Source: a virus
Lineage: Duplodnaviria; Caudoviricetes
Strand: one strand, 5' to 3'
IMG/VR virus record: IMGVR_UViG_3300027804_000001
Coordinates: 1 to 64,000 of that record
DNA: 64,000 nucleotides
Each line of letters starts with the position of its first letter. Positions within the stretch are counted from its first letter, which is position 1. Positions 1 to 64,000 of the stretch are shown piece by piece. The notes below the pieces were generated by a model, which ran no database searches, had not been told where the DNA came from, and saw only the letters and a list, made by a program, of their open reading frames with translations. The position numbers and the translations under genes were made by a program.

Positions 1-205
1 GATCCGCTAGAACCTGATGTTCCTGATGTTCCGCTAGTACCACTTGTTCCCGCCGTTCCCGATGAACCACTAGTTCCGCTTGATCCGCTAGAACCTGATG
101 TTCCTGATGTTCCGCTAGTACCACTTGTTCCCGCCGTTCCCGATGAACCACTAGTTCCGCTTGATCCGCTAGAACCTGATGTTCCTGATGTTCCGCTAGT
201 ACCAC
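1..205. repeat. 81-bp tandem repeat (about 2.5 copies) inside the collagen-like gene
   Basis: GATCCGCTAGAACCTGATGTTCC... restarts at 1, 82 and 163. Confidence 0.9.
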
Positions 206-2558
206 TTGAACCCGATGTTCCCGAAGAACCGTTAGAACCTGAACTTCCGCTCGTTCCTGACGTTCCACTTGTTCCTGAGGAACCATTAGAACCACTCGTT
301 CCTGATGTACCAGAAGAACCCGAATTACCTGATGTTCCACTTGATCCGTCTAAACCACTAGTTCCCGAAGAACCATTAGAACCTGATGTTCCATTACTTC
401 CTGAAGAACCTGATGTTCCACTTGTACCTGATGAACCAGATGTTCCTGATGTACCATCAATACCACTAGTACCTGAAGTACCTGAACCACCACCCGAAAT
501 TGCATTTGGTGTTATATCAATGTATGTTCCACCTGGAACACCAACTACGGTAGAACTATTTGTCCATGTGGTTGTTGTTGTTATTTGTACAGAATATGTT
601 GAATTATTCGGCCAAGATGCAAAATATCCATAAAATTCATATGATGTGGTACTAACTTGAACAACTCTTATTGATGACGGAGATGTTGAACTTGTACCCA
701 AATTAGTATCTCTTGTTGCACCACCATTACCATAAAATCCCCCGTTATTTGATGAACCATTTGATGTTGCAAAGAATAATTCTGTTAATTGATTTTGAAC
801 AAATCCCGCATTAAACCCTGCATGACCAACAATTGTCATATGTAATGTTGACCCATTTTGTGCTGTTGACCAAGTACCTAATTTAATCCATGTTGCAGAG
901 CCACTATCGGGTAAATCATATGCAACATTTCCACTACTTCCTGATGAACCCGAACTACCACTTGTACCGGATGAACCAGTACCCCCACTAGTACCTGATG
1001 TACCACTTGTACCTGAACTTCCATCTGTACCTGAGGTCCCATCAATACCACTAGTACCTGAAGTACCAGATTCTCCACTAGTACCTGAAGTACCAGATTC
1101 TCCACTAGTACCTGAAGTACCTGAAGTACCAGATTCTCCACTAGTACCACTTGTACCTGACCAACCATTTATTTGGGTTACCATCATAAAACACTGACTC
1201 GTAGCAAAATCACCAGTTGAATTAGCAAAAGTACTTCTTAGGGTTACTTGTGTTGTTCCTGTTGTGACAATAATTGCCTCCGCCGATGATTGCCAAGCAG
1301 CTGAGGCACTGCTATTAACGACTATTACAGCTCCTGTGTTTCCTATTAAAGTATTACTTGCGGTTACATTTATCCATTGATATTGTACTTCAGCGTTATT
1401 TATAGAATTGGCAAGTGCGAACGAAGCTGATAATTTATACGTCTTATTTGCTGCTAAGGTTATAATACCATTAGTGTCATTATATGATACCGAACCATTA
1501 GATGTTACTGTACCAGATAATACAAAATTATTTCCAGTTGAAGGTATTGTTGCGGTTGTTGGCTTGAAATATAGCCAATCATTGTCTACGTAACCCGAAG
1601 TACCACTTGTTCCTGCAGTACCACTAGTACCTGATGAACCACTAGTTCCTGAACTACCATTTGACCCACTTGTACCTGAACTGCCGTTATCACCTGATGT
1701 TCCACTTGATCCGTCTAAACCACTTGTTCCTGATGTTCCATCTAAACCTGATGTTCCTGATGAACCATCATTACCACTTGTACCTGATGTACCAGCAGTT
1801 CCCGATGCTGCAATTAAAGTCCAATAATCATCCCCACCACCATCAATGTAACCACCAAATGGACCATAACCAGATGGTGCATATCGAATACAATACCAAG
1901 TTTCACCACCGTGAGTTACAACGGCACCTATATCATAAATTTGACCACCAGACCACGGACCTAAAAAGTTCCATAATGCATCGGCTCCTGAGGTACCAGA
2001 TGTTCCACTTGATCCCGAATTACCACTTGTACCTGATGTTCCTGAACTACCGTCACTTCCACTAGTACCTGAAGAACCGTTAGAACCATTTATACCACTT
2101 GTTCCTGAACTACCATTACTTCCTGACGTTCCGTCTATACCATTTAATCCCGATGTTCCTGAACTACCGTTTATACCACTAGTTCCTGACGTACCATCTA
2201 TACCGCTGGTACCTGAAGAACCATTATTACCCGATGTTCCTGAACTACCGTTTATACCACTGGTTCCCGAACTACCATTTGTTCCACTAAAACCACTAGT
2301 TCCTGACGAGCCATTACTACCTGATACTCCCGAAGAACCAGAACTACCATTAGAACCTGATGTTCCACTACTTCCGTTTGACCCTGAAGTACCTGACGTT
2401 CCGGATGAACCGGAAGTACCTGAAGTTTGTGAATTTCCCAATATGGTTTCACGAGTTACTTTATAAGTGGTTGTTTCACCACTATTATTCATAATAAAAT
2501 ATGCTCCTGTTGTGTCTCCAGTGAATAATGGTAATTCGTTTACTTTTTTATTGTTCAT
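1..2558 (-). CDS. Collagen-like G-X-Y (G-T-S/G-S-S) repeat fibre protein with interspersed globular domains; 3' end lies outside the window
   Basis: ATG at 2558 (MNNKKVNELPLFTGDTTG...); frame checked at 1-23, 480-530 and 600-647 and is open; long GTSGSSGTSG runs alternate with non-repetitive beta-rich segments. Absent from the ORF track because no stop falls in the window. Confidence 0.85.
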   Translation of the reverse strand, partial: MNNKKVNELPLFTGDTTGAYFIMNNSGETTTYKVTRETILGNSQTSGTSGSSGTSGTSGSNGSSGTSGSNGSSGSSGVSGSNGSSGTSGFSGTNGSSGTSGINGSSGTSGNNGSSGTSGIDGTSGTSGINGSSGTSGLNGIDGTSGSNGSSGTSGINGSNGSSGTSGSDGSSGTSGTSGNSGSSGTSGTSGADALWNFLGPWSGGQIYDIGAVVTHGGETWYCIRYAPSGYGPFGGYIDGGGDDYWTLIAASGTAGTSGTSGNDGSSGTSGLDGTSGTSGLDGSSGTSGDNGSSGTSGSNGSSGTSGSSGTSGTAGTSGTSGYVDNDWLYFKPTTATIPSTGNNFVLSGTVTSNGSVSYNDTNGIITLAANKTYKLSASFALANSINNAEVQYQWINVTASNTLIGNTGAVIVVNSSASAAWQSSAEAIIVTTGTTQVTLRSTFANSTGDFATSQCFMMVTQINGWSGTSGTSGESGTSGTSGTSGESGTSGTSGESGTSGTSGIDGTSGTDGSSGTSGTSGTSGGTGSSGTSGSSGSSGSSGNVAYDLPDSGSATWIKLGTWSTAQNGSTLHMTIVGHAGFNAGFVQNQLTELFFATSNGSSNNGGFYGNGGATRDTNLGTSSTSPSSIRVVQVSTTSYEFYGYFASWPNNSTYSVQITTTTTWTNSSTVVGVPGGTYIDITPNAISGGGSGTSGTSGIDGTSGTSGSSGTSGTSGSSGSNGTSGSNGSSGTSGLDGSSGTSGNSGSSGTSGTSGSNGSSGTSGTSGTSGSSGSNGSSGTSGSSGTSGTSGTSGSSGSSGTSGSSGTAGTSGTSGTSGTSGSSGSSGTSGSSGTAGTSGTSGTSGTSGSSG

Positions 2559-2575
2559 TTAAGATAAATATTTTT

Positions 2576-2863
2576 TTAATGTTGATATTGTATACACTCT
2601 TCGTTTTGTGTTAGTATTGAAAATTCGTCTTGTGTTAAAATGGTATAATCACAATAAGAAGTTATAACAATCTCATTAATATTTGGTAATATATAATCTT
2701 TCAAATCAGTACTATAATCCAATTCCACATCAAAATACTCAGAATAATCCAACACAACATCAACCCAACCTGTTTTATCTATGATAAAATCATAAGTTTC
2801 TGAATTATCTAATTTTAAATCTAATTTTGACCCATAAAATTTTAAAATATTCTGTCCTGACAT
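2576..2863 (-). CDS. Hypothetical protein
   Basis: 95-aa ORF, TATTTATA motif 5 nt upstream, directly precedes the fibre gene. Confidence 0.65.
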   Translation of the reverse strand: MSGQNILKFYGSKLDLKLDNSETYDFIIDKTGWVDVVLDYSEYFDVELDYSTDLKDYILPNINEIVITSYCDYTILTQDEFSILTQNEECIQYQH

Positions 2864-2916
2864 ATTTCTATAAATATCTTTCTTTCTATTTGATATTTAT
2901 ATAAAAAACCATTTAG

Positions 2917-3663
2917 ATGAATAATTTAATTAAAGGGATTATAGAAGAAAAATTTGCTTCTAAAGCACAACAAAGATTCTTCTATGCACAAGCCGGAAAA
3001 GGTGGTAAAAAGGGTAAAAAATGGTCCAAATGGGCTAAAGAATTTTCAAATAAGACTGATTTCGATGAAATTCCTGATAAAGTAGAAAAAGAGGAAGATA
3101 TAGAAGAAATTGTAGATAAGAAAGGAAACATCAGTAGAAGTAAAAAACCATCTAATTTAAGTTCTAAAGGTGTAACCCAAAGAAAAACAAGTGACGATGT
3201 TATAAAAACAGGTGCAGGTAGTATGGGTATACATGGTGTTCACGGTACACATACTTCTTTAAGGTATTGGGCGGAATCTGATATGAGTAAAGCATTAGGT
3301 TTTAAAGACACAATGGGTAAAGACGAAGACTTTGATGATGCCGAAAAACATTTTGAAAAGGAATTAGGTTTACCTGATGATGAAGCAAAAGAAAGAATGG
3401 GTCAAATGGGTTACGATGAAAAATTACCAGATGATAAAGTGAGATTGGTTGAAAATCCTAAAAAATTTATGGAAGAATACATCGAAAGTGTTTTATCAAA
3501 AAAGAACGTTAGTAATGATATCGTGACAAAAGAAAGTGAACCAACAGAAGAAAAAGAAATTAATCCAATATTATTAAAACAATTATCCTCACTAAAAAAC
3601 TCTTTAAAAAAGAATAATTTGAATGTAGATGATGTTTTAAAACATTTAAAAAACGATGAATAA
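2917..3663 (+). CDS. Hypothetical, probably virion-associated protein
   Basis: 248-aa ORF, upstream TATTTATA (2894-2901), FASKAQQRFFYA motif, charged composition. Confidence 0.75.
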   Translation: MNNLIKGIIEEKFASKAQQRFFYAQAGKGGKKGKKWSKWAKEFSNKTDFDEIPDKVEKEEDIEEIVDKKGNISRSKKPSNLSSKGVTQRKTSDDVIKTGAGSMGIHGVHGTHTSLRYWAESDMSKALGFKDTMGKDEDFDDAEKHFEKELGLPDDEAKERMGQMGYDEKLPDDKVRLVENPKKFMEEYIESVLSKKNVSNDIVTKESEPTEEKEINPILLKQLSSLKNSLKKNNLNVDDVLKHLKNDE

Positions 3664-4150
3664 AGACTTAAAAAATAGTTTTTTTGATATTCCTCAAAAC
3701 ATATTAGATCAAATAAATTCAAGTTTACAAAATTTAAATGGTCAACATGTTGATGGTGTTCATCGTGCAAAAAAACTTTTAAATGATAAGAAGGTAAAAT
3801 ATGGTCAATTAAAAAAGATTATTCATGATATTAGTAACATGGATAAACAAAAAGATTTATTAAAATATAATTTATGTGGTGGAGAAAGAATGGAAAAATG
3901 GTCAAAACAACATTTGAAAGGTGAAAGAGATTTAATAAGTAATAGAAAAGATTCAAAAAAACAAGCGGATGAGATTGGTGGGATAACCGGAGAAAGAAAA
4001 AACTCACATCTTAAAAAACACACAAAGAATTTCAGTTTTAAAATACCCATCAATTTAATTAAAAGTAATTCAGATAAAACATCAATTTCACCAATAACAT
4101 CTTTGAAATTGTTTGAAGAAGTAGAAAGAATAAAAAAATTAATGTTATAA
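3656..4150 (+). CDS. Hypothetical protein with C-terminal EEVERIKKLM motif
   Basis: 164-aa ORF overlapping the previous stop. Confidence 0.75.
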   Translation: MNKDLKNSFFDIPQNILDQINSSLQNLNGQHVDGVHRAKKLLNDKKVKYGQLKKIIHDISNMDKQKDLLKYNLCGGERMEKWSKQHLKGERDLISNRKDSKKQADEIGGITGERKNSHLKKHTKNFSFKIPINLIKSNSDKTSISPITSLKLFEEVERIKKLML

Positions 4151-4151
4151 T

Positions 4152-4787
4152 ATGGCAACACAATTAGAAATATTAGCGGAACAATTTAGAAAAGAACATA
4201 TATCTAAAAACATATATGATACCGATGGTGCATATAGTTCAAATCATCGTAATGCAAATTCGGATGGTGATGAAAAAGGAAAAAATGAAATCGGTAGCTC
4301 TGTAGACATTCAAAATAGAATATCAAACTTGACAAGAAATACGTATGATGAAAATAACAGTTATGGTGTAAATCATCGTAATGCAAATTCGGATGGTGAT
4401 GAAAAAGGAAAAAATGAAATCGGTAGTTCTGTAGATATATCAAGTAGAAACGAATTAATTGCAAGAAACGGATACAATCCAAATAATGGATATGGAATAA
4501 ATCATCCCAATGCACTATCTAGTGGTGATGAACCAGGTAAAGGTGAAAATAATAATAATGTTGGTGGGTTAACCGACATCAATGCCAGAATTGACAATAC
4601 AGGTAGAAACATTTATAATAAGAATAATTTATATAATTCCACACATCCAAATGCACTTTCAAATGGTGATGATAAAGGTAAAGGAGAATTAGATAATAGT
4701 GTTGGCTCATCTTTCGATATAAACACGAGAATTGAAAGTATATCAAGAAACAAATACGGAGAAACAAAAAGATATCCAGATTTTTAA
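4152..4787 (+). CDS. Asn/Gly-rich protein with four ~43-aa repeats (HxNAxSxGDxxGK)
   Basis: Repeats visible in translation; exact 57-bp duplication at 4241-4297 and 4370-4426. Confidence 0.8.
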   Translation: MATQLEILAEQFRKEHISKNIYDTDGAYSSNHRNANSDGDEKGKNEIGSSVDIQNRISNLTRNTYDENNSYGVNHRNANSDGDEKGKNEIGSSVDISSRNELIARNGYNPNNGYGINHPNALSSGDEPGKGENNNNVGGLTDINARIDNTGRNIYNKNNLYNSTHPNALSNGDDKGKGELDNSVGSSFDINTRIESISRNKYGETKRYPDF

Positions 4788-5680
4788 TGTCATTTAAAAT
4801 AACAAACATATTATTAGAACAACCGTCTGGCAAAAAATCCAAACCAATTATTAGTGCAATAAAAAATAGGAATCCAGTTACATTTTATTATTCGGGTAAG
4901 TCATCATCTGAAAAAGATAGTGTTAAAAGGGGTGTAAGGGTTAGAGCAGAAATTGTTGCATATGGATTGAGTAAAAAGGGTAATGAAATTGTTAGAGCTT
5001 ATATTCAACCACCTTCAGTTTCTAAAAAAGGTTATGACAAAACAAATTGGAGAACATTTATTATTGATAAAATGTCAAATATAAATGTTTTAACTGACGA
5101 AACATTTGATATAAAAAGACCAGGTTATAAAGAAGGTGCGGAATCTAATAGAGGACCAATGGTCACAACATATGTAACATCAGATTGGAGTAAAACACCG
5201 GATGTAAAACCAAAAGAAACACCACCAACACCTGAACCAAAACCAATTACTAAACCAAGTAAAGAACCTTTACCACAACCAAAAGTTGGTGATAAACCAA
5301 CGCCTACTCCACAACAACCAAAAGATCATGTTGGTGATATTTTTAAAACATTAAAACCTTTAGATATTGATGGTAACAAAGTTATCACAACCCAAGACTA
5401 TCAAAAAGCAGTAACAGACTTATATAAGAAAAAAGAAAATGACTGGAAACTATCTCAAAGAGAATTAGGTAAAAATGAAAAACCTGGTGAGGGTACAAGA
5501 AAAAGATTTGAGTTGGATTCAAACAAAGAACTTTCAAACATGTTAAATAAAAATAATGTTGCAGTTTCTGATAAAACACCTGAACCAACACCCGAACCTA
5601 CTCCTGAACAAAATCCTGAAAATGAACCATTACAGGAATCAATATCAAGAATAAAATCTTTAATGTTGTTAATTAATTAA
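4787..5680 (+). CDS. WYL-like domain protein (no HTH) with Pro-rich linker and C-terminal ESISRIKSLM motif
   Basis: N-terminal AIKNRNPVTFYY...WRTFIIDKMSNINV...ETF resembles the WYL domain consensus. Confidence 0.6.
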   Translation: MSFKITNILLEQPSGKKSKPIISAIKNRNPVTFYYSGKSSSEKDSVKRGVRVRAEIVAYGLSKKGNEIVRAYIQPPSVSKKGYDKTNWRTFIIDKMSNINVLTDETFDIKRPGYKEGAESNRGPMVTTYVTSDWSKTPDVKPKETPPTPEPKPITKPSKEPLPQPKVGDKPTPTPQQPKDHVGDIFKTLKPLDIDGNKVITTQDYQKAVTDLYKKKENDWKLSQRELGKNEKPGEGTRKRFELDSNKELSNMLNKNNVAVSDKTPEPTPEPTPEQNPENEPLQESISRIKSLMLLIN

Positions 5681-5706
5681 TTATATTTTTTAAAAAAGAA
5701 GATAAG

Positions 5707-6294
5707 ATGTCACAACAGCAATTTATAAACGGACCAATATCAGCAGACAGTTTAATGTCAAAATTAGTTCAAGCAAAAAAAGTTATGAGTAAGGTTGATA
5801 CCGGAAATTATGAAACAGGTAATATAAACGAAACAATATTAAGAAGTGATCCTGAACAATTAGCCAACACCCAAGCAACTCAACCACCATCAACAAGACC
5901 TGTTGGTGGTCCGGTTACTGTTGACAAAATAAAAAATTCAAAATTACCCGACGCAATAAAACAAGCCATGATAGATAGTCCAATTCCACAAATTTCATTA
6001 AGTGAAACATTGGATATGGATTTTGTTAAAGGGGCGAAAAGATTAATGGAACAAGAGGGTGTACAATCAAAAAAACAAACAACACAACCAAAAATTCAAA
6101 CAATACCAACACAAGGTGTTGATATGAATGCAATTGCGGTTTTAATTGAAAACACAGTTAGAAAAGTTTTAGACGAAAAATTAAATCAAATACTTACAGC
6201 ACAACAAACACAATCTATAAATGAAAATTTAGTATTAAAGGTTGGTGATTCCATTTTTAAAGGGAAAATCACAGGTGTAAATAAAAGCAAGTAA
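5707..6294 (+). CDS. Hypothetical protein
   Basis: 195-aa ORF in operon-like arrangement. Confidence 0.75.
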   Translation: MSQQQFINGPISADSLMSKLVQAKKVMSKVDTGNYETGNINETILRSDPEQLANTQATQPPSTRPVGGPVTVDKIKNSKLPDAIKQAMIDSPIPQISLSETLDMDFVKGAKRLMEQEGVQSKKQTTQPKIQTIPTQGVDMNAIAVLIENTVRKVLDEKLNQILTAQQTQSINENLVLKVGDSIFKGKITGVNKSK

Positions 6295-6842
6295 TGAGTA
6301 TTGAGAATATACACCTACTACACGCGGGTAGAGGTACATATTTTGATAGAACAATCAACATTTTTTCTTGGAGTGACAAATTTCACATCTATTTAGGAAG
6401 TTACGTATCTATTGGTAGAGATTGTAACTTTTTTTTACATGCCAATCATAGAACAGATTGGATTACAACAAGTTCACAATTATGGGGACCGGTGTCAGAT
6501 GATGTTGCTGATATGCATATGAGAATAGGACACCCTACTTGTAATGGCGATATTCATGTTGGTAATGACGTTTGGATTGGTGCTAAGGCAACTGTAATGT
6601 CAGGCGTCAAAATAAACGATGGTGCAGTTGTTGCTGCGTGTTCTGTCGTAACAAAAGATGTTCCACCTTATGCAATTGTGGGTGGTAATCCCGCAAAAAT
6701 TATCAAATATAGATTCACAGAAGAACAAATAGATTCTCTTTTAAAAATAAAATGGTGGGAATGGGAAGAACAGAAAATAAAAGAAGAAGCAATGAATATG
6801 TGGTCTACCGACATAAATGAATTCATAAAAAAACATTTATAG
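6294..6842 (+). CDS. Hexapeptide-repeat O-acetyltransferase (CatB/Vat/xenobiotic acyltransferase family)
   Basis: GDIHVGNDVWIGAKATVMSGVKINDGAVVAACSVVTKDVPPYAIVGGNPAKIIKYRF and C-terminal KWWEW. Confidence 0.9.
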   Translation: MSIENIHLLHAGRGTYFDRTINIFSWSDKFHIYLGSYVSIGRDCNFFLHANHRTDWITTSSQLWGPVSDDVADMHMRIGHPTCNGDIHVGNDVWIGAKATVMSGVKINDGAVVAACSVVTKDVPPYAIVGGNPAKIIKYRFTEEQIDSLLKIKWWEWEEQKIKEEAMNMWSTDINEFIKKHL

Positions 6843-6888
6843 TTTTGTTTTTCGGTTTTTTTTATGTATTTTTTAGACATATAATGAT

Positions 6889-8121
6889 ATGATAATGTCT
6901 AAGATTAGAATACTTGCAATACCATCCGATAATCACGGAGTTGGTAAATATAGAATGTTGGATCCATACAAATACATTGGTGAAAACTACGATAATGAAT
7001 TTCATGTGGATATTGCGTTTGAGGTACCAAACCAAGATAAATTTTTCGAAAACTATGATATTGTCGTTTTTCATAGTTTTATTCATAAAACATCTCACGA
7101 GGATAATATTGAAAGAATAAAATGGTTAAAATCTAAAGGAATAAAAACCATTATTGATATAGATGATATGTGGAATGTTGACCCAAAACATCCAATGTAC
7201 ATACAAATTAAAAAGAATAATATCCCACAAAAAAAAGTTGAGATGTTAAAACTTTCTGATTATGTATCAACAACCACTCCCATATTTGCAAATACCATTA
7301 CACAAAGATTAGGTGTAAAAAATGTAATGGTTTTTCCTAATGCAATAGATGAAAATGAACCACAATTTATTTCAAAACCCGAAAAATCTGAAAAAGTAAG
7401 GTTTGGTTGGTTAGGAGGGTCATCACATTTACCAGACATTCAATTATTGGAAAATGGTATATCCTCAACACACAATGCGTTTAAAAATAAAGTTCAATTT
7501 GTTCTTTGTGGTTTTGATACCAGAGGTTCTGTAACTGAAATTGATAAAACAACAAATCAAGAAAGAAGGAGACAAATTTTACCACATGAAACTGTGTGGT
7601 TTAAATATGAAAACATTTTTACAGACAAATACAAAGTAATAGACGAAGATTATAGGAAATATCTTCTTAATTTTATGGAAACACCATTTAATGATGAAGA
7701 TAAACCATATCGAAGAAGGTGGACAAAGGACATAACAAAGTATGCAACAAATTATAATTTATTTGATGTTTCTTTGGCTCCTTTAGTTGAAAATGAATTT
7801 AATTCTAATAAATCACAACTAAAAATTATTGAAGCGGGTTTTCATAAAAAAGCGGTAATTGCTAGTGGTGTTAATCCATATTCATTAGATTTAATTTCCG
7901 CAGTAGACCAAGGTGTTTTTAATGATAAAGGAAATGCACTAATTGTTCAACCATCTAAAAATCATAAAGATTGGGCGAAACAAATGAAACGTCTAATTGA
8001 AAACCCCAACATGATTGAGGATTTGGGTAATAGACTATACGAAACAGTTAAAGACAAATATTCACTTAAAAACGTATCAAAAAATAGAGTAGAATTTTTT
8101 AAAACAATAATTAACAAATAA
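6889..8121 (+). CDS. Glycosyltransferase, GT-B fold (GT4-like)
   Basis: DIDDMW, FGWLGGSSHLPD, DVSLAPL..NEFN..KSQLKIIEAGF motifs. Confidence 0.8.
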   Translation: MIMSKIRILAIPSDNHGVGKYRMLDPYKYIGENYDNEFHVDIAFEVPNQDKFFENYDIVVFHSFIHKTSHEDNIERIKWLKSKGIKTIIDIDDMWNVDPKHPMYIQIKKNNIPQKKVEMLKLSDYVSTTTPIFANTITQRLGVKNVMVFPNAIDENEPQFISKPEKSEKVRFGWLGGSSHLPDIQLLENGISSTHNAFKNKVQFVLCGFDTRGSVTEIDKTTNQERRRQILPHETVWFKYENIFTDKYKVIDEDYRKYLLNFMETPFNDEDKPYRRRWTKDITKYATNYNLFDVSLAPLVENEFNSNKSQLKIIEAGFHKKAVIASGVNPYSLDLISAVDQGVFNDKGNALIVQPSKNHKDWAKQMKRLIENPNMIEDLGNRLYETVKDKYSLKNVSKNRVEFFKTIINK

Positions 8122-8134
8122 AAAAGAAAAAATC

Positions 8135-8365
8135 ATGCATTATTTAGTAACAATCGGTTATGAAACCGAACAAATGGACAGAAACGGTAATCCTCGTTTA
8201 CAAAAATTAAAGTATATTGTTGAAGCTGAAACAGTAGAAGAAGCAACAATTGTTGCCGCAAAGTATAGAGCGGGAGACGTTCGTTCAAGTGAGAGTATTT
8301 CAGTTGCAAAAATGGCAATTGAATGTATTATTGATCACAAAAATACACCCGAATATTATAAGTAA
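8135..8365 (+). CDS. Small protein, DUF4494-like
   Basis: YLV.IGYE...G....K.KYIVEAETVEEA resembles Bacteroidota DUF4494; recognition is weak. Confidence 0.45.
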   Translation: MHYLVTIGYETEQMDRNGNPRLQKLKYIVEAETVEEATIVAAKYRAGDVRSSESISVAKMAIECIIDHKNTPEYYK

Positions 8366-8385
8366 TATTCATAAACAAAAACTAA

Positions 8386-8613
8386 ATGGATTTCAACAGT
8401 AGAGATGTACAAATTTTAAGACAATCCCAAAGTAAATTAGCATTGGAATATCTTTCACAACAGGGTGTGTTAGTAACAGTAGAAGAATTACAAAGAGTAA
8501 CTGACGTATTTGTAGAATGTTGTTTAAGACCTATTGATAATGATTTAAGAGATAGACTTAAAAAATTAGATAAATGGATTTTAGATAAAAAACTCAAATC
8601 AAATGGAGAATGA
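8386..8613 (+). CDS. Hypothetical protein
   Basis: 75-aa ORF tightly packed with neighbours. Confidence 0.65.
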   Translation: MDFNSRDVQILRQSQSKLALEYLSQQGVLVTVEELQRVTDVFVECCLRPIDNDLRDRLKKLDKWILDKKLKSNGE

Positions 8614-9205
8614 TGAAATAAAAAATTATATCAATCAACTTAAAAATTTAGAAAAAAGTATTTTAAGTGATGACGATGATGATACAGATTTAAATTTTAT
8701 GGAAGAATTAAACACTATTCTAAGTAAATTAGATGAAGATGTTAAAAGTGATTTTTTTTCAACTAAAGGAATGGTTGTAAAAATCAAAAAACTTCATGAA
8801 AAAGCGGTTATACCAAAATACTCTAAACCAGGTGATGCTGGCATGGATTTAACAATAACTTCAATCATTTCAGAAACAACAACCGATGTGACTTACGGGT
8901 TTGGTGTTGCAATGGAGATACCAAGAGGATTTGTGGGATTAGTATTCCCAAGATCATCAGTAAGAAAATATGATTTGAGTTTAACTAATTGTGTTGGGGT
9001 AATTGATAGTGGATATCGAGGTGAATTACAAGCCACATTTAAAAAAACGAGTTGGTTAAAGGGGGAAAATTCAGAGAAATATGAAATAGGTGATAGAGGT
9101 GCACAAATAATGATTTTAGCATATCCCGAAATCGATTTTGTTGAATCAGACAACTTATCTAATACAGATAGAGGCGATGGTGGGTTTGGATCAACTGGTA
9201 AATAG
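8603..9205 (+). CDS. dut: Trimeric dUTPase with acidic N-terminal extension
   Basis: AGMDL, PRSS, GVIDSGYRGE, RGAQ and RGDGGFGSTG motifs. Confidence 0.95.
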   Translation: MENDEIKNYINQLKNLEKSILSDDDDDTDLNFMEELNTILSKLDEDVKSDFFSTKGMVVKIKKLHEKAVIPKYSKPGDAGMDLTITSIISETTTDVTYGFGVAMEIPRGFVGLVFPRSSVRKYDLSLTNCVGVIDSGYRGELQATFKKTSWLKGENSEKYEIGDRGAQIMILAYPEIDFVESDNLSNTDRGDGGFGSTGK

Positions 9206-9248
9206 AAAGTATTTATTCATATAACAACAATTATTAAAATTAAAAGCA

Positions 9249-9989
9249 TTGAGAGGAAAGAGTTCAAAAACGAGTAAACCCCAAAATTTGGGTACTACTA
9301 CAACAACAATAGAAGGTGTTACACCTAACAAGAGGAGAATTAGAGAGTTAGTGAAAAAACCAAAAGAAAAGTTTCTAACCAAATCACAAGAAGAATATTG
9401 GAACATTTTAGGTAATTCCGAAATAACTTTATGTTTTGGTCCTGCGGGTGTTGGTAAATCATATATAGCAATGAAAAAAGCTGTTGATTTATTATGGGAC
9501 GATTCTAACAAATATGAAAAAATTATAATTGTTAGACCAGCGGTTGAAGCCGAAGAAAAATTGGGTTCATTACCTGGTGGTTTAGAAGAAAAATTAGACC
9601 CATACATTTACCCCTCTTATTATTTATTAAACAAGATAATTGGTAAAGAGTCGAGAGAAAGATTAAAAGATGAAGGTTTTATTGAGATTGCGGCTTTGGC
9701 TTATATGAGAGGTTGGAATGTGGATAATACAATTTTAGTATTTGAAGAGGCTCAGAATGCAACACCAGCACAAATAAAATTATTATTGACTCGTATTGGA
9801 TTTAATTCTAAATTCTTTTTATCTGGTGACTTAGAACAATCGGATAAATTCAAAGACAAAACAAAAAGTGGTTTATATGATGCAAAACAAAGACTACATG
9901 ATGTAAAAGGTGTAGGTATATTTGAATTCGGCGACCAAGATATTGTTAGAAATCCAATTATCACACATATTTTAAAAAGATATGATTAA
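9249..9989 (+). CDS. phoH: PhoH-family ATPase
   Basis: GPAGVGKS Walker A, RPAVEAEEKLGSLPG, AYMRG, EEAQN, GDLEQSD, DIVRNP; TTG start. Confidence 0.95.
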   Translation: MRGKSSKTSKPQNLGTTTTTIEGVTPNKRRIRELVKKPKEKFLTKSQEEYWNILGNSEITLCFGPAGVGKSYIAMKKAVDLLWDDSNKYEKIIIVRPAVEAEEKLGSLPGGLEEKLDPYIYPSYYLLNKIIGKESRERLKDEGFIEIAALAYMRGWNVDNTILVFEEAQNATPAQIKLLLTRIGFNSKFFLSGDLEQSDKFKDKTKSGLYDAKQRLHDVKGVGIFEFGDQDIVRNPIITHILKRYD

Positions 9990-10026
9990 TCTTTACTTAT
10001 AAAATTAATCATATTATATTTTTTAA

Positions 10027-10677
10027 ATGGAAATATTTTTAAGTGTAGACGGAGTCATAAGAAACACAATTCAAAAATTTGATTATCATTATAAAGATTT
10101 GTATTTAGATTCTGAACATGAATCTGAAAATAATTTTGAATATAATGTTATAGAACCAATTCATAATGATAATATCTTATCATCGTATCAATTTCAATCT
10201 GTTGATGAATTTGAATATTTTTTGTATATCGAATATCCAATAGAAATTTTTGGTCACGCGGGATTAAGTTATTCCACAACCTTTACCGATTTAAACAAAC
10301 TTATTTATGATAATCAAGATCATAATTTTACAATAGTTGGTTTGAATGAATTAGGTAAATCTAAACCCGCAACATTATTCTTTTTATCTAAAAACGGATT
10401 TTTAGGAAATAATATAAAATTTATTAAATCAAAAGATATCTCAAATGAGTGGGAAAAATGTGATGTATGGATTACAGATTCTAAAGAAATCATAAACTTA
10501 TGTCCGGAAAATAAAAGTGTAATAAAGTTTAATACAAGTTATAATCAACACTTTACACATACAAAAGAAATATCTAAATTAACAGAAATAAACGAACCAT
10601 GGTTGAAATTTTCGGAAAATACTATTACATCGACCTCGAAGCAATTACAGCAAAGTGCAGAACAGGAAACACAATAA
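10027..10677 (+). CDS. Degenerate HAD/5'(3')-deoxyribonucleotidase-like protein
   Basis: N-terminal SVDGVIRN (first catalytic Asp absent) and DVWITD. Confidence 0.45.
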   Translation: MEIFLSVDGVIRNTIQKFDYHYKDLYLDSEHESENNFEYNVIEPIHNDNILSSYQFQSVDEFEYFLYIEYPIEIFGHAGLSYSTTFTDLNKLIYDNQDHNFTIVGLNELGKSKPATLFFLSKNGFLGNNIKFIKSKDISNEWEKCDVWITDSKEIINLCPENKSVIKFNTSYNQHFTHTKEISKLTEINEPWLKFSENTITSTSKQLQQSAEQETQ

Positions 10678-10880
10678 AAAACGATGATGGTACAGAAACA
10701 ACAGAAATAAACATTTTTAAATATGAAATTTTAAAAATGTGTATAGAAAGAATTTTAAATGAATTTGATGAAAACGATGAAGGTATAGGAGTTTTTGGAC
10801 AAAAAGAAACCACAATATCATTCAGACTTGCATTTAACACATTAATAAAAAATAACATTTTAATTGAAGATGATGAGTAA
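10599..10880 (+). CDS. Hypothetical protein
   Basis: 93-aa ORF filling the gap between neighbours; 79-nt overlap with upstream ORF. Confidence 0.6.
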   Translation: MVEIFGKYYYIDLEAITAKCRTGNTIKNDDGTETTEINIFKYEILKMCIERILNEFDENDEGIGVFGQKETTISFRLAFNTLIKNNILIEDDE

Positions 10881-11940
10881 AAATAACGAGAATATAGAAA
10901 AATTAGAACAAGCATTAGGTAGATTAGAAAATCAACAAAATACAATTTATTTTCTTACCTACGATACTAAAAACAACCCAAGAGCGTCAGTTAAATACAT
11001 TTATGATTTGGCGTTAATATTGAAAGAAAATGGAACAAACACTAAAATTTTGGTTGAAGATAAAAATTATGGTGGTGTTTCTCATTGGCTAGAGGACAAG
11101 TATAACGAGATAGAAGTTGCATCTATTAAAGAAGATAAAATTGAAATTAAAATTGATGATGTTTTAGTTGTACCTGAATATTATTCAAATGTACTCCAAC
11201 AACTTGGAAATATTAAGTGTACTAAAGTTATGTTGGTACAACAAAAAGATTACATATTCGAAACTTTACCGGTAGGTAGTAGATGGAGAGATTATGGATT
11301 TGATAAAGTTATCACAACAACTGAAGGTTGTAAAAAATACATTTCAGAAATTTTTCCTGAAGCATTAGTACATATTATTCCACCAATTATCGAAGATAAT
11401 TTTTCAATAACAGAAAAAAATCAAAAACCTTTTATTGCAATTAGTTGTAGAGATAGAGTAATACATAGAAGAGTGATTTCTGAATTTTATTTAAAATATC
11501 CACAATTAAGATGGATTACATTTAGAGACATGGTACAAATGTCTTATAGTGAATTTTCAGATGCACTTAAAGAATGTTTTGTTTCTATTTGGGTAGATGA
11601 TGAATCAACATTTGGTACATTTCCATTAGAATCAATGAAGTGTGGTGTTCCTGTTGTTGGTAAAATACCGAACATGGAACCTGATTGGTTATCGGAAAAC
11701 GGAATGTGGTCATATGATACAAGTAAAATTGTTGATATTTTAGGAACATACACATTAGCTTGGTTAGAAGGTGTTGAATTACAAGATGAAGTAAAACAAA
11801 AAATGATTGAGACATTATTACCATATGATAAAACATTAACTGAAAATAATATATTATCAATTTTCAATTCATTTACAAATAAAAGAATTGATGCAATAAA
11901 AAATGCATTAGAAAAATTAAAAGTAGAAGAAACAGTATGA
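10864..11940 (+). CDS. Glycosyltransferase, GT-B fold (GT4-like)
   Basis: VPE...ESTFGTFPLESMKCGVPVVG C-terminal GT-B signature. Confidence 0.75.
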   Translation: MKMMSKNNENIEKLEQALGRLENQQNTIYFLTYDTKNNPRASVKYIYDLALILKENGTNTKILVEDKNYGGVSHWLEDKYNEIEVASIKEDKIEIKIDDVLVVPEYYSNVLQQLGNIKCTKVMLVQQKDYIFETLPVGSRWRDYGFDKVITTTEGCKKYISEIFPEALVHIIPPIIEDNFSITEKNQKPFIAISCRDRVIHRRVISEFYLKYPQLRWITFRDMVQMSYSEFSDALKECFVSIWVDDESTFGTFPLESMKCGVPVVGKIPNMEPDWLSENGMWSYDTSKIVDILGTYTLAWLEGVELQDEVKQKMIETLLPYDKTLTENNILSIFNSFTNKRIDAIKNALEKLKVEETV

Positions 11941-12716
11941 AAAAATATTCAATAATTTTACCAATACATGAAATCAATGAAGAATATAAAGTTATGTTAA
12001 ATAACGCAGTTTCTTCAATAGAAGACTTTCATAATGATGTTGTATTATTAGTTGTTTGTCCCCCAAGTGTTAAAAATGAAATTTCAAATATTTCACAAAA
12101 ATTAGAAGTAGAATATCTCATTAATTCAGGTGACACTGATTTTTGTTCACAAATAAATTTAGGTATTACCAATTGTAAAACTGAATGGTTTTCTATTTTA
12201 GAAATCGATGATGAATATAAATCAAATTGGATAAAAAATATTAATTCATATGTGAATGAAAATTCAGATGTTGATGTTTTTTTACCGATAGTAAAAGATG
12301 TTAACGTTGAGGGTTCGTTTATTAGTTTTACAAATGAATCTGCTTGGGCATATGGATTTACAGAAAAACAAGGATTGATTGATAATGAGGTTTTATTAGA
12401 TTATCAAAACTATCAAACAAGTGGTGGTTTATATAAAACAGAAGTTATCAAAGAAAATGGAATGTTTAAAGAAAACATGAAACTCACATTTAGTTATGAA
12501 TTTTTACTAAGATTAACACATAACGGTGTTAAAATTATGGTTGTTCCAAAAATAGGATACCAACATGTTAACTTTAGAGAAGACTCATTATTTTGGAAAT
12601 ACAAAAATAATGAAGAAACTAAGTTAACTGAAAATGAAGTTAAGTTTTGGTTAGATTCGGCCAAAAAAGAATTTTTCTTTAAAAATAAACGCGATATAAA
12701 ATATGTTGAATCGTAA
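11937..12716 (+). CDS. Glycosyltransferase family 2 (GT-A)
   Basis: SIILPI, QINLGI...TEWFSILEIDD, YEFLLRL motifs. Confidence 0.8.
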   Translation: MKKYSIILPIHEINEEYKVMLNNAVSSIEDFHNDVVLLVVCPPSVKNEISNISQKLEVEYLINSGDTDFCSQINLGITNCKTEWFSILEIDDEYKSNWIKNINSYVNENSDVDVFLPIVKDVNVEGSFISFTNESAWAYGFTEKQGLIDNEVLLDYQNYQTSGGLYKTEVIKENGMFKENMKLTFSYEFLLRLTHNGVKIMVVPKIGYQHVNFREDSLFWKYKNNEETKLTENEVKFWLDSAKKEFFFKNKRDIKYVES

Positions 12717-13415
12717 ATGCCAAGAAAAAGAACCCAAAAAATTTATTTTGGGGAGGATCAAGAGAAGGCGGTAGTCAGTTATTTAGAGAGTACTGATGAA
12801 ACAGAAAGAAATAAGATATTCAACGAATATTTACGTGAACCCCTAATTATAATGGTCGAATCAATTATTCGACGTTATAAACTATACAGAAAAGATCTTG
12901 AATTCCAAGAAATTCATGATGATACGATGTCTTTTTTATTGACCAAAATCAATAAATTTGACCATACAAAAAATCATAAAGCATATTCCTATTTCGGTAC
13001 TATTTGTAAGAATTACCTTATGGGGGCAATTCAAAAGGACACTAAAGAACAAAATAGACAGGTGTCGTATGATGATATTTCATCCTCCATTGAGGAAAGT
13101 ACGGAATATTCATATACAATGGATGAATATGTTGTAGATTATAGAGATGTCATTATTAAACTAACCGTAGACTTGGAAGAGTTTATTGAATCTGAAGAAT
13201 TAACCGAAAACGAACAAAAATTAGGTTATGCCCTATTAGAAATATTCTCAAATTTTGACAAAATATTTCAGGTTGGTGACGGAAACAAATTCAATAAAAA
13301 TTTAATATTACTCTCATTAAGAGAGATGACCTCACTAAGTACTAAAGAAATCAGGATATCAATCAAAAAATATAGAAAACTATATGATGGTATTATTGGT
13401 GGATTTTTAGAATAA
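12717..13415 (+). CDS. Putative phage sigma factor (sigma70 region 2, T4 gp55-like late sigma)
   Basis: KFDHTKNHKAYSYFGTICKNYL resembles region 2.3-2.4 of gp55-like sigmas. Confidence 0.65.
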   Translation: MPRKRTQKIYFGEDQEKAVVSYLESTDETERNKIFNEYLREPLIIMVESIIRRYKLYRKDLEFQEIHDDTMSFLLTKINKFDHTKNHKAYSYFGTICKNYLMGAIQKDTKEQNRQVSYDDISSSIEESTEYSYTMDEYVVDYRDVIIKLTVDLEEFIESEELTENEQKLGYALLEIFSNFDKIFQVGDGNKFNKNLILLSLREMTSLSTKEIRISIKKYRKLYDGIIGGFLE

Positions 13416-13429
13416 TTCTATTTATTGTT

Positions 13430-13804
13430 ATGGGAAGGGAAAGAAAAAATATTATTTCACTTGACGTGGATTCGGCATTGGCATTGATGCAAGAAATCTA
13501 TAATGATGTGGTGGAAAATAGAAATACCGCGTCTCAGATAATGAGAAAAATGATGTCTTTTATGAAAGACGCAGAAGACATGAGTGTCATTGGTCCGGTT
13601 ATTAAAGAACAACAAAAAATATTAAACGATTGTACTGAGAAGAAAATATCGTTAGTAAAATTACAGAGTGTTCTATTGAAACAAACATCTGGCGGGGGTG
13701 GTAAAACACCTTTAGGTAAGTTAGATTTAACCGATGAAGATAGGTTACTATTGGATAAAATGTTAAATGATACTTCTTCTGAAGAGGACAAATATAAACT
13801 ATAA
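13430..13804 (+). CDS. Hypothetical coiled-coil protein
   Basis: 124-aa ORF, TATTTAT 4 nt upstream. Confidence 0.7.
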   Translation: MGRERKNIISLDVDSALALMQEIYNDVVENRNTASQIMRKMMSFMKDAEDMSVIGPVIKEQQKILNDCTEKKISLVKLQSVLLKQTSGGGGKTPLGKLDLTDEDRLLLDKMLNDTSSEEDKYKL

Positions 13805-15726
13805 TGAGTAAGGTTAAAAATACTAAGAATAAATTAAAGTCTAAAATTGAGGCCATCAAAAAAATAAATGATGACCCTAAGGCTCTCGCTGATAGTATAT
13901 ATGATAAATATTTAAAAGATTTGCCATCCACAGATAAATTATTTGGAAAAAAATTAGATGATTTTTTAGAAAAAAGAAGAAAAAAGAACGAAAACAAGAA
14001 AGACATTTTTGGGGAGTTAATGGAAATTGTTGATTCCATTTTAAATTCAAATAGTAAAACTGATAAAAATAAAGATAAAAATATACCCACTAAGTTATTT
14101 TCTAAGAAAAGATTAAAATTTCACGCCGAAAGGGCCTCCGAAAAAACATTAGAACAATCTAAAGAGATTATATTAGACAATGTTAAAAAAGTATTTTTTG
14201 CTTCTGATGGAGAAAGTATTTGTGGAACAAACCAAACAATTACCGTCGATTCGTTATATATAAAACCTCAAGAATTTGATTTTTTAAATGTTTTAACTGT
14301 TGACCCAACAAGTGCAACAGGTCAAATTGTTTATGAACCCACAACAGGTAGTACTAAAACAAAAGTTAATAGAGAATTGTACGACACGTTCTCAGGTAGT
14401 ACGTTTGAAATGAAAACAAAATCTGGTGATTCGTTATTTGACATGAATTGGGTTGAATCTGACCAAAAATGGAATATATCTGGTTTAACTTTAAACTCTT
14501 ATAACGTAGAGGAATTTTTAAATCATTATTATTCGTCTTTAGAATTACCTGACATACAACACATAGTTAAAACATCTATATTAATGACAATTAACAGTGG
14601 TGAATCAAATCCATTATTTGATAAGGGATTAAACAACATAAATAGACTTTTAAATAAGTTAATGGCAATATGTGGAACTCCGACTGATAAAAATAAACTT
14701 AAAAATCAGAATGCCGTAGATTTATTTGATGAAAATGATGAAGACGTTGAACTATATTTTAATTTTGATGACGTTGAGGGTATTGATATAGATGATGAAG
14801 ACGCTAGATATAGAAAGGTATTAAGATTCACAGACTGTAATAATTTCGAAATACCTGTAAATAAAACCATGTTAGAGGATTTTGTGTACTTAAGTTACAA
14901 AAAAACACCTAATGATTTAGTTGAATCAACTTTAAATAGAGTTGCAACAGAAGCAGAAGCTAAATCGGACAGTTCTATCCCACAAGTTCAATTTAATTTA
15001 AACTTATTAAATTTATATATTTTAAATTTACCCAAGGCATTAATTATGTCCGTTTTTTCACCTAAAGTATTTTTACCAATTATTTTATTATATAAAATTT
15101 TAAAATCTGGTATAAATGAAGTTTTAGTTGAGGTGACCAATGTCTTATCATACATGAAAAATTTATTCAAATTATTTTATGCTATAATAAAAGATTTATT
15201 TTGGTTATTTATTAGAGAATTTTGGAAATTAATAAAACCAGATTTAATTGCGTTTGTTATGTTAATTGCCAAAAAAATACTTAAAAATAAGTATAAAAGA
15301 TATGCAATAATAATAACCGCATTAATTGCACTTTTAACTAAAATATTAGAAGATGGTATAGACAATTGTTTTGCAATTTTTAATACAATATTAAGTACAA
15401 TTCAAAGTGCATTAAGTTTAAAAAGTCCTCTTTCTATTCCTGGTATATTAATTGCACTTTCAGATAAATTACCTGGGTACAGTCAAGACAGGGCATACTT
15501 GAATATTGTAGAAAGATTAGAAAATTTAGGAATTTCAATTGGTCCTATTTTTGGTGAACCAAATAACCTACCATCAATAATAAAATCAATTATTGATGGT
15601 CACACAGAAGAACAAGATACAAATTCATTCATAAGTGTTTCAAATAAAGAAATAATAATACCATCACCTGTTGGCCCTATAGTAATTCCTCCGGGAATTT
15701 TAAATAGTTCAGGTAAAATGTTTTAA
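13804..15726 (+). CDS. Large hypothetical protein (possibly structural)
   Basis: 640-aa ORF, hydrophobic helical C-terminal third, upstream of a gp5-like gene. Confidence 0.75.
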   Translation: MSKVKNTKNKLKSKIEAIKKINDDPKALADSIYDKYLKDLPSTDKLFGKKLDDFLEKRRKKNENKKDIFGELMEIVDSILNSNSKTDKNKDKNIPTKLFSKKRLKFHAERASEKTLEQSKEIILDNVKKVFFASDGESICGTNQTITVDSLYIKPQEFDFLNVLTVDPTSATGQIVYEPTTGSTKTKVNRELYDTFSGSTFEMKTKSGDSLFDMNWVESDQKWNISGLTLNSYNVEEFLNHYYSSLELPDIQHIVKTSILMTINSGESNPLFDKGLNNINRLLNKLMAICGTPTDKNKLKNQNAVDLFDENDEDVELYFNFDDVEGIDIDDEDARYRKVLRFTDCNNFEIPVNKTMLEDFVYLSYKKTPNDLVESTLNRVATEAEAKSDSSIPQVQFNLNLLNLYILNLPKALIMSVFSPKVFLPIILLYKILKSGINEVLVEVTNVLSYMKNLFKLFYAIIKDLFWLFIREFWKLIKPDLIAFVMLIAKKILKNKYKRYAIIITALIALLTKILEDGIDNCFAIFNTILSTIQSALSLKSPLSIPGILIALSDKLPGYSQDRAYLNIVERLENLGISIGPIFGEPNNLPSIIKSIIDGHTEEQDTNSFISVSNKEIIIPSPVGPIVIPPGILNSSGKMF

Positions 15727-15729
15727 TAT

Positions 15730-15927
15730 ATGGACATAAATAAAATCATAGAAATATCAAATGATGTTGAAAACAAATCAAATAAGGATTTATTCTCAAC
15801 GTTAGAAATACTTTCGGTTGAATTTGAAAAAACAAAAACATTGATATTAGATTTGACAAGACATCTTGAAAATGTTGAAAACACGTATGATAAAATAAAT
15901 AAAGAAATAGGTAAAAGAATAAAATAA
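15730..15927 (+). CDS. Small coiled-coil protein
   Basis: 65-aa ORF with 1-3 nt spacing to both neighbours. Confidence 0.65.
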   Translation: MDINKIIEISNDVENKSNKDLFSTLEILSVEFEKTKTLILDLTRHLENVENTYDKINKEIGKRIK

Positions 15928-15928
15928 A

Positions 15929-17497
15929 ATGAAAATAATTGATTTAGGTATTTGTATTGATAACAAAGACCCTAAAGGTTTAGGTAGAATAAGATGTGTT
16001 AGATTTTCAGACTACGTTTCAGAAAAAGAAAAGGCAGACAAATACGAGCCATTTTCTGAAAATGATATTTTCATGGCTATACCTTTTTTACCAACAAACA
16101 TTAATTTTATTCCCGAAATTGACCAAGCGGTAAAGATTCTAAATTATAATACCGATAAAGAAAATGTTAATATAGAATATGTTGCGGGTCCTTTTACAAC
16201 TACATTTAATTTTAACGACCAAAGCTTTTCACCCCAAACAACGGATACCTCATACGGAAGAACAATAAAACCAAAACCCGATATTTTTGATAAAAATCAG
16301 AATTACAAAAAAAAGTCATCCGTTGGTTCTATTGCAAAAAAAGAAGATTTTGGTGTTTATGGAAAATATGGTTCAGATTTAATATTCACAGAAAACGGAT
16401 TACAACTTAGGGGTGGTAAATTATTGTCAAAAGAAAGAGCAAATCCAAAAGATAGAAATGACATGTACTCTTTCCCAATAATGTCTAAGAAAAATTCATC
16501 TTTAATATTAAAAAAATTTCCATATAAAATGGAAATTAAACCAAATGAAACTACCGTTGAAACAAGTGAAGTTAAAGATTTGAATTATTTGATTGAATAT
16601 AATCTTGTCGATAATGTAGGTAACACATCAATTTCAAATCCACATTCTATTCAATTCTTTGTTTATAAAATAACCAAAGCATATGGTGATATTTTGAAAA
16701 CAAACGTCTTCAATGAAAATACAACAGTTCCTACTGATTTAAAAAAATTAATAAACATTGAAAATAACACAACATCACCGACACAGGAAATAATATTAAA
16801 TAATACTGGATATACGTTTGTTGCGGGTGAAATAAGAGATTTTATTTACACTTTACATGAAAAAAATTTAAGTAAGATAAATCCATTGTATGAAAAAAAG
16901 GATTTACATCCTTTTTATTTTAGACCCAAACAAGAATTAATAACTATAACAGGTACAACAAATGAAATAACATATAAAAAAAATTTCTTATCTGATATTA
17001 CAATATATGGTACTGTTGGACCAAAGAGTGGTTTAGTTTTTTCATTAGGAAACCTTTCACCAAAAGTTACACCCAAAAAAATAATTAAGGATACTGTTTA
17101 TTTGGATAAAAATTCAGAGGAACAATGTTTTTCAACACTAAAATCTGATAAGTTATTTATACTTTCTACTGATACTAATACACCCGAAAATCCAACAAGT
17201 TATTTACGTGAACAAATCCCCGTAACCCCCTCCTCAATACAATTCGAAAAATTGGATAAATACGATTTTACACAAAATAACTATATTGAGGATATTGAAC
17301 CAAACACGTATGCACTTGTTAGGGGTGATAACTTGGTTGAGTTGTTGAAAACATTAATTGAGGTTTTTGAAAATCATGAACATAATGTGGTTGGACCCCC
17401 TGTGTTAAATTCAGAATTCGAACAATATGTAAAATTGACAAAACTTAAGGATGGTATAGTTAATGATTTATTGAACAAATCAATTCGAATCAATTAA
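15929..17497 (+). CDS. Baseplate hub/spike-like protein with gp5 N-terminal OB-fold
   Basis: GICIDNKDPKGLGRIRCV...IPEIDQAVKI; C-terminal HEHNVVGPP typical of spike proteins. Confidence 0.6.
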   Translation: MKIIDLGICIDNKDPKGLGRIRCVRFSDYVSEKEKADKYEPFSENDIFMAIPFLPTNINFIPEIDQAVKILNYNTDKENVNIEYVAGPFTTTFNFNDQSFSPQTTDTSYGRTIKPKPDIFDKNQNYKKKSSVGSIAKKEDFGVYGKYGSDLIFTENGLQLRGGKLLSKERANPKDRNDMYSFPIMSKKNSSLILKKFPYKMEIKPNETTVETSEVKDLNYLIEYNLVDNVGNTSISNPHSIQFFVYKITKAYGDILKTNVFNENTTVPTDLKKLINIENNTTSPTQEIILNNTGYTFVAGEIRDFIYTLHEKNLSKINPLYEKKDLHPFYFRPKQELITITGTTNEITYKKNFLSDITIYGTVGPKSGLVFSLGNLSPKVTPKKIIKDTVYLDKNSEEQCFSTLKSDKLFILSTDTNTPENPTSYLREQIPVTPSSIQFEKLDKYDFTQNNYIEDIEPNTYALVRGDNLVELLKTLIEVFENHEHNVVGPPVLNSEFEQYVKLTKLKDGIVNDLLNKSIRIN

Positions 17498-17520
17498 TTT
17501 GATATTTATAAAATAAAAAG

Positions 17521-18891
17521 ATGTCATATTTTCGTTCATATTTTGAAAAAAATAATACCATTATTAAAAATTCTCAGGTAAACACCGCAAAAAACCCAAC
17601 AAGTGAGATTTTTTATGGTAGTTCATTTTCTAAGTTTATATTTAAAATAGACTTTACCGATTTACAAAATAAAATAGATAACGGTGATTTAGTAATCACA
17701 CCTGAAACAAAACATACCCTACATTTAACAAATACGATTTTTGGTGATGAAACCTTTTTAGGTGCCAAAAGAGGTACAGGTAGACAAAGGACCAATTCTT
17801 TTGATTTAATATTGTTTGAAGTACCTGAATTTTGGGATGAAGGTCTTGGTTTTGATTACGAAGATGGTGGATATGATTTTACCACCGGTAATGTGACTTT
17901 TGACGAAAGACCATCAAACTGGTTTAATAGAACAACTTTAAATTCTTGGACTTCTGAGGGTATCTATTCAGATTCTCCAACAATAGTTGATACAATACAT
18001 TTTGATAATGGTAATGAGGATATACATGTGGATATTACGGATTATGTAAATGGAATTTTAAATGGAGATACAAATCATGGTTTAGGTTTGGCGTTTGCTG
18101 TTTTATATCAAGATATTGAATCTGAGATTGATCAGTCCGTGGCGTTTTTTACAAAATATACACAAACATTTTTTGAACCATATGTTGAATCATTTTTTGA
18201 TGATAGAATAAATGATGATAGGTTAAATTTTGTTGAAAACACAGAACAAAATCTGTATCTATATGTAACAAAAGGGACTAATTTTTATGATTTAGACGAT
18301 GACCCAATTGTGGATATTTTAAATTCATCGGGTTCTGTGATAAGTGGATTATCAAACATAACCGCAACCAAAATAAAAAAAGGTATTTATAAAATTTCAT
18401 TCGGTTTAGATGGTGTTATTTGTGATGGTAAAAGATTTTACTTCGATAAATGGAAAAACTTAAGTATTGATGGAGTTTCAATTTCTGACGTAACCCAAAG
18501 ATTTATACCTAAACCATTAACTTCATTATACACAATAGGAGATAACCCAAAAGATTTAGATAGATATGCTATACAATTCTTTGGTGTAAAACAAAACGAA
18601 AAAATAATTAGAGGTGAATATAGAAAAATTGTAATAACATTTAAATCCATAAACGAACCACTTCCTGTTTTATTTGATGAAGTTTTTTATAGAATATACA
18701 TAAAAGAAGGTAAAACAAATGTTATTGTTCATGATTGGACTCAATTAGATGTGACAAATGAAAATTCTTTTACTTTAGATACTTCCATTTATATACCAAG
18801 AGAATATTATATTGAAATAAAAGGTAAAACACATTCTGAGGAGATTTTCTATGAAAATGAAATAAAGTTTGAAATAGTGTCAGAAAAATAA
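17521..18891 (+). CDS. Putative virion structural protein
   Basis: 456-aa beta-rich ORF with TATTTATA at 17503-17510. Confidence 0.65.
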   Translation: MSYFRSYFEKNNTIIKNSQVNTAKNPTSEIFYGSSFSKFIFKIDFTDLQNKIDNGDLVITPETKHTLHLTNTIFGDETFLGAKRGTGRQRTNSFDLILFEVPEFWDEGLGFDYEDGGYDFTTGNVTFDERPSNWFNRTTLNSWTSEGIYSDSPTIVDTIHFDNGNEDIHVDITDYVNGILNGDTNHGLGLAFAVLYQDIESEIDQSVAFFTKYTQTFFEPYVESFFDDRINDDRLNFVENTEQNLYLYVTKGTNFYDLDDDPIVDILNSSGSVISGLSNITATKIKKGIYKISFGLDGVICDGKRFYFDKWKNLSIDGVSISDVTQRFIPKPLTSLYTIGDNPKDLDRYAIQFFGVKQNEKIIRGEYRKIVITFKSINEPLPVLFDEVFYRIYIKEGKTNVIVHDWTQLDVTNENSFTLDTSIYIPREYYIEIKGKTHSEEIFYENEIKFEIVSEK

Positions 18892-18905
18892 AGTATTTAT
18901 ATATT

Positions 18906-19364
18906 ATGAAAAATTTAGAAGATATTATAAAAAAACACCTTAGAACCATTTCAGAAGGTGGTGAAATGAAACACGAAAACTATATGTTTTTCGGTAACAT
19001 AGAACAAATGAAAAGACAGTGTGAATTGTTAATGAACGAAGATCACGGTACTATAGATAATATACTTAAAGAACACGATTGGGCACAAGATCACATTGCT
19101 GAGGCTAAAAGTCTTTTAGACCAAGTTTTTGATTTTCTTATGAATCAAACAAAAGGTGGTGATAAAGAAGTAGAAGAAATTTATCTTAGTGAAGAATATC
19201 AAATAGACGAAAGTAAAAATTGTCCTACTGACCCCGATAAATGGGCATCATCTAAAGCTGCGGCAAAATCAAAATTCGATGTTTATCCTTCAGCATATGC
19301 AAATGGTTGGGCAGCAAAAAATTACAAATCTAAGGGTGGTGGATGGAGAAAATGTAAAAAATAG
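18906..19364 (+). CDS. Conserved phage protein (PSAYANGW...YK..GGGW motif), probably head-associated
   Basis: Acidic linker then basic C-terminal domain; TATTTATA 4 nt upstream. Confidence 0.7.
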   Translation: MKNLEDIIKKHLRTISEGGEMKHENYMFFGNIEQMKRQCELLMNEDHGTIDNILKEHDWAQDHIAEAKSLLDQVFDFLMNQTKGGDKEVEEIYLSEEYQIDESKNCPTDPDKWASSKAAAKSKFDVYPSAYANGWAAKNYKSKGGGWRKCKK

Positions 19365-20336
19365 TTGGTCATGAAAATACTTGTAAACGAAGACGATTTA
19401 AAATACATTGAAGAATCCATTATGAATGGTGATGTCCTTAAAGAGGACCTTAGAAGATGGTTTAAAGAAAAATGGGTTGATGTATCTAAAAAAGTAGATG
19501 GTAAACACCCACCATGTGGTAGAAAAGACGCCGATAGTAAATCATATCCAAAATGTAGACCATCCAAAAAAGTATCAAAAGAAACACCAAAAGTTGCATC
19601 TTCATATGATAAAAAAGAGAAGAAAGCAATGACATCACAAAAAAGACGTGCAGAAAAAAAAGACCCCAAGATAGGTAAAGGTAATAAACCAACAATGACA
19701 CATTTTGATGAAAATCAGATTATTAGTTTAGTAATTGAAGATATTAAAAATGTTCAGAATGGACCAAGGTTAACTACGTTATCTGAAAACAGAATTAATT
19801 TAAGTGAAGGTTTATCATATCACATAAACAATAATAAACCATTAATTGAAAACATTTATAGAGTTTATTCGGAGAAATTCTTTCAATTATTTAACGAAGC
19901 TAGAATTAACATGACTTCAGGTTTTATTGAAGTTGATGAAGAAGATGGTGAAATATTAAACACAGACATTGGTCAAACAGGAATTTACGAAGGAGAAGAA
20001 GTTTATTTAGATATACCATTTGTATTGGATGAAGAAGAATATCTTGTTGAAGCAAAACATAGAGGTAGAAATGTAAAATTAAATAAACCATTCAGAACGC
20101 CTGGTGGACCAAAAAAATTCGCAGTATATGTTAAAACTCCTGGTGGAAATATTAAAAAGGTTACCTTTGGTGATCCCAATCTTAAAATAAGAAGTTCCAA
20201 TAAAAAGGCGGCAAAATCTTTTAGAGCAAGACACAAATGTCAACAAAAGAAAGATAGAACAACAGCGGGTTATTGGAGTTGTAACATTTCAAGATATCGT
20301 AAAGCCTTAGGAATCAAATCATCAAATCCTTGGTAA
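19365..20336 (+). CDS. Multi-domain basic phage protein, probably head-associated
   Basis: EDLRRWFKEKWVDV..CGR..YPKCRP and SFRARHKC...AGYWSC domains joined by Glu-rich linkers. Confidence 0.75.
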   Translation: MVMKILVNEDDLKYIEESIMNGDVLKEDLRRWFKEKWVDVSKKVDGKHPPCGRKDADSKSYPKCRPSKKVSKETPKVASSYDKKEKKAMTSQKRRAEKKDPKIGKGNKPTMTHFDENQIISLVIEDIKNVQNGPRLTTLSENRINLSEGLSYHINNNKPLIENIYRVYSEKFFQLFNEARINMTSGFIEVDEEDGEILNTDIGQTGIYEGEEVYLDIPFVLDEEEYLVEAKHRGRNVKLNKPFRTPGGPKKFAVYVKTPGGNIKKVTFGDPNLKIRSSNKKAAKSFRARHKCQQKKDRTTAGYWSCNISRYRKALGIKSSNPW

Positions 20337-20635
20337 TGGATTTCCCATTTAAAGAAGAATTAAAAAACGGATTTAATATTAGAACATTTTCGTCTAATTT
20401 AACTGAAATGGAACTTAAGTGGCATTTCGATGAAGAAGACCGTATAATTATATGTGAATACGACACAGATTGGTTATTTCAAATAGATGACGAATTACCC
20501 ATTAAAATCAATAGAAATACCCCTATTTTCATTCCAGAAGGTCAATACCATAGAATCATCAAAGGAACGGGAGATTTAACCTTAAAAGTCAAAAAACTAA
20601 TAAAAAAAGACCTCAATTCCACACTCATTAAGTAA
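20330..20635 (+). CDS. Cupin-like protein
   Basis: WHFDEED...IFIPEGQYHRIIKG. Confidence 0.6.
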   Translation: MVMDFPFKEELKNGFNIRTFSSNLTEMELKWHFDEEDRIIICEYDTDWLFQIDDELPIKINRNTPIFIPEGQYHRIIKGTGDLTLKVKKLIKKDLNSTLIK

Positions 20636-21037
20636 CTGTAAACTCTTAGATTGGGATTCTTCCCATTTTTCTTTATTTTTAGTTGTACAGACACTTTTAC
20701 ACCATACAATTTTAATACCCGAATTTACAATACCTCTAGCACAATCCATACATGGTAATCCTGAGGTTAGATATATTGTGGAACCTTTAAGGGGGGTTCC
20801 GACACGAGCCGCGTTATATATTGCATTACGCTCAGCATGTTCAAACCAGAAGTACTTTTCAGGTCTTTCCTGACGTTCTTGTTTTGAATCGTCCATTCCC
20901 CTTGGAAACGAATTATAACCCGTAGAAAGTACCTCATTGTCTTGCCCAACAATAACCGCACCTATCTGTGTTGATTGGTCTTTTGATTTTAATTTAACTT
21001 GTTCGGCAATACTTAAAAAATATTCGGTCCAATTCAT
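20597..21037 (-). CDS. dCMP deaminase (ComEB/CDA family)
   Basis: HAERNAI and PCMDCA zinc motifs; start moved to ATG 21037 (MNWTEYF). Confidence 0.92.
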   Translation of the reverse strand: MNWTEYFLSIAEQVKLKSKDQSTQIGAVIVGQDNEVLSTGYNSFPRGMDDSKQERQERPEKYFWFEHAERNAIYNAARVGTPLKGSTIYLTSGLPCMDCARGIVNSGIKIVWCKSVCTTKNKEKWEESQSKSLQLLNECGIEVFFY

Positions 21038-21357
21038 ATTAATTTGTTCGGAACCCAATACCAAATTCTATCTTCTGAGAATCGGTTCAAGGATTTACCT
21101 TCTTTTTTTTCTAATAATTTACTTACTTGTTGTAAGTGATTTTGATTTTTAATATCAACCCCAACATTAAAACCCAAACCATCTTTATAATATATGGTTT
21201 CTTTCATCGGTTCTACATATTTCCCATCATCATATAGTTTTAACATTTTAACCATTTCGTCCTTTTTCATTTTACATTCAATACCTCTTTGGTATATCAT
21301 TTTTTCAAGAACATCAAGTCTAAGTTTACTATAATCAGTATTTTCACTCATAAACAC
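21034..21357 (-). CDS. Hypothetical protein
   Basis: 107-aa ORF overlapping the deaminase start by 4 nt. Confidence 0.65.
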   Translation of the reverse strand: MFMSENTDYSKLRLDVLEKMIYQRGIECKMKKDEMVKMLKLYDDGKYVEPMKETIYYKDGLGFNVGVDIKNQNHLQQVSKLLEKKEGKSLNRFSEDRIWYWVPNKLI

Positions 21358-21409
21358 AAATATACAAAATATTTTTGTAATCTAAAAAAAAATATCTATA
21401 TTATATAAT

Positions 21410-22150
21410 ATGGTATATACAATAATAGCAGAAGCAAGAACAGGAGGTTCACACTTAGTAGAGGCGTTAAATAATGCGTTACCCAATTACACATTGGCAT
21501 CCGAACCTTGGAACGGTGCACCAAATAAATTTGTGGATACTAATGATTTTACAAAAATTGATTGGATTGACAATTATGAAAATATCATCATTAAAGAAAT
21601 ATATAATCCTGACGTAAATCTTCTCCCATTAATATATAAAAGTGATAAAGTTTTTTGTTTATATAAAGAAAATTGGTACAGTCAATTGAAATCCATTCTT
21701 TATTCTATGAATTTTAATGATTGGCAATGGGAATATAAAAAAACAGATGTGGATAAAAGTGTATTAGACGATGAATTATATGACATGTATTATGGTAGTT
21801 TCAAATGGTACAAAAAAGATTTTCAAAATTTTATAAAAGGGTATAATTTATCATCAATTTCCTATGAAAAGTTATATTATCAAAATGGTGTAAATCAGAT
21901 AAAAGAATTTTTTAATTTAAGTGAAAACTTTAAATTTCCAATTTATGAAAGACATCTTAAAGATGACAATGGAAATAGTATTGGATTCGAACAAACACCT
22001 GAAGAACCAACAAATTTAAAATACCTAAATGATGTTTTAGATTTGTCAGATAGAGCCAAAACACATATTATGTATAATTTCTTATTACAACAACAAGAAT
22101 TAAATAATAAAATTCTTAAAGAATTAGAACAACTTAAAAACAGAAAATAA
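21410..22150 (+). CDS. Sulfotransferase-like protein (Stf0 type)
   Basis: N-terminal ARTGGSHL PAPS-loop-like motif and ISYEKL. Confidence 0.55.
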   Translation: MVYTIIAEARTGGSHLVEALNNALPNYTLASEPWNGAPNKFVDTNDFTKIDWIDNYENIIIKEIYNPDVNLLPLIYKSDKVFCLYKENWYSQLKSILYSMNFNDWQWEYKKTDVDKSVLDDELYDMYYGSFKWYKKDFQNFIKGYNLSSISYEKLYYQNGVNQIKEFFNLSENFKFPIYERHLKDDNGNSIGFEQTPEEPTNLKYLNDVLDLSDRAKTHIMYNFLLQQQELNNKILKELEQLKNRK

Positions 22151-22178
22151 AAAACCCCCGATTTCTCGAGGGTTTTTT
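22149..22178. terminator. Bidirectional intrinsic terminator between convergent genes
   Basis: AAAAAACCCCCGA-TTTC-TCGAGGGTTTTTT. Confidence 0.75.
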
Positions 22179-22195
22179 AATATAGACAATTAAGA

Positions 22196-23920
22196 TTATC
22201 TTAATGTATCCAAACTGAATGTAGTCAAACCTTTAACGTCGATTACACCGAAGTAACGGTTGTTAACCATTTTCTTAGCGTAACGAGTCATAATACCCTT
22301 CACTGGAGTGAAGTTGAAAGGATTGTACATAGTTGGAGTTAATTGTAATGGTACATACGGTGCGTAGATGTAACCAGCGTCTAACAATGACTTACCTTTG
22401 TGTCCGATAAGAATCTTACCAGCTGGGAAGTATGGGTCACGATAAACTTGATAACGACCTGCTAATGTACCGATTTTCTCAATACCCATGTTGTATTGAT
22501 CTTGCTCAGGACCAGCGTTTGATACGTGGAAATATTCTAAATCATCGAATACTGCAGAAACTTCTGAAGAAACTACGATCCAGTTAGCACCACCTCTCAA
22601 AGTAGTTTTATGGATTTGAGCTGAAACTTGGTTAACCTTAGTGATTAACGTTTGGTTCCAGTCTTTTTGAGTGTAACCAGCGAAAGAGTTACCACCGTTA
22701 CCGTATTTCCACTCATTGTAATCCCATTTAGCTTTCCAAGCCGCACCTTTACGTAAGTCACGTAAAATTTCACGGTCAACCTCAGCTGCGATTTGCTCAG
22801 ATAACAATGCTGTTAACTCAGCTTCAGCGTCGATGTTGTGGAATGCACTAACGTCTTGAGCCAATTCAGGAGACCAGCTAGCTCTTAACTTTCTTTCAGT
22901 CACAGAAACTGTAACAGAAGATAAGTCGAAAGAAACTTCACCGATTTCTTCTTCGAACTCAAGAGTTGCATAAGTACGATAAGATGCAACGAAATCTGTA
23001 CCTACTAATGTTGAACCTGCTACCGTATGGTCAGAGAAACCTGATGTAGATGAGTAAGTTTGTAAGTCGATACTTAAGTAAACTGCTCCTTCTTGGTCAC
23101 AAATGTTGTTAAATTGGTTAAGACCAGAACCACCTTTTACACCATACTCAACAATACCTTTACCGTATTTCTGAGTTACGATGTTGAATGGTAATGATGC
23201 ATTAGATTGAACTTGTGCAGAAGAAACTTGTAATGAAGCAAGGAATTCTTCAGTGTCCATAACGTTACCGTTAGCACCAATCATTTTACCTTGACCATCA
23301 GTAGAGAAACCTTCTAATTTCAAGATAACACTTGAAAGTGTATCACCTGTAGCGTAAGTAACGGCGTTACCAGGGTTACCAACTGAAAACTCATGTAATG
23401 AAGAACCAGTTAAAGAAACTAATTCAAATTCACCTTTTGAGTAATCAAATAAACCTTGATCTCTGTCATCACCTTCTTCGTAGAAACGATCATAAAGGTT
23501 TCTTGCTCCTGTGTTATAACCTGCAGTAGATGCATCAGTTGTGTTAGGATATCCGAAAGGTGCATAGTGTGCTCCACCATCTCTTTCTTGAATCTTAGGT
23601 ACAAAATAGAACAATTTACCGATTGGTAAGTTCATAGCTTGTACAGATACGATATCGTTAGCTAATAATTTAGAGAACACACGACGAATGATAGGGAATA
23701 CCACTGTCTCGAATGAACCTGAAGCATCAGATACTGCTGCTTCGTTGATTAAATAAGACGCTTGGTTTTCATACAATTGCGCGATGTTATCTTTTTGGTG
23801 ACCATCAAGACCTTCTAAAAAGCCTAAGTCATCCCATTTTTTAATGGTATCTTCTTTGATAACACGAAGGTGCTTAAGACCGATGTTACCAACCATACCT
23901 GATTCTAATAATGCTCCCAT
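22196..23920 (-). CDS. gp23: Major capsid protein (T4 gp23 family)
   Basis: VQAMNLPIGKLF, RKLRASWSPELAQD, AELTALLSEQIAAEVDREI, YAPYVPL, GIMTRY. Confidence 0.97.
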   Translation of the reverse strand: MGALLESGMVGNIGLKHLRVIKEDTIKKWDDLGFLEGLDGHQKDNIAQLYENQASYLINEAAVSDASGSFETVVFPIIRRVFSKLLANDIVSVQAMNLPIGKLFYFVPKIQERDGGAHYAPFGYPNTTDASTAGYNTGARNLYDRFYEEGDDRDQGLFDYSKGEFELVSLTGSSLHEFSVGNPGNAVTYATGDTLSSVILKLEGFSTDGQGKMIGANGNVMDTEEFLASLQVSSAQVQSNASLPFNIVTQKYGKGIVEYGVKGGSGLNQFNNICDQEGAVYLSIDLQTYSSTSGFSDHTVAGSTLVGTDFVASYRTYATLEFEEEIGEVSFDLSSVTVSVTERKLRASWSPELAQDVSAFHNIDAEAELTALLSEQIAAEVDREILRDLRKGAAWKAKWDYNEWKYGNGGNSFAGYTQKDWNQTLITKVNQVSAQIHKTTLRGGANWIVVSSEVSAVFDDLEYFHVSNAGPEQDQYNMGIEKIGTLAGRYQVYRDPYFPAGKILIGHKGKSLLDAGYIYAPYVPLQLTPTMYNPFNFTPVKGIMTRYAKKMVNNRYFGVIDVKGLTTFSLDTLR

Positions 23921-23955
23921 TTTTTTGGATTTTATTTTTTTGTTTTATTTGTTTA

Positions 23956-25146
23956 TTATTTTATTTTACTCATCAAATCTTTCATTCTTCTGAATTGAGG
24001 ATTTTCATAAGCTTTCGCTTCTGCTAAAACCTCTTGAGATGATGATGATTGAGGAGTTGTAGAGATTTTTTCAACTACTGATTCCGTAACTGGTTTTTTA
24101 GTGTCCAATTCAGATTTAATTGTGTTGAATAAATTTTTAGATTCATTCATAGTTGAAACTGAATCAAATCTCTTAAGAATATTCAATTTCTCTTGCTTTG
24201 TTGTTGAATGTTCAGTGAATAAACGAGTAGCGTAAGCTAAGTTTGCGTTGAATACTGCAACTTCGTTAAGTTTTTCTTTGAACAATATTAACGCCTTTTT
24301 ATATTCGTTGTTTTGTTTTTTCAAAGTCTCAACTTCTTCATTCATTTCATGACGACCAGCTTTGAATTTTTTACCTTGATTTGCTGGTTTTCTAACATCA
24401 TTAGCGAATGTTCTTGCAGCTTCAGTTGCTTCAACTTCTTTAGGTTCATCTTGACCTTCAGAAGCCTCAACTTCTTTAGGTTCAACTTCACTTTCAGAAG
24501 CTTCAACTTCTTTGTCTTCCTCATCTAACTCAATTTCATAAATTGATTCATCTGCTGAAATTTCATCATTTGAATCTTCTTCTCCATCAAGTTTGATGAT
24601 GTACTCATCACCGTCTAAATCCAAAGACACGTCATCACCGTCTTTTTTAACTACGATTCCATCTTCAGGTTTCATTGCTTTGAATATTTTAAGAACTTCA
24701 TCATCTGAAGCACCTGTCATATCCATTACATCATCATCTGATGGCATTTCGTCATCGGCTCCCATGTCATCTACAGGTAAATCTTCACCACCCATAGAAT
24801 CCATAGAATCAACGTCTTTCATTGGATCTTCATTATCGAGGTTGTCTACATTTTCATCGTCACCTTGGTCATCAGTTTCTTCAGAATCATCATCTGATTC
24901 CTCATCATCTTCTTCACCTTCAGGTTGTTCTGACATATCTTTTTCCCCTTCTTTAGGTTCAATAGAATCTTCTTCTGATACTTCAGTTGATTCTTCTACT
25001 TTTTCCTCTTTTTCTGACTCTTTAAGCAATTCATTAAGTTCTTCCTTCATTGTTGAAGCAAGTATACCTTTTGCATTTTGCTTTACTGCTTCTTCAAGTG
25101 TTTGTACTTGAAGTAACGCTTGTTCTAAAATTGATTTTTCAGTCAT
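23956..25146 (-). CDS. Prohead scaffolding/core protein
   Basis: Very acidic linker and C-terminal coiled coil (LNEVAVFNANLAY); lies between protease and capsid genes. Confidence 0.8.
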   Translation of the reverse strand: MTEKSILEQALLQVQTLEEAVKQNAKGILASTMKEELNELLKESEKEEKVEESTEVSEEDSIEPKEGEKDMSEQPEGEEDDEESDDDSEETDDQGDDENVDNLDNEDPMKDVDSMDSMGGEDLPVDDMGADDEMPSDDDVMDMTGASDDEVLKIFKAMKPEDGIVVKKDGDDVSLDLDGDEYIIKLDGEEDSNDEISADESIYEIELDEEDKEVEASESEVEPKEVEASEGQDEPKEVEATEAARTFANDVRKPANQGKKFKAGRHEMNEEVETLKKQNNEYKKALILFKEKLNEVAVFNANLAYATRLFTEHSTTKQEKLNILKRFDSVSTMNESKNLFNTIKSELDTKKPVTESVVEKISTTPQSSSSQEVLAEAKAYENPQFRRMKDLMSKIK

Positions 25147-25226
25147 TTTTTTGGTTTTATTACTCTATAAATATTATGATTTTCAAAAAAATCTATCTGT
25201 TATTATTGAAATCAAAATAAAATTGT

Positions 25227-25910
25227 TTATTTGGATAAAAATCTATCTAAATTTCCCATTAATTTTTTCATCCTATTATCAAGAATTGGTTTCTCTTCTG
25301 CCGATTCTTGATATTGTTCTCTTTCAGAAGGGTCTACAAATACATATGCACCTGGTGTTGACGGTGATGATACTAAATCAAAACATACCAACTCAAAGTC
25401 TTCTTGAACAATATTTTGTCCTTTTACATTTTTAAGTGAACCGACACCACGAGATGAAATGCCTAATGTTGCACCATTCATAATCAACATAGCCGCTTGG
25501 TCACCTTTAGTTGATACTATTCCCATCTTTTTCCAACCAGGAGAAGTGAATAATTTTATTTTACCCATAAGGATTTTACCATCCCACCATGTTTCGAGGA
25601 TTGAATGTGATACTCTATCTAAATCGATAAGAGAAGATGATGGGTGATTTAATTCATTTAGTGCCCCACCTTTTTTAATTAAATTTTGATATTTTTCGTT
25701 TTCTCTTTTTAAGAGAATTTCGGGATAGATTCTCCCGTTCTTGTTTGGAGTGTCGTATTTTTGTAAAACAGCATAAAGGACAAGGTCTTGTGAAAAGTCC
25801 ATATCCTTAGCCTCTTTTAAGATTTGTTTATTTTCTTCAGGAGATATATGACCTGCGTCATATTCAATTAAAATTCCTTTACCCGTTTCGTTTGGACCTA
25901 ATACCTTCAT
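25227..25910 (-). CDS. gp21: Prohead core protease (T4 gp21 family)
   Basis: NKNGRIYP, ELNHP, LGISSRGVGS, DLVSSPSTPGA. Confidence 0.93.
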   Translation of the reverse strand: MKVLGPNETGKGILIEYDAGHISPEENKQILKEAKDMDFSQDLVLYAVLQKYDTPNKNGRIYPEILLKRENEKYQNLIKKGGALNELNHPSSSLIDLDRVSHSILETWWDGKILMGKIKLFTSPGWKKMGIVSTKGDQAAMLIMNGATLGISSRGVGSLKNVKGQNIVQEDFELVCFDLVSSPSTPGAYVFVDPSEREQYQESAEEKPILDNRMKKLMGNLDRFLSK

Positions 25911-25952
25911 TTATATAGTCAATTATACTATATAAATACATCGATATATAAG

Positions 25953-26378
25953 TTATTTTTTGTTTTTATTAAAGTTAAACAGGTTTTTATCTGATAATCC
26001 CTCTTGGATTATTTTTTCTATTATGTTTTTAACAGTCAATTTTGTTGATTTTTGTTTAACATCAAAAAACTTCTCAACATACAAAGTTACCTCTAAATTC
26101 ATGAATGATCGTTTTTCAATCTTTATACCTTTAGTTTTAATATCTAAATCAACGATACATTGAGGTTTAAAATTTTCATTTTTTAAATTATAGACTATTT
26201 CTTTAATTATTCTTCTTGTTCTATTAATTAAGTAATCATAATCATATAGTTCATTTTTAGGCTGAACCCAAGAATTAAATTTTAAATAAATTGTTTTTAA
26301 ATTTTTAGAATCTACTGTTCCATAACCTATTTTCACATCTTTGTATTCTCCTAAGGAGATATACTTTCCGGTTTTCAT
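25953..26378 (-). CDS. Hypothetical protein
   Basis: 141-aa ORF. Confidence 0.7.
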   Translation of the reverse strand: MKTGKYISLGEYKDVKIGYGTVDSKNLKTIYLKFNSWVQPKNELYDYDYLINRTRRIIKEIVYNLKNENFKPQCIVDLDIKTKGIKIEKRSFMNLEVTLYVEKFFDVKQKSTKLTVKNIIEKIIQEGLSDKNLFNFNKNKK

Positions 26379-26479
26379 TATAATATCATATTATATATTT
26401 TTATGGTGTTAATAAAAAATAAAGAAAATATTTGAAAATAAAAAATAATTTATGTATATTTTTAATATACTTATATGAT

Positions 26480-26665
26480 ATGCTAATAGTTGAAGTAACA
26501 AAAAACATTGAAACTGCACTTAAAATCTATAAAAACAAGGTCGTGAAGACCAAACAAATTCAAAAATTAAGAGAAAGACAAGAATTTGTAAAACCCTCTG
26601 TTAAGAAAAGAGGTACGATTTTAAAAGCGAAATATGTTCAGAAAATAAAAAATGGTCTTAATTAA
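26480..26665 (+). CDS. rpsU: Ribosomal protein bS21
   Basis: MLIVEV..NIETALKIYKNKV.KTKQIQKLRERQEFVKPSVKKR...KAKY; start moved to ATG 26480. Confidence 0.93.
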   Translation: MLIVEVTKNIETALKIYKNKVVKTKQIQKLRERQEFVKPSVKKRGTILKAKYVQKIKNGLN

Positions 26666-27395
26666 GACCATTTTTTAATTCTACTAATCTAAAATAATTA
26701 ATCCTCGAGGCTCCTTTATTATTAACCTCATCTTTAACGTTATTCAATTTTGTTTTCATTTCAGAATCTACGGATTCATTTAACAAATCATCTATTTTAG
26801 ATACTAAAGACTCTTTTAATTCTTTTGTCTTTGTTTCAATATCTTCATTTGATAATGACAATATGTTTTTAAGTTCTTCTTTTTGTTCGTTTGTTAATGA
26901 GTTATTATACAAAACATTAAAATTATTTGTTAAAACAGTATGTAAAAGTTTTTCATTTGGAACATGAATGATTTCTTTAGTTTCACTGATTTCCTTTTTG
27001 GTTGTTAAATGTTCAACTAATTTTCTCTTAGCAATTACTTTTTTATCAATATTACTTAAACTATCAGTTTCACACAATTGGTCTATAGTTTCATATATCT
27101 CATTGCTTTCAGAATCTACACCTTCTAATTTTTCGTTTAATTTATTGCAAAATTCAGATACGTCATTGTATTTTTCTTTTAATACTTTGTTTAACTCCTC
27201 AACATATAGTTTTGCAATCTCTTTATCCTCAATGTATTTGTTTTCAATTTCTTCATAAAACAAGTATAATTCTTTAAATTCTTTATTAGATTTTAAAGTT
27301 TTTATAATATCTTTTACATCGTTTTTATTGTCTGAAGAATATGATTCAACTAACTTTTTTAATATTTTAGTTTTTATTTTACCGAATCCGTTCAT
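26658..27395 (-). CDS. Hypothetical helical protein
   Basis: 245-aa ORF directly downstream of portal. Confidence 0.75.
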   Translation of the reverse strand: MNGFGKIKTKILKKLVESYSSDNKNDVKDIIKTLKSNKEFKELYLFYEEIENKYIEDKEIAKLYVEELNKVLKEKYNDVSEFCNKLNEKLEGVDSESNEIYETIDQLCETDSLSNIDKKVIAKRKLVEHLTTKKEISETKEIIHVPNEKLLHTVLTNNFNVLYNNSLTNEQKEELKNILSLSNEDIETKTKELKESLVSKIDDLLNESVDSEMKTKLNNVKDEVNNKGASRINYFRLVELKNGLN

Positions 27396-27397
27396 TT

Positions 27398-29227
27398 TTA
27401 ATCGTTTAAAATGTCTTTTATTTTGTTTTCTATTTCATAAATATTCTGTTGGGCCTTATTCATATCAAATAAATCATCAAAACTTAAAGTTTCTTCTCCC
27501 AACATACCTAATATTTTAGATTTTCTACTTTCACTTAGTGGTTCTGCTCCACCGGCTGCCGGTTCTCCACCTGTTGGTGCTGCCGGCATTGGTGGTGATC
27601 CTCCTCCCATATCTCCACCCGCAGGTGCTTCACCGGTTTGTCCTGACGCCTCCATGGCCTCTCTTTCTTCTTCAGGAATACCATACTTAGCATCCACATC
27701 ATCAAACACACCTGAACGTTTAATAATATTTTGAGTGTTTTGTAATTCAAATCCCATCGCTCTTTCAAGACGTTGTTGTTGTAAATCAAGGATAACCTCA
27801 CTATCACTCATACCAAGAATATTCTTTTTGGCCCATGTATGTGAAACAGGTAAAATACCAATTTGGGATTGATCTGATGTTGCGTCTTTGTAAAGTGTGA
27901 TTTTTTCTTTCCATTGTTCAATTCTTAACAAATCAGATTGTGCTGATGGATTTGTTAATGATAAAGAAAAATTACCTAATTCATCTTCTAAACCTAAAAG
28001 GTATAAATGTATTAACGCAATTTTATTTAATTCTTGAATTAAGGACTTTTGAATTTTATTAATTGTTCTGGCAAAACGAATGTCCATCAAAGCTAATGTT
28101 TTACCTTCACCAACAACTTCTTCAAATCCTAAAAAAGCCTTTGGAATACGTAAAGCTGCTAATAATTTCTTTTGGATATATTCAATATCTGCAATCTCAC
28201 CTAAGTTTTGTGCACCTGGTAATGTTTCAATTGGATTTGTTTGTGATGGGTCACGAACAGGAATGAAATAATCTTGGTCTACTGCCATTTGATTATATCT
28301 CATATCCACTTGACCATTTCTTGGGTCGGCTATTTGGTCTCTCTTAAATTTACTTGCAACACGTTGAACATATGGTTCAATATCTTTGTCATCCATGTTA
28401 CCAACAAACACTTTAAACACACGTCTTTCGGGTGCTCTCGATGTTCTATAAATTAACATAGCATCTTCTGCAAGTAAAAGTTGTTTCCAAATTCTTCTAA
28501 TCTTATCTAACATAGAAGTACCATATGGTAACTTTCTATCATCACCCAACAATCTAAAGTGAGCAATTTCCCAAGACTGAAATTCCATTTCTTTATTTTT
28601 CCATTGGAATCTTAATTCTCTACTTGGTACTTTTATGTCTCTTTGTTGTCCTGGTGTTTTGGATGCCGCACCTTCTATTCTTTCAATTTCAATGTTTGGT
28701 AATTGTTGACAACCGATAACCCCCTTTTCAGGATCAACTTTTAAATAAACAAAATCATCACCATACTTACACAAACCTCTTGCCCACATTTGTAAATTTG
28801 TGTTAACATCAAGTTTTTCTTTAAACAAATCCTCAAGTATACCTTTAACTCTATCTGACTCAGAATAAATTGTTAAAATTTCACCTTTTTCAGATAATGT
28901 TGTTGATTCTTCTGCATATATGTCTAATGCTGCGGAAATCTCTGGTGTAAACTCCATAGATTCATAATCATAATATGCCGCAAGTCTATTTGGTTCGTAG
29001 TATACCGATTGATTATAGAGAGATTGGTCTAATTTAGTCCACTTATCTGCAATATATTGAGATTGTTGTGCTTGTAATAGAGCCTTTTCGTATTCTTCTC
29101 TACTATCTGTCTTCAACAACTCATCTTTTGAAAAATTAAAAGAAGGGGCTTCTTCGGGTTTTGTTTTACCCGGATAACCGAACACCCTTGTTAATTTTTG
29201 AAAAACTGTAAGATTATTATCTGCCAT
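27398..29227 (-). CDS. gp20: Portal protein (T4 gp20 family)
   Basis: EDAMLIYRTSRAPERRVFKVFVGN, EDYF-like QDYFIPVR, IETLPGAQNLGEIADIEY, ALRIP. Confidence 0.95.
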   Translation of the reverse strand: MADNNLTVFQKLTRVFGYPGKTKPEEAPSFNFSKDELLKTDSREEYEKALLQAQQSQYIADKWTKLDQSLYNQSVYYEPNRLAAYYDYESMEFTPEISAALDIYAEESTTLSEKGEILTIYSESDRVKGILEDLFKEKLDVNTNLQMWARGLCKYGDDFVYLKVDPEKGVIGCQQLPNIEIERIEGAASKTPGQQRDIKVPSRELRFQWKNKEMEFQSWEIAHFRLLGDDRKLPYGTSMLDKIRRIWKQLLLAEDAMLIYRTSRAPERRVFKVFVGNMDDKDIEPYVQRVASKFKRDQIADPRNGQVDMRYNQMAVDQDYFIPVRDPSQTNPIETLPGAQNLGEIADIEYIQKKLLAALRIPKAFLGFEEVVGEGKTLALMDIRFARTINKIQKSLIQELNKIALIHLYLLGLEDELGNFSLSLTNPSAQSDLLRIEQWKEKITLYKDATSDQSQIGILPVSHTWAKKNILGMSDSEVILDLQQQRLERAMGFELQNTQNIIKRSGVFDDVDAKYGIPEEEREAMEASGQTGEAPAGGDMGGGSPPMPAAPTGGEPAAGGAEPLSESRKSKILGMLGEETLSFDDLFDMNKAQQNIYEIENKIKDILND

Positions 29228-29270
29228 TTCTATAAATAGTTTTGTTTATAATATAAACTTTTATTTTCAA

Positions 29271-31052
29271 TTAGGAAATGTTTTTCTTTTTACCAAATAA
29301 CCAAGAATATTCCTGATAATTAGTTTTTGGTTGATTTAATGGATTGTTTTGGTGGTAAAATGATGGATCGGTTTGTAATGCCCCAACAGGGTCTAACGAT
29401 GTACCATAAGAATAAAATGATTTATTAGCTTCATATGTTCTTTCAGACATAACCCAAGATTCCAACATTGCTTTGTTTTTTGAATCGTTTCTTTGTAATT
29501 GATTGAAACAAATATCACCAGCATACAACGCCATAGAAAGACTCATAATAGAATCATCATGTGACCCTTTCATATGGTCAGGTCTTCCATTAATATAAAC
29601 AAATGTATTAAGTTCGTTTAATAACCTCGTTGAACGTATAGCAAATCCTTTTCTCACTTGTTCTTCAAAAGCAGCAACAATCTGAGTTCTTTTATTATTG
29701 AAATTAAGACCAGGGATTTTCTCCATTGCCTTTTTATTGTATTCCCAAATATTTTGTGTATTAATCCCATCAACATAAAGGTGTTTATAATTCATTTCTT
29801 GTAATTTCCTTGATGTTGCAATACCCATACCACCTGTAATATCAATCACTATAAATGCATCATATAAAACACCCCATTTATACGCAATTGCCGCCAAATC
29901 ATCTGGAGGTATTTTACCAATATATTCAACAACTTGTTCTCTATCATCAAAATCAACAATATTAATTGATGAGAAATCTTCACTATCACCCCTACTCACA
30001 TCCACACCCATAATATAACGATGTCCTTGAACCGGTTCTTTCCATTGCCAAAAAGTACCTTGCATATATTTTTCTATGGGTTGTCTAATCATATTCTTGG
30101 CGATACTTTCTTGAAGTTCTCCAGGAATTACACCGTCACCCGAACCTAAGAAGTCACATTCCAATTCCTGTGCAATCTTACGTCTATCATATTTAAATTT
30201 CTTAGACATTGATTCAAACCAAGACGAAAACGGTTTATAACCTTGTTCGTGATATTCTTGATACTTTTCAATATCAAAATCATACATAACAACCTCATCA
30301 TCGTTATATTGTTCTCTATTTAACATGTAATGACAAATATCTTGACACTTAACCCAACGTAAATCTTTTGTATAACGTGGGTCTTTAAACCATCTTAAGT
30401 CTGTAATATGGAAATCATTTACCCCTCGAATTGCTTGGTCATAAACACCATAATAAATTGGGTCATAACCATTTGGAGTCGATATGAGAATAATTTTACC
30501 ACCCGTAGATAGGGACGCCATAGATGCCGCCCAAAAGTCTTCACCAGCTTCAATATATGCTGCTTCGTCAAATACAAGAATTGTTGGTGTGTAACCACGT
30601 AAAGCGTCAGGTGATGTTGCAACTGCCTTAACTTCACAACCGTTATTTAATCTAAATCTACTTTCTGAGTTTTTATCGGGTGAGAAGCCTACATTAATCC
30701 ATTCCGGCCACTGATCTAAAAAATGTCTAACTTTATTAGCCATTTCAACTGCAGTATCACGTTTATTTGCAATTAATAAAACTCTTTCAGGGTTATCCGG
30801 TTTAGCTAATTGTAATTTTTTAGAAATCCACGCGGCCGTTACTGTGGTAACACCCGCCTGTCTATATTTTCTTGTAATGTTTTCATTATATGTTTCATAA
30901 TCATTCAATAATTGAATTTGGTCAGGAAACAACTCTAATGGAACATACTTTTTTTGTGTGTTATCAAATGTTTGTAAATAAGTTTTAAGAGCATATGGAG
31001 TATCTTTTATAATTCTCGCATATTCTTTTAATTGTTCTATTTTTGAATTCAT
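29271..31052 (-). CDS. gp17: Terminase large subunit (T4 gp17 family)
   Basis: KYRQAGVTT, LVFDEAAYI, ISTPNG, ELECDF, GVDVSRGDSEDFS, HDDSIM. Confidence 0.95.
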   Translation of the reverse strand: MNSKIEQLKEYARIIKDTPYALKTYLQTFDNTQKKYVPLELFPDQIQLLNDYETYNENITRKYRQAGVTTVTAAWISKKLQLAKPDNPERVLLIANKRDTAVEMANKVRHFLDQWPEWINVGFSPDKNSESRFRLNNGCEVKAVATSPDALRGYTPTILVFDEAAYIEAGEDFWAASMASLSTGGKIILISTPNGYDPIYYGVYDQAIRGVNDFHITDLRWFKDPRYTKDLRWVKCQDICHYMLNREQYNDDEVVMYDFDIEKYQEYHEQGYKPFSSWFESMSKKFKYDRRKIAQELECDFLGSGDGVIPGELQESIAKNMIRQPIEKYMQGTFWQWKEPVQGHRYIMGVDVSRGDSEDFSSINIVDFDDREQVVEYIGKIPPDDLAAIAYKWGVLYDAFIVIDITGGMGIATSRKLQEMNYKHLYVDGINTQNIWEYNKKAMEKIPGLNFNNKRTQIVAAFEEQVRKGFAIRSTRLLNELNTFVYINGRPDHMKGSHDDSIMSLSMALYAGDICFNQLQRNDSKNKAMLESWVMSERTYEANKSFYSYGTSLDPVGALQTDPSFYHQNNPLNQPKTNYQEYSWLFGKKKNIS

Positions 31053-31068
31053 ATATAATAAATATGAA

Positions 31069-31092
31069 AAAAGGTGGTATGACCACCTTTTA
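31069..31092. terminator. Intrinsic terminator
   Basis: AAAAAAGGTGGT-ATG-ACCACCTTTT just after the stop of 31093-32454. Confidence 0.7.
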
Positions 31093-32454
31093 TTATCTTC
31101 TTGGTACTAATTCACCACCATCATCGTCTTCATCCTCACCATCAAAATCATCGGATAATCTAACACCTAAATTACCTAAAAAGTCTTTCAAATCATCATC
31201 ACTAGTCTGATTAGATGTATCTTCTAAATCGTCCCTAAACATTGCAACTGAATTTTCATAATCTTGGTCATTAAACATTTTGTTAATACCATCCATTAAT
31301 TCATTCATCATTCTTTTACCTTTATCTGAACCATATAAAACTTCTTTCATGAAAACTAAGAATTTTTTCGCCGGTAATTTGAAAATTTCAACAAGTAAAT
31401 AATTTTGTAATTCTACTTTATTTTCATCTGTTAATACATCTTCAGGGAATTGACTTCTAACTCTATCCCAAATTGCTGGACCAAGTCTTAAATCCCACAT
31501 TTCCTTTTCTAACGTATCTTCAGATTGTTCAATATCTTCAAACCCTTCATCACCTTCAGGTCTTCCTTGAATTGCAAACAATTCTAAAGTTCCTTTAATT
31601 AATTCGTGAACTAAAACCGGAAAATTAATACCTCTTGCAACAACTTTTGCTGTACCCTCTTCATCTTCTGGTCTTTCTACACTTTCTTTACCCGCCGCAG
31701 AACCACCTAAATTTTTAATTAAATCATCACTTATTTGCCAATAAGTTAAATCATTAATTGACATTAATGTTCCGTATAAATTGAGAATATTAGGATTACC
31801 TGTGATTTGTTCTAATCTTTCAGGAACTAAATGAAACATGTAATGTCCTTTCTTAGATGCACCTTGAATGATAGAATTTATCATTCTTCTCTTTGCTTTT
31901 TCTAAATCTAAATTTTGTAATTCATTGAATATCTCAATCTCATTTCCAATATTAACTTGTTCAGGATTTTCCTCGTTTTCTTCATCGTGACCAAAATCAT
32001 CCATATCAATTTCACCCATACCTACAATTTTCGCATCAAACTCAACAGCACCTTCAGGTATACCCATTTCTTTCATTACCAATTCCACCGCCAATTGTTC
32101 CAATTCCTCTTTGTGATTTGATTCAATTTGAACAATTGTGTTGTGTGCATTCATTAATGTTTGTTGAAGTTGCATAACTCCCTCCATTCCTCTTTGTACT
32201 GGTGCATTATCACCCAAATATCTTCTTAAATTAGACACAACTTGTCTATATCTTTCAGATGCTAAAACTTCTTGGAAATTTTTGTTTGGTTCTTCACCTG
32301 TAGAAGGTAATGGTACTTTTTTCAATGGAGTATCTCCTTGGGATAATTTATCCTGTAAACCTTGGTCAGGCCTATCCTGAGTATCAAAATCCATTGCCAT
32401 TTCTTTAATATTGTTTTCTATTAAAGATAACAAATTTTTTTTATTTATTTGCAT
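31093..32454 (-). CDS. Hypothetical acidic protein in head block
   Basis: 453-aa ORF. Confidence 0.8.
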   Translation of the reverse strand: MQINKKNLLSLIENNIKEMAMDFDTQDRPDQGLQDKLSQGDTPLKKVPLPSTGEEPNKNFQEVLASERYRQVVSNLRRYLGDNAPVQRGMEGVMQLQQTLMNAHNTIVQIESNHKEELEQLAVELVMKEMGIPEGAVEFDAKIVGMGEIDMDDFGHDEENEENPEQVNIGNEIEIFNELQNLDLEKAKRRMINSIIQGASKKGHYMFHLVPERLEQITGNPNILNLYGTLMSINDLTYWQISDDLIKNLGGSAAGKESVERPEDEEGTAKVVARGINFPVLVHELIKGTLELFAIQGRPEGDEGFEDIEQSEDTLEKEMWDLRLGPAIWDRVRSQFPEDVLTDENKVELQNYLLVEIFKLPAKKFLVFMKEVLYGSDKGKRMMNELMDGINKMFNDQDYENSVAMFRDDLEDTSNQTSDDDLKDFLGNLGVRLSDDFDGEDEDDDGGELVPRR

Positions 32455-33208
32455 TTTCCTTTTCTTTTAATGCTTTTGGTTTAGGATCTTTTCCCGGACC
32501 TGGTTGATAAGGTGTTTTTGGTTTTGTACCTGGTTCTACTTTTGGTTTTGTCGGTGCAGGTTTTGTTGTGGGTGATGATTCTTTTACCTCTGTATTAGAA
32601 ATTGCATCATAACTCATAAATTCAGGAATACCGTTATGTCCTTTTTTAACATTTGGACCAACCTCAACCTCATTTATTTTTACTTTAATTAATTCCATGA
32701 TTTCATTCTTTGATGTAAATGAATGGAAATTACTCTCTGCAATTGTTTCTAACCAATCTTTAACTTCGGTATTCTCTCTTTTAACATTTTTCCACATAGC
32801 GGCTGCCGCAACTGCTTCAGGGTCTTTTGCACCACTCTCTTTTGCCTTTGTAACAACTTTCTCAAATCCCTTACCTTTTTTACCTATATTTTCACCCTTC
32901 TTGGCTTTTTTAACTATTTCACTTTTCTTTTCTTTAGATAAACCAGCAGATGGTTTTTCTTCTTTAATATCTTCACCAAATGTGGTTTTTTTCAAAGCCT
33001 CAGCATTTTTAACCGGATCTTTTAACATTGCATTCATCAATGCAACATCTTGTGGTTTATTTTTATCTAATTTAGTCATAACAACTTGTGTTGCTTCACC
33101 TAATATTCTTGACGACAATTCAGATAATTGTTTATCGGTAAAATTAACTAATGTCTTTTCAGAGAAACCCTCGTTTATTAGTTTCTCCACAATTTCATTT
33201 CTTTTCAT
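32441..33208 (-). CDS. Hypothetical protein in head block
   Basis: 255-aa ORF, Pro/Lys-rich C terminus. Confidence 0.75.
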   Translation of the reverse strand: MKRNEIVEKLINEGFSEKTLVNFTDKQLSELSSRILGEATQVVMTKLDKNKPQDVALMNAMLKDPVKNAEALKKTTFGEDIKEEKPSAGLSKEKKSEIVKKAKKGENIGKKGKGFEKVVTKAKESGAKDPEAVAAAAMWKNVKRENTEVKDWLETIAESNFHSFTSKNEIMELIKVKINEVEVGPNVKKGHNGIPEFMSYDAISNTEVKESSPTTKPAPTKPKVEPGTKPKTPYQPGPGKDPKPKALKEKENANK

Positions 33209-33606
33209 GATTCTTTGAATTTTATTTCTTCTTTTAATAAATGATAATTTCTTTGTTTTAGTTTTTTGGTAACCGATTCAACACTTTCACCAAATCTAAA
33301 TGATAATCTATCAAATTGATTATCAAAATCGAATTTCTCCCAAGCTAATGCAATTACATTATCTACAGCATCAATAACTCCGAAATAATCGGAGTTTTGA
33401 ATTAATTCTAGTTCTAAATCTGTATTTTTTAATAACCCAACTAAATCAACATATTCGATACTTGGTGATTTTGATTGTTGGGTTGATGATGCGGGTATGA
33501 CAAACCACTCCTCTATGTCAAGATCAGTTGATTTACTGAAGATAAATTCGTACTGTTTTTGACCTTTGTAATCTGAACCAATTTCATTAACATAGATAAG
33601 GACCAT
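33205..33606 (-). CDS. Hypothetical protein
   Basis: 133-aa ORF with overlapping start/stop junction. Confidence 0.75.
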   Translation of the reverse strand: MVLIYVNEIGSDYKGQKQYEFIFSKSTDLDIEEWFVIPASSTQQSKSPSIEYVDLVGLLKNTDLELELIQNSDYFGVIDAVDNVIALAWEKFDFDNQFDRLSFRFGESVESVTKKLKQRNYHLLKEEIKFKES

Positions 33607-33608
33607 TA

Positions 33609-34640
33609 TTAATTAAAATATTTACTCAATGTTTCACCAACACTTTTGTTAATTTCATTTTTGATTTCGTCTAAGTCAATTTCTTTTAAATCATCTTCAT
33701 GACTTGTCTCGTCAATATCAGCATATTTTGATAAATCAATTTCGTCTGTTTCATCAACAGAATCAATAGGTGTATTAATGAAAGTTTCAAGAGCATCAAT
33801 ACCATCTATTTCACCTAAATCTTCTTCAGCAGATGGTTCTTCAGATGGAACTTCTTCCTCACCACCCATATCGGGTTCTTCAGCAGGTACTTCTTCCTCA
33901 CCACCCATTTCATCTTCTTCTCTTTCAAATTTCTTACTTATTTCTTCAATATCCTCATCGTCTAATTTATCCAAATCAACTGCAGAAATAATCATGTTAA
34001 GCACATATTTGATATCGTCACTTTCCATCTTGTCTTGTTGGTCTCTTAATTCTTGACCTAACTTACCAGCAAATTTTTGTACTTCAGCCATATAGTCTGA
34101 ACGCTTAGATTCCCCACCTTCTTCACTACCATCAGGTCCCATAGATGGTTCCTCTGATGGTGGCATATCAGATGGTTCAGAATCTGTTGATGGTTCTTCA
34201 GCAGATGGTGGTGGTAATTCACCCATAGGTTCTTCGGCAGCTGGTGGTGGAGTTTCCATTGATGGTTCCGCCATAGGTGCTTCTTCCTGAGATGGTTTAG
34301 TTTTTAAAACATATTTTGTTGCTTCTTGTAATTCTTCTTGTCCCTTTAAAAGTTCTAATCTTTTTAAGGCTTCGGCGTATGATGAAAACTTATTTTTATT
34401 TTTCATAAACATTCCGCCGATATAATCAAGGGATGATTCGTTTAATCCTCTTTTAACATAGTAACCGTCTTTTTCTTTCACTATACCATATATTCCACCG
34501 GTCTTAGCTTCGGACACCATTTCAGGTGTTGATTTTGAGGTTTTATTATTCGAATTCTTGTAGTATGTTAATTCGAGGATTCTCTTTAGTTTGTCATCTC
34601 CCGATAACTTCTCACTACCAATTGGTTTTAAATCTGCCAT
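33609..34640 (-). CDS. Hypothetical acidic protein in head block
   Basis: 343-aa ORF, upstream TATTTATA, N-terminal KLKRILEL. Confidence 0.8.
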   Translation of the reverse strand: MADLKPIGSEKLSGDDKLKRILELTYYKNSNNKTSKSTPEMVSEAKTGGIYGIVKEKDGYYVKRGLNESSLDYIGGMFMKNKNKFSSYAEALKRLELLKGQEELQEATKYVLKTKPSQEEAPMAEPSMETPPPAAEEPMGELPPPSAEEPSTDSEPSDMPPSEEPSMGPDGSEEGGESKRSDYMAEVQKFAGKLGQELRDQQDKMESDDIKYVLNMIISAVDLDKLDDEDIEEISKKFEREEDEMGGEEEVPAEEPDMGGEEEVPSEEPSAEEDLGEIDGIDALETFINTPIDSVDETDEIDLSKYADIDETSHEDDLKEIDLDEIKNEINKSVGETLSKYFN

Positions 34641-34710
34641 TTTTTAAAAATTAAGATTGACTTATTCTTATCCTATAAATACATAGATATATAGAAAAAA
34701 ATAAGTCTCT

Positions 34711-35490
34711 TTATTGTGATATGGACAATTTTTTGTCCGTTATATTATTTTTTAAATCTAATAATTTCTTTATGTATCCGTTTCTTCTAAGTAATTTGAA
34801 GGTTAGGTTCTCGTATGAATACTCACCACCACTCTCTAAACCGCTTTGTCTGAACTTTTTTATTCTCTTTCTTAAGTCCTCTATTTGAGATAAAACGTTT
34901 TGATTAACCCCCTTAGATGTGATAGAATCTATTTTTTTTGCAAATTCCTCACCCTTCTCTAATATTTTTCTGTCATCGATACTTGGATTTTCTTTTTTGG
35001 GTTCAATAATCCATTCACCATTTAACACAGAATAAACCCCTGAGGATATGTGCTGCTCATTGACATCTTGAACATAAAGTTCAACATCAAATCCCTTAAT
35101 TTTAATATTGTGTTTTTCATTCCAAACATTTTTTTTTGCATCAAAAAATTCTTTCATTATTGTATGAAACGCGATTGAATCCATCTCCTTTTTTCCATCT
35201 ATTTCATCCATGTCAATCAAAATGTGTAAATCAACATCTGAATATTCAGACCAATTAAAGTTAGCCAACGAACCCGTTAAAACAATATCATGAATAAAAA
35301 ACTCAACTCCCAAAGATTCAATGAAATCATCAGATATTTCAATTAACCTTTTTCTGATTTCATCTTTCATCTCATAAGAATCATCGTTTTTATTGAAAAT
35401 CAACGAACATAATGAATCCTTTGATTCAAAGGATTTTACTATCTTTTCGTCTTCTTCCCTATCTTCGATTAGTTCTTCAAATAAACTCAT
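34711..35490 (-). CDS. Pol-beta superfamily nucleotidyltransferase
   Basis: LTGSLAN...SDVDLHI (GS...DxD) and downstream DVELYVQD. Confidence 0.8.
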   Translation of the reverse strand: MSLFEELIEDREEDEKIVKSFESKDSLCSLIFNKNDDSYEMKDEIRKRLIEISDDFIESLGVEFFIHDIVLTGSLANFNWSEYSDVDLHILIDMDEIDGKKEMDSIAFHTIMKEFFDAKKNVWNEKHNIKIKGFDVELYVQDVNEQHISSGVYSVLNGEWIIEPKKENPSIDDRKILEKGEEFAKKIDSITSKGVNQNVLSQIEDLRKRIKKFRQSGLESGGEYSYENLTFKLLRRNGYIKKLLDLKNNITDKKLSISQ

Positions 35491-35732
35491 CCTACTTTAG
35501 TGTATTTGTAACTTCTTGAGATACTCTCATTGAAGTATTTTCCTTGGGACTTAGCCATTCTAAATTTTGTGAACTTTTCCCATGGAACGTTATTATATTC
35601 ATAAATAGACCCACTATTAAAAGTGACCACCAAATTTTTGGATTCAGTATCATATTTGGCGGATTTTAAATTTGAAGATTCAATAAGAACTTCAATAATG
35701 GTACCCTCAATTTTTTCTGATAAAATAGACAT
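35487..35732 (-). CDS. KTSC domain protein
   Basis: ESSNLKSAKYD....L.V.FNSGSIYEY.NVP........A.SQGKYFN. Confidence 0.92.
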   Translation of the reverse strand: MSILSEKIEGTIIEVLIESSNLKSAKYDTESKNLVVTFNSGSIYEYNNVPWEKFTKFRMAKSQGKYFNESISRSYKYTKVG

Positions 35733-35771
35733 ATTCTTTTTTATGAATAATATAACATATAAATATCAAAT

Positions 35772-35797
35772 AAAAAACCCCACATATGTGGGGTTTC
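35772..35797. terminator. Intrinsic terminator after hsp20
   Basis: AAAAAACCCCAC-ATAT-GTGGGGTTT. Confidence 0.75.
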
Positions 35798-35799
35798 AA

Positions 35800-36171
35800 T
35801 TAATTTAGAGATACTAACCTCTCAATAGTTTTTTTCTTATCAATCGGCAGTTTCAATTCTAATACCCCATTCTCAACTTTACCTTCAATATCTTTTTCTT
35901 TAACATCTTCAGGTAATGTGTAAGATTTTTTAAAATTATTCACAAAATAGGTTTTCTCTACTTTTTCTTGTTTTTCAAAAGAAATTGTAATTGTACCATC
36001 TTTTATGGTAATTTTTATGTCTTCTTTAGTAAGACCAGGAACACTCATTAATAACTTGTACTCAGTTTCATTTTTACTGATACTAGTTTGTGGTACCGAA
36101 CTACCGATGTAAGATGTTTCGAATACTTTATCGAACACATCGAAAAGTGGATCTTTAAATAATGTTATCAT
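35800..36171 (-). CDS. Small heat-shock protein (Hsp20/alpha-crystallin)
   Basis: VPGLTKEDIKI, FKKSYTLPEDV, GKVENGVLELKLP. Confidence 0.92.
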   Translation of the reverse strand: MITLFKDPLFDVFDKVFETSYIGSSVPQTSISKNETEYKLLMSVPGLTKEDIKITIKDGTITISFEKQEKVEKTYFVNNFKKSYTLPEDVKEKDIEGKVENGVLELKLPIDKKKTIERLVSLN

Positions 36172-36272
36172 ATTTTTTAAATTTTACAATTCAGTTATCA
36201 AGTATTTTACCAAATGTCTAAAACTGACATTTAGACATTCGTTAGATATTTTTTTAGACATTTTGTCTTTAT

Positions 36273-36303
36273 TTTGTTTTTATAAATTTTAGTATTATAT
36301 TTG
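36273..36303 (+). promoter_or_regulatory. Bacteroidota-type primary-sigma promoter for clpC
   Basis: TTTG (36273-36276) N19 TATATTTG (36296-36303). Confidence 0.65.
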
Positions 36304-36326
36304 TTTGTAACAAAACTTAAAAAATA

Positions 36327-38345
36327 ATGGCAGTAGATTTTTTTGAAGAGGGGAATGTAAGTAACCCAAGAAGAGTACGTAAAAACAGTGAAACACCTAT
36401 CTTAGATAATTTTAGTAGAGACCTTACTAAGTTGGCAGAAGAAGGTAAAATCGACCCCGTTATTGGTCGAGATAAAGAAGTGAAAAGAATATCACAAATC
36501 CTTTCAAGAAAGAAAAAAAACAATGCAGTTATAGTTGGTGAGGCGGGTGTTGGTAAATCTGCGTTAGTTGAAAAACTAGCATTGTCAATTAAAGAAGGTA
36601 AATGTCCATCAAACTTAGTTGACAAAAGAATTGTTTCTCTTGATTTAACTTCTTTAGTCGCGGGAACAAAATATAGAGGTCAATTTGAGGAGAGGATTAA
36701 GGCGATTCTTAATGAGTTATATGAGGTAAAGAATATTGTATTATTCATTGATGAACTACACACCATGGTTGGAGCGGGAAATGCAAGTGGTTCTATGGAT
36801 GCAGCAAACATTTTAAAACCGGCTTTGGCTAGAGGTGAAATACAATGTATTGGTGCAACTACTTTTGATGAATATAAAAAACATTTAGAAAAAGATTCTG
36901 CATTAGTACGAAGATTTCAAAAAATCATATTAAGTGAGCCTGATGAGAAAGAAACAACTCAAATATTAGAAAACCTTAAAGATTCTTATGAAAATTATCA
37001 CAAAGTATCATATGGTGAAAATGTTATTAATACCATCGTAAAATTATCTAAAAAATTTATCACTGATAGACAATTTCCTGATAAGGCTATTGATATATTA
37101 GACGAACTTGGTTCTGAAAAGAAGATATCTAATAAGATGCCAGAATCGGTTGAAAAACTTAAAAAAGATATCGATGTTGTAAAGGAAAAAAAGATTTCAG
37201 TTGTTAAGAGTCAAGATTACGAACAAGCCGCAAAACTTAGAGATGAAGAAAAGAAATTAAATTTAAAACTGGAAAGTGAAAAGAAAAAATGGTTAGATAA
37301 TTTAAAGAATAACAAAATGCTGATAACAGTTGACGATGTTTATGAAATCGTTACTGAAATGACAGGTGTTCCAATAACTAAATTGGATGAAAAAGAAACT
37401 GATAAATTATTGAAGATGGAAGAAATTCTAACTTCAAGAGTTATTGGTCAAGATGATGCAATAAAAGTCATATCAAAAGCAATAAGAAGAAATCGTGTTG
37501 GTATTAAAGATTCTAATAAACCAATTGGTTCATTTATATTTTTAGGATCAACCGGTGTTGGTAAAACTTATTTAGCCAAATCAATTGCTGAGTTATTGTT
37601 CGGTGACCCCGATAAGATAATTCGAGTTGATATGAGTGAATACATGGAAAAACACAATGTGTCCAAATTAATTGGTTCTCCTCCAGGATATGTTGGTTAT
37701 GATGAAGGTGGACAATTAACTGAAAAAGTTAAGAACAACCCGTTCTCTGTTATTCTTTTTGATGAAATTGAAAAAGCACATAAAGATGTTTTTAATATCC
37801 TACTTCAAATTTTAGATGAAGGACATTTAACCGATTCGTTTGGTAGAAAGATTAATTTTACAAACACAATCATTATCATGACATCTAATGTGGGTGCTAA
37901 GAAAGTTTCTGAATTTGGTAATGGCGTTGGATTTTCAACCTCATCATCTGAAGAACAAAAATATGAAGTAAGGAAAACAATGATTCAAAAATCATTAAAA
38001 CAACAATTTAATCCTGAATTTTTGAATCGTATTGATGATATTATCCTATTCAATCATTTAGATGAAACAGTACTTAAGAAGATTATCACCATTGAAATTG
38101 GTAAACTTATTAAGAGATTGGTTGAAAAAAATTACCTTGTAATTTTTGATAAATCTGTTGCAAGTAGAATTTTCGAATTAAATTCACAGGAAGAATATGG
38201 TGCAAGACCACTAAAAAGAATAATTCAAAATCTATGTGAAGATTTCTTAAGTGAAGAGATTTTAAGAGGTAATATTATTGAAAATGAACAAGTTACTTTA
38301 AAGTTTAAAGACGAAAAACTTACAATAACTAAAAAAATATTGTAA
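36327..38345 (+). CDS. clpC: ClpC-like AAA+ ATPase lacking the N-terminal Clp-repeat domain
   Basis: Two NBDs ([16 protein letters not shown]), FIDELH, FDEIEK, UVR-like middle domain ([11 protein letters not shown]), VGF loop, YGARPL. Confidence 0.9.
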
Positions 38346-38382
38346 ATACTTGACTTTTTTCAAAAATTATATATATTTATAT

Positions 38383-38495
38383 TCTCGGAGGTTCTCTTTG
38401 TCGATTACCTTTTCGTTTTTTTTCATAAGTAAGTGGGGTTGAATCCACTGAAAGACCTTAAAACCCCGACATTCCTTGTTGGGGTTTTTTATTTT
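38383..38495 (+). ncRNA. Candidate small RNA or leader with its own promoter-like motif and terminator
   Basis: TATATTTAT upstream, GC-richer structured tract, terminator AAAACCCCGAC-ATTCCTT-GTTGGGGTTTTTT. Confidence 0.35.
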
Positions 38496-38521
38496 CAAAA
38501 TTTTTTGTTATATTTACACTT

Positions 38522-38716
38522 ATGAAGAAATACACATTTATCTTGGCTATTTTCGCAACAATTGCGTTAACGGCCTGTGGTTCCGGGTCGACCACAACTG
38601 AAACAACTGACTCTACGGCGGTTAGTGTTGATACTACAGCGGCAGTTGTAGATTCAACTAATGTCGATACTCAAACAGGTGGGGGATCTGGATCAGATTC
38701 TCAACCTATTAAGTAA
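38522..38716 (+). CDS. Small Thr/Ser-rich lipoprotein
   Basis: MKKY...LTAC lipobox; several D-S/T-x motifs resembling Bacteroidota O-glycosylation sites; followed by hairpin GGGCCGGA-TTAAAT-TCCGGCCC. Confidence 0.75.
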   Translation: MKKYTFILAIFATIALTACGSGSTTTETTDSTAVSVDTTAAVVDSTNVDTQTGGGSGSDSQPIK

Positions 38717-38760
38717 AAATATGGGCCGGATTAAATTCCGGCCCTTTCTATTTATTTGTT

Positions 38761-39177
38761 ATGGAATATGTTGGAGATTTAATATTATTGAGAGGAGTAC
38801 CGGGGTCAGGAAAAACGACTCTTGGGGAAATTATACTCCAAACAACACAACATCAAATACCTGATGTATTATCGGCGGATAATTTTTTTATCAATGATAA
38901 AGGTGAATATAATTTCGATAGTACGAAATTAAAAGAAGCACATAATTTTTGCCAACAAAAATGTGCCGAAAGAATGCGTTTGGAGTTTTCAAAAATTGTG
39001 GTTGCAAATACATTTACACAAGAATGGGAAATGAAACCATACTTTGAGATGGCAGAAAGATATCGATACCGAATTCATAGTATAATTGTAGAGAATAGAC
39101 ACGGAAACAAAAATATACATGATGTTCCCGATGATAAAGTTCAGATAATGAAAGATAGGTTCGAAATTCAGTTGTGA
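38761..39177 (+). CDS. P-loop kinase (AAA_33 / polynucleotide kinase-like)
   Basis: RGVPGSGKTT, SADNFF, IVVANTF, NIHDVP. Confidence 0.85.
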   Translation: MEYVGDLILLRGVPGSGKTTLGEIILQTTQHQIPDVLSADNFFINDKGEYNFDSTKLKEAHNFCQQKCAERMRLEFSKIVVANTFTQEWEMKPYFEMAERYRYRIHSIIVENRHGNKNIHDVPDDKVQIMKDRFEIQL

Positions 39178-39249
39178 TGGGTAAGTTTATTCTTTCTTTT
39201 ACTAATATCACATATCCACAAAAAAAAAGAACAAAAGGATTATTAAAAC

Positions 39250-40281
39250 TTGCTAAGTACTTTAGAAAAATATTACCAAAATGGTTTGTTACAAAAACAA
39301 ACACACCCAAATCTTGATTTAACTATATGGAATTATTCTCCAAAAGTTCAATACGAAAGATTGTGGGATGATGTTACCATGCAATGCCGTGGATTAGTTA
39401 CTAATTCAAAAGGTGAGATTGTCGCAAGACCATTTAAGAAATTCTTTAACTACGAAGAACATAAACCAGAAGATATCCCAAACGAAGATTTTGTGGTCTA
39501 TGAAAAAATGGATGGATCTTTGGGTATTCTTTTCAACTATAAAGGAGAATGGATAATGGCAACTCGTGGTTCATTCACCTCTCCACAAGCAATTAAAGGA
39601 AAAGAAATTCTTAATAGACATGACATTAGTGCGTGGAGAAAAGACAATACATATTTGTTTGAAATTATTTATCCTGAAAATAGAATTGTTGTTGATTATG
39701 GTGATGAAGAAAAGTTAGTTGTTCTTGGTGGTTTCCATACAGAAACAGGTGAAGAAATACCCGATAGTAGTTTATTTTGGACACAAGATTCAGGATTTGA
39801 AATTGTTACAAAATATAAAACATGGGGAGAAGGATACGATTTACTTAAAGAAGAAATATCTAAAGAGAAAGAAGGTTATGTAATTCGTTTTAAAAATGGT
39901 TTTCGTATGAAAATCAAAGGAGATGAATATGTTAGACTTCATAGGATAATAACTAACGTTTCAAATAGAGATATTTGGGAATATCTAAAAGATAATAAAC
40001 CATTTGATGAATTACTTGAAAAAGTTCCTGATGAATTTAATGAATGGGTTAAAGAAACAGTACGAGATTTAACTGTTAGATTTGAAAACATTGATGACGA
40101 TTATAACAATATTTTTAATTCAATTAATACAATAGACAGAAAACAATTCGCTGAAAATGCAAAAAATTATCCATACCCATCAATATTGTTTGCGATGTAC
40201 GATGGAAAACCAACACATAACATTATATGGAAATTAATATATCCACAATACTCAAAACCATTTAAAAAAGATGATGCCTAA
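39250..40281 (+). CDS. RNA ligase 1 (T4 Rnl1 family)
   Basis: CRGLV, RPFKKFFN, EKMDGSLG (motif I), FEII, EGYVI, RMKIKG; TTG start. Confidence 0.9.
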   Translation: MLSTLEKYYQNGLLQKQTHPNLDLTIWNYSPKVQYERLWDDVTMQCRGLVTNSKGEIVARPFKKFFNYEEHKPEDIPNEDFVVYEKMDGSLGILFNYKGEWIMATRGSFTSPQAIKGKEILNRHDISAWRKDNTYLFEIIYPENRIVVDYGDEEKLVVLGGFHTETGEEIPDSSLFWTQDSGFEIVTKYKTWGEGYDLLKEEISKEKEGYVIRFKNGFRMKIKGDEYVRLHRIITNVSNRDIWEYLKDNKPFDELLEKVPDEFNEWVKETVRDLTVRFENIDDDYNNIFNSINTIDRKQFAENAKNYPYPSILFAMYDGKPTHNIIWKLIYPQYSKPFKKDDA

Positions 40282-40894
40282 TTTATATGTTTGTGGTGAT
40301 AGTTTTGTTGATTGGGATAAACCTGATACACATTGGATAGATTATTTATCCAATCATTATAATATTATCAAATTAGGGAGATACGGATCAGATAATCATA
40401 GTATATTATATCAAATGGGATTAATTAATGATTATCTAAATGGGGACAGAGTGGTTGTTGTTTTTACGGCACCAGGAAGATTTCCAAGAAGATATTTTGG
40501 TGAAAGAGAAATCAATCAAGACGTAAAATATATTACATGGGAATGGTATAAAGACAAAAATTTTGCTAAGAAATTAATGGAATTAAGAGTTAAAGAAACT
40601 GAAAGTTGGTTAAATGGTGAAAGGAATTCAGAAATTGAATTTCTTAAAAAGGTGAAAGTTTTTTATGGTGATTTTAAACCTGTTTTTGTAACATGGAATG
40701 AAGACTTTTATAAAAAAACATATGATTTTGTTGATTTAATAAAAGTAACATCAATATCTGATGAAGGTGGTGAAGAAAATGATTGGCACCCTGGTTGGAA
40801 GGGTTGTTATGAATTTTATCAAAAAATTTATAATTTATTAGAAATAAAAGATACTATGGTAGATTATATTGATAAAATCAATAAAATACTATGA
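40271..40894 (+). CDS. SGNH-like hydrolase/acyltransferase-fold protein
   Basis: N-terminal VCGDSF and C-terminal DWHPG. Confidence 0.55.
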   Translation: MMPNLYVCGDSFVDWDKPDTHWIDYLSNHYNIIKLGRYGSDNHSILYQMGLINDYLNGDRVVVVFTAPGRFPRRYFGEREINQDVKYITWEWYKDKNFAKKLMELRVKETESWLNGERNSEIEFLKKVKVFYGDFKPVFVTWNEDFYKKTYDFVDLIKVTSISDEGGEENDWHPGWKGCYEFYQKIYNLLEIKDTMVDYIDKINKIL

Positions 40895-41409
40895 AACTAA
40901 CAAATGAAGAATTTGAAATTTTATTAAATGAATTAAATAATACTCCAACAATGGATGAAGAGGAAATAAAATTTATAAAATCGGCACACCCACAACTTTA
41001 TTATACAAGTGAAAATAAAAGAGATAATGGCGTTTCTTTATATACCGATAGAAGTTTTATTTATAGTTTAAAAAATGAAAAATTAAAAAAAATATTATGC
41101 GATAAATTTAATGAAGATATACAGAATGTTTATTCAATACATAAATTAATATATGGTATTGGTGGTCATGCAAAAAAACATAAAGATAGATTTACAACAC
41201 ACAAAACTGTTAGTATAATATTATCAGATAATTTTAAAGGTGGTGAAATGTATATTAATGAACAATTAGTAGAGATGAATGAATTGGGTAATTATATAGT
41301 TTTTGATGGTGGGAGAGATTTACATGAAGTTAAAGAAATAATTGAGGGTGAAAGAGAAGTTTTAGTAATATGGTTTTCAAAAAAACCGGCAAAATTTAAT
41401 TTAATATGA
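40891..41409 (+). CDS. 2OG-Fe(II) oxygenase
   Basis: HKD...TVSIILSDNFKGGE...LHEV..I.EGEREVLVIW. Confidence 0.8.
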   Translation: MKLTNEEFEILLNELNNTPTMDEEEIKFIKSAHPQLYYTSENKRDNGVSLYTDRSFIYSLKNEKLKKILCDKFNEDIQNVYSIHKLIYGIGGHAKKHKDRFTTHKTVSIILSDNFKGGEMYINEQLVEMNELGNYIVFDGGRDLHEVKEIIEGEREVLVIWFSKKPAKFNLI

Positions 41410-41891
41410 TGAAAACAGAAAAGAAGAAACTTTATTTGGATGATGTGAGAACCCCCACATCGGAAGATTGGGTTGTTGTACGCAATTATGATGAATTTGT
41501 TCATCAAATAAATTTATATGGTTTAGAATCTTTTGAGGTTATTTCATTAGATCACGATTTAGGTGAAGACGCAATGGTTGAATATTATACTAATGTGAAA
41601 AATAATTTTACTTTAGATTATAATAATATCCAAGAAAAAACAGGAATGGATTGTTGTAAGTTTTTAGTTAATCTGAGTATGACAAAATACATACCACTAC
41701 CACAAATTTATGTTCATTCTGCAAACCCTATAGGTAGTGCAAATATGATGGGTTATATAAATAACTATTTAATGAATTGTGGACTACCCCAAACATGTGT
41801 TAGGGTTAAAATTGACCATACTATTCACGAATCACATTTAATACCACCCGAAGCTAGAAAGGCCAAATGGGACAGAAGTATAAAAAAATAA
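41406..41891 (+). CDS. Cyclic-phosphate-processing receiver-domain protein
   Basis: LYLDDVRTP, ISLDHDLG, TGMDC, VHSANPIG. Confidence 0.8.
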   Translation: MMKTEKKKLYLDDVRTPTSEDWVVVRNYDEFVHQINLYGLESFEVISLDHDLGEDAMVEYYTNVKNNFTLDYNNIQEKTGMDCCKFLVNLSMTKYIPLPQIYVHSANPIGSANMMGYINNYLMNCGLPQTCVRVKIDHTIHESHLIPPEARKAKWDRSIKK

Positions 41892-41977
41892 TTATTATAT
41901 TTTTATCTCCTTAAAAAATTTTCTTTTTGTAAAAAAAAATATAACTTTGTCATAACAAAACTCTAAACAAACTTACT

Positions 41978-42301
41978 ATGCCAAAAACTAAAATTTTCAA
42001 AGACCTAATCTTTAAGAAAAAATACAAATCTTATGGACAATTTCATTCAGAAAACAGAGAAAAAATTTATAAAACAATAATCGAATTGTTTAAGGAATTT
42101 AGTTTAGTTAAAAATAAAACATTGTCAATGACAATTAGTGCCGATATTGAAAATATCGAATGGAATACTGAGTTGTGTTTTAATAGGGGTGAATCCTATA
42201 TTCTTAAAAAAGATGTTATGCCGTATTTTGAAGAGATTGAAGATTATGAAACATGTTCCGAAATAATAAATCTTTCAAAATCCTTGACTAAATCAATATA
42301 A
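41978..42301 (+). CDS. Hypothetical protein
   Basis: 107-aa ORF, C-terminal EDYETC. Confidence 0.65.
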   Translation: MPKTKIFKDLIFKKKYKSYGQFHSENREKIYKTIIELFKEFSLVKNKTLSMTISADIENIEWNTELCFNRGESYILKKDVMPYFEEIEDYETCSEIINLSKSLTKSI

Positions 42302-42368
42302 AGGTTTATATTATTTTATAAATAAAAGCCTAATTATTTTTAGGGTACTTTTATTTATTTTGTTCAGA

Positions 42369-42394
42369 ACCCACCGATTCTTCGGTGGGTTTTT

Positions 42395-42396
<2 letters not shown>
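42369..42396 (+). terminator. Intrinsic terminator
   Basis: ACCCACCGA-TTCT-TCGGTGGGT-TTTTTT. Confidence 0.85.
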
Positions 42397-43882
<1,486 letters not shown>

Positions 43883-43885
43883 TTA

Positions 43886-44695
43886 TCAAAGATTAAGACC
43901 CAACCCTAATTGTGAATATTTTCTAATTGGGTCATGGTCAAATTTTATAGTTACATTATTAAAGTCTTTCATAATACCAATTTTCATAGTTGTAAAATTG
44001 GTGTTATATTTTGGAAATGTAATTTCACCAATTGCATCTTTTCCTCTCCATAATACTCTTTCATTTCCAAACCCAATCATGGTATGAAAACCAATTTTTT
44101 TATGTCTTTTACCGAATCCAAAATAAATTGTTTTCTCTTTTACTAAATCATTAATTAACGGAAAATCAACTTGTGTTATTCTACCATTAGGAAAAAATGT
44201 TGATTTATCGGGTTCATACGTTGAAACGAAATCCATTATAAAATAATTTTTATTACCGACCGTAAAAGATACACCAATTTGTTTATTGGTTGTCTTGTTT
44301 AATGTAAAATTGATAATAGGTTTTTTACCTCTGATAGTATCTCTTTTACCATTTTCATAAACATATACTCTAGCGGGTTGTCTATAACCCCAATCATTAA
44401 AGTACCACATAGGTTGGTAGTAATTCCAACCAAACATAGGTGCCCCCCATAAATCCCATCTATTCCATCCCCATCCTGCGTAAGGTTGTGTTATAATCAC
44501 GTTTGACCCGGGTTTTGTTGGTCTTGGTCTATTTTCTTCTCTTGGTGAGTTGTTTCTCCACATACTAATGTCACTTCTCTGACCTTGAATTGAAGGACGA
44601 ACTTCTACTTTTGTTGGTGGATTGTTTCTCCAAGACGATACTTGTGAAAATGTTACCAACGGAGTTAAAACCAATAGTAATAATAACTTTTTCAT
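43886..44695 (-). CDS. Exported protein, probable outer-membrane beta-barrel
   Basis: MKKLL signal peptide, W/G/Y-rich segment, C-terminal LGLGLNL strand. Confidence 0.65.
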   Translation of the reverse strand: MKKLLLLLVLTPLVTFSQVSSWRNNPPTKVEVRPSIQGQRSDISMWRNNSPREENRPRPTKPGSNVIITQPYAGWGWNRWDLWGAPMFGWNYYQPMWYFNDWGYRQPARVYVYENGKRDTIRGKKPIINFTLNKTTNKQIGVSFTVGNKNYFIMDFVSTYEPDKSTFFPNGRITQVDFPLINDLVKEKTIYFGFGKRHKKIGFHTMIGFGNERVLWRGKDAIGEITFPKYNTNFTTMKIGIMKDFNNVTIKFDHDPIRKYSQLGLGLNL

Positions 44696-44724
44696 AATTA
44701 TTAGTTTAGTATTATATAAATATC

Positions 44725-44751
44725 AAAAAAAGGGAGTTTAAACTCCCTTTT
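44725..44751. terminator. Bidirectional terminator, near-identical copy at 45614-45638
   Basis: AAAAAAGGGAGT-TTAA-ACTCCCTTTTT. Confidence 0.75.
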
Positions 44752-44859
44752 CTATTTTACTTAAAACTTCTAAATTCTGTTTTATAAGTTTTATTTTTTT
44801 CATACCACTTCTTCTACTTCTCATAGGACGTGGTTTTTTTGCTGCTGTTCCCATATTAT

Positions 44860-45588
44860 TTATTTTTGAAATATTCCTTTTTTAATCATTTTATCTAAGA
44901 TATTAGCACAAGCAACATCTAAAGCTTTTTTTGTTGAGATACTAATTGTTGATTGGTTAAACTTAATTGGATCCACACTTGCATCAGAAAGTAAAGTCAA
45001 CTCTCTAACAGTTTTTGCTTCACCTAAACCAGATGCTGCAATTATCGTTCCATTTTCTGCATCAGTAAATCTAACTTGCAAACCCAATCTAGTCACCATA
45101 TTGTCTTTGATACCATCTTTTAAGTTAATGGTTTCATCTTCAGATACCGAATAATCATACACTTCAATTTCAACAAAATAATGAGCCAATTTAATTTTTC
45201 CTCTACCATCTAATTTATTTTCAGAAATACCTGCTTGAGATGCTTGGAATTGTTTTACCATTCTATTCTTAATCTCGGTCTTATCTTCAGTAAATTCAAA
45301 TCTATTAAGGTTATCCAAATATTCTAATACAATATTTGCGACACCCAATCCAACTCTTTTTTCTTTTAGTTCAGGGTACATTTCATATACTTCCTCACCA
45401 ATACCACATTTTAAGATTTGGATATTTTTCTTTGGACCTTCATAATCCAAATAAGCAGATATGTCTTTTTTCTTTTCAAAATCCGCTTTAAATTCTTCAG
45501 TTTTTGTTTTACCTATTGTTTGAGCAGTTAGGACATTTACACCACCCGTAATTAACAATATACCCAATAATACGATTAATTTTTTCAT
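44860..45588 (-). CDS. CsgG/HfaB-family protein
   Basis: Signal peptide; LGVANIVLEYL.NLNRFEF.E, EIEVYDYS, LQVRF.DAENG.II.ASG resemble the CsgG fold. Confidence 0.7.
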   Translation of the reverse strand: MKKLIVLLGILLITGGVNVLTAQTIGKTKTEEFKADFEKKKDISAYLDYEGPKKNIQILKCGIGEEVYEMYPELKEKRVGLGVANIVLEYLDNLNRFEFTEDKTEIKNRMVKQFQASQAGISENKLDGRGKIKLAHYFVEIEVYDYSVSEDETINLKDGIKDNMVTRLGLQVRFTDAENGTIIAASGLGEAKTVRELTLLSDASVDPIKFNQSTISISTKKALDVACANILDKMIKKGIFQK

Positions 45589-45642
45589 ACATGTTTTTTA
45601 TAATAAATACAACAAAAAAGGGAGTTTAAAACTCCCTTAATA

Positions 45643-45906
45643 TTAACCTTCCATTTCTTCGGTCTCTTTCTTTTTGTTGTGTTTGTTGTTTATATACTTA
45701 TCAACAGAAGCAATACCAAATGCCCCCAACGTTATAACTAAGAAACCATCAAAAATAAATTCATTAATTACTAATGGTTTACCCATCCAACCCGTAATTA
45801 AGTCAACCGCCAAAGCGATTACCATACATATAAATGATGAGAAACCTACAACAGATTTTTCATTTATGTGGTTGTTGTCATTAAATAATTCTTTAATAAA
45901 TCCCAT
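45643..45906 (-). CDS. Small two-TM membrane protein
   Basis: Two hydrophobic helices, charged C terminus. Confidence 0.7.
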   Translation of the reverse strand: MGFIKELFNDNNHINEKSVVGFSSFICMVIALAVDLITGWMGKPLVINEFIFDGFLVITLGAFGIASVDKYINNKHNKKKETEEMEG

Positions 45907-45940
45907 AATAAGTGTTTTAGTGTTTGTTTAGTTTTTATGA

Positions 45941-46588
45941 TTAACCCTCTATATGGTCATCGGGGTCAGTGTCCTTTATTTTTCCGCATTTTAGACATTC
46001 TAAGTCACCATCCCCATCTAAATCTCCCCATACGTGCTCACATTGTCTATGTGCAAAGTACATATCGATTTTACCATCACCATCAAAATCTATACCATCC
46101 ATTGTACCATCACCATCTTCATCCACTTCAATTCCTGTTCTAGGTTGTGTGGTTGGTACTTGTTCAAACGTATCGTTTACCTTTTCTATTTTTGAGTTTT
46201 CAATAGCGGTTTGAAACGCCTCTGGTATGATTGGTGTGTTGTTTGGCGGAGTTACCGGCATATCAGCAGTGTTACTCATTGCCGTACCATCTTCCTCATC
46301 CATTTTCTGAACCAACATTTTATCTTTATCAGTATCACTAAACCAATAGTCAATGATTTTACCATAAGAACCAATGAACGCTCCTAATAACAATAATAGA
46401 AGTTCTTTCCATTCACCTTCTATTGCTGATTTATTTAATATAGCGAAGAACATTCCACCTATAATAAACATAAATCCACCCAATACCAATGCGGTAATAT
46501 ACCACCTACGTTTCATCATTGCGTTTAATAAATCTTTAAATCCACTTGGTGGTGTCTTTTCATTCGACACCTCGTTTACATCTGACAT
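45941..46588 (-). CDS. Two-TM membrane protein with DxDxDG Ca-binding repeats and C-terminal Cys/His cluster
   Basis: DEDGDG, DFDGDG, DLDGDG; CEH...CLKC; start moved to ATG 46588. Confidence 0.7.
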   Translation of the reverse strand: MSDVNEVSNEKTPPSGFKDLLNAMMKRRWYITALVLGGFMFIIGGMFFAILNKSAIEGEWKELLLLLLGAFIGSYGKIIDYWFSDTDKDKMLVQKMDEEDGTAMSNTADMPVTPPNNTPIIPEAFQTAIENSKIEKVNDTFEQVPTTQPRTGIEVDEDGDGTMDGIDFDGDGKIDMYFAHRQCEHVWGDLDGDGDLECLKCGKIKDTDPDDHIEG

Positions 46589-46629
46589 ATCTTTCTTTTT
46601 ACAATTTCTTTTTACTTTATTGCACTCAA

Positions 46630-46944
46630 TTACCATTTTGGAGCTTCTTCCTTAAATTCGTCACCTTCTTTTTTCTTAGGTTTTGCAACTGGTTGAGCCG
46701 GTGCACTTTTTTCTTTAATGATAACAGTTTTACCACCACCTGCAGCTTGTTGCTGAGTTTGTGAGTTTGTAATATTAATTACAGGTGCGGCTTGTTGAAC
46801 TGGCGCCGCTTCTTTATCTCCACCACCTAATAATGTTGTTAACCACACACCACCTGCGGTTACTACGGTACCTGCCACTCCGACAATTGTCTTTTTTAAT
46901 CCTGACCAAGTACCATCATTTGAGTTTTCTACTTCTTCTGACAT
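46630..46944 (-). CDS. Single-TM protein
   Basis: Hydrophobic N-terminal helix, Gln/Ala/Pro-rich tail. Confidence 0.7.
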   Translation of the reverse strand: MSEEVENSNDGTWSGLKKTIVGVAGTVVTAGGVWLTTLLGGGDKEAAPVQQAAPVINITNSQTQQQAAGGGKTVIIKEKSAPAQPVAKPKKKEGDEFKEEAPKW

Positions 46945-46968
46945 AAAATTTAAATTTAATTTGTGTTA

Positions 46969-47340
46969 TTATAGTTTATTAAAATCCGTAATACCAATCA
47001 GTACATTGTTTACATCATATAATGCAATTCTGTATGCTGATTTTGGTAATGCGTTAGTGTATACTTTCAATATATTATCACCGGCTTTTACTTCCATTGT
47101 TTCTTTCGATACCACTCTATTTGCAATATCTAAAATCTTTACACTAACCGTTCCCGATGACTCTAATTTAACATTCATACTAACCTCACTTGTTACAAAT
47201 GGTGATGAAAGTTTAATACCAGAATTTGCCGTCATTTTTAATTCGGGTGTAACTGCAACTTCAGGCATTGGTAACATGTCATCTTTACGACATCCTGTCA
47301 TAAAAATCACTGCAATTGTTATTAAAAATAGTTTTTTCAT
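46969..47340 (-). CDS. Lipoprotein made of a T9SS C-terminal sorting-domain-like module
   Basis: MTGC lipobox; VSVKILDIANRVV...GDN...TNALPKSAYRI matches the Por secretion tail pattern. Confidence 0.65.
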   Translation of the reverse strand: MKKLFLITIAVIFMTGCRKDDMLPMPEVAVTPELKMTANSGIKLSSPFVTSEVSMNVKLESSGTVSVKILDIANRVVSKETMEVKAGDNILKVYTNALPKSAYRIALYDVNNVLIGITDFNKL

Positions 47341-47341
47341 T

Positions 47342-47689
47342 TTAGTTTAGTGTTAGTTTTGTTTTTCCTTTTTGGTTTTTATTAATATCCTCAAGTACTA
47401 AATATAAATACTTTGATGGTAACGATTTTGTATATATTTTTAACTTATTATCACCAATTTTACCAATTATTTTTTCTTTGGTTAAAACTTGACCAGTTTG
47501 GAAATCTACCAATTTCAATATGTATGTACTATCAGATGTTAATTTAAATGTAATTTCATCACCATCTGAAACAGAAGATTCAGACATGGAAAATATGTCA
47601 ACCTGAACTTTAGGTTGAGGTATGGGTTCTATTTCCATTTTTGTACACCCAACCATTAAAATCAATGATATATATAATAATTTTTTCAT
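47342..47689 (-). CDS. Lipoprotein, paralogue of 46969-47340
   Basis: MVGC lipobox; shared GDNxLKxYTxxLPxxxY motif. Confidence 0.65.
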   Translation of the reverse strand: MKKLLYISLILMVGCTKMEIEPIPQPKVQVDIFSMSESSVSDGDEITFKLTSDSTYILKLVDFQTGQVLTKEKIIGKIGDNKLKIYTKSLPSKYLYLVLEDINKNQKGKTKLTLN

Positions 47690-47947
47690 TTATTGTATTT
47701 TAATATATTTTGAAGTTTTAAAAGGATTTAAATAATACTCATTACTTTTCCATTTTTCAATTTTAAATCTAGCCATTTCTTCCGAATAGTATATTACATT
47801 ATCGTCATACCATTTACCCATTCCATATTTTTTCATCGGTAGATATAATGAATAACCTGTACCATCATATTCCACCATTTTAATCTTATATCTAACACAA
47901 GATGAAAAAGTTAAAACTAACGATGTGAGTAATAATACTTTTTTCAT
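47690..47947 (-). CDS. Small lipoprotein
   Basis: FSSC lipobox. Confidence 0.65.
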   Translation of the reverse strand: MKKVLLLTSLVLTFSSCVRYKIKMVEYDGTGYSLYLPMKKYGMGKWYDDNVIYYSEEMARFKIEKWKSNEYYLNPFKTSKYIKIQ

Positions 47948-48840
47948 TAGAATTGAAAGTTTGTTCCTATCATAAACATTATTGGATTACTCTTTTTATA
48001 ACCTACCGATTCACTTAATTTATCCCAAGTTGTGTTATATCTAACATTAGTATTCAATACAAATCTTTTAGTTATTTTCCAATCCATAGATACACCATAA
48101 TATAAGTCCAAATTGAAATCATCTATATATGATAAATCCGATTCGGTGTCATCTTTGAATACTTTATATACATCACTCATTGCAAATAACTGAGGTGAAA
48201 TATTTACTCTTTTAGTTTTAAATGTATAAGTGTACATCGCCATACCTCTATAAGTAAGTTCAGATGATGCTGGCATTTGTGGATATATTAAATCTAAAAA
48301 ATTACCATCCGCATCTACCGTATATTTTCCTTCCCACTCACCCTGATAAGTTCCCCAAAATGATTTTGATGCAATTAAACTATAACCAAATGTTCCAAAC
48401 TTTTTAGTTCTGAATACATCAATGAATGATAATGTAATATCTTTTTGAAAATCAAAATCGGTTGAATAGAATGTTTGTATTGTAGTTGTTCTCTTTTCAG
48501 TATTTCTACTTAAACCATAACCAACACCATAATAATTCCATATAGGATTAATTGATGCGGCGAATGAGTGACCCCATTGTCCATTTAAAGACGATTTATG
48601 GTATCCTAAATTAAGAGTAGTTGATACTTGTCTACCAATTACACCAATTGAAAGGTTTGATGATGAAAGAACATCTTTTGAGAAATTAACATAGGATTGT
48701 AATATACCCACATCATTCCAATCATCACTTTCACCAAATAATTCTTTCGGTGATAGTTGTAATGTATCAGGTTTTTGTATTTGTGCGTTAGATACAAATC
48801 CAATTAAAACTAATGATATGAATAATAATAACTTTTTCAT
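47947..48840 (-). CDS. Probable outer-membrane beta-barrel protein
   Basis: Signal peptide, amphipathic strands, C-terminal IGTNFQF (terminal Phe). Confidence 0.75.
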   Translation of the reverse strand: MKKLLLFISLVLIGFVSNAQIQKPDTLQLSPKELFGESDDWNDVGILQSYVNFSKDVLSSSNLSIGVIGRQVSTTLNLGYHKSSLNGQWGHSFAASINPIWNYYGVGYGLSRNTEKRTTTIQTFYSTDFDFQKDITLSFIDVFRTKKFGTFGYSLIASKSFWGTYQGEWEGKYTVDADGNFLDLIYPQMPASSELTYRGMAMYTYTFKTKRVNISPQLFAMSDVYKVFKDDTESDLSYIDDFNLDLYYGVSMDWKITKRFVLNTNVRYNTTWDKLSESVGYKKSNPIMFMIGTNFQF

Positions 48841-51146
48841 TATATCACCTTTACATTTAATTTAATTAAATTAGTGTTTAATGTTTCAACATTTTTAATT
48901 GAAATTAAACCTAATATGTTTGTAATTGTTGTTTTTGGTTTAAATGTTATTTTATAACCAATATTAGAAATTAATCCACCTGACGTATTTAACGAACCCA
49001 AACTTATAAATGAACCATTATTTTTACCAAAGTTTGTTGATTGTGTATTATTAAATTGAACACTTGAAAAATCTAAAATTGAATTATCAAAATATACGTC
49101 AAATTGAGTTGCACCAATACTATTGCCATTTGGATTTACCACTATAGTTGCAATTATACTATCACCAACTTTTTCCATCATTATATCTGCTTCAACATCA
49201 CCTATAGAATTATTTGTTACTGACATTGATTTTATTTCAGATGGTTGAGTAATACTACTTGATGATAAAACAAAACCTGTTGGTTGAGATGAATGAGAGA
49301 GATTTACATCACCTTTCCATGTAATATCTAAATTATATGAATTTAAAATACCGTTGGTAAAAGTAAATGGATAGTTAATTCTTTTAATATCTGTATATGT
49401 ACTCCATGTTTGTTTTGTGATATTATCATATGTTGTAGATGGAATTATTTTCATTGCATCTGCAATTGATGGTGTTGATTGCCATAAAGAATTCGTACCT
49501 TGTAAATGTGTTAATAAAGAATAACAATCTCTTTCATCAAAAACACCATCTTCGTTAACATCGGCATTGTGGAATTGAATACCGGATGTAAAATACTTAC
49601 TCTCATTACCCATAATACCTCTATCAGAATATTCTTTAAATGCCAAATAAACATCACCAACAGTGATTATATTACCTAATAATGTTTGTGTCTGTGATGT
49701 AGTTAAATTACCAAATGATATTGTGTGATATTTGTACATTAAATTTTGACCAAATGTTACTTCAGACGCAAATGCATAATCCGTATTCCATCCATTTACA
49801 TTTCTTATATAAGAGTTATAGATAGACGTTCCATCTGTTACCTTAGTTAATGAAGAAGGGACACTATATTGTGCCCAACCATTTACATCGTGAGATAAAT
49901 AAGTTACTGGACCATCATATGTATCTAATATTTTTACATTTGTTATTGATTGCGGAGTATAGTTCGTAAACTTTCTATAATCAATTAATAACCTACTTAC
50001 ACCATTACCCATCCAACTCGCATTTGGGTTTGTATATGACCACTCAACTTGACCAGGTACTATGGTTGCCTTATTTCCATTTCCCACAATTTGTGATGTG
50101 TCCATTTGATTAGTCATATCAACTCTACCAATACCATTTAAATTAACATATGAATAATTAGAAGAAAAATTTGTATTATCAGTAGATGTTAAAATTCTAC
50201 TTTTAAACATTGTTTCATCGACATTAGTACCAAAATTAAAATTGAATTGTGCTCTTAATGTTTGTCCATTTGAGTGAGAAACTGAGTTAGAATAAAATCC
50301 GGTAAATGTTTGGTCATCGGGATTAGACCATGTTCCATATTCGATTACATATGGATTAGACCAGTTAGGTAAATCGTTCCATTGAGAACCGCCTCCCCAT
50401 TTAGTTACTGCATAATCTTCATTACCCGAATTGTTTGGTTCACCACCCGCCCAGTTGTTATATTGTCCTTGTATATTTCCGTTTAATTGTCCGTTTGCAG
50501 TTTTAATTACGGTTCCTTTTTCGGGTCCCGCATCGATTACCCATCTACCTTCCGTTACCTCATCAGTTAATGCAAACCATATGTTTGTTTGTGGTACATT
50601 TGCAAAAATAAATGCATCTTCATCAGAGGATGTAATTGTCACCAAATATCCCGTTTGTCCTTTGAATGTTGTTGCTTCTGATGCGGTTCTTGCACCTGTG
50701 TATGTGTTTCCAGATGCCATTGGTCTATAAAAATGACCATTAGTTGGATTATAATAGTATCCTGTTGGATTAACTGTTGCCGATACCGATAACTGAATAG
50801 TACCAACGGTTGCGGTTGTGTTTACTTTGAGTGTTGCCAATGCATTGTTTATATTCGACATGGTTCCAGTAAAAACTAGCTTTGTTTTGTTACCACTCAT
50901 TGTGAATCCACTTGCAGGTAACAAACCCGTTGTTGTTGTTAAATAGAATGTTGTTCCCGACGGTGCTGTTGGTAATCCTATGGCACAAAGAAGGTTATCT
51001 GTTGAATTAAACCCACTTAAATTAAATCCACTAGCGTCTTGGGCTGTTGTGTTTACGGTAAACGACTTTGGGTCTGGTGCTATTATTTGCTGACCAAAAC
51101 CAAAGTTTGTAATTAGTATCAATAATATAACTAATAGTTTCTTCAT
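48840..51146 (-). CDS. Exported modular protein: Ig/cadherin-like, C-type lectin, dockerin-like and cohesin-like modules
   Basis: YLVTITSSDE...W.GGEPNN...EDY...WND (CTLD); ADVNEDGVFDERDCYSLLTHLQG (dockerin-like); IGATQFDVYFDNSILDF (cohesin-like). Confidence 0.75.
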   Translation of the reverse strand: MKKLLVILLILITNFGFGQQIIAPDPKSFTVNTTAQDASGFNLSGFNSTDNLLCAIGLPTAPSGTTFYLTTTTGLLPASGFTMSGNKTKLVFTGTMSNINNALATLKVNTTATVGTIQLSVSATVNPTGYYYNPTNGHFYRPMASGNTYTGARTASEATTFKGQTGYLVTITSSDEDAFIFANVPQTNIWFALTDEVTEGRWVIDAGPEKGTVIKTANGQLNGNIQGQYNNWAGGEPNNSGNEDYAVTKWGGGSQWNDLPNWSNPYVIEYGTWSNPDDQTFTGFYSNSVSHSNGQTLRAQFNFNFGTNVDETMFKSRILTSTDNTNFSSNYSYVNLNGIGRVDMTNQMDTSQIVGNGNKATIVPGQVEWSYTNPNASWMGNGVSRLLIDYRKFTNYTPQSITNVKILDTYDGPVTYLSHDVNGWAQYSVPSSLTKVTDGTSIYNSYIRNVNGWNTDYAFASEVTFGQNLMYKYHTISFGNLTTSQTQTLLGNIITVGDVYLAFKEYSDRGIMGNESKYFTSGIQFHNADVNEDGVFDERDCYSLLTHLQGTNSLWQSTPSIADAMKIIPSTTYDNITKQTWSTYTDIKRINYPFTFTNGILNSYNLDITWKGDVNLSHSSQPTGFVLSSSSITQPSEIKSMSVTNNSIGDVEADIMMEKVGDSIIATIVVNPNGNSIGATQFDVYFDNSILDFSSVQFNNTQSTNFGKNNGSFISLGSLNTSGGLISNIGYKITFKPKTTITNILGLISIKNVETLNTNLIKLNVKVI

Positions 51147-51149
51147 CCA

Positions 51150-52841
51150 CTATTCTACTGTTAAATCTATTTTGTTTCCGTTTCCATCAACAGCATCTGA
51201 TAACACAAAATAAAATAAACCAGCGGTATTTGTTAAATTTTCTTTAGGTGTGAAAATTAATTTATATGGTGTACCCACTTTAATTCTACCTGTTTTTATT
51301 TGGTCAATAGAACCGAAAGTTAATCTACCATTATTATGTGTTGAGAAATTTGTTACTGTTGATCCAGAATCAAAAATTACATTGTCTAATGTTAATTTTG
51401 ATTCATCATATTGCATTATAACTTCTAAACCAGCTAAATCAGATTTTGTTAAATTAGTAGTTAAAACAACTTTACCACCTTCTAACTTTGATGACACACT
51501 CAATGTTGCTTTTTCGTATTCTTTTGTTTGATATGAACCAACAACTAAATTTGAACTATTAACAGACATTGATTTTATATCCATTGTTCCAATTCGAGAT
51601 ACTGAGTTTGTGTAAATTCCATTTTGTATGTTTTGTGCAATAACAGCGGGATCAGTTGAATGTGACCAGTTCAAATCACCACCCCAAGCAAATACCGCAT
51701 TTGCGGTTTGAGTATTAGAAGTAATTAACACTCTATTTGTAGGTGTTCCATCTAACCAACTTTGATTCAACAAACCACTATACCATTTTACTGATGTTGA
51801 CGTTGATGTTGGTATCATGGCATTTGAATCGACATTTATACCCATAACATATGCAAACATGTAATAAGAATCACTTTCACTAAATACGGTTTTGTTTCTT
51901 GTGATTAAACCGACCTTCTTTTCTAAATTAGGGTAAGTAAAATATGTTGAATTACCATTTATATCGACTTGTGATACAGCAAGAAATGCTTTATAAGCAT
52001 CTGATACTGTAATAACATTATTCATCCATGTTCTTTGATATGCTGGTGCAACAAACACACCAACAGAATCGCCTATTTTTAAATTTGTAAATGTTGCTTC
52101 ACCACTTGCATCTAAAGGTGATGTTGTAATTGGTTGTTGTCCCCAATCTATTTGACCACTACCATCATTTTTTAATCTCATAATTTGAACGGTGTGGTCT
52201 GTTATTGTTGTATAATTTGATGGGAATGCAACTTTAACTTTAAATGATGATGAACCACCTGTTACATTACCTAAAGATATTGATGCACCAGATGTGGTAA
52301 TTGGTGATATATTTGTTGAAGTAGCATCAATTGCATACGCCAAAATTAAATTATGAATATCGGTGTATGATGTATTATCTTTAATTACAAATTTATGAGA
52401 TGCCAACTCCCCATTAATTGTTGCATCTGTTCTTTGTAAAGTTAATTGACCAACGTTCCAATCTGAATTCACAGCAAAATTCCAAGGAGAAGCCAAATAC
52501 TGTGCATATAGAGATGTTGATGCAGAATTTGCGTTTGGTGTAAATTTATAGTTGGCCCACTCAGTTGAATATGTTTGTACGGATGTACCTTGTCCGTATG
52601 TTATTGAGTTTGGTAATAACAATAAAGATTTGTTACTATATTGATATCTTAACCATACATAACGTGGTGTTGTTGCAGGATTTGTTCCTTTATCCACAAC
52701 ATATTTTACAGTTACTGTATCACCAACCTTATATGGACCCGTTGCGGGTGTAATTGTTCTGTTGATTGTCATTTGACCAAAAGACGCCAAAGAGATAGTT
52801 AATATCCCTAAAACAAATATTAGTTTTTTCATTTTATTCAA
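51150..52841 (-). CDS. Exported protein with cohesin-like and degenerate dockerin-like modules; partial paralogue of 48840-51146
   Basis: VGDTVTVKY..; ITVSDAYKAF vs ITVGDVYLAF; WGGDLNWSHS vs WKGDVNLSHS; LAGLEVIMQYDESKL. Confidence 0.65.
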   Translation of the reverse strand: MNKMKKLIFVLGILTISLASFGQMTINRTITPATGPYKVGDTVTVKYVVDKGTNPATTPRYVWLRYQYSNKSLLLLPNSITYGQGTSVQTYSTEWANYKFTPNANSASTSLYAQYLASPWNFAVNSDWNVGQLTLQRTDATINGELASHKFVIKDNTSYTDIHNLILAYAIDATSTNISPITTSGASISLGNVTGGSSSFKVKVAFPSNYTTITDHTVQIMRLKNDGSGQIDWGQQPITTSPLDASGEATFTNLKIGDSVGVFVAPAYQRTWMNNVITVSDAYKAFLAVSQVDINGNSTYFTYPNLEKKVGLITRNKTVFSESDSYYMFAYVMGINVDSNAMIPTSTSTSVKWYSGLLNQSWLDGTPTNRVLITSNTQTANAVFAWGGDLNWSHSTDPAVIAQNIQNGIYTNSVSRIGTMDIKSMSVNSSNLVVGSYQTKEYEKATLSVSSKLEGGKVVLTTNLTKSDLAGLEVIMQYDESKLTLDNVIFDSGSTVTNFSTHNNGRLTFGSIDQIKTGRIKVGTPYKLIFTPKENLTNTAGLFYFVLSDAVDGNGNKIDLTVE

Positions 52842-53505
52842 AAAGTTTAACTACAAGCGAACCACACGCTTTTTTTATTGCATTACTTAAGGATGTTTGG
52901 TTGAATTTACCACCCTCGTCTACGATTAATGTGGACATTGAGATTTCTGAAGACCCTTCCTCAACAACAACTTCTTTTACTTTTTTACCGTTTTTATAAA
53001 GAATACCTTTCATTCTAACAACAACTTTTTCCTCATTTTTATGAAAAACTGATACGTTTTTCTTTGTTGTCAGAATATCCAAATAAACAATTTCCACCTT
53101 AATTTTATTTTCAGCAGATGGACTTAAATCTTTACCATTTTCTTGTAGATATTCTTCTAATATGTTTTTAACCCCAAATGATAATTGTCTATTACCTGCA
53201 AGTTTTCCAATTTTAACATTGTTCTCCACACCCTCTACCCATACATGATCTTCAGATTCATACCATATATTTTCTGGCGAATTTTTAAATGTGCCATCAA
53301 TCATATGTGTAATCTTATTTGTCCAAGTGTTAACAATTTCATCCTGACCTGTGGCCATTAAAATTATTGTTGATACTTGAAAGGCAAGTGCTAAGAATAC
53401 CCAAGCAAGTGCAAATACTAAGAAAAATTGGAAGAATCTATCCCTAATCGATAGTGCGATAATTTTTACCCTCTCCATTGTTTTTAAGTTTTTTAGTTGT
53501 ATCAC
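52834..53505 (-). CDS. Membrane-anchored protein with CsgG/LptE-like alpha-beta domain
   Basis: N-terminal TM; FGVKNILEEYL similar to LGVANIVLEYL of 44860-45588. Confidence 0.5.
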   Translation of the reverse strand: MIQLKNLKTMERVKIIALSIRDRFFQFFLVFALAWVFLALAFQVSTIILMATGQDEIVNTWTNKITHMIDGTFKNSPENIWYESEDHVWVEGVENNVKIGKLAGNRQLSFGVKNILEEYLQENGKDLSPSAENKIKVEIVYLDILTTKKNVSVFHKNEEKVVVRMKGILYKNGKKVKEVVVEEGSSEISMSTLIVDEGGKFNQTSLSNAIKKACGSLVVKLFE

Positions 53506-53607
53506 TAAAAACTTAAAACCTTACTCGGGTAAATTTTAAATTTCTAGGATACTTTTATTTATTTTGTTCATTTTATAAATATTTGAATAGTTGTTTAACG
53601 ATGTGAT

Positions 53608-53979
53608 TTAGTAGAGAATTTGCTTATTTTTTTCAAATATTTTGTATCCAAAGTCAATTCTTGTTTTAACTTGAGGTATTGAGAATTTTACAATTTCTTC
53701 TATCTCAATTATTAATTCGTTGTTTTCTCCTTTTAATTTTGAATTATCGTCGAAATATATATAACGATTTTTATCAAAATCTTTTCTCATTTTTTCATAT
53801 AAAACTTCATAATTTATTAATTCACAAACCATTTTTTCCATATGTAATAAATGAGGTGAAAGTTTTTTTAAAAGAAACGAGTTGTCAACTTTTTGTAGGT
53901 AGGCAAGTAAAACATATTGTTTTTGTTCAAAGTCAATCGGTGATTCCATATACCATGTAAGTGCTAGTTGATTCAACAT
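53608..53979 (-). CDS. Hypothetical protein
   Basis: 123-aa ORF, TATTTATA at 53993-54000. Confidence 0.7.
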   Translation of the reverse strand: MLNQLALTWYMESPIDFEQKQYVLLAYLQKVDNSFLLKKLSPHLLHMEKMVCELINYEVLYEKMRKDFDKNRYIYFDDNSKLKGENNELIIEIEEIVKFSIPQVKTRIDFGYKIFEKNKQILY

Positions 53980-54012
53980 TAAAATACTTTTTTATAAATA
54001 TTTTTAAATTTT

Positions 54013-54044
54013 CTTGTATTTTCATATACTTATTGTTATCTTTG
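54013..54044 (+). promoter_or_regulatory. Promoter region of tRNA block 1: host-type CTTG-N20-TATCTTTG plus CATATACTTAT motif
   Basis: TATCTTTG at 54037-54044; CATATACTTAT at 54023-54033, identical to 55680-55690. Confidence 0.7.
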
Positions 54045-54069
54045 TTAGAGATTTAAATAAAAAAGTTCG

Positions 54070-54174
54070 ATGAAACAAGTAAAACATATTATGCACTCGT
54101 TTACAATCTGTTCAAAATGGGCGGATGAGCGTGTTATGCTTTTGTCTCGAACTGAAGATATTAATAAGGGCTAA
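54070..54174 (+). CDS. Leader peptide 1 (34 aa: MKQVKHIMHSFTICSKWADERVMLLSRTEDINKG)
   Basis: ATG 54070 to TAA 54174; sits between promoter and terminator upstream of tRNA block 1. Confidence 0.8.
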   Translation: MKQVKHIMHSFTICSKWADERVMLLSRTEDINKG

Positions 54175-54233
54175 ATAAAGATTGGCTTTAAATATTCAGA
54201 ACCTCGGGACAAAATCTCGGGGTTTTTTGTTTT
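54140..54233 (+). promoter_or_regulatory. Attenuator 1: antiterminator (54140-54162 with 54191-54214) competing with terminator (54200-54224 plus U tract)
   Basis: TTTTGTCTCGA pairs with TCGGGACAAAA and CTGAA..TATT with AATATTCAG; terminator AACCTCGGGA-CAAAA-TCTCGGGGTT-TTTTGTTTTT. Confidence 0.8.
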
Positions 54234-54234
54234 T

Positions 54235-54307
54235 GGGCCGGATGTCAATGGCAGACCACCTGATTTGCAATCAGAGTGAATGGGTTCGATTCCCAACGCG
54301 TCCACCA
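54235..54307 (+). tRNA. tRNA-Ala(TGC), acceptor stem with two mismatches
   Basis: Loop TTTGCAA, G3-U70, TTCGATT, encoded CCA. Confidence 0.75.
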
Positions 54308-54368
54308 ACCCCCGAGTTTAGGAGCTGGTATCTCCGTTTCTCGATATAACTGAAAAACTACCACACAT

Positions 54369-54441
54369 TCTTAGGTAGCTCAATGGTGAGAGCATCCGTC
54401 TGATACGCGGAAGGTTGATGGTTCGAGTCCATCTCTAAGAA
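54369..54441 (+). tRNA. tRNA-Ile(GAT)
   Basis: TCCGT-CTGATAC-GCGGA; full cloverleaf. Confidence 0.95.
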
Positions 54442-54446
54442 CAATA

Positions 54447-54519
54447 GGAGATGAAGCTAACTTAGTAGAAGCGAAGGACTGAAAATCCTTAGGAGTTGGA
54501 GCGTAACCAACTATCTCCA
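54447..54519 (+). tRNA. tRNA-Phe(GAA) with non-canonical T-loop
   Basis: AAGGA-CTGAAAA-TCCTT; T arm GTTGG-AGCGTAA-CCAAC. Confidence 0.85.
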
Positions 54520-54524
54520 CAATT

Positions 54525-54598
54525 GACCTCTTAGCTCAGTTGGTTAGAGCACCTCACTTTTAATGAGGGAGTCCGCAGTTCGAGTCTGCGAGGGGTCA
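54525..54598 (+). tRNA. tRNA-Lys(TTT)
   Basis: CCTCA-CTTTTAA-TGAGG; full cloverleaf. Confidence 0.97.
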
Positions 54599-54604
54599 CA
54601 ATAC

Positions 54605-54675
54605 ATGGGTGTGGTGCAATGGTAGCATTCCGGTCTCCAAAACCGTCGATGGGAGTTCGAATCTCTCCACCCGTG
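54605..54675 (+). tRNA. tRNA-Trp(CCA)
   Basis: CCGGT-CTCCAAA-ACCGT; full cloverleaf. Confidence 0.95.
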
Positions 54676-54693
54676 CAAAAATTAAATAAATGT

Positions 54694-54764
54694 GGTCTCA
54701 TAGTTTAATGGAAAAACGTCTCGCTACGGACGAGATGATTGGGGTTCGAATCCCTGTGAGACCT
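54694..54764 (+). tRNA. tRNA-Arg(ACG)
   Basis: TCTCG-CTACGGA-CGAGA. Confidence 0.95.
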
Positions 54765-54796
54765 CTGTTCATTGTTCGAGAACAAAGAACAAATAA

Positions 54797-54867
54797 GTCA
54801 GGTTGGCCGAGTGGTTAGGCTGAGGTCTGCAAAACCTCCTACATTGGTTCGAATCCAATACTTGACT
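54797..54867 (+). tRNA. tRNA-Cys(GCA)
   Basis: GAGGT-CTGCAAA-ACCTC; U73. Confidence 0.96.
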
Positions 54868-54869
54868 CT

Positions 54870-54945
54870 GTGATAGATGTTCGTATGGTAGAACCCAAGA
54901 TTGTGGCTCTTGGATTAGCGGGTTCGAATCCCGTCTATCACCCCA
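54870..54945 (+). tRNA. tRNA-His(GTG), C73 but no encoded G-1
   Basis: CAAGA-TTGTGGC-TCTTG; encoded CCA; base -1 is T. Confidence 0.92.
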
Positions 54946-54946
54946 T

Positions 54947-55018
54947 TGTGGGGAGGTTAGGTAACCCGTTTGGTCTCATAAGCCAGATATTCAGGTTCGA
55001 TTCCTGGCCCCGCAACCA
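54947..55018 (+). tRNA. tRNA-Met(CAT), atypical (4-nt D-loop, U1-A72 paired, probably elongator)
   Basis: TTGGT-CTCATAA-GCCAG; D arm GGTT-AGGT-AACC; encoded CCA. Confidence 0.7.
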
Positions 55019-55036
55019 AAAAAAGATTAAAAATAT

Positions 55037-55067
55037 TTTGTGATTTCACAATTTATTCTTATCTTTG
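55037..55067 (+). promoter_or_regulatory. Internal Bacteroidota-type promoter upstream of tRNA-fMet
   Basis: TTTG (55037-55040) N19 TATCTTTG (55060-55067). Confidence 0.75.
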
Positions 55068-55077
55068 TAAAACAAAT

Positions 55078-55149
55078 CGCGAGATAGAGCAGCGGTAGCT
55101 CGGAAGGCTCATAACCTTTAGGTCGGGGGTTCGATTCCCTCTCTCGCAA
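55078..55149 (+). tRNA. Initiator tRNA-fMet(CAT)
   Basis: C1:A72 mismatch; GAAGG-CTCATAA-CCTTT. Confidence 0.9.
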
Positions 55150-55233
55150 CACTTGAGACTAACTCAACGAGGCTTTTGTCAACCAGAGCATGACTTGGAT
55201 GGTGCAGATTGAAGGTGGGTTAGAATCATTTTT

Positions 55234-55307
55234 GGTTTCTTGGTGTAGTGGCCTAACATGCCTCCCTGTCACGGAGGAGACCACGGGTTCGAATCCCGTA
55301 GGAACCG
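55234..55307 (+). tRNA. tRNA-Asp(GTC)
   Basis: CCTCC-CTGTCAC-GGAGG; G73. Confidence 0.97.
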
Positions 55308-55310
55308 CAA

Positions 55311-55472
55311 GTTGTTTCATACACTTAACACGCTTAGTAACAAAGCAAGGTACATAGAGTTACATAGAAGCATGGAGTGATTACCCGACGCTACATTCGG
55401 ACTACAAATGTGATTAGGTTCAGTCGTTGTAGAGAAAGAGATGTTAAGAGTAAACTTGCAAGTTGAAACAAC
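55311..55472 (+). ncRNA. Candidate 162-nt structured RNA between tRNA-Asp and tRNA-Ser
   Basis: Perfect terminal stem GTTGTTTCA/TGAAACAAC and inner CTTAACA/TGTTAAG; no ORF. Confidence 0.5.
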
Positions 55473-55476
55473 GATT

Positions 55477-55564
55477 GGAGAGATGGCAGAGTTGGCCGAT
55501 TGCGTCAGTCTTGAAAACTGAAGAACGGGAAACTGTTCCGTGGGTTCGAATCCTACTCTCTCCG
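55477..55564 (+). tRNA. tRNA-Ser(TGA)
   Basis: TCAGT-CTTGAAA-ACTGA; long variable arm; G73. Confidence 0.97.
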
Positions 55565-55569
55565 CACTT

Positions 55570-55641
55570 GCTCGGTTCGACTAGTGGTCAGGTCGCGTCC
55601 CTTTCACGGACGTAGCACGGGTTCGAATCCCGTACCGAGTA
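55570..55641 (+). tRNA. tRNA-Glu(TTC)
   Basis: CGTCC-CTTTCAC-GGACG. Confidence 0.97.
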
Positions 55642-55699
55642 CAAAAATTTTTTTATTATTTAAACTTTTTATATATTCACATATACTTATAAAACAGAG

Positions 55700-55804
55700 A
55701 TGAAGAATTTGAATAACATATCAACACTTAGTACGAGACCAGTTAATGGTAATGGGTATGGTGTGCAACCGTTATGTTACTCAAGTTCGGATTTCAAAAT
55801 GTAA
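55700..55804 (+). CDS. Leader peptide 2 (34 aa: MKNLNNISTLSTRPVNGNGYGVQPLCYSSSDFKM)
   Basis: ATG 55700 to TAA 55804; CATATACTTAT 9 nt upstream; terminator 23 nt downstream. Confidence 0.8.
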   Translation: MKNLNNISTLSTRPVNGNGYGVQPLCYSSSDFKM

Positions 55805-55866
55805 GATTCAATCTACCTAAGATATCGAAACCCGAACTCAACAAAAAAGTTCGGGTTTTTTGTTTT
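55784..55866 (+). promoter_or_regulatory. Attenuator 2: antiterminator (55784-55795 with 55827-55838) competing with terminator (55828-55858 plus U tract)
   Basis: AGTTCGGATTTC pairs 11/12 with GAAACCCGAACT; terminator AAACCCGAACT-N9-AGTTCGGGTTT-TTTGTTTT. Confidence 0.82.
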
Positions 55867-55895
55867 AGTAATTTTTTATTCTTATATTTTATTAG

Positions 55896-55907
55896 GTTCT
55901 TTGACAT
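55896..55907 (+). promoter_or_regulatory. boxA-like antitermination motif GTTCTTTGACAT; related copies at 59150 and 61548
   Basis: Resembles rrn boxA (TGCTCTTTAACA); copies precede tRNA block 2, the GOLLD-like RNA and tmRNA. Confidence 0.55.
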
Positions 55908-55920
55908 TGTGGGAAAATTT

Positions 55921-56005
55921 GCCGAGGTGATGGAATGGTAGACATGACAGACTTAAAATCTGTTGGGACGAAAGTCCCGTGCGGGTTCGACTCCCGCTCT
56001 CGGTA
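55921..56005 (+). tRNA. tRNA-Leu(TAA)
   Basis: ACAGA-CTTAAAA-TCTGT; long variable arm. Confidence 0.97.
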
Positions 56006-56044
56006 CAAACACTATCGTTCTTTGGAAATAAAGGAGAAAATAAT

Positions 56045-56290
56045 ATGGATATATTATCATTTATTTTAGGAATGTCCGTTGTGGTGGTTATCGCGGTTGC
56101 GGTAGTTGCTGTAATGGCCTTTGTTAAGGTGAGAAAACATAACAAAGAAATTGATGAAATTCATCAAATAATCGGAAGAGAAATTGATGTACAAAACAGA
56201 GAGCGTGAAACAATTGTTCAAGACATATATCGAACACTAGATTCACGACTTGATAAACTTGAAAGTAAATTAAACAGCCGTAAGGCATAA
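56045..56290 (+). CDS. Single-TM coiled-coil membrane protein embedded in the tRNA array
   Basis: Start moved to ATG 56045 (MDILSFILGM...); AAGGAG at 56031-56036. Confidence 0.8.
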   Translation: MDILSFILGMSVVVVIAVAVVAVMAFVKVRKHNKEIDEIHQIIGREIDVQNRERETIVQDIYRTLDSRLDKLESKLNSRKA

Positions 56291-56329
56291 CAATTAAATA
56301 AAAAACTTTCAAAGACGATAGTGTTAATT

Positions 56330-56404
56330 GGTCTGATAGTTAAACGGATATAACAACTCTCTTCTAAAGAGTAATTCGTGGTTCGATTCCACGTCGGACT
56401 ACCA
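56330..56404 (+). tRNA. tRNA-Arg(TCT)
   Basis: ACTCT-CTTCTAA-AGAGT; encoded CCA. Confidence 0.95.
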
Positions 56405-56406
56405 TT

Positions 56407-56480
56407 CGGGATTTAGTACAGTCCGGTAGTATGCTTGGTTTGGGACCAAGAGGTCGTAGGTTCGAATCCTGCAATCCCGA
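56407..56480 (+). tRNA. tRNA-Pro(TGG)
   Basis: CTTGG-TTTGGGA-CCAAG. Confidence 0.97.
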
Positions 56481-56485
56481 CACTT

Positions 56486-56557
56486 GTCTTCTTAGCTCAG
56501 CGGTAGAGCATCTCGCTGTTAACGAGAGGGTCCAAGGTTCGAAACCTTGAGAGGACG
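56486..56557 (+). tRNA. tRNA-Asn(GTT)
   Basis: TCTCG-CTGTTAA-CGAGA; G73. Confidence 0.97.
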
Positions 56558-56563
56558 CAAATT

Positions 56564-56647
56564 GGCCGAGTGGTGGAATGGTAGACACGTTGGTCTTAGG
56601 AACCAATGTTGAAAAACGTGAGAGTTCGAATCTCTCCTTGGTCACCA
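56564..56647 (+). tRNA. tRNA-Leu(TAG)
   Basis: TTGGT-CTTAGGA-ACCAA; encoded CCA. Confidence 0.97.
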
Positions 56648-56653
56648 ATAAAA

Positions 56654-56734
56654 TGGGGTATCGCATAGTGGCAATTGCGGGGGACTGTAAATCCCCTCTC
56701 ATTGAGTTCGGCGGTTCGAGTCCGTCTACCCCAA
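56654..56734 (+). tRNA. tRNA-Tyr(GTA)
   Basis: GGGGA-CTGTAAA-TCCCC; long variable arm. Confidence 0.96.
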
Positions 56735-56740
56735 CAAATT

Positions 56741-56814
56741 GGACTCGTAGCTCAGTTGGTCAGAGCAGGGCACTCATAATGCCAAGGTCGGGGGATCGTG
56801 ACCCTCCGGGTCCA
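56741..56814 (+). tRNA. tRNA-Ile2(CAT, lysidine type) probable; non-canonical T-loop
   Basis: AGAGCAGGGCA-CTCATAA-TGCC resembles Ile2 scaffolds; T-loop ATCGTGA; the only ATA codon of the two leaders is in this block's leader. Confidence 0.75.
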
Positions 56815-56818
56815 CAAT

Positions 56819-56893
56819 AGAAGATTAGCTCAGAGGAAGAGCATTTGGTTTACATCCAAAGGGTCGGGATTTCAAAATTCTCATCTTCTACCA
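56819..56893 (+). tRNA. tRNA-Val(TAC), weak T arm
   Basis: TTTGG-TTTACAT-CCAAA; T-loop TTCAAAA; encoded CCA. Confidence 0.88.
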
Positions 56894-56919
56894 AACTCGG
56901 AAGTAAAAACGAGACAAAT

Positions 56920-56995
56920 GCGGAAGTAGCTCATTAGGTAGAGCGTCTGCTTGCCAAGCAGAAGGTGGCCAGTTCGAGCCTGGTCTTCCGCTCCA
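56920..56995 (+). tRNA. tRNA-Gly(GCC)
   Basis: TCTGC-TTGCCAA-GCAGA; U73, encoded CCA. Confidence 0.97.
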
Positions 56996-56998
56996 CAA

Positions 56999-57072
56999 GC
57001 TTCCTTAGCTCAGCAGGCCAGAGCACGTGATTTGTAATCTCGGGGTCGTCAGTTCGATTCTGACAGGAAGCT
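56999..57072 (+). tRNA. tRNA-Thr(TGT)
   Basis: CGTGA-TTTGTAA-TCTCG (U:U in stem). Confidence 0.93.
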
Positions 57073-57130
57073 CAAAAGGACTTTAATGGTTGAAGTACAA
57101 AACTGACGTAGGTTAGTCCCACCTACAAAT

Positions 57131-57202
57131 GCAGATGTCGTATAATGGCTATTACTCCATCCTTCCAAGTTGGAGACGAAGGTTCGATTCCTTTCATCTG
57201 CT
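57131..57202 (+). tRNA. tRNA-Gly(TCC)
   Basis: CCATC-CTTCCAA-GTTGG (U:U in stem); U73. Confidence 0.95.
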
Positions 57203-57265
57203 CAATCATCAAAGAGACCGCTAAATCGAGTTAGTGAAAATCTACATTCTCAATGATGATTATTC

Positions 57266-57336
57266 TGTCCTTTAGTATAACGGTAGTACAGGTGGTTTTG
57301 GTCCATCTAGTTGGGGTTCGAATCCCTGAGGGACAA
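57266..57336 (+). tRNA. tRNA-Gln(TTG)
   Basis: GGTGG-TTTTGGT-CCATC; U1-A72. Confidence 0.95.
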
Positions 57337-57337
57337 C

Positions 57338-57577
57338 ATGGAATTAATAGCATACATAGGTGGAATATTACTTACAATTTGTGGTATACCTGAAGTCATT
57401 AGAACAATTAAAGATAAACGATGTCACTTAGGGTGGCCATTTTTATTATTATGGTTTTTTGGTGAGGTGTTTATGTTAATATATTCGGTTGATTTAAAAA
57501 GTTATCCATTAATAATGAATTATCTTTTTAATACCATTATTGTTGGGGTTATGTTATATTATAAAATAAAAAAATAA
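57338..57577 (+). CDS. PQ-loop / SemiSWEET-like three-TM protein
   Basis: IGGILLTICGIPEVIRTIK...; three hydrophobic helices; start moved to ATG 57338. Confidence 0.75.
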   Translation: MELIAYIGGILLTICGIPEVIRTIKDKRCHLGWPFLLLWFFGEVFMLIYSVDLKSYPLIMNYLFNTIIVGVMLYYKIKK

Positions 57578-57590
57578 AATAAAATAAACT

Positions 57591-57890
57591 ATGTGGTTAT
57601 ATGTCTTAGTATTTTTCTTTCAAGTTTTATTCAATGTTTTTAAAACTATGGAGATAAAATACACTTATGAGAATAAAGTTAAACAACTTGTGTTTAATTC
57701 GGTATGGATAAATCTTGTATCATTAGGTTCAACTTATTTTGCACTTGATAGATTATTTGCCAAAGATTGGACGGTTATTATTGTTTATATAAGTGGTAGT
57801 GTTTTTGGTAAATGGTGGGCAATGACACACTTTGTAAATTATGAAAATAAATTTTACGAATTTTTAAATAAAAGAAAAACAAAAAAATAA
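57591..57890 (+). CDS. Small three-TM membrane protein
   Basis: Hydrophobic helices, YISGSVFG. Confidence 0.7.
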   Translation: MWLYVLVFFFQVLFNVFKTMEIKYTYENKVKQLVFNSVWINLVSLGSTYFALDRLFAKDWTVIIVYISGSVFGKWWAMTHFVNYENKFYEFLNKRKTKK

Positions 57891-57893
57891 AAT

Positions 57894-58127
57894 ATGTATT
57901 TAACATTTCACATTATCTGTATCATTTATTGTATGTATCAACTAATAAAAAAATACAATAAATTATCAAATCCCGGTATGATTGGTGTATCTCCTGGTTT
58001 AGAGACCATTATGGTCATTGTATTAGCTCCTGCACTTGCAATTGTTGATGTATCATTAACATGGATTCGTTGGTATAAAGAAGCCGAAGAAGCTAGAAGA
58101 AGAAATGACGAAAGAAAAATTTTTTAG
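57894..58127 (+). CDS. Small two-TM membrane protein
   Basis: 77-aa ORF; its stop overlaps the first base of tRNA-Ser(GCT). Confidence 0.7.
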   Translation: MYLTFHIICIIYCMYQLIKKYNKLSNPGMIGVSPGLETIMVIVLAPALAIVDVSLTWIRWYKEAEEARRRNDERKIF

Positions 58128-58212
58128 GAGAGTTACCCAAGTTGGTGAAGGGGGCAGTTTGCTAAACTGTTAGGGTGTTAAAGCCGCGAGGGTTCGAGCC
58201 CCTCACTCTCCG
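58127..58212 (+). tRNA. tRNA-Ser(GCT)
   Basis: GCAGT-TTGCTAA-ACTGT; long variable arm; G73. Confidence 0.96.
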
Positions 58213-58217
58213 CAAAT

Positions 58218-58387
58218 TGTAGTGTGTTGAAAAACGATTGACACGCGTGTCAATCTGGCAGACAAGCCCTCCTGTCTCGGGGGTGTGGATAACGAAATAG
58301 ATTGGTAATATGGGGTAGACCACCATCCTGCAGGAATGTGTTATCAATTGAATCGCCTCGTGGATGGTTCGAATCCTCCCACTACAG
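58218..58387 (+). tRNA. 170-nt tRNA-Asp(GTC)-like RNA with D-loop hairpin insertion and 78-nt variable region
   Basis: Acceptor TGTAGTG/CACTACA + G73; anticodon arm CCCTC-CTGTCTC-GGGGG; T-loop TTCGAAT. Confidence 0.7.
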
Positions 58388-58415
58388 CTAAAATAATTAT
58401 AGTAAATGAAATGAA

Positions 58416-58877
58416 ATGAAACAATTTAGAACTCTCTATGGGACAAATATTCCTAACTTGATTGAGTATGTTAGAGAATACATCTCAACAAGAGAGAACG
58501 TAGAAATTCTCATCGGATCTGACTCACAATGTTATGGAAATAAGAAAACCATTTATGGTGTTGTAATAGCATTATATACACCAGGGAAAGGTGCACATGT
58601 TTTATGTACTCGTGAGACAACTTCGATGGAATATAATACACCATCTAGATTGTTAAATGAGGTTTGGAAATCTATTGAAATTGCGGAATGGTTAAAAGAA
58701 AATGGATTACCTAAACCTACATGGATTGATATTGATTTAAATCCTGACCCAAAGTATAAATCTAATTCCGTATTAAGACAGGCAGTTGGTTTAGTCGAGG
58801 GTATGGGATATAAAGTTAGGTATAAACACTTAGGTGCGTTAACAACATATGCTGCTAATCATTTAGTACGTATTTAA
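58416..58877 (+). CDS. RNase H-like YkuK/DUF458 family protein
   Basis: ILIGSDSQ, GKGAHV, RLLNEVWKSIEIA, IDIDLN. Confidence 0.85.
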   Translation: MKQFRTLYGTNIPNLIEYVREYISTRENVEILIGSDSQCYGNKKTIYGVVIALYTPGKGAHVLCTRETTSMEYNTPSRLLNEVWKSIEIAEWLKENGLPKPTWIDIDLNPDPKYKSNSVLRQAVGLVEGMGYKVRYKHLGALTTYAANHLVRI

Positions 58878-58907
58878 AAATAATAATAAATTATTTATAT
58901 TTTTAAT

Positions 58908-59090
58908 ATGGGATACACTAACTCTGATTTAATGGAAGAGATTATGATTCTTTCTTTTGAAGAAGGAATTATTAATGATGTGAGAGAAGAGGTAATGAGG
59001 ATATTAAATAATAATCAAACTTTACCTTTATACGAAATATATGAAATGGCGTATAATAAAATCTCGAAAAAAAATTTTAAAAATAATTGA
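58908..59090 (+). CDS. Hypothetical protein
   Basis: 60-aa ORF with upstream TATTTATA. Confidence 0.55.
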   Translation: MGYTNSDLMEEIMILSFEEGIINDVREEVMRILNNNQTLPLYEIYEMAYNKISKKNFKNN

Positions 59091-59097
59091 CAAAAAT

Positions 59098-59128
59098 TTT
59101 GTTTTTAAATAAACTCTTCGTATATTTG
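59098..59128 (+). promoter_or_regulatory. Bacteroidota-type promoter for the giant ncRNA
   Basis: TTTG (59098-59101) N19 TATATTTG (59121-59128). Confidence 0.75.
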
Positions 59129-59167
59129 TAAAACAATCGGAAACGATAAGTTCTTTGACTAAAAATA

Positions 59168-59977
59168 TTGGCCGCCTATGGTCATTAAATAAACTGTGAA
59201 AGCAGTATAAAGTGAATCTGAATTAGTTATTCAGGTTTGCGGTTTCAGAAATGGAACTTGAGTAGGCAAGCGGGATATCATCGAACCTTAAGTACTGAGG
59301 GTGACACTTTAGGGAAAGTGGTTTGGTGACCAAGCGATACCGGTCGTTTGGTTGAGGTGGGAACACCAATAAGAATAACTCGTAGAATTATTGTAAAAAG
59401 TATGGTCTCCAACTATACAATTGCGTGATTCAATACAATGGGAATCTTAAAACCGAAAGGTATGGTGATGTACAGGTGGTGCTGTTATTATCCTTGATTT
59501 GAATCTACCAAGATTCTTATCTCGAAGGGGTCCAAAAGTATGGAGGTAGGGATATCTCAGAGGGTAGTTTAGTATCGTGTTGTTCAAAAGATGACATGTC
59601 TGGTGACGAGCCACTACCTTCCAAATCGGTAACTAAAATCATTTTGTTAATTTTGGTTTAACAAACTTAAATACAAAAGGAAAAGTGCTCGTCAGTCGTT
59701 AGAGACAGGTGACTACATAGTCGTGAGGGGTTCACGGCCACAAAGGGTCCCAAGCCCAATGTGAATTGTAAGAAAGTTCTCTAGTCCCGCAAGGATTAAT
59801 CGGGGTGGCAACCTCGAAGAGTAATGAGTAAGATGAGAGTATCTAATGACTTAAGGATTGGTTAATCTAATTGACCGTCACTGGTTGGTACAGTTCAAAA
59901 GACTGTGGATAAGAAAGGAAACAATAATCTTTCTAAAGTCAACTACTAAAACTTGTAATCTCAGAGTTTTGTTTTTT
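59168..59977 (+). ncRNA. GOLLD-like giant structured ncRNA (~800 nt; ends approximate)
   Basis: ORF-free, GC-richer tract with many short GNRA-type hairpins (CCGAAAGG, CCCGCAAGG), own promoter and boxA, next to a tRNA array; size and context match GOLLD. No covariance-model search run. Confidence 0.7.
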
Positions 59978-60039
59978 AGTTTTAATAAACTAAATGGTGG
60001 AAGAGACCTCACAAAAATATTAACCGTGCGGCCCCAAAT

Positions 60040-60069
60040 CAAGTCAGAATATTTCTGACTTTTTTTTTG
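60040..60069 (+). terminator. Intrinsic terminator downstream of the giant ncRNA
   Basis: AAGTCAGA-ATATT-TCTGACTT-TTTTTTT. Confidence 0.8.
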
Positions 60070-60100
60070 CATATTAAAAAATATTTTTTATATTATTAAA

Positions 60101-60856
60101 ATGAGAATTGTTTGTATATCTGATACACATAGTCTCCATAAAAATATGGAGAAATATGGACCATTACCCGAAGGTGATGTATTAATACATGCGGGTGATT
60201 GTACAAACAAAGGAGAAAAACGTGATGTAGAAGAATTTGTTCATTGGTTTATGAACATAAAAGGATTTGATTCTAAAATTTTTATTGCCGGTAATCACGA
60301 TTTTGCATTTGAAGAACATAGATATCCACATCATAAAGGTGAATACGATTGGTTTCATCATTTAATGACACCTGAAAATTTATCACAATCAGATGTTGTG
60401 TATCTTGAAGATAGTGAGTTCATAATTGAATCACCTGAATTTAATAGACCAATAAAATTTTATGGATCGCCTTGGCAACCGGAGTTTTATAATTGGGCAT
60501 TTAATTTACCAAGACTTGGTGAAGATTTAAAAAGATATTGGTCAATGATTCCTGATGATACTGATGTATTAATTACCCACGGACCACCTAATGAAGCGAG
60601 GGATTTTGTAAATAATTGGAGACAAGGTAGTATTAATGTTGGGTGTGAATTATTACGTCATCGTGTAGATGAAATAAAACCTTTGTTACATGTGTTTGGT
60701 CACATTCACGGAGGTTATGGTGGTGCTTATATTAAAGACACTCTTTTTGTTAATGCATCAATTTGTACAGAACAATACATACCATCAAATAAACCCATTG
60801 TAATTGAATTAAAAGAATTCGATGGAAATATAGAAGCAATTTATGTCGAAGAATAA
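60101..60856 (+). CDS. Calcineurin-like metallophosphoesterase (MPPED/239FB type)
   Basis: ISDTH, HAGD, IAGNHD, LITHGPP, VFGHIH. Confidence 0.92.
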   Translation: MRIVCISDTHSLHKNMEKYGPLPEGDVLIHAGDCTNKGEKRDVEEFVHWFMNIKGFDSKIFIAGNHDFAFEEHRYPHHKGEYDWFHHLMTPENLSQSDVVYLEDSEFIIESPEFNRPIKFYGSPWQPEFYNWAFNLPRLGEDLKRYWSMIPDDTDVLITHGPPNEARDFVNNWRQGSINVGCELLRHRVDEIKPLLHVFGHIHGGYGGAYIKDTLFVNASICTEQYIPSNKPIVIELKEFDGNIEAIYVEE

Positions 60857-61526
60857 TCAACCTGTAAGTGTTATAATACCAACACGTCAAATAGATGATG
60901 ACTATTTGAAACATGTGAGTAAGATGTTTTCACATCCTAAAACTGAAATAATTGTTTATGAAAATAATGGTGAAGAATCTTTACCACAAATTTATAATAA
61001 AGGTTTAGAAGAATCGACATACGATATTGTTGTTTTTATGCATGACGATTTAATTATTGAGACGACAAATATTACACCTAAAATTGTTAAATTATTTGAT
61101 AAAAATCTTGAGTATGGTATTTTAGGTTTAGCAGGAACAAATAATTTATTAAGTGGAATGTGGTGGCAAGATAGAACATCTATGTATGGTGTTGTTGGTC
61201 ATGAACATAATGGAAAAAGACATGTGAATTATTATTCAAAACAAATGTTCACTGAGACACCTAAAGAAGTGGTTGTTGTTGATGGATTATTTATGATGGT
61301 TCATAAAAAAAGAATCAAACATAAATTCAACGAACAGTTTGAAGGTTTTCATTTTTACGATTTACCAATATGTCTTGATAATCATTTGGATGGGGTTAAA
61401 ATTGGAGTTACAACTAGAATTAGAGTAACACACAAATCAATAGGAATGGTTAATAAAAAATGGGAGAAGAATAAACTTCTATTTGAGGCGTTATATGAAA
61501 AAAACTTTCCTTTGGTAATATCATAA
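60843..61526 (+). CDS. Glycosyltransferase family 2-like protein
   Basis: YNKGL...DIVVFMHDDL, VVVDGLF, FHFYDL. Confidence 0.8.
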   Translation: MSKNNQPVSVIIPTRQIDDDYLKHVSKMFSHPKTEIIVYENNGEESLPQIYNKGLEESTYDIVVFMHDDLIIETTNITPKIVKLFDKNLEYGILGLAGTNNLLSGMWWQDRTSMYGVVGHEHNGKRHVNYYSKQMFTETPKEVVVVDGLFMMVHKKRIKHKFNEQFEGFHFYDLPICLDNHLDGVKIGVTTRIRVTHKSIGMVNKKWEKNKLLFEALYEKNFPLVIS

Positions 61527-61561
61527 AATATTTATATCTTTACATTAGTTCTTTAAAATAT

Positions 61562-61955
61562 GGGGGTGTCTGGTATTGATTGGCGTTAATATGATAGGTG
61601 GGCACGTAGTCGGATGTCATCTACGACTTTAATCAACGGTGGTAAAATTCAAACGGCAACGTTTACAACAAAATGGAAGCTTGCGGATTAATTGCAACTT
61701 CTAACGTAGCAGTAGCCTAAGGCGAGACTACATTCGGGTCGGTTAGGACATTAACCTAGGAACAGAAGTCCAATATACGGGTCACAGGTCAGAGCTCGTT
61801 TAAAATAATTCTGAGACCAGGTTGTTTATAGGTTGGTTTCCCACATACATCAAACCTAATATTTCGGAACATTGAGAAACAATGTTGTAATAAACGTGTA
61901 GTCCATTTATGGTATTGCGAGCAAGACACGGGTTCGACTCCCGTCACCTCCACCA
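61562..61955 (+). ncRNA. ssrA: tmRNA; predicted tag (A)GNVYNKMEACGLIATSNVAVA at 61655-61720
   Basis: Acceptor GGGGGTG/CACCTCC-A-CCA with G3-U70; T arm ACGGG-TTCGACT-CCCGT; internal short reading frame ending in Ala. Confidence 0.93.
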
Positions 61956-61960
61956 AAAGT

Positions 61961-61986
61961 AAAACCCCTCTATTGAGGGGTTTTTT
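61961..61986. terminator. Bidirectional terminator after tmRNA
   Basis: AAAACCCCTC-TATT-GAGGGGTTTTTT. Confidence 0.85.
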
Positions 61987-62045
61987 ATATGTTTATAAAT
62001 ATAAATCGATGTTTCACGTGAAATTATATGTATTAAAATATAATA

Positions 62046-62534
62046 TTAATCCTTAGATTTATTAATATTTGGGTCAGACATATTCTGAATATATGCATCC
62101 ACTAATCTACTAACAGCCTCAGGTTTTTCGTCAGCTTTGAATTTTACTTTAATTTTAGCCATTCCTGACCTATCAGTATTTTTCCCTGAATCAACTTCAA
62201 TACCCTTAATATTATGTTTGTATCCCCTTTTTTTAAATAAACCTAATAATGATTTTTTGAGATCTGAAACGCTAGATTGATCCTCTCCAAATATTAGTCT
62301 GGCTTCAAACTCTATCTCTAATTCATCTAACCCAATAGAAGAGTGATCTGCTAGAATATAAAGAGGTACATCTAAATCCTTACCCCCAATTGTGAAGGTT
62401 TGTATTATAGGTGTACCGTCTTCATTAAAATAGTTTCTGATAGCATTAATATGCTGTCTTTCACTTATACCTTGAGAAACCATCGCAGCCTCTAAGAGAC
62501 CCCCAACCAATTCTTCTATATTTAATCTTGCCAT
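62046..62534 (-). CDS. DUF2589-like protein
   Basis: LDVPLYILADHSSIGLDELEIEFEA...AKIKVKFKADEKPEAVSRL. Confidence 0.7.
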   Translation of the reverse strand: MARLNIEELVGGLLEAAMVSQGISERQHINAIRNYFNEDGTPIIQTFTIGGKDLDVPLYILADHSSIGLDELEIEFEARLIFGEDQSSVSDLKKSLLGLFKKRGYKHNIKGIEVDSGKNTDRSGMAKIKVKFKADEKPEAVSRLVDAYIQNMSDPNINKSKD

Positions 62535-62584
62535 AAAACTAATTTATATTATAATATAACATAAATTATTGACAAAATCAATTA

Positions 62585-63184
62585 TTATTTACTTGGGTCT
62601 GCTGTAAGTGGAATTAAAGATGGTTCTAACATTTGAGTTAGATAATCTGATAATTTCAACATACCTTCAGTCGGTGGTAATTGTTCAGCATGTACTTTTA
62701 CTTCATATTTTGCTGAATTATCTGTACTTCTTGTGTTTTCCTTATGTGTTGCAACTTTACCAGCAACTGTCGCTGAGAATTTCATACCCCACCAACTTGC
62801 AGATGCTGAAGCCGAATAAGATGTTTCACTATCTGAACTTTCTTTTGATGTTTCAGACGTTTTAACTTCCATAGTAAAGTTGATGTCCGCAGAAGTTATT
62901 GCTAATGAAGGAAGCGGGACTAATGGTAACATAGGAACCTTATTATACAATTTCTGTATAGTTTGTTCACCTGTCGCACCGTCGGTAACTACTCTGTTCA
63001 TTTCAACATCCAAAGAACGAGCAACATTCTTTTTAGTTTTCTCATCTTGTTCAAAAGCCACTTCGGAGATGTATCTCCAAGTTACCTCATTTAATTTTGC
63101 TTGACCCTTAGCCATCCCGACTATAGGTGAAACAATTAGATCCTCAATTGGAAGACCCGCAAATTGATCTGCAATACCCGCCAT
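62585..63184 (-). CDS. DUF2589-like protein
   Basis: FAGLPIEDLIVSP...AKGQAKL, VPMLPLVPLPSLAI, RSTDNSAKYEVKVHAEQLPPTEG. Confidence 0.8.
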   Translation of the reverse strand: MAGIADQFAGLPIEDLIVSPIVGMAKGQAKLNEVTWRYISEVAFEQDEKTKKNVARSLDVEMNRVVTDGATGEQTIQKLYNKVPMLPLVPLPSLAITSADINFTMEVKTSETSKESSDSETSYSASASASWWGMKFSATVAGKVATHKENTRSTDNSAKYEVKVHAEQLPPTEGMLKLSDYLTQMLEPSLIPLTADPSK

Positions 63185-63244
63185 AATTTTTTATTTAATT
63201 TTTGGTTTATTAACTATAAATATCTCACATTTAATTAAAAGGAT

Positions 63245-63448
63245 TTAACCAAATTTAACCATTCCCTTGTACTGGTTTTTTATTTTTTTAATTTCATTCA
63301 TTGCCTCATTATATGATTTTTTAATGTCTTCATTAACCGTAAAATCGAGTATTGTTTTACAGTTGGGACAGGCAGATATGGGATGTTTTATAATAAACTC
63401 TAAGGTTAAACCCAATGGGGTTTTACACATGGGACAAGGTAACGACAT
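63245..63448 (-). CDS. Small zinc-finger protein (CxxC...CxxC)
   Basis: MSLPCPMCK...ACPNCK; start moved to ATG 63448. Confidence 0.75.
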   Translation of the reverse strand: MSLPCPMCKTPLGLTLEFIIKHPISACPNCKTILDFTVNEDIKKSYNEAMNEIKKIKNQYKGMVKFG

Positions 63449-63594
63449 ATTAAAATATAAATAAAAAGAGTAACAATGTAAACGAACAAAGAGGTCTTTA
63501 GGACCCCTTTGCCGAGATAAAATACCTCCCTTTCGTTTAATCATGTTATCACCTAACGGCGACCAAACCAATTAGGTTCTAATATAAATATCTC

Positions 63595-63996
63595 TTAAGT
63601 ATATAAACGTGCTAAAGTTTTTAACCAAGCCAAATTCATAAGAGCACTTCCCGCATCGGCAATACCCGATGAATCATTACCATTTAACGAATTTAATTCT
63701 TCTTGTGATACAACACCACCTTGATTTATCATTTGACTAAATCTCGGGTCATTTGCTAATTGTTCTCTAAATTGAGAATCGGTTTGAAGTTTCTCTTGAA
63801 AAGATTCAAAATTTGGTAAACCAAAAATATCCAATATTCCATTAGCAATTATAAATTGTTTTATTAAGTTCCTTCTGTCTTTTCTACCAGTTCTAACAAT
63901 ATACCACCAATTTTTTATCCAGTTACTTGGTTTCTGTCCATTTTTTACAATGTATTTTGCAAGTCTTTCTTCTCTAAAAAAGTTTTTTATACCCAT
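63595..63996 (-). CDS. Hypothetical protein
   Basis: 133-aa ORF at the right edge. Confidence 0.65.
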   Translation of the reverse strand: MGIKNFFREERLAKYIVKNGQKPSNWIKNWWYIVRTGRKDRRNLIKQFIIANGILDIFGLPNFESFQEKLQTDSQFREQLANDPRFSQMINQGGVVSQEELNSLNGNDSSGIADAGSALMNLAWLKTLARLYT

Positions 63997-64000
63997 TGCA

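Follow-up and report, generated by a model that had tools for sequence, protein, structure and literature searches.

Two tRNA gene blocks, each preceded by a short ORF and an intrinsic terminator

The window that we analysed comprises 64,000 nucleotides of a Caudoviricetes phage (positions 1 to 64,000 of IMG/VR record IMGVR_UViG_3300027804_000001) and contains two blocks of tRNA genes on the + strand. Block 1 (54235..55642) encodes Ala(UGC), Ile(GAU), Phe, Lys, Trp, Arg(ACG), Cys, His, Met(CAU), an initiator-like CAU tRNA, Asp, Ser(UGA) and Glu. Block 2 (55921..58213) encodes Leu(UAA), Arg(UCU), Pro, Asn, Leu(UAG), Tyr, an Ile2-like CAU tRNA, Val, Gly(GCC), Thr, Gly(UCC), Gln and Ser(GCU), with four small membrane-protein ORFs interspersed among the tRNA genes. 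ARAGORN found 25 tRNAs and one tmRNA; tRNA-Ala(UGC) (54235-54304/54307), which ARAGORN recovered once its threshold was relaxed and which otherwise only Rfam detected (29.7 bits; gathering score 29), is conserved at the same place in relatives. With Ala taken from Rfam, the contents and anticodons of both blocks were as listed in the initial annotation of this DNA. ARAGORN calls all three CAU tRNAs Met; the identities of the one at 56741 as Ile2 and of the one at 55078 as fMet are putative.

A 34-codon ORF and a terminator had also been described ahead of each block, and we found both. Leader ORF 1 (54070..54174, +), which has an A-rich 5' flank, and leader ORF 2 (55700..55804, +) each consist of 34 sense codons and a stop. 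They end 22-23 nt before intrinsic terminator 1 (54198..54235, +; 12-bp stem at 54198-54226) and intrinsic terminator 2 (55827..55869, +; 12-bp stem at 55827-55859), respectively, each stem being followed by a T tract.

Leader codons match the tRNAs encoded downstream

Block-1 tRNAs read 18 of the 22 sensing codons 2-23 of leader 1 (54073..54138, +), among which every one of the 12 block-1 specificities is represented. Codons 2-28 of leader 2 include 23 block-2 codons among 27, representing 13 of 13 specificities; the slightly shorter range of codons 2-27 holds 23 block-2 and 3 block-1 codons. Our codon lists thus agree with the matches and the complete coverage originally reported for both leaders. 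The further claim that the match extends to synonymous codons held for the CGT/CGA, ATT/ATC and TCN choices of leader 1 and for AGA, ATA and AGT in leader 2, which also contains codons for both Gly and both Leu tRNAs, but leader 2 carries three TCN codons (8, 28 and 30) as well.

The initial annotation had proposed a permutation test, which we performed by scoring codon matches and full coverage over random 12/13 splits of the 25 tRNA species. The match exceeded chance for the whole ORFs (P=4.7e-5), as did full coverage (P=5.6e-4), and when the originally proposed codon ranges were used, none of 300,000 splits reached the observed match. Relative to codon usage in the phage itself, full coverage was improbable too (P=2.7e-4 for leader 1 and 6.5e-3 for leader 2). 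The ratio of own-block to other-block codons in the window was 41:7 in the sensing part versus 7:11 in the tail (P=3.8e-4).

The leader design is conserved and follows tRNA content in relatives

The leader design was kept in 80 related IMG/VR loci, which we retrieved via a neighbouring RNaseH-like protein, and the leader and terminator units before their tRNA blocks belong to at least five leader sequence families. Homologous ORFs of leader 1 were present in 15 distinct relatives, and homologues of leader 2 in 18. These sequences are conserved as ORFs across relatives that are 52-94% identical, with in-frame indels and with synonymous changes that preserve the tRNA used. Codon classes of the own block were present in 188 of 195 cases in the family leaders, as opposed to 30 of 142 for classes of the other block. 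The match is specific to the reading frame, with an own-block codon share of 0.90 in frame versus 0.53 and 0.45 out of frame, and a coverage of block species of 0.96 in frame versus 0.58 and 0.50 in the two alternative frames. It is also specific to position: own-block codons made up 740 of 823 upstream of the antiterminator strand described below versus 144 of 272 in the tail of these leaders, so that the codon match stops where the ORF turns into the antiterminator 5' strand. For five representatives, the P-values of coverage combined to 4e-14.

AT-rich DNA commonly holds short ORFs, which would fit chance ORFs in a structured non-coding leader, or a base-composition artefact. The partition and codon-usage tests, the frame control, the in-frame indels, the conservation of the ORFs over such diverged relatives, and the convergent leaders found in rearranged arrays all oppose such an origin, which we regard as barely conceivable.

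A check of whether leader content co-varies with tRNA content had also been suggested, and among the relatives we found that it follows the movement, loss and merging of tRNA genes. Where the Asp and Glu tRNAs lie in the other block (L029), the leader-1 homologue has lost its D and E codons, both of which the other leader has acquired. The Thr codons switch leader together with the Thr tRNA in two loci (L018 and L034), and the leader of another (L016) has no Q codon, its Gln tRNA being located elsewhere. Relatives with a single block have leaders of 39-53 codons that cover up to 24 of 24 tRNA species and place isoacceptor codons next to each other (CGT AGA, AGT TCG, TTG...CTA, GGG...GGC, ATA...ATT). 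In the leader-1 family, most codons at positions 2-5 are not those of the own block, Val codons track the Val tRNA poorly among relatives, and one locus (L035) retains a full leader before only 4 tRNAs.

The last leader codons form an antiterminator strand

The 5' strand of antiterminator 1 (54139..54157, +) coincides with codons 24-30 and pairs with the 5' arm and loop of terminator 1 (duplex -16.6 kcal/mol, z -2.8), so that the two structures are mutually exclusive. In the minimum-energy fold of the ORF the same strand pairs with the start-codon region (54064-54070) too, and the ORF hairpin has a z of -2.9; the window clearly has an anti-antiterminator (1:2) pairing, which is not obviously conserved in all clades. 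Covariation was evident in antiterminator 1 (alignment A1), where 92% of cells were paired and 3 pairs had changed on both sides, versus 53% or less paired when the partner columns were slid. Terminator 1 was paired in 100% of cells over 15 relatives, with compensatory changes. The 5' strand of antiterminator 2 (55783..55796, +; codons 28-33) likewise forms a duplex with the 5' arm of terminator 2 (-13.9 kcal/mol, z -2.5); its GTTCGG core does not vary within the family, so this helix carries no covariation information.

A second family (alignment A3) had an antiterminator that was 98.6% paired with one compensatory pair; pairing in the terminators was complete (100%) and accompanied by compensatory changes. 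All but one of the 50-odd distinct leaders tested have, within their last 5-9 codons, a strand complementary to the terminator 5' arm, and the antiterminator pairing of distinct leaders from several sequence families was more stable than that of shuffles (mean z -3). The leader stop codon is located 19-33 nt before the terminator, which places the terminator out of the reach of a terminating ribosome.

Promoter-like sites and a boxA-like element

A promoter had been assigned to each leader, and this stands in part: promoter-like sites are present, but they are near-consensus only. The strict Bacteroidota-type pattern (TTTG-N18-21-TAnnTTTG) matched this region only at 55037-55067 and 59098-59128, and thus before neither leader. 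The site of leader 1 (54013..54044, +) reads CTTG-N20-TATCTTTG, one mismatch from the Bacteroidota TTTG/TAnnTTTG type, and encloses an 11-mer, CATATACTTAT (54023-54033), that it has in common with leader 2. There, a conserved block (55660..55690, +; alignment A2) contains a -7-like box, TATATTCA (55672-55679), that most relatives carry as TATATTTG or TATCTTTG, followed by the 11-mer (55680-55690). A TATAYTTAT motif occurs upstream of leaders in distant clades too and was not enriched across the window as a whole.

The match at 55037..55067 (+) lies inside block 1, directly 5' of the initiator-like tRNA. It bears out a caveat of the initial annotation, which had noted a host-type promoter there, and relative L003 has the same motif before its initiator-like tRNA. 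Just 3' of attenuator 2 (55859..55904, +) we found a promoter-like TTTG-N20-TATATTTT, for which most relatives have the consensus TAnnTTTG, together with a boxA-like word, GTTCTTTGA (55896-55904), with a second copy before GOLLD (59150) and a one-mismatch copy before the tmRNA (61548). These positions, just 5' of tRNA block 2 and of other RNA genes, resemble those of rrn-type boxA (Nus-factor) antitermination; unlike the proposed action of the phage leaders, that system makes polymerase processive and is no sensor, and here the boxA-like word is downstream of the attenuator. The extra promoters in block 1 and after attenuator 2 would let many of the tRNAs be expressed from transcripts that bypass the attenuator, and because of them the leaders probably add to and modulate tRNA transcription rather than wholly gating it.

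The promoter-like site 3' of terminator 2, and the conservation of the peptide sequences within clades, would also suit independent mini-genes, each consisting of a promoter, a 34-residue trans-acting peptide and a dedicated terminator, while later promoters would drive the tRNA blocks. We consider this very improbable, as the first tRNA lies 9 nt from the stem of terminator 1, which leaves no space for a promoter, and as the antiterminator covaries. The peptides had no matches in Pfam, are unrelated between clades apart from sampling the downstream tRNA set, and use each of the 20 amino acids roughly once within 31 residues, which is not protein-like.

A model for attenuation by leader translation

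The conserved ORFs, the frame- and position-specific codon match, the antiterminator in the last codons and the co-variation with tRNAs support the attenuator function first suggested for these units, and each prediction of this function that we could test on the sequences was borne out. Each leader is likely to be a trp/his-type ribosome-mediated transcription attenuator that regulates tRNA genes in feedback on decoding capacity. From these sequence features we infer leader translation, the polarity of the switch and its physiological trigger, as follows. The leader ORF would be translated while RNA polymerase transcribes the leader, and a ribosome reaching the last codons would cover or unwind the antiterminator segment (codons ~24-30 in leader 1; 28-33 in leader 2), allowing the terminator to form and transcription to halt just before the first tRNA. 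A ribosome slowed at any upstream sensing codon would leave the segment free, so that the antiterminator could form and polymerase read through into the tRNA block. The sensing codons jointly offer at least one codon per tRNA species of the block behind. The outcome would be negative feedback, in which a tRNA set is raised when host and phage tRNAs for its codons are limiting and lowered when they are sufficient.

The proposed polarity, from stalling to read-through, is itself a deduction, and equilibrium modelling did not cleanly separate the states: with the ribosome footprint masked the terminator always won, and the pre-terminator state gave mixed pictures. These points, and the boxA-like antitermination signal after attenuator 2, leave some room for the opposite polarity or for a non-sensing ORF, for example one translated for Rho protection or timing, in which stalling would not increase tRNA transcription. 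We find this improbable, because the strand competing with the terminator lies inside the last ORF codons of nearly every leader and the stop codon lies upstream of the terminator at the distance given above, which suggests that a ribosome finishing the ORF favours termination. Furthermore, a non-sensing ORF would need neither a codon for each downstream tRNA nor to track tRNA moves.

It is conceivable, though unlikely, that the same hardware serves mainly in counter-defence, by sensing tRNA cleavage by host anticodon nucleases (of the PrrC, RloC, VapC or PARIS AriB type) and inducing replacement tRNAs, the role on which the initial annotation laid weight. Phage tRNAs have an established role against such nucleases, with which this function would be compatible, and with one codon per isoacceptor a leader could sense when any one species is lost. 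However, neither the window nor the relatives contain anything that connects the leader units to a defence system, and the leaders sample all species evenly, without favouring the usual nuclease targets (such as Lys, Tyr and Asn). Plain feedback on decoding capacity, responding to host tRNA decay or to hosts with different codon usage, would explain the same data.

Comparison with known attenuation systems

Leader-peptide attenuators of Enterobacteria control amino-acid operons and include trpL, hisL, pheL and leuL as well as the multivalent thrL and ilvL. The phage units resemble these in having a short leader ORF, an intrinsic terminator before the regulated genes and an alternative antiterminator with a 5' strand that the ribosome reaches on completing the ORF, with ribosome speed as the proposed reading of charged-tRNA supply. 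They differ in being phage-borne, in their Bacteroidota-type promoter context, and in preceding tRNA genes instead of biosynthetic enzymes. In place of the runs of one to three codon kinds of the Enterobacteria, the phage ORF devotes about one to three codons to each of 12-24 tRNA species, with isoacceptors told apart, and the signal would therefore be decoding capacity and not the supply of one amino acid.

The pheM leader of pheST attenuates an aminoacyl-tRNA synthetase operon, and likewise applies leader-peptide attenuation to the translation apparatus and not to biosynthesis, but for a single amino acid (Phe), a protein product and a cellular gene. T-box riboswitches also choose between terminator and antiterminator by tRNA status, with codon-like specificity and for translation-related genes. 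A T-box binds one uncharged tRNA directly, via a specifier codon and the T-box motif and without translation, unlike the phage signal, which is an in-frame ORF; no T-box was found at the phage locus. In our literature searches we found no earlier description of leader-attenuator control for tRNA genes. This large freshwater phage, with a codon-matched switch for each tRNA block, would probably raise the output of a tRNA set only if translation slows on the codons which that set reads. Amino-acid starvation would trip the switch too, though more tRNA would not help then.

Two tRNA blocks, each preceded by a leader ORF and a terminator

ARAGORN and Rfam searches located 26 tRNA genes on the + strand, in a 4-kb array composed of two blocks, and each block is preceded by an ORF of 34 codons with a start and a stop codon. 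Leader ORF 1 (54070-54174, + strand) and leader ORF 2 (55700-55804, + strand) are each followed, 22-23 nt after the stop codon, by a G+C-rich hairpin and then a T tract (terminator 1 stem, 54198-54226; terminator 2 stem, 55827-55859; both + strand). The stem of terminator 1 ends 9 nt before the start of tRNA-Ala(UGC) (54235-54304), a weak prediction that scored 29.7 bits in Rfam and was found by ARAGORN only with a relaxed threshold, and that is kept in the same place in relatives. CGG is the one sense codon that the phage tRNAs do not read, so that leader codons could be attributed to one block or the other. The Met, fMet and Ile2 identities of the CAU tRNAs are putative, as BLAST comparison with annotated E. 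coli genomes was uninformative.

Leader codons match the tRNA genes that follow

The initial annotation proposed that the codons of each leader match the tRNAs of its own block, and its counts were exact. In codons 2-23 of leader 1, 18 of 22 codons are block-1 codons and all 12 of 12 specificities occur; in codons 2-28 of leader 2, 23 of 27 are block-2 codons and 13 of 13 specificities occur. The further proposal that this match extends to synonymous choice was upheld for TCN, CGN and ATY in leader 1 and for AGT, AGA and ATA in leader 2, with the exception that leader 2 also contains three TCN codons, two of these in its 3' tail. For Gly as well as for Leu, leader 2 uses codons of both kinds.

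To avoid a post hoc choice of codon range, we then scored the whole ORFs, in which 48 of 66 codons belong to the leader's own block and all 25 of 25 species are covered. When the 25 species were divided at random into sets of 12 and 13, the match was equaled in 4.7e-5 of trials and the coverage in 5.6e-4, and full coverage compared with random peptides drawn from phage codon usage gave P = 2.7e-4 for leader 1 and P = 6.5e-3 for leader 2. The match depended on position within the ORF: in the window alone, the ratio of own-block to other-block codons was 41:7 upstream of the antiterminator strand, as opposed to 7:11 from that strand on (P = 3.8e-4).

Leader units occur throughout a family of related loci

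The protein of 123 aa encoded upstream matched IMG/VR entries only weakly and over short stretches, so we collected relatives by means of the downstream RNaseH-like protein (58416-58877; PF04308, E 4e-16). This retrieved 80 IMG/VR loci (52-94% identity, on contigs of up to 324 kb), in which the protein lies directly beside the tRNA array and most of which have such arrays. A search of INPHARED cultured phages gave no close relative and only generic tRNA matches, and the public runs that contain this stretch are freshwater metagenomes.

A mechanical search for ATG ORFs of 24-62 codons, ending at most 95 nt from a terminator ahead of a tRNA, found leader-terminator-tRNA units throughout the family. 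The reading frames that had been taken for leader peptides are kept as ORFs: close relatives contain homologues of both leaders in which indels are in-frame, and their synonymous changes fall within the codon set of a single tRNA (TGT/TGC, CGT/CGC, GAG/GAA, AAT/AAC, CCN and ACN). More distant relatives have rearranged arrays and leaders without sequence kinship, each of which samples its own downstream set, such as the leaders of loci L053 (18 of 18 species in 28 codons) and L059 (20 of 20 species in 31 codons). Relatives with a single block have longer leaders, of 39-53 codons, that cover up to 24 of 24 species (L065 and L072) and place isoacceptor codons next to each other, as in CGT AGA and AGT TCG. 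Coverage combined over five leader families, with one representative of each, gave P = 4e-14.

We also ran controls across the family. In the frame control, the own-block share of codons readable by phage tRNAs was 90% in the ORF frame, versus 53% and 45% in the other two, and the block species covered amounted to 96%, versus 58% and 50%. In the position control, RNAduplex was used to place the segment most complementary to the 5' arm of the terminator without regard to codons; the own-block share was 740/823 upstream of this antiterminator strand, versus 144/272 from the strand to the stop codon, and the codon ranges that the initial annotation had designated as sensing were thus recovered independently. 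Within the sensing part, own-block codon classes were present in 188 of 195 cases and other-block classes in 30 of 142, counts whose rows are related by descent, so that P-values from the pooled rows are not probabilities.

Leader content follows the relocation and loss of tRNA genes

We examined whether leader content co-varies with tRNA gene content in relatives, and found that it does follow relocation and loss, although imperfectly. In locus L029, the Asp and Glu tRNAs are in the other block; its leader-1 homologue lacks both D and E, reading W-T-A-I-R where the family has W-A-D-E-R, and its other leader has gained E, D and E. Locus L018 and the L032-L047 clade carry the Thr tRNA in block 1, to which it has moved; there, Thr codons number 3-4 in leader 1 and 0-1 in leader 2, compared to 1 and 2 in the window. 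The leader of L016, whose Gln tRNA is not part of the block, is without Q, and that of L025, which lost most of block 2, is also without Y, Q, T and AGY. However, Val codons tracked the Val tRNA poorly, and L035 has retained a full leader ahead of four tRNAs. No leader was found in the few-tRNA relatives L003, L026, L030 and L043.

Conserved pairing between leader and terminator

The antiterminator strand occupies codons 24-30 of leader 1 and codons 28-33 of leader 2. Among 50-odd distinct leaders, the strand that pairs with the 5' arm of the terminator lies in the last 5-9 codons in all but one, and the stop codon is located 19-33 nt ahead of the terminator. The antiterminator duplexes of 17 representatives were more stable than shuffled sequences (mean z -3). 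In the alignment of the leader-1 family (A1, 15 sequences), the antiterminator was 92% paired and both partners had changed in three pairs, as opposed to at most 53% paired once the partner columns were slid; the terminator was 100% paired, with two compensatory pairs. In the second, unrelated leader family (A3), antiterminator and terminator were 98.6% and 100% paired, respectively, and compensatory pairs were present in both. The antiterminator helix of the leader-2 family is invariant and therefore gives no covariation information.

With z values of -2.9 and -3.3, the ORFs of the window each fold as a long hairpin between start-codon region and antiterminator strand, which resembles the classical 1:2 element of leader-peptide attenuators, an element that causes termination if the leader goes untranslated. 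Within the leader-1 family, clade B did not evidently show this pairing. Equilibrium folding, with a ribosome footprint masked along the ORF, did not separate stalled from unstalled states, a result from which we draw no conclusion; the switch would have to be kinetic.

Promoters, boxA-like elements and transcripts

A promoter matching the Bacteroidota-type consensus lies within block 1 (55037-55067, + strand) and, in agreement with a caveat of the initial annotation, this match suggests that the initiator-like, Asp, Ser and Glu tRNAs could be expressed independently of leader 1. Directly 3' of attenuator 2 (the leader 2 unit) is the sequence TTTG-N20-TATATTTT, for which most relatives have the consensus TAnnTTTG; a boxA-like word comes next. 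Given these extra promoters, the leaders probably add an inducible component to basal tRNA transcription, a pairing similar to that of tandem rrn promoters.

In rrn-type boxA antitermination, a boxA sequence is located within the leader of a stable-RNA operon. The boxA-like word GTTCTTTGA occurs as exact copies at 55896, 59150 and 52030 and as a one-mismatch copy at 61548; these copies precede tRNA block 2 (55896), GOLLD (59150) and tmRNA (61548, the copy with one mismatch), and the element after attenuator 2 is kept in relatives. When one mismatch was allowed, the frequency of the word across the window was not above chance.

Two metatranscriptome contigs of low depth (55728-55917 and 55744-55891) span leader 2, its terminator and the boxA region, and could be either read-through RNA or carried-over DNA. 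Metatranscriptome contigs were mostly tRNA matches from other organisms and were uninformative on RNA ends.

The motif TATAYTTAT was observed at 54023-54033 and 55680-55690; its placement, from abutting the leader start codon to about 40 nt upstream of it, is the same in the relatives examined from other leader families. We rejected it as a general phage promoter, as there were 7 occurrences in the window and 5.9 expected, but it is a candidate marker of where transcription of the leader units begins. In some units, such as that of L065, it directly adjoins the ATG, suggesting near-leaderless mRNAs.

Comparison with known attenuators

In textbook accounts, attenuation serves amino-acid and synthetase genes. 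The anatomy, codon statistics and co-variation of the phage leader units are shown by the sequences, and the units combine a leader ORF, cognate regulatory codons, an intrinsic terminator and an excluding antiterminator within reach of the ribosome. As far as sequence analysis reaches, trp/his-type attenuation is therefore supported. Known leader-peptide attenuators contain a run of one kind of codon, whereas the phage leaders contain many kinds, each once; they also differ in targeting tRNA genes and in a putative sensor logic in which each isoacceptor, among at least a dozen species, is represented by one codon.

A T-box riboswitch would instead sense tRNA through a Stem I specifier loop and a conserved T-box sequence, to which the acceptor end of the tRNA binds. 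The leader units are unlike this, as judged by an Rfam scan of 53000-64000 with an E-value threshold, which gave no T-box match. A possible cellular precedent, an attenuator-like leader before the E. coli tRNA-Phe genes, was discarded, as the region upstream of MG1655 pheV contains no leader ORF or terminator. No account of tRNA genes controlled through leader-peptide attenuation came up in full-text literature searches, and none of four tRNA/rRNA-operon phrases looked for is present in Naville and Gautheret 2010 (PMC2965389).

In the attenuation model, leader translation, the polarity of the switch and its trigger are all predicted features. A ribosome that finishes the leader ORF would remove the antiterminator strand, so that transcription would stop just before the first tRNA, while slowing of the ribosome at any codon further upstream would leave this strand free and allow polymerase to continue into the block. 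The outcome would be feedback on decoding capacity for precisely those codons that the block serves.

We consider it more likely than not that these units are 'pan-codon' phage attenuators that evolved repeatedly in unrelated sequence families, in which an ORF with about one codon per isoacceptor gates or boosts exactly those tRNA genes, giving closed-loop control of decoding capacity and possibly a tRNA-cleavage alarm. A link to anticodon nucleases, as the initial annotation suggested, may exist; it is compatible with the data and received no support from our analysis.

To our knowledge, very little has been described of how phages regulate their tRNA genes, or of why the tRNA sets of large phages are nearly complete. 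If the pan-codon view is correct, these leaders would be the first case of tRNA genes under leader-peptide attenuation, and the first in which one attenuator senses a dozen or more tRNA species together. If the leaders work as read, tRNA supply would be under direct translational feedback, which would extend attenuation to tRNA genes and to a multiplexed sensor with 12-24 inputs. Concrete predictions follow from the model, open to testing through synonymous recoding across isoacceptor families. In annotation, leaders may serve to locate tRNA transcription units and their codons to assign ambiguous CAU tRNAs, and the leader unit is a compact natural part that might act as a codon-by-codon reporter of decoding stress.

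Other features of the tRNA region and its relatives

The RNaseH-like protein (PF04308) beside the array may have an RNA-processing role. Downstream of the array is a full-length GOLLD RNA (59560-59967; Rfam RF02032, 322 bits, E 2.5e-92), which has a consensus TTTG-N-TAnnTTTG promoter (59098-59128) and a boxA-like element (59150-59158) with the same word as that before block 2. A phage tmRNA was found at 61562-61955 (Rfam 88.8 bits; ARAGORN tag ATSNVAVA*), and the tmRNAs of relatives have longer tags.

The long fMet-Asp and Asp-Ser spacers of block 1 (55151-55233 and 55309-55476) are represented by several variant contigs, at a high depth of about 45-220, in four freshwater/river metatranscriptomes, and one metatranscriptome contig of 326 nt is an exact match to 55122-55447. 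These spacers may be stable non-coding RNAs within the tRNA array; their folds were no better than those of shuffled sequences (z about -1). A 170-nt element 3' of tRNA-Ser(GCU) (58214-58390) has a tRNA-like acceptor and T arm with large insertions; it had no Rfam match and a fold z of -1.2. Among the block 2 tRNAs are four small membrane-protein-like ORFs (56045-56290, 57338-57577, 57591-57890 and 57894-58127), which had no Pfam match.

A tRNA with a CUA anticodon (called 'Pyl' by ARAGORN) is present in L023, L024, L031, L032 (L032:12048), L042 and L047. It could be an amber suppressor, a hint that TAG is read through or recoded in some members of the family. Wobble-position A is unusual in bacteria outside Arg-ACG tRNAs, and relatives contain further examples in Asn-ATT (L011, L012 and L014), Ser-ACT (L046, L048 and L052), Asp-ATC (L071, L072, L075 and L076) and Gly-ACC (L023 and L031) tRNAs.

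Follow-up and report, generated by a model that had tools for sequence, protein, structure and literature searches.

Most probably, a ribosome-mediated (leader-peptide) transcription attenuator which senses the decoding capacity for the very set of tRNAs encoded behind it lies in front of the first tRNA gene block of this phage, the host of which is likely a member of the Bacteroidota, and the phage probably makes the tRNAs of block 1 only under slow decoding of their codons. This attenuator reading is strongly supported at the level of sequence and folding models by an open reading frame (ORF), a terminator, a covarying antiterminator, the spacing between the parts, the codon match and the modelled ribosome stalls. 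Of the structural features that define the class of leader-peptide attenuators, a maintained ORF, matching codons, an intrinsic terminator and an antiterminator exclusive with it were found, a 1:2 hairpin is a prediction for the window, and control of read-through by leader translation and the supply of charged tRNA is the mode of action proposed here. In the window, as the whole analysed stretch of 64,000 nucleotides is called in the following, the unit and its neighbourhood consist of these features:

54014 to 54044, plus strand: promoter of the Bacteroidota type (TTG, 18 nt, TAtcTTTG), from a pattern scan.
54070 to 54174, plus strand: leader ORF of 34 sense codons plus TAA, with ATG at 54070 and TAA at 54172-54174, from the sequence and the ORF list; 24 distinct variants keep the ORF.
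54073 to 54132, plus strand: regulatory codons 2-21, from the codon-anticodon match.
54064 to 54153, plus strand: long leader hairpin, a candidate 1:2 anti-antiterminator in which the start-codon region pairs with segment 2, from folding.
54140 to 54162, plus strand: segment 2 (codons 24-31), 5′ strand of the antiterminator, from folding and covariation.
54167 to 54189, plus strand: small apical hairpin of the antiterminator, which encloses the stop codon 54172-54174, from folding.
54191 to 54214, plus strand: segment 3, consisting of spacer, 5′ arm and loop of the terminator and complementary to segment 2, from folding and covariation.
54199 to 54234, plus strand: intrinsic terminator with an 11-bp hairpin, a 5-nt loop and then a U tract, from folding and relatives.
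54235 to 54304, plus strand: tRNA-Ala(UGC)-like gene adjoining the U tract, from Rfam; at the same position in all relatives.
54369 to 55642, plus strand: tRNA block 1 with Ile, Phe, Lys, Trp, Arg(ACG), Cys, His, Met, Met, Asp, Ser(UGA) and Glu, from ARAGORN.
55038 to 55067, plus strand: internal promoter of the Bacteroidota type, from a pattern scan.
55700 to 55866, plus strand: attenuator 2, a second 34-codon leader (55700-55804) and a terminator, before tRNA-Leu through tRNA-Ser(GCU).

Because the upstream gene (53608-53979, from the ORF list) is encoded on the minus strand, the promoter at 54014-54044 opens a new plus-strand unit, which begins at about 54000; the TATCTTTG box of this promoter is kept in 14 of the 16 relatives in alignment A1. 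The 5′ leader RNA is A-rich and without a Shine-Dalgarno sequence. Sequence inspection bore out the coordinates that a first-pass annotation of this DNA had given for the ORF, the terminator and the two complementary segments, as well as its distance of 25 nt from the stop codon (54172-54174) to the terminator stem, counted from 54200. The same annotation had placed the start of the first tRNA 1 nt after the U tract; the gene indeed follows the U tract, but with no gap, as 54235 comes directly after 54234, and it is a marginal tRNA-Ala. This tRNA-Ala(UGC), at 54235-54304, scores 29.7 bits in Rfam against a threshold of 29 and is missed by ARAGORN; the G3:U70 identity pair is present, together with the acceptor-stem mismatches 5-68 and 6-67 and an odd D arm. 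The aberrant form is kept in close relatives, the more distant L038, L041 and L043 have a canonical tRNA-Ala at this place, and the gene of the window may have decayed or may serve as a processing handle. As the terminator (54199-54234) adjoins the first tRNA, there is no space for another promoter between them.

A search of the GenBank phage collection gave no close relative, with matches confined to tRNA genes, and the divergent upstream protein as search anchor gave short weak matches only. With the 153-aa protein encoded at 58416-58877 as anchor, 80 loci were recovered from IMG/VR, mostly on freshwater contigs of up to 324 kb, and both leader regions are recognisable in IMG/VR relatives at 68-80% nucleotide identity. 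A pattern for the leader-1 core matched 46 viral contigs, which, pooled with the earlier loci, yield 24 distinct leader-1 variants, and a general search pattern (small ORF, then terminator, then tRNA) added distant relatives, for 45 leaders overall. These comparisons of sequence show that freshwater jumbo-phage contigs in IMG/VR conserve the element. All 24 leader-1 variants have an ORF of 29-34 codons, a terminator and the tRNA-Ala gene; an in-frame upstream ATG, which looks spurious, lengthens the ORF in two of them. The gap between terminator and tRNA-Ala is 0-2 nt in the leader-1 variants, apart from a 50-85-nt insert in a few, and inserts of this length with a hairpin (TTTTGGC...GCCAAAA) lie between the two at L017:4878-4965, L023:3155-3245 and L031:4688-4745.

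The leader ORF appears to be maintained as a coding sequence, and we infer from its pattern of change that it is translated. ORFs of 28-53 codons are kept in all 45 leaders, in AT-rich DNA, and the net indels inside the leader-1 ORF in alignment A1 are multiples of three. The chance of a 34-codon open frame at this AT content is estimated at under 10%, and every lineage has one. Changes in the conserved core are often at third codon positions (TCG/TCA, TGT/TGC, TCA/TCG/TCT, GCG/GCA). At the level of the peptide, conservation is good in the N-terminal core but is lacking in the C-terminal third, which tracks the terminator sequence instead. Part of the leader core is also predicted to fold as a hairpin, and constraint at the RNA level may add to the conservation of the core. 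An untranslated RNA switch, riboswitch-like or T-box-like, which would sense a tRNA or a metabolite and to which the ORF would be incidental, could draw on this hairpin, with which some of the third-position changes also fit; however, frame-preserving indels and an ORF in every lineage despite AT-rich DNA argue against an incidental frame, and the sampling of 12 to 20 amino acids does not fit a T-box, which has a single specifier codon to read. Moreover, no T-box was matched in the leader region by Rfam at the gathering threshold or at E <= 5, nor did any Rfam leader family (His, Thr, Leu, Trp and others) match, the marginal tRNA being the only match, and we regard an untranslated switch as very improbable.

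Codons 2-21 of leader 1 serve 12 of the 12 anticodons of block 1, with that of tRNA-Ala included in the count, under conservative wobble rules, a coverage reached by none of 100,000 random 20-codon windows drawn from the phage's own long ORFs (P < 1e-5), with a null mean of 5.3. In the swap control the same codons serve four of the 13 anticodons of block 2, and three further codons in this stretch (Gln, Val, Thr) are read by block 2. Leader 2 (55700-55804) gives the mirror pattern, serving 11 of the 13 block 2 anticodons versus two of the 12 of block 1, and attenuator 2 is in this way an internal control for codon matching. The match extends to the choice among Arg codons, as the CGU of leader 1 corresponds to tRNA-Arg(ACG) of block 1 and the AGA of leader 2 to tRNA-Arg(UCU) of block 2. 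In a leader-by-block Fisher test, p is 2e-4 for the window and reaches 1.7e-7 among relatives, and in two-leader genomes the fraction of regulatory codons read by the downstream block is 0.57-0.95, versus 0.30-0.59 for ordinary genes. Since each tRNA is represented by 1-3 codons and never by a run, the sensitivity to a single tRNA species may be low.

Comparison among relatives indicates that the composition of the leader co-evolves with the tRNA gene array. The Asp and Glu tRNA genes of L038 are in the other block, the leader of which has D and E, and leader 1 of this relative is without them, KWADER having become KWTAIR. L041-L056 have tRNA-Val(UAC) and tRNA-Thr in block 1, a V in the leader-1 core (KWAEVAD) and a leader 2 without T. 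L023 and L024 are without tRNA-Lys, and K of the leader core is replaced by I; L062 and L064, with their Gly tRNAs upstream of the leader, have leaders without G. The tracking is imperfect, as L023 and L024 retain F, S and two N-terminal K codons despite missing tRNA genes. Where the 20-25 tRNAs of a relative form one continuous array, there is only one leader, 31-53 residues long, in which all 20 amino acids occur. For a single leader such a content has P = 0.002-0.02, and the weight of the finding lies in its recurrence in several lineages; among the small ORFs with all 20 residues in single-array loci, ten of 17 are such leaders.

These data also bear on the possibility of a functional micropeptide followed by an ordinary terminator, in which case the tRNAs would come from other promoters or from constitutive read-through, and the codon match would be an adaptation of a small gene to the tRNAs of the phage. 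The well-conserved N-terminal core and the internal promoter of block 1 are in accordance with such an arrangement, but the C-terminal third follows the terminator sequence rather than a conserved peptide, the set of amino acids changes along with the tRNAs in the block, the match of ordinary phage genes to one block has only the lower extent given above, and no promoter would fit between the U tract and tRNA-Ala. Since, in addition, unrelated leaders are alike in design only and not in sequence, a micropeptide of this kind is improbable, if not to the degree of the untranslated switch, and the leader-peptide attenuator remains the preferred reading.

Folding of the window sequence reproduces the terminator stem of the first-pass annotation, 54200-54209 with 54215-54224, i.e. 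10 bp including two G-U pairs, and adds an 11th pair, G54199-U54225, so that the hairpin 54199-54225 amounts to -14.3 kcal/mol (z -4.2); its tail is TTTTTTGTTTTT, which ends at 54234. The proposed complementarity of 54140-54162 with 54191-54214 is likewise present, not as an uninterrupted pairing but as three helices: a base helix of 10 bp (54141-54150 with 54204-54213, plus a possible 54140:54214 pair), a middle helix of 4 bp (54152-54155 with 54196-54199) and an upper helix of 5 bp (54158-54162 with 54191-54195). They are capped by the hairpin 54167-54174 with 54182-54189, which holds the stop codon; a hairpin across the stop codon is predicted in close relatives too. The whole antiterminator (54141-54213) has -19.8 kcal/mol (z -3.6), and one of 200 shuffles folds equally well. 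An antiterminator helix not competitive in folding had been named as an outcome that would speak against attenuation; with the 5′ part of the leader omitted, the terminator-containing fold has -21.8 and the antiterminator fold -19.8 kcal/mol, and because the two differ by only 2 kcal/mol, the antiterminator is competitive. The long leader hairpin at 54064-54153 (1:2), of -27.3 kcal/mol and z -3.6 in the window, is a different case: across 21 leaders, segment 2 pairs with upstream sequence at 0.65 vs 0.55 for shuffled upstream sequence, which is not above control, and a conserved 1:2 anti-antiterminator is not supported by these predictions.

The pairing between segment 2 and the 5′ arm of the terminator is borne out in relatives. 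In the 16 sequences of alignment A1, 100% of the terminator cells are paired, with 2 compensatory pairs, and 92% of those of the antiterminator helix, with 3 pairs in which both partners have changed; the observed antiterminator pairing is attained by 0 of 500 shuffles, and in slid controls at most 53% of cells are paired. Segment 2 and the terminator 5′ arm change together, such as GTCCCGAGG with CCTCGGGA or GTCTCGAGG with CCTCGAGA, and the terminator 5′ arm CCTGAGACT is matched by a segment 2 of either AGTCTCGG or AGTCTCAG. The 45 leaders have terminators of at least 10 unrelated sequences, the cores of which include CCTCTAAC, CCCCTAAC, GCCTAAC, GCCCGGC, GCTCCTGG and GCCCTGG, and each leader has a matching segment of 8-11 nt near the 3′ end of its own ORF. 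In a comparison with 35-45 non-cognate terminators the cognate pairing mostly ranks first to fourth, with a mean z of -2.8 over the 45 leaders, and the distance from the stop codon to the terminator 5′ arm is 15-32 nt in 45 of 45. If only the window were considered, an accidental ORF beside an ordinary terminator could be argued for, as the core duplex alone is marginal versus shuffles (z -1.9, p 0.06), but chance is effectively refuted by conservation and covariation, with the codon match also against it, and its probability is close to nil.

As for the working of the attenuator, we infer both the direction of the switch and its physiological signal. Transcription would start from the promoter at 54014-54044, and a ribosome would translate the 34-codon leader while RNA polymerase nears the terminator at 54199-54234. 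When codons 2-21 are decoded fast, the ribosome would be on codons 24-34 or at the stop codon as the terminator emerges; with segment 2 covered or the antiterminator melted, the terminator would form and a transcript of about 190 nt would end before tRNA-Ala. When codons 2-21 call for an aminoacyl-tRNA that is in short supply, the ribosome would lag, segment 2 would capture the 5′ arm of the terminator, and the polymerase would continue into the tRNA genes. The sampled tRNAs being the species encoded downstream, the net effect would be a negative feedback loop in which the phage tRNAs are produced when the decoding capacity for their codons is short.

Two ribosome-footprint models were applied to this scheme. 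In the first, with the transcript cut before the 3′ arm of the terminator emerges, the 5′ arm is pre-paired to the leader at about 0.7 in the window for stalls at codons 2-21 versus about 0.3-0.5 for codons 22-32, and many relatives have a sharper contrast of 0.8-0.9 versus 0-0.1. In the second, an equilibrium folding of the full-length leader with the complete terminator hairpin, the antiterminator prevails in the window only for stalls at codons 6-11 and 18-20 (terminator probability <=0.16), and the terminator probability is 0.91 with the ribosome at the stop codon; several relatives do not switch in this model at any ribosome position. The earlier proposal that a stall at codons 2-21 permits antitermination is thus upheld in so far as segment 2 is left free and the terminator 5′ arm is pre-paired at about 0.7, and is restricted to codons 6-11 and 18-20 where equilibrium is concerned. 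Because several relatives never switch at equilibrium, control would have to be kinetic; the terminator of the trp leader is also more stable than its antiterminator, and control there is likewise kinetic. The accompanying proposal, that a ribosome at the stop codon masks the nucleating helix, fails on distance, as the base helix ends 20-21 nt before the stop and a standard footprint reaches about 15 nt in the 5′ direction. At termination the ribosome would rather melt 54152-54199, the upper two thirds of the antiterminator with the stop-codon hairpin, and a ribosome on codons 24-33 would cover segment 2 directly.

The same models leave some room for a translated leader with an output that is not classical, such as protection of the tRNA precursor, itself untranslated, against Rho or nucleases, or a positive link between tRNA synthesis and ongoing translation, with the terminator as a leaky brake: equilibrium folding mostly favours the terminator at whatever ribosome position, the 1:2 element is unsupported, and a ribosome at the stop leaves the base helix unmasked. 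Such an output would, however, leave unexplained the covariation of segment 2 with the terminator 5′ arm in many sequence families as well as leader codons that follow the tRNAs of their own block and not the general codon usage of the phage, and a stop codon 15-32 nt upstream cannot block the formation of the terminator hairpin. We consider it unlikely, although the least so among the alternatives to attenuation.

Part of block 1 may escape the attenuator. The internal promoter at 55038-55067 is 11 nt before an initiator-like tRNA-Met (55078-55150) with a C1xA72 mismatch, and the association of this promoter with this tRNA-Met is kept in L013, L015, L016 and L041, with the promoter absent where the tRNA was undetected. 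The Met, Asp, Ser and Glu tRNAs may therefore also be produced independently of attenuator 1 from this promoter, and the initiator tRNA-Met may be constitutive, outside attenuator control. Contigs from a riverine metatranscriptome (two runs) hold the 3′ half of leader 2, the terminator and the spacer to tRNA-Leu (55728-55917, 55744-55891), and others cover parts of block 1; such contigs give no starts, ends or strand. Those at 55728-55917 are compatible with read-through transcripts, with DNA carry-over also possible.

The ilvGMEDA, thr, trpL, hisL, leuL and pheL leaders are enterobacterial leader-peptide attenuators of amino-acid operons. The phage element resembles them, with ilvGMEDA (Ile/Val/Leu) and thr (Thr/Ile) as examples of several sensed amino acids, in its short, putatively translated leader, in regulatory codons upstream of a segment that pairs with the terminator 5′ arm, and in a stop codon shortly before the terminator. 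Unlike those leaders, it is owned by a phage and its targets are tRNA genes and not biosynthetic enzymes; it samples 12 tRNA species (20 amino acids in the single-array relatives), with few codons for each, and is matched at the level of the anticodon (CGU in leader 1, AGA in leader 2), whereas its 1:2 pause or anti-antiterminator hairpin is only predicted. The E. coli pheST operon for phenylalanyl-tRNA synthetase is also controlled by a leader-peptide attenuator. As in pheST, a component of the translation apparatus would be controlled by the supply of charged tRNA, but pheST controls a synthetase with a single amino-acid specificity and the phage element tRNAs. With T-box riboswitches the phage element shares the choice between terminator and antiterminator according to tRNA status and the relation of the controlled genes to translation; a T-box, however, binds one uncharged tRNA directly without translation, and the phage element keeps a conserved ORF. 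The pheL attenuator has been reviewed (PMC3082878). In a study with his-leader reporters, the reading speed of single codons can change attenuation (PMC4046918), a property needed by a codon-sampling leader and the reason why we consider such a leader plausible, although that assay is an engineered Salmonella system and does not concern the control of tRNA genes. In the full-text literature no description of leader-peptide control of tRNA genes was found, with most subscription journals outside the coverage of the search.

The attenuators are part of a larger RNA-gene island, which in the window comprises 25 tRNA genes (ARAGORN), the one marginal tRNA and two further RNAs:

59560 to 59967: GOLLD RNA, 322 bits in Rfam.
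61562 to 61955: tmRNA with the tag ATSNVAVA.

A third promoter-like site of the form TTG-N-TAnnTTTG is at 59099-59128, about 430 nt upstream of GOLLD. An 81-aa ORF (56046-56290), preceded by AAGGAG, lies between tRNA-Leu(UAA) and tRNA-Arg(UCU); its product has a coiled-coil-like tail and is predicted to have one membrane helix. In relatives, the inserts at this site and elsewhere between tRNA genes are variable. Four relatives (L032:15029, L041:12048, L051:12063, L056:11605) encode a tRNA with a CUA anticodon, labelled Pyl by ARAGORN and not found in the window, a possible amber suppressor.

The usual view of phage tRNA genes is that they help constitutively with codon usage or counteract tRNA-cleaving defences. 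Tentatively, and with less confidence than we have in the attenuator itself, the arrangement can be seen as a switch for tRNA supply on demand, by which a jumbo phage would detect the depletion of host tRNAs and transcribe the block that is needed, as an inducible counter-defence and translation homeostat. If so, the source of depletion could be host anticodon nucleases or the decay of the host pool after shut-off, and blocks with their own codon-matched leaders would give block-specific responses. The attenuator reading itself predicts that depletion of tRNA-Lys or tRNA-Arg(ACG) opens attenuator 1 and depletion of tRNA-Tyr or tRNA-Asn attenuator 2. With a leader that samples the codons of every downstream tRNA, attenuation would have been found for tRNA genes for the first time, and such a leader would constitute a natural sensor of decoding capacity as well as a clear case of a regulatory peptide that co-evolves with a gene array.

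Follow-up and report, generated by a model that had tools for sequence, protein, structure and literature searches.

Leader-peptide attenuators and the phage locus

The enterobacterial trpL, hisL, thrL and ilvGMEDA leaders combine a short translated frame with an intrinsic terminator, and their RNA can adopt mutually exclusive 1:2, 2:3 and 3:4 pairings. The stop codon is placed so that a ribosome which finishes the leader masks segment 2, and the regulatory codons are cognate to what the operon supplies. These codons lie on segment 1, where they follow one another and specify one amino acid or a small number of them, and the genes they regulate encode enzymes. Read-through is also coupled to the state of tRNA or of translation in pheST/thrS-type synthetase control and in T-box leaders; the pheST leader senses Phe only, and T-box leaders are untranslated and bind uncharged tRNA directly. 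Another signal which acts on transcription, boxA, is used in the NusB/NusE-dependent antitermination of rrn operons; in E. coli, boxA elements recruit Nus factors.

The element described here precedes the second of two blocks of tRNA genes in a large, uncultured phage. It resembles the amino-acid operon leaders in the translated frame followed by a terminator, the three exclusive pairings, the placement of the stop codon and the relation of the codons to the downstream genes, and it resembles the synthetase and T-box leaders in the proposed coupling of read-through to tRNA and translation. It differs from the amino-acid operons in that the genes concerned are tRNA genes, that the leader has one or a few codons for each of 12–13 tRNAs, and that these codons are located between segments 1 and 2. 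It differs from T-box leaders in being translated, as far as the reading frame indicates, and from the pheST leader in being a pangram. Moreover, its setting, a Bacteroidota-type host with few Shine-Dalgarno sequences and a boxA after the terminator, is unlike that of the enterobacterial attenuators. We consider it likely that this element is a ribosome-mediated leader-peptide transcription attenuator, which gates read-through into the second tRNA block. No account of tRNA genes controlled by leader-peptide attenuation came out of a full-text search of the literature.

The phage and its relatives

The window, which is the whole 64-kb stretch of DNA analysed, belongs to an AT-rich phage (32% G+C). 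ARAGORN finds 25 tRNA genes and a weak tRNA-Ala(UGC) (54235-54304), all on the + strand and within 54235-58213. The region 53900-58300 has zero megablast matches in INPHARED, and blastn against the same database returns tRNA-level matches only and no close cultured phage. The exact terminator string has no match in IMG/VR. The features of the locus are collected in Table 1.

Table 1. Positions of the leaders, the predicted RNA segments, the signals behind them and the RNA genes of the window
Feature	Position	Strand	Description
Leader 1	54070-54174		ORF of 34 codons, sequence unrelated to leader 2
Leader -7 promoter box position	55672-55679	+	Located with alignment A1 and a regex survey
11-mer	55680-55690	+	CATATACTTAT; second copy at leader 1, 54023-54033
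Leader ORF 2	55700-55804	+	ATG at 55700, TAA at 55802-55804; 34 codons, MKNLNNISTLSTRPVNGNGYGVQPLCYSSSDFKM
Putative sensor			Codons 2-28 of leader ORF 2
Segment 1	55705-55712	+	GAATTTGA, ORF nt 6-13; 5' strand of helix 1:2 (RNAalifold)
Segment 2	55781-55795	+	TCAAGTTC (55781-55788), partner of segment 1; AGTTCGGATTTC (55784-55795), partner of segment 3
Segment 3	55827-55838	+	GAAACCCGAACT; 5' strand of the terminator and partner of segment 2
Intrinsic terminator	55828-55866	+	11-bp stem, AAACCCGAACT (55828-55838) with AGTTCGGGTTT (55848-55858); 9-nt loop, then TTTTTTGTTTT
Bypass promoter-like element	55859-55890	+	TTTG-N20-TATATTTT, between terminator and tRNA-Leu; TATATTTT at 55883-55890
boxA element	55896-55912	+	17-mer GTTCTTTGACATTGTGG; boxA-like GTTCTTTGACAT at 55896-55907
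Block 2, putatively controlled	55921-58213	+	13 tRNA genes with small ORFs between: Leu(UAA), Arg(UCU), Pro, Asn, Leu(UAG), Tyr, CAU (Ile2-like), Val, Gly(GCC), Thr, Gly(UCC), Gln, Ser(GCU)
GOLLD RNA	59560-59967		
tmRNA	61562-61955		

A neighbouring 153-aa protein was used as a query to collect 80 related loci from IMG/VR, many of which are on contigs of 200-320 kb; the compared loci and contigs are labelled with L-numbers (L005, L029, etc.). The sequencing runs which contain this DNA are freshwater metagenomes. By blastn, the leader 2 stretch has homologues in about 22 loci, with 68-79% identity, and leader 1 in about 20. Sixteen distinct diverged copies of the leader 2 stretch form the alignment A1. 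The relatives are not phylogenetically independent, so that tests carried out phage by phage repeat one signal. Independent support comes from the tRNAs that have moved between blocks and from the unrelated leaders of distant phages (see below).

A Shine-Dalgarno-like word is found in just 7 of the 47 long genes, and the phage promoters take the Bacteroidota form TTG-N19-21-TAnnTTTG. These two features point to a member of the Bacteroidota as the most likely host.

The order of the tRNA genes in block 2 is the same in the relatives. Small ORFs with hydrophobic stretches (81, 88, 99 and 77 aa) occur inside the array, at 56045-56290 and 57311-58127, and the first of them (81 aa) is preceded by AAGGAG, a strong Shine-Dalgarno sequence of a kind seldom seen in this phage. 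In two relatives, an Rfam freshwater-1 motif lies in block 2 soon after tRNA-Leu(UAA) (L033:7153-7214 and L047:6122-6184). Downstream of tRNA-Ser(GCU), ARAGORN calls a tRNA with a CUA anticodon (amber, suppressor-like) in L047, L032, L042, L015, L023 and L031, and none in the window; the stretch of the window that follows this tRNA-Ser (58214-58410) contains a T-arm-like GGTTCGAATCC and G+C-rich hairpins, with no tRNA call. Further upstream, the 168-nt gap between tRNA-Asp and tRNA-Ser(UGA) (55309-55476) has no tRNA or Rfam call. Outside the tRNA genes, no other stretch is covered as well by the four metatranscriptome runs, whose contigs reach a depth of 50-56 here. One metatranscriptome contig, 100% identical, extends over 55122-55447. 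This gap is a candidate for an unannotated small RNA.

The leader ORF and its upstream region

Comparison of the aligned copies indicates that the leader 2 frame is under coding selection, because it is open over 33-36 codons in all 16 distinct relatives, every indel within it is a multiple of three (alignment A1), and the third codon positions are the most variable and have the highest entropy, which is the periodicity of coding sequences. The ATG is invariant in the aligned copies. Over the span of the leader, the relatives have 0 stop codons in the ORF frame versus 55 and 59 in the other frames. The ORF is presumably translated. The peptide belongs to no Pfam family, and a comparison with PHROGs gives only noise (E>0.02).

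The conservation of nucleotides inside the ORF is strong, including at TGGTAATGGG and GTTCGG, and the RNA has internal helices. Both observations would fit an untranslated structured RNA, be it a riboswitch or a protein- or tRNA-binding leader of the T-box kind, whose open frame is a by-product. Such a reading is highly improbable: it is at odds with the multiple-of-three indels, the distribution of stop codons and the variable third positions. In addition, neither leader matches an Rfam family in 53950-56050, at the gathering score or even at E<=5, and the T-box model is also unmatched there. Finally, the codons match the tRNAs by decoding rules, and not by the pairing of an anticodon to a single specifier.

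At the position of the leader 2 -7 box, the relatives have TATATTTG or TATCTTTG, and the window has the degenerate TATATTCA; a sigma-70 scan also gives TTTAAA-N17-TATACT at 55659-55687. The sequence-only reading had noted that the same 11-mer stands upstream of both leaders. It is indeed there, it occurs exactly twice in the 64 kb, and its core ATACTTAT is near-invariant at both leaders among the relatives. Its location is not the same: it lies 20 nt before the ATG at leader 2 and 47 nt before it at leader 1, on opposite sides of the TAnnTTTG box, and thus occupies a different place in the two promoters. The shared 11-mer was rejected as a general promoter element, the 8-mer core being present in 6 copies on the two strands of the window, which is no enrichment. 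It appears to be associated with the leader promoter.

Metatranscriptome contigs, from four runs, are sparse in this region, and neither 5' nor 3' ends could be read from them. The terminator is crossed by a single contig of low depth (55744-55891), which may result from DNA carry-over.

The RNA switch

Leader 2 has the complete layout of a classical attenuator, with the 1:2, 2:3 and 3:4 pairings, according to the alignment and the predicted folds. The 2:3 and 3:4 pairings of the architecture first proposed are borne out, and segment 1 had been overlooked. RNAalifold finds two consensus helices, the terminator and an 8-bp helix between nt 6-13 and nt 82-89 of the ORF. The latter, helix 1:2, joins codons 2-5 to codons 28-30 (55705-55712 with 55781-55788). 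Three of its pairs are doubly compensated (U-A/A-U 8:7, A-U/G-C 9:7 and 6:6), and it is part of the MFE structure when no ribosome is modelled. Its 3' strand runs into an invariant GTTCGG, which is a copy of the 3' strand of the terminator. The terminator stem, a perfect 11 bp as originally described, is kept in 16 of the 16 copies, and its loop-closing pair is compensated (T-A/A-T).

Codons 29-32 had been seen to pair with the 5' strand of the terminator. This 2:3 antiterminator helix (55784-55795 with 55827-55838) does form 11 of 12 possible base pairs in the window, with a dG of -13.9 and p = 0.01 compared to shuffled ORFs. The duplex is just 6-7 bp long in the relatives L007, L014 and L015, and in several relatives it is not better than the shuffled controls (p = 0.07-0.16). 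The argument against chance is its conservation in the relatives, which outweighs the shuffle p. Its core, GTTCGG/CCGAAC, does not vary, and covariation is seen at the pair next to it. The base that precedes GTTCGG changes in concert in segments 1 to 4: five sequences have T-A-T-A, five have A-T-A-T and one has a wobble version. In 14 of 16 sequences, this base is able to pair in the 2:3 form. The Ser codon within GTTCGG, TCG, represents 5% of the Ser codons in the phage genes, and in L029 the hexamer is kept but read in another frame, as Val-Arg. The retention of this motif across frames and the use of an uncommon codon indicate that the constraint is on the RNA and not on the peptide.

The stop codon of leader 2 is 7 nt past segment 2 and 23 nt (55805-55827) before the terminator; the corresponding distance from stop to stem is 25 nt in leader 1, and the similarity pointed out earlier therefore holds. 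In all copies, the stop codon is 7-13 nt past segment 2 and 23-32 nt before the terminator. Counted from the first base of GTTCGG, its distance is 17-20 nt, and CCCGAAC follows it by 24-32 nt. In all settings, the best partner of the terminator 5' strand within the ORF lies 5-25 nt before the stop codon.

To model the effect of a ribosome, a footprint of 27 nt was masked and the transcript was folded as it would stand immediately before the emergence of segment 4. For a P site at codons 1-12 or 22-25, the MFE model contains the 11-bp 2:3 helix. This helix does not form without a ribosome, helix 1:2 being present instead, nor with the P site at codons 26-35, where segment 2 is covered. With a single ribosome at codons 13-21, helix 1:2 can re-form. 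Sensing at these codons would need either steric exclusion or a second ribosome, trailing the first from the start site nearby.

Codons of the leaders and tRNAs behind them

Each tRNA of the window was counted with block 1 if it lies behind leader 1 and with block 2 if it lies behind leader 2, and the codons it reads were deduced from standard wobble rules. Codons 2-28 of leader 2 include a cognate codon for each of the 12 non-CAU species of block 2 (12/12). Only 0.16% of equally long windows taken from the genes of this phage reach this coverage (P = 0.0016). The CAU tRNA resembles ileX-type sequences and is a putative tRNA-Ile2, which would read a conserved ATA codon. Similarly, codons 2-24 of leader 1 cover 11/11 block 1 species, a result matched by 0 of 14,065 windows, whose maximum is 10.

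Each leader matches its own block. Codons 2-26 of leader 2 comprise 21 that are read by block 2 versus 3 by block 1, and codons 2-26 of leader 1 comprise 17 that are read by block 1 versus 6 by block 2 (Fisher p = 2.5e-5). For both leaders together, the ratio of own-block to other-block sensor codons is 38 to 9, and 0 of 5000 random partitions do as well. The own-block fractions have P = 0.002 (leader 2) and 0.035 (leader 1) when compared to sliding windows in the phage genes. Random partitions of the tRNAs into two blocks match as well in 0-1 of 5000 cases in 14 of the 15 phages, and in 16 of 5000 in L014.

Comparisons between relatives show that the leader codons co-evolve with the tRNA sets of their blocks. 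In L029, where the Asp and Glu tRNAs have moved behind leader 2, the sensor of this leader has gained codons for both (two for Glu, one for Asp), and leader 1 has lost all of its own. In L019, compared to L005, the Thr tRNA has moved to block 1; leader 1 has gained one Thr codon and leader 2 has lost two. The Val tRNA has also moved between blocks, with no clear change in Val codons. The anatomy of the element, its conservation and covariation, and the match and co-evolution of codons and tRNAs are established.

AGA and ATA were considered as rare codons, and this idea was rejected: both are common in the phage genes, where AGA accounts for 363 of 476 Arg codons and ATA for 36% of Ile codons.

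Signals between the terminator and the tRNA genes

A weak bypass promoter behind the terminator had been mentioned as a caveat of the sequence-only reading. The case for it is stronger than stated, since this element matches the consensus TTG-N18-22-TAnnTTTG, with the box TATATTTG, in 10 of 19 relatives. It has decayed in several others, and the copy in the window is degenerate relative to the consensus. Such an element would allow block 2 to be transcribed without passing the attenuator. In the window's lineage, part of the transcription of block 2 probably bypasses the attenuator, and control may be partial. No promoter is found behind the terminator in L029, L021, L053, L055 and L059.

Block 1 contains a consensus promoter of its own, TTTG-N19-TATCTTTG (55037-55067), at a distance of 11 nt from the initiator-like tRNA-Met that follows it (55078). 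The distal genes of this block may thus also be transcribed independently of the attenuator.

There is no terminator between tRNA-Glu (55642) and the terminator of leader 2, and the latter is strong, with its 11 bp and its T tract. It could therefore be that the terminator just ends block 1, that the hairpin in the ORF affects the translation or the stability of the leader mRNA, and that read-through is not regulated; the bypass promoter would then restart transcription. We find this scenario improbable. A terminator that acts on its own would not require the ORF to carry a copy of its 3' strand, at a fixed distance from the stop codon. Moreover, constitutive termination would silence the tRNAs of the five relatives named above, which have no other promoter behind the terminator.

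The terminator is followed by a boxA-like motif, as had been reported, and the 17-mer that contains it is identical to the boxA of the 16S-23S spacer in Bacteroidota rRNA operons. It is found exactly in at least 120 genome contigs, mostly of Pedobacter, Mucilaginibacter, Chitinophagaceae and other Bacteroidota. In three annotated contigs (L086, L089 and L116), it comes after the spacer tRNAs and before the 23S gene. The rRNA operons of Pedobacter, Flavihumibacter and Niabella have this same 17-mer. Unlike the rrn boxA, that of the phage follows a putatively regulated terminator and precedes an array of tRNA genes. It is conserved in the phage relatives. The TTGACA of the motif was also considered as a -35 box and rejected, the -10 box falling inside tRNA-Leu and the motif being the rrn spacer boxA.

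Two other sequences of the same kind are present in the window. The boxA-like GTTCTTTGACTA (59150) precedes the GOLLD RNA, behind a consensus promoter at 59098-59128 (region 59098-59161), and a variant boxA, GTTCTTTAAAAT (61548), precedes the tmRNA (region 61530-61559); in both cases the motif is paired with a promoter, as it is at leader 2. Antitermination signals of the host rRNA type thus appear to govern the large non-coding RNAs of this phage.

Leader 1 and leaders of distant phages

Leader 1 has the same four-segment design as leader 2, built from other sequences, and this geometry is found with compensatory changes in 16 diverged copies of each leader. The two ORFs had been described as unrelated in sequence and equal in length. 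The former is correct; the latter is true in the window and not in the relatives (29-34 codons for leader 1 and 30-36 for leader 2), and the equality is a coincidence of this genome. The earlier argument that the same geometry without sequence similarity reflects selection on mechanism is supported, since the geometry recurs in leaders 1 and 2, in 16 copies of each, and in distant phages.

In six relatives (the far group and L042), the 2:3 helix of leader 1 consists of 9 G+C-rich base pairs, has a dG of -18 to -21 and is stronger than the terminator. In the window (54070-54233), segment 1 of leader 1 is GAAAC versus GAGAC in the relatives, which weakens helix 1:2. The MFE model of this copy forms the antiterminator even without a ribosome, which suggests that the window copy of leader 1 may default to read-through. 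An insertion of about 80 nt is present between the leader 1 terminator and tRNA-Ala in L010, L022, L014 and L015, and contains a long hairpin (for example GAGTTTTGGCTGG ... CTCAGCCAAAAGTG); it is absent from the window and from the other relatives.

In the distant loci L053, L055, L059, L062-64, L070, L072, L076, L080 and L057, the tRNA arrays are arranged differently. They are preceded by unrelated ORFs of 28-44 codons, each with a terminator behind it. The peptides encoded by these distant leaders are near-pangrams, with 19-20 types of amino acids (P 2e-3 to <1e-4), and the amino acid that is missing corresponds to a tRNA which is absent from the following block (Gly in L053, Thr in L059). 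The best partner of the terminator 5' strand within these ORFs is again located 5-25 nt before the stop codon. Most distant leaders have no promoter after the terminator.

These leaders also bear on the possibility that leader 2 is an independent small-gene cassette, which has its own promoter and terminator and encodes a functional 34-aa peptide, the tRNAs being driven from 55859-55890 and the 2:3 pairing being incidental. The succession of promoter, ORF and terminator is common in this genome, the N-terminus and a GNG-x-G core are conserved at the peptide level, and the consensus promoter of many relatives could drive the tRNA genes. Yet a cassette would leave unexplained the 12/12 and 11/11 coverage of the tRNAs, the way codons follow the tRNAs that move, and the four-way covariation. 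The retention of GTTCGG in a different frame, the lack of any Pfam or PHROG family for the peptide, and the same geometry around unrelated peptides in distant phages which have no bypass promoter also speak against it. We therefore give this explanation a small probability, and retain attenuation as the likely function of the leader.

Proposed mechanism

The coupling to RNA polymerase, the direction of control and the share of transcription that is due to the bypass promoter are inferred from the sequences. In the proposed mechanism, transcripts would either start at the promoter of the leader or come in from tRNA block 1 upstream, which lacks its own terminator. The first 28 codons of the leader would sample every tRNA species encoded downstream. 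If decoding is fast, the ribosome would reach the stop codon and cover segment 2 (55781-55795), leaving segment 3 free; the 11-bp terminator would form and RNA polymerase would stop at 55860-55866. If decoding is slow, when a sampled tRNA is scarce or damaged, the ribosome would lag in the ORF and open helix 1:2. Segment 2 would then pair with segment 3 (11/12 bp) and block the terminator, and the polymerase would continue over the boxA element into the tRNA genes. In a leader that is not translated, helix 1:2 would form and the terminator would be used.

The net outcome would be a negative feedback on the supply of phage tRNA. Indeed, a leader whose codons match the downstream tRNAs, combined with an RNA switch, suggests that the phage probably makes more block 2 tRNAs when the codons are read slowly.

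Implications for tRNA genes in large phages

If this mechanism is correct, tRNA genes would be expressed on demand, and the demand would be sensed by a translated test sentence with one codon per tRNA encoded behind it. Classical attenuation would then extend from the supply of amino acids to the supply of tRNA.

More tentatively, the pangram leaders may serve as a widespread, boxA-coupled surveillance of the host tRNA pool, in which a missing species stalls the ribosome and thereby turns on the block that replaces it. The triggers would be tRNAs which the host does not have, which disappear as the phage takes over, or which an anticodon-nuclease defence cleaves, and the circuit would be a self-tuning device for counter-defence and codon adaptation in large phages. 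The element also connects to recent work on anti-phage defences that target tRNAs.

The leader peptide predicts the downstream tRNAs, and this provides a handle for the annotation of tRNA arrays. The boxA signal of the host rRNA operons appears to be borrowed by the phage for its tRNA, GOLLD and tmRNA genes. The finding bears on why large phages carry near-complete sets of tRNAs, and on how these sets are controlled.
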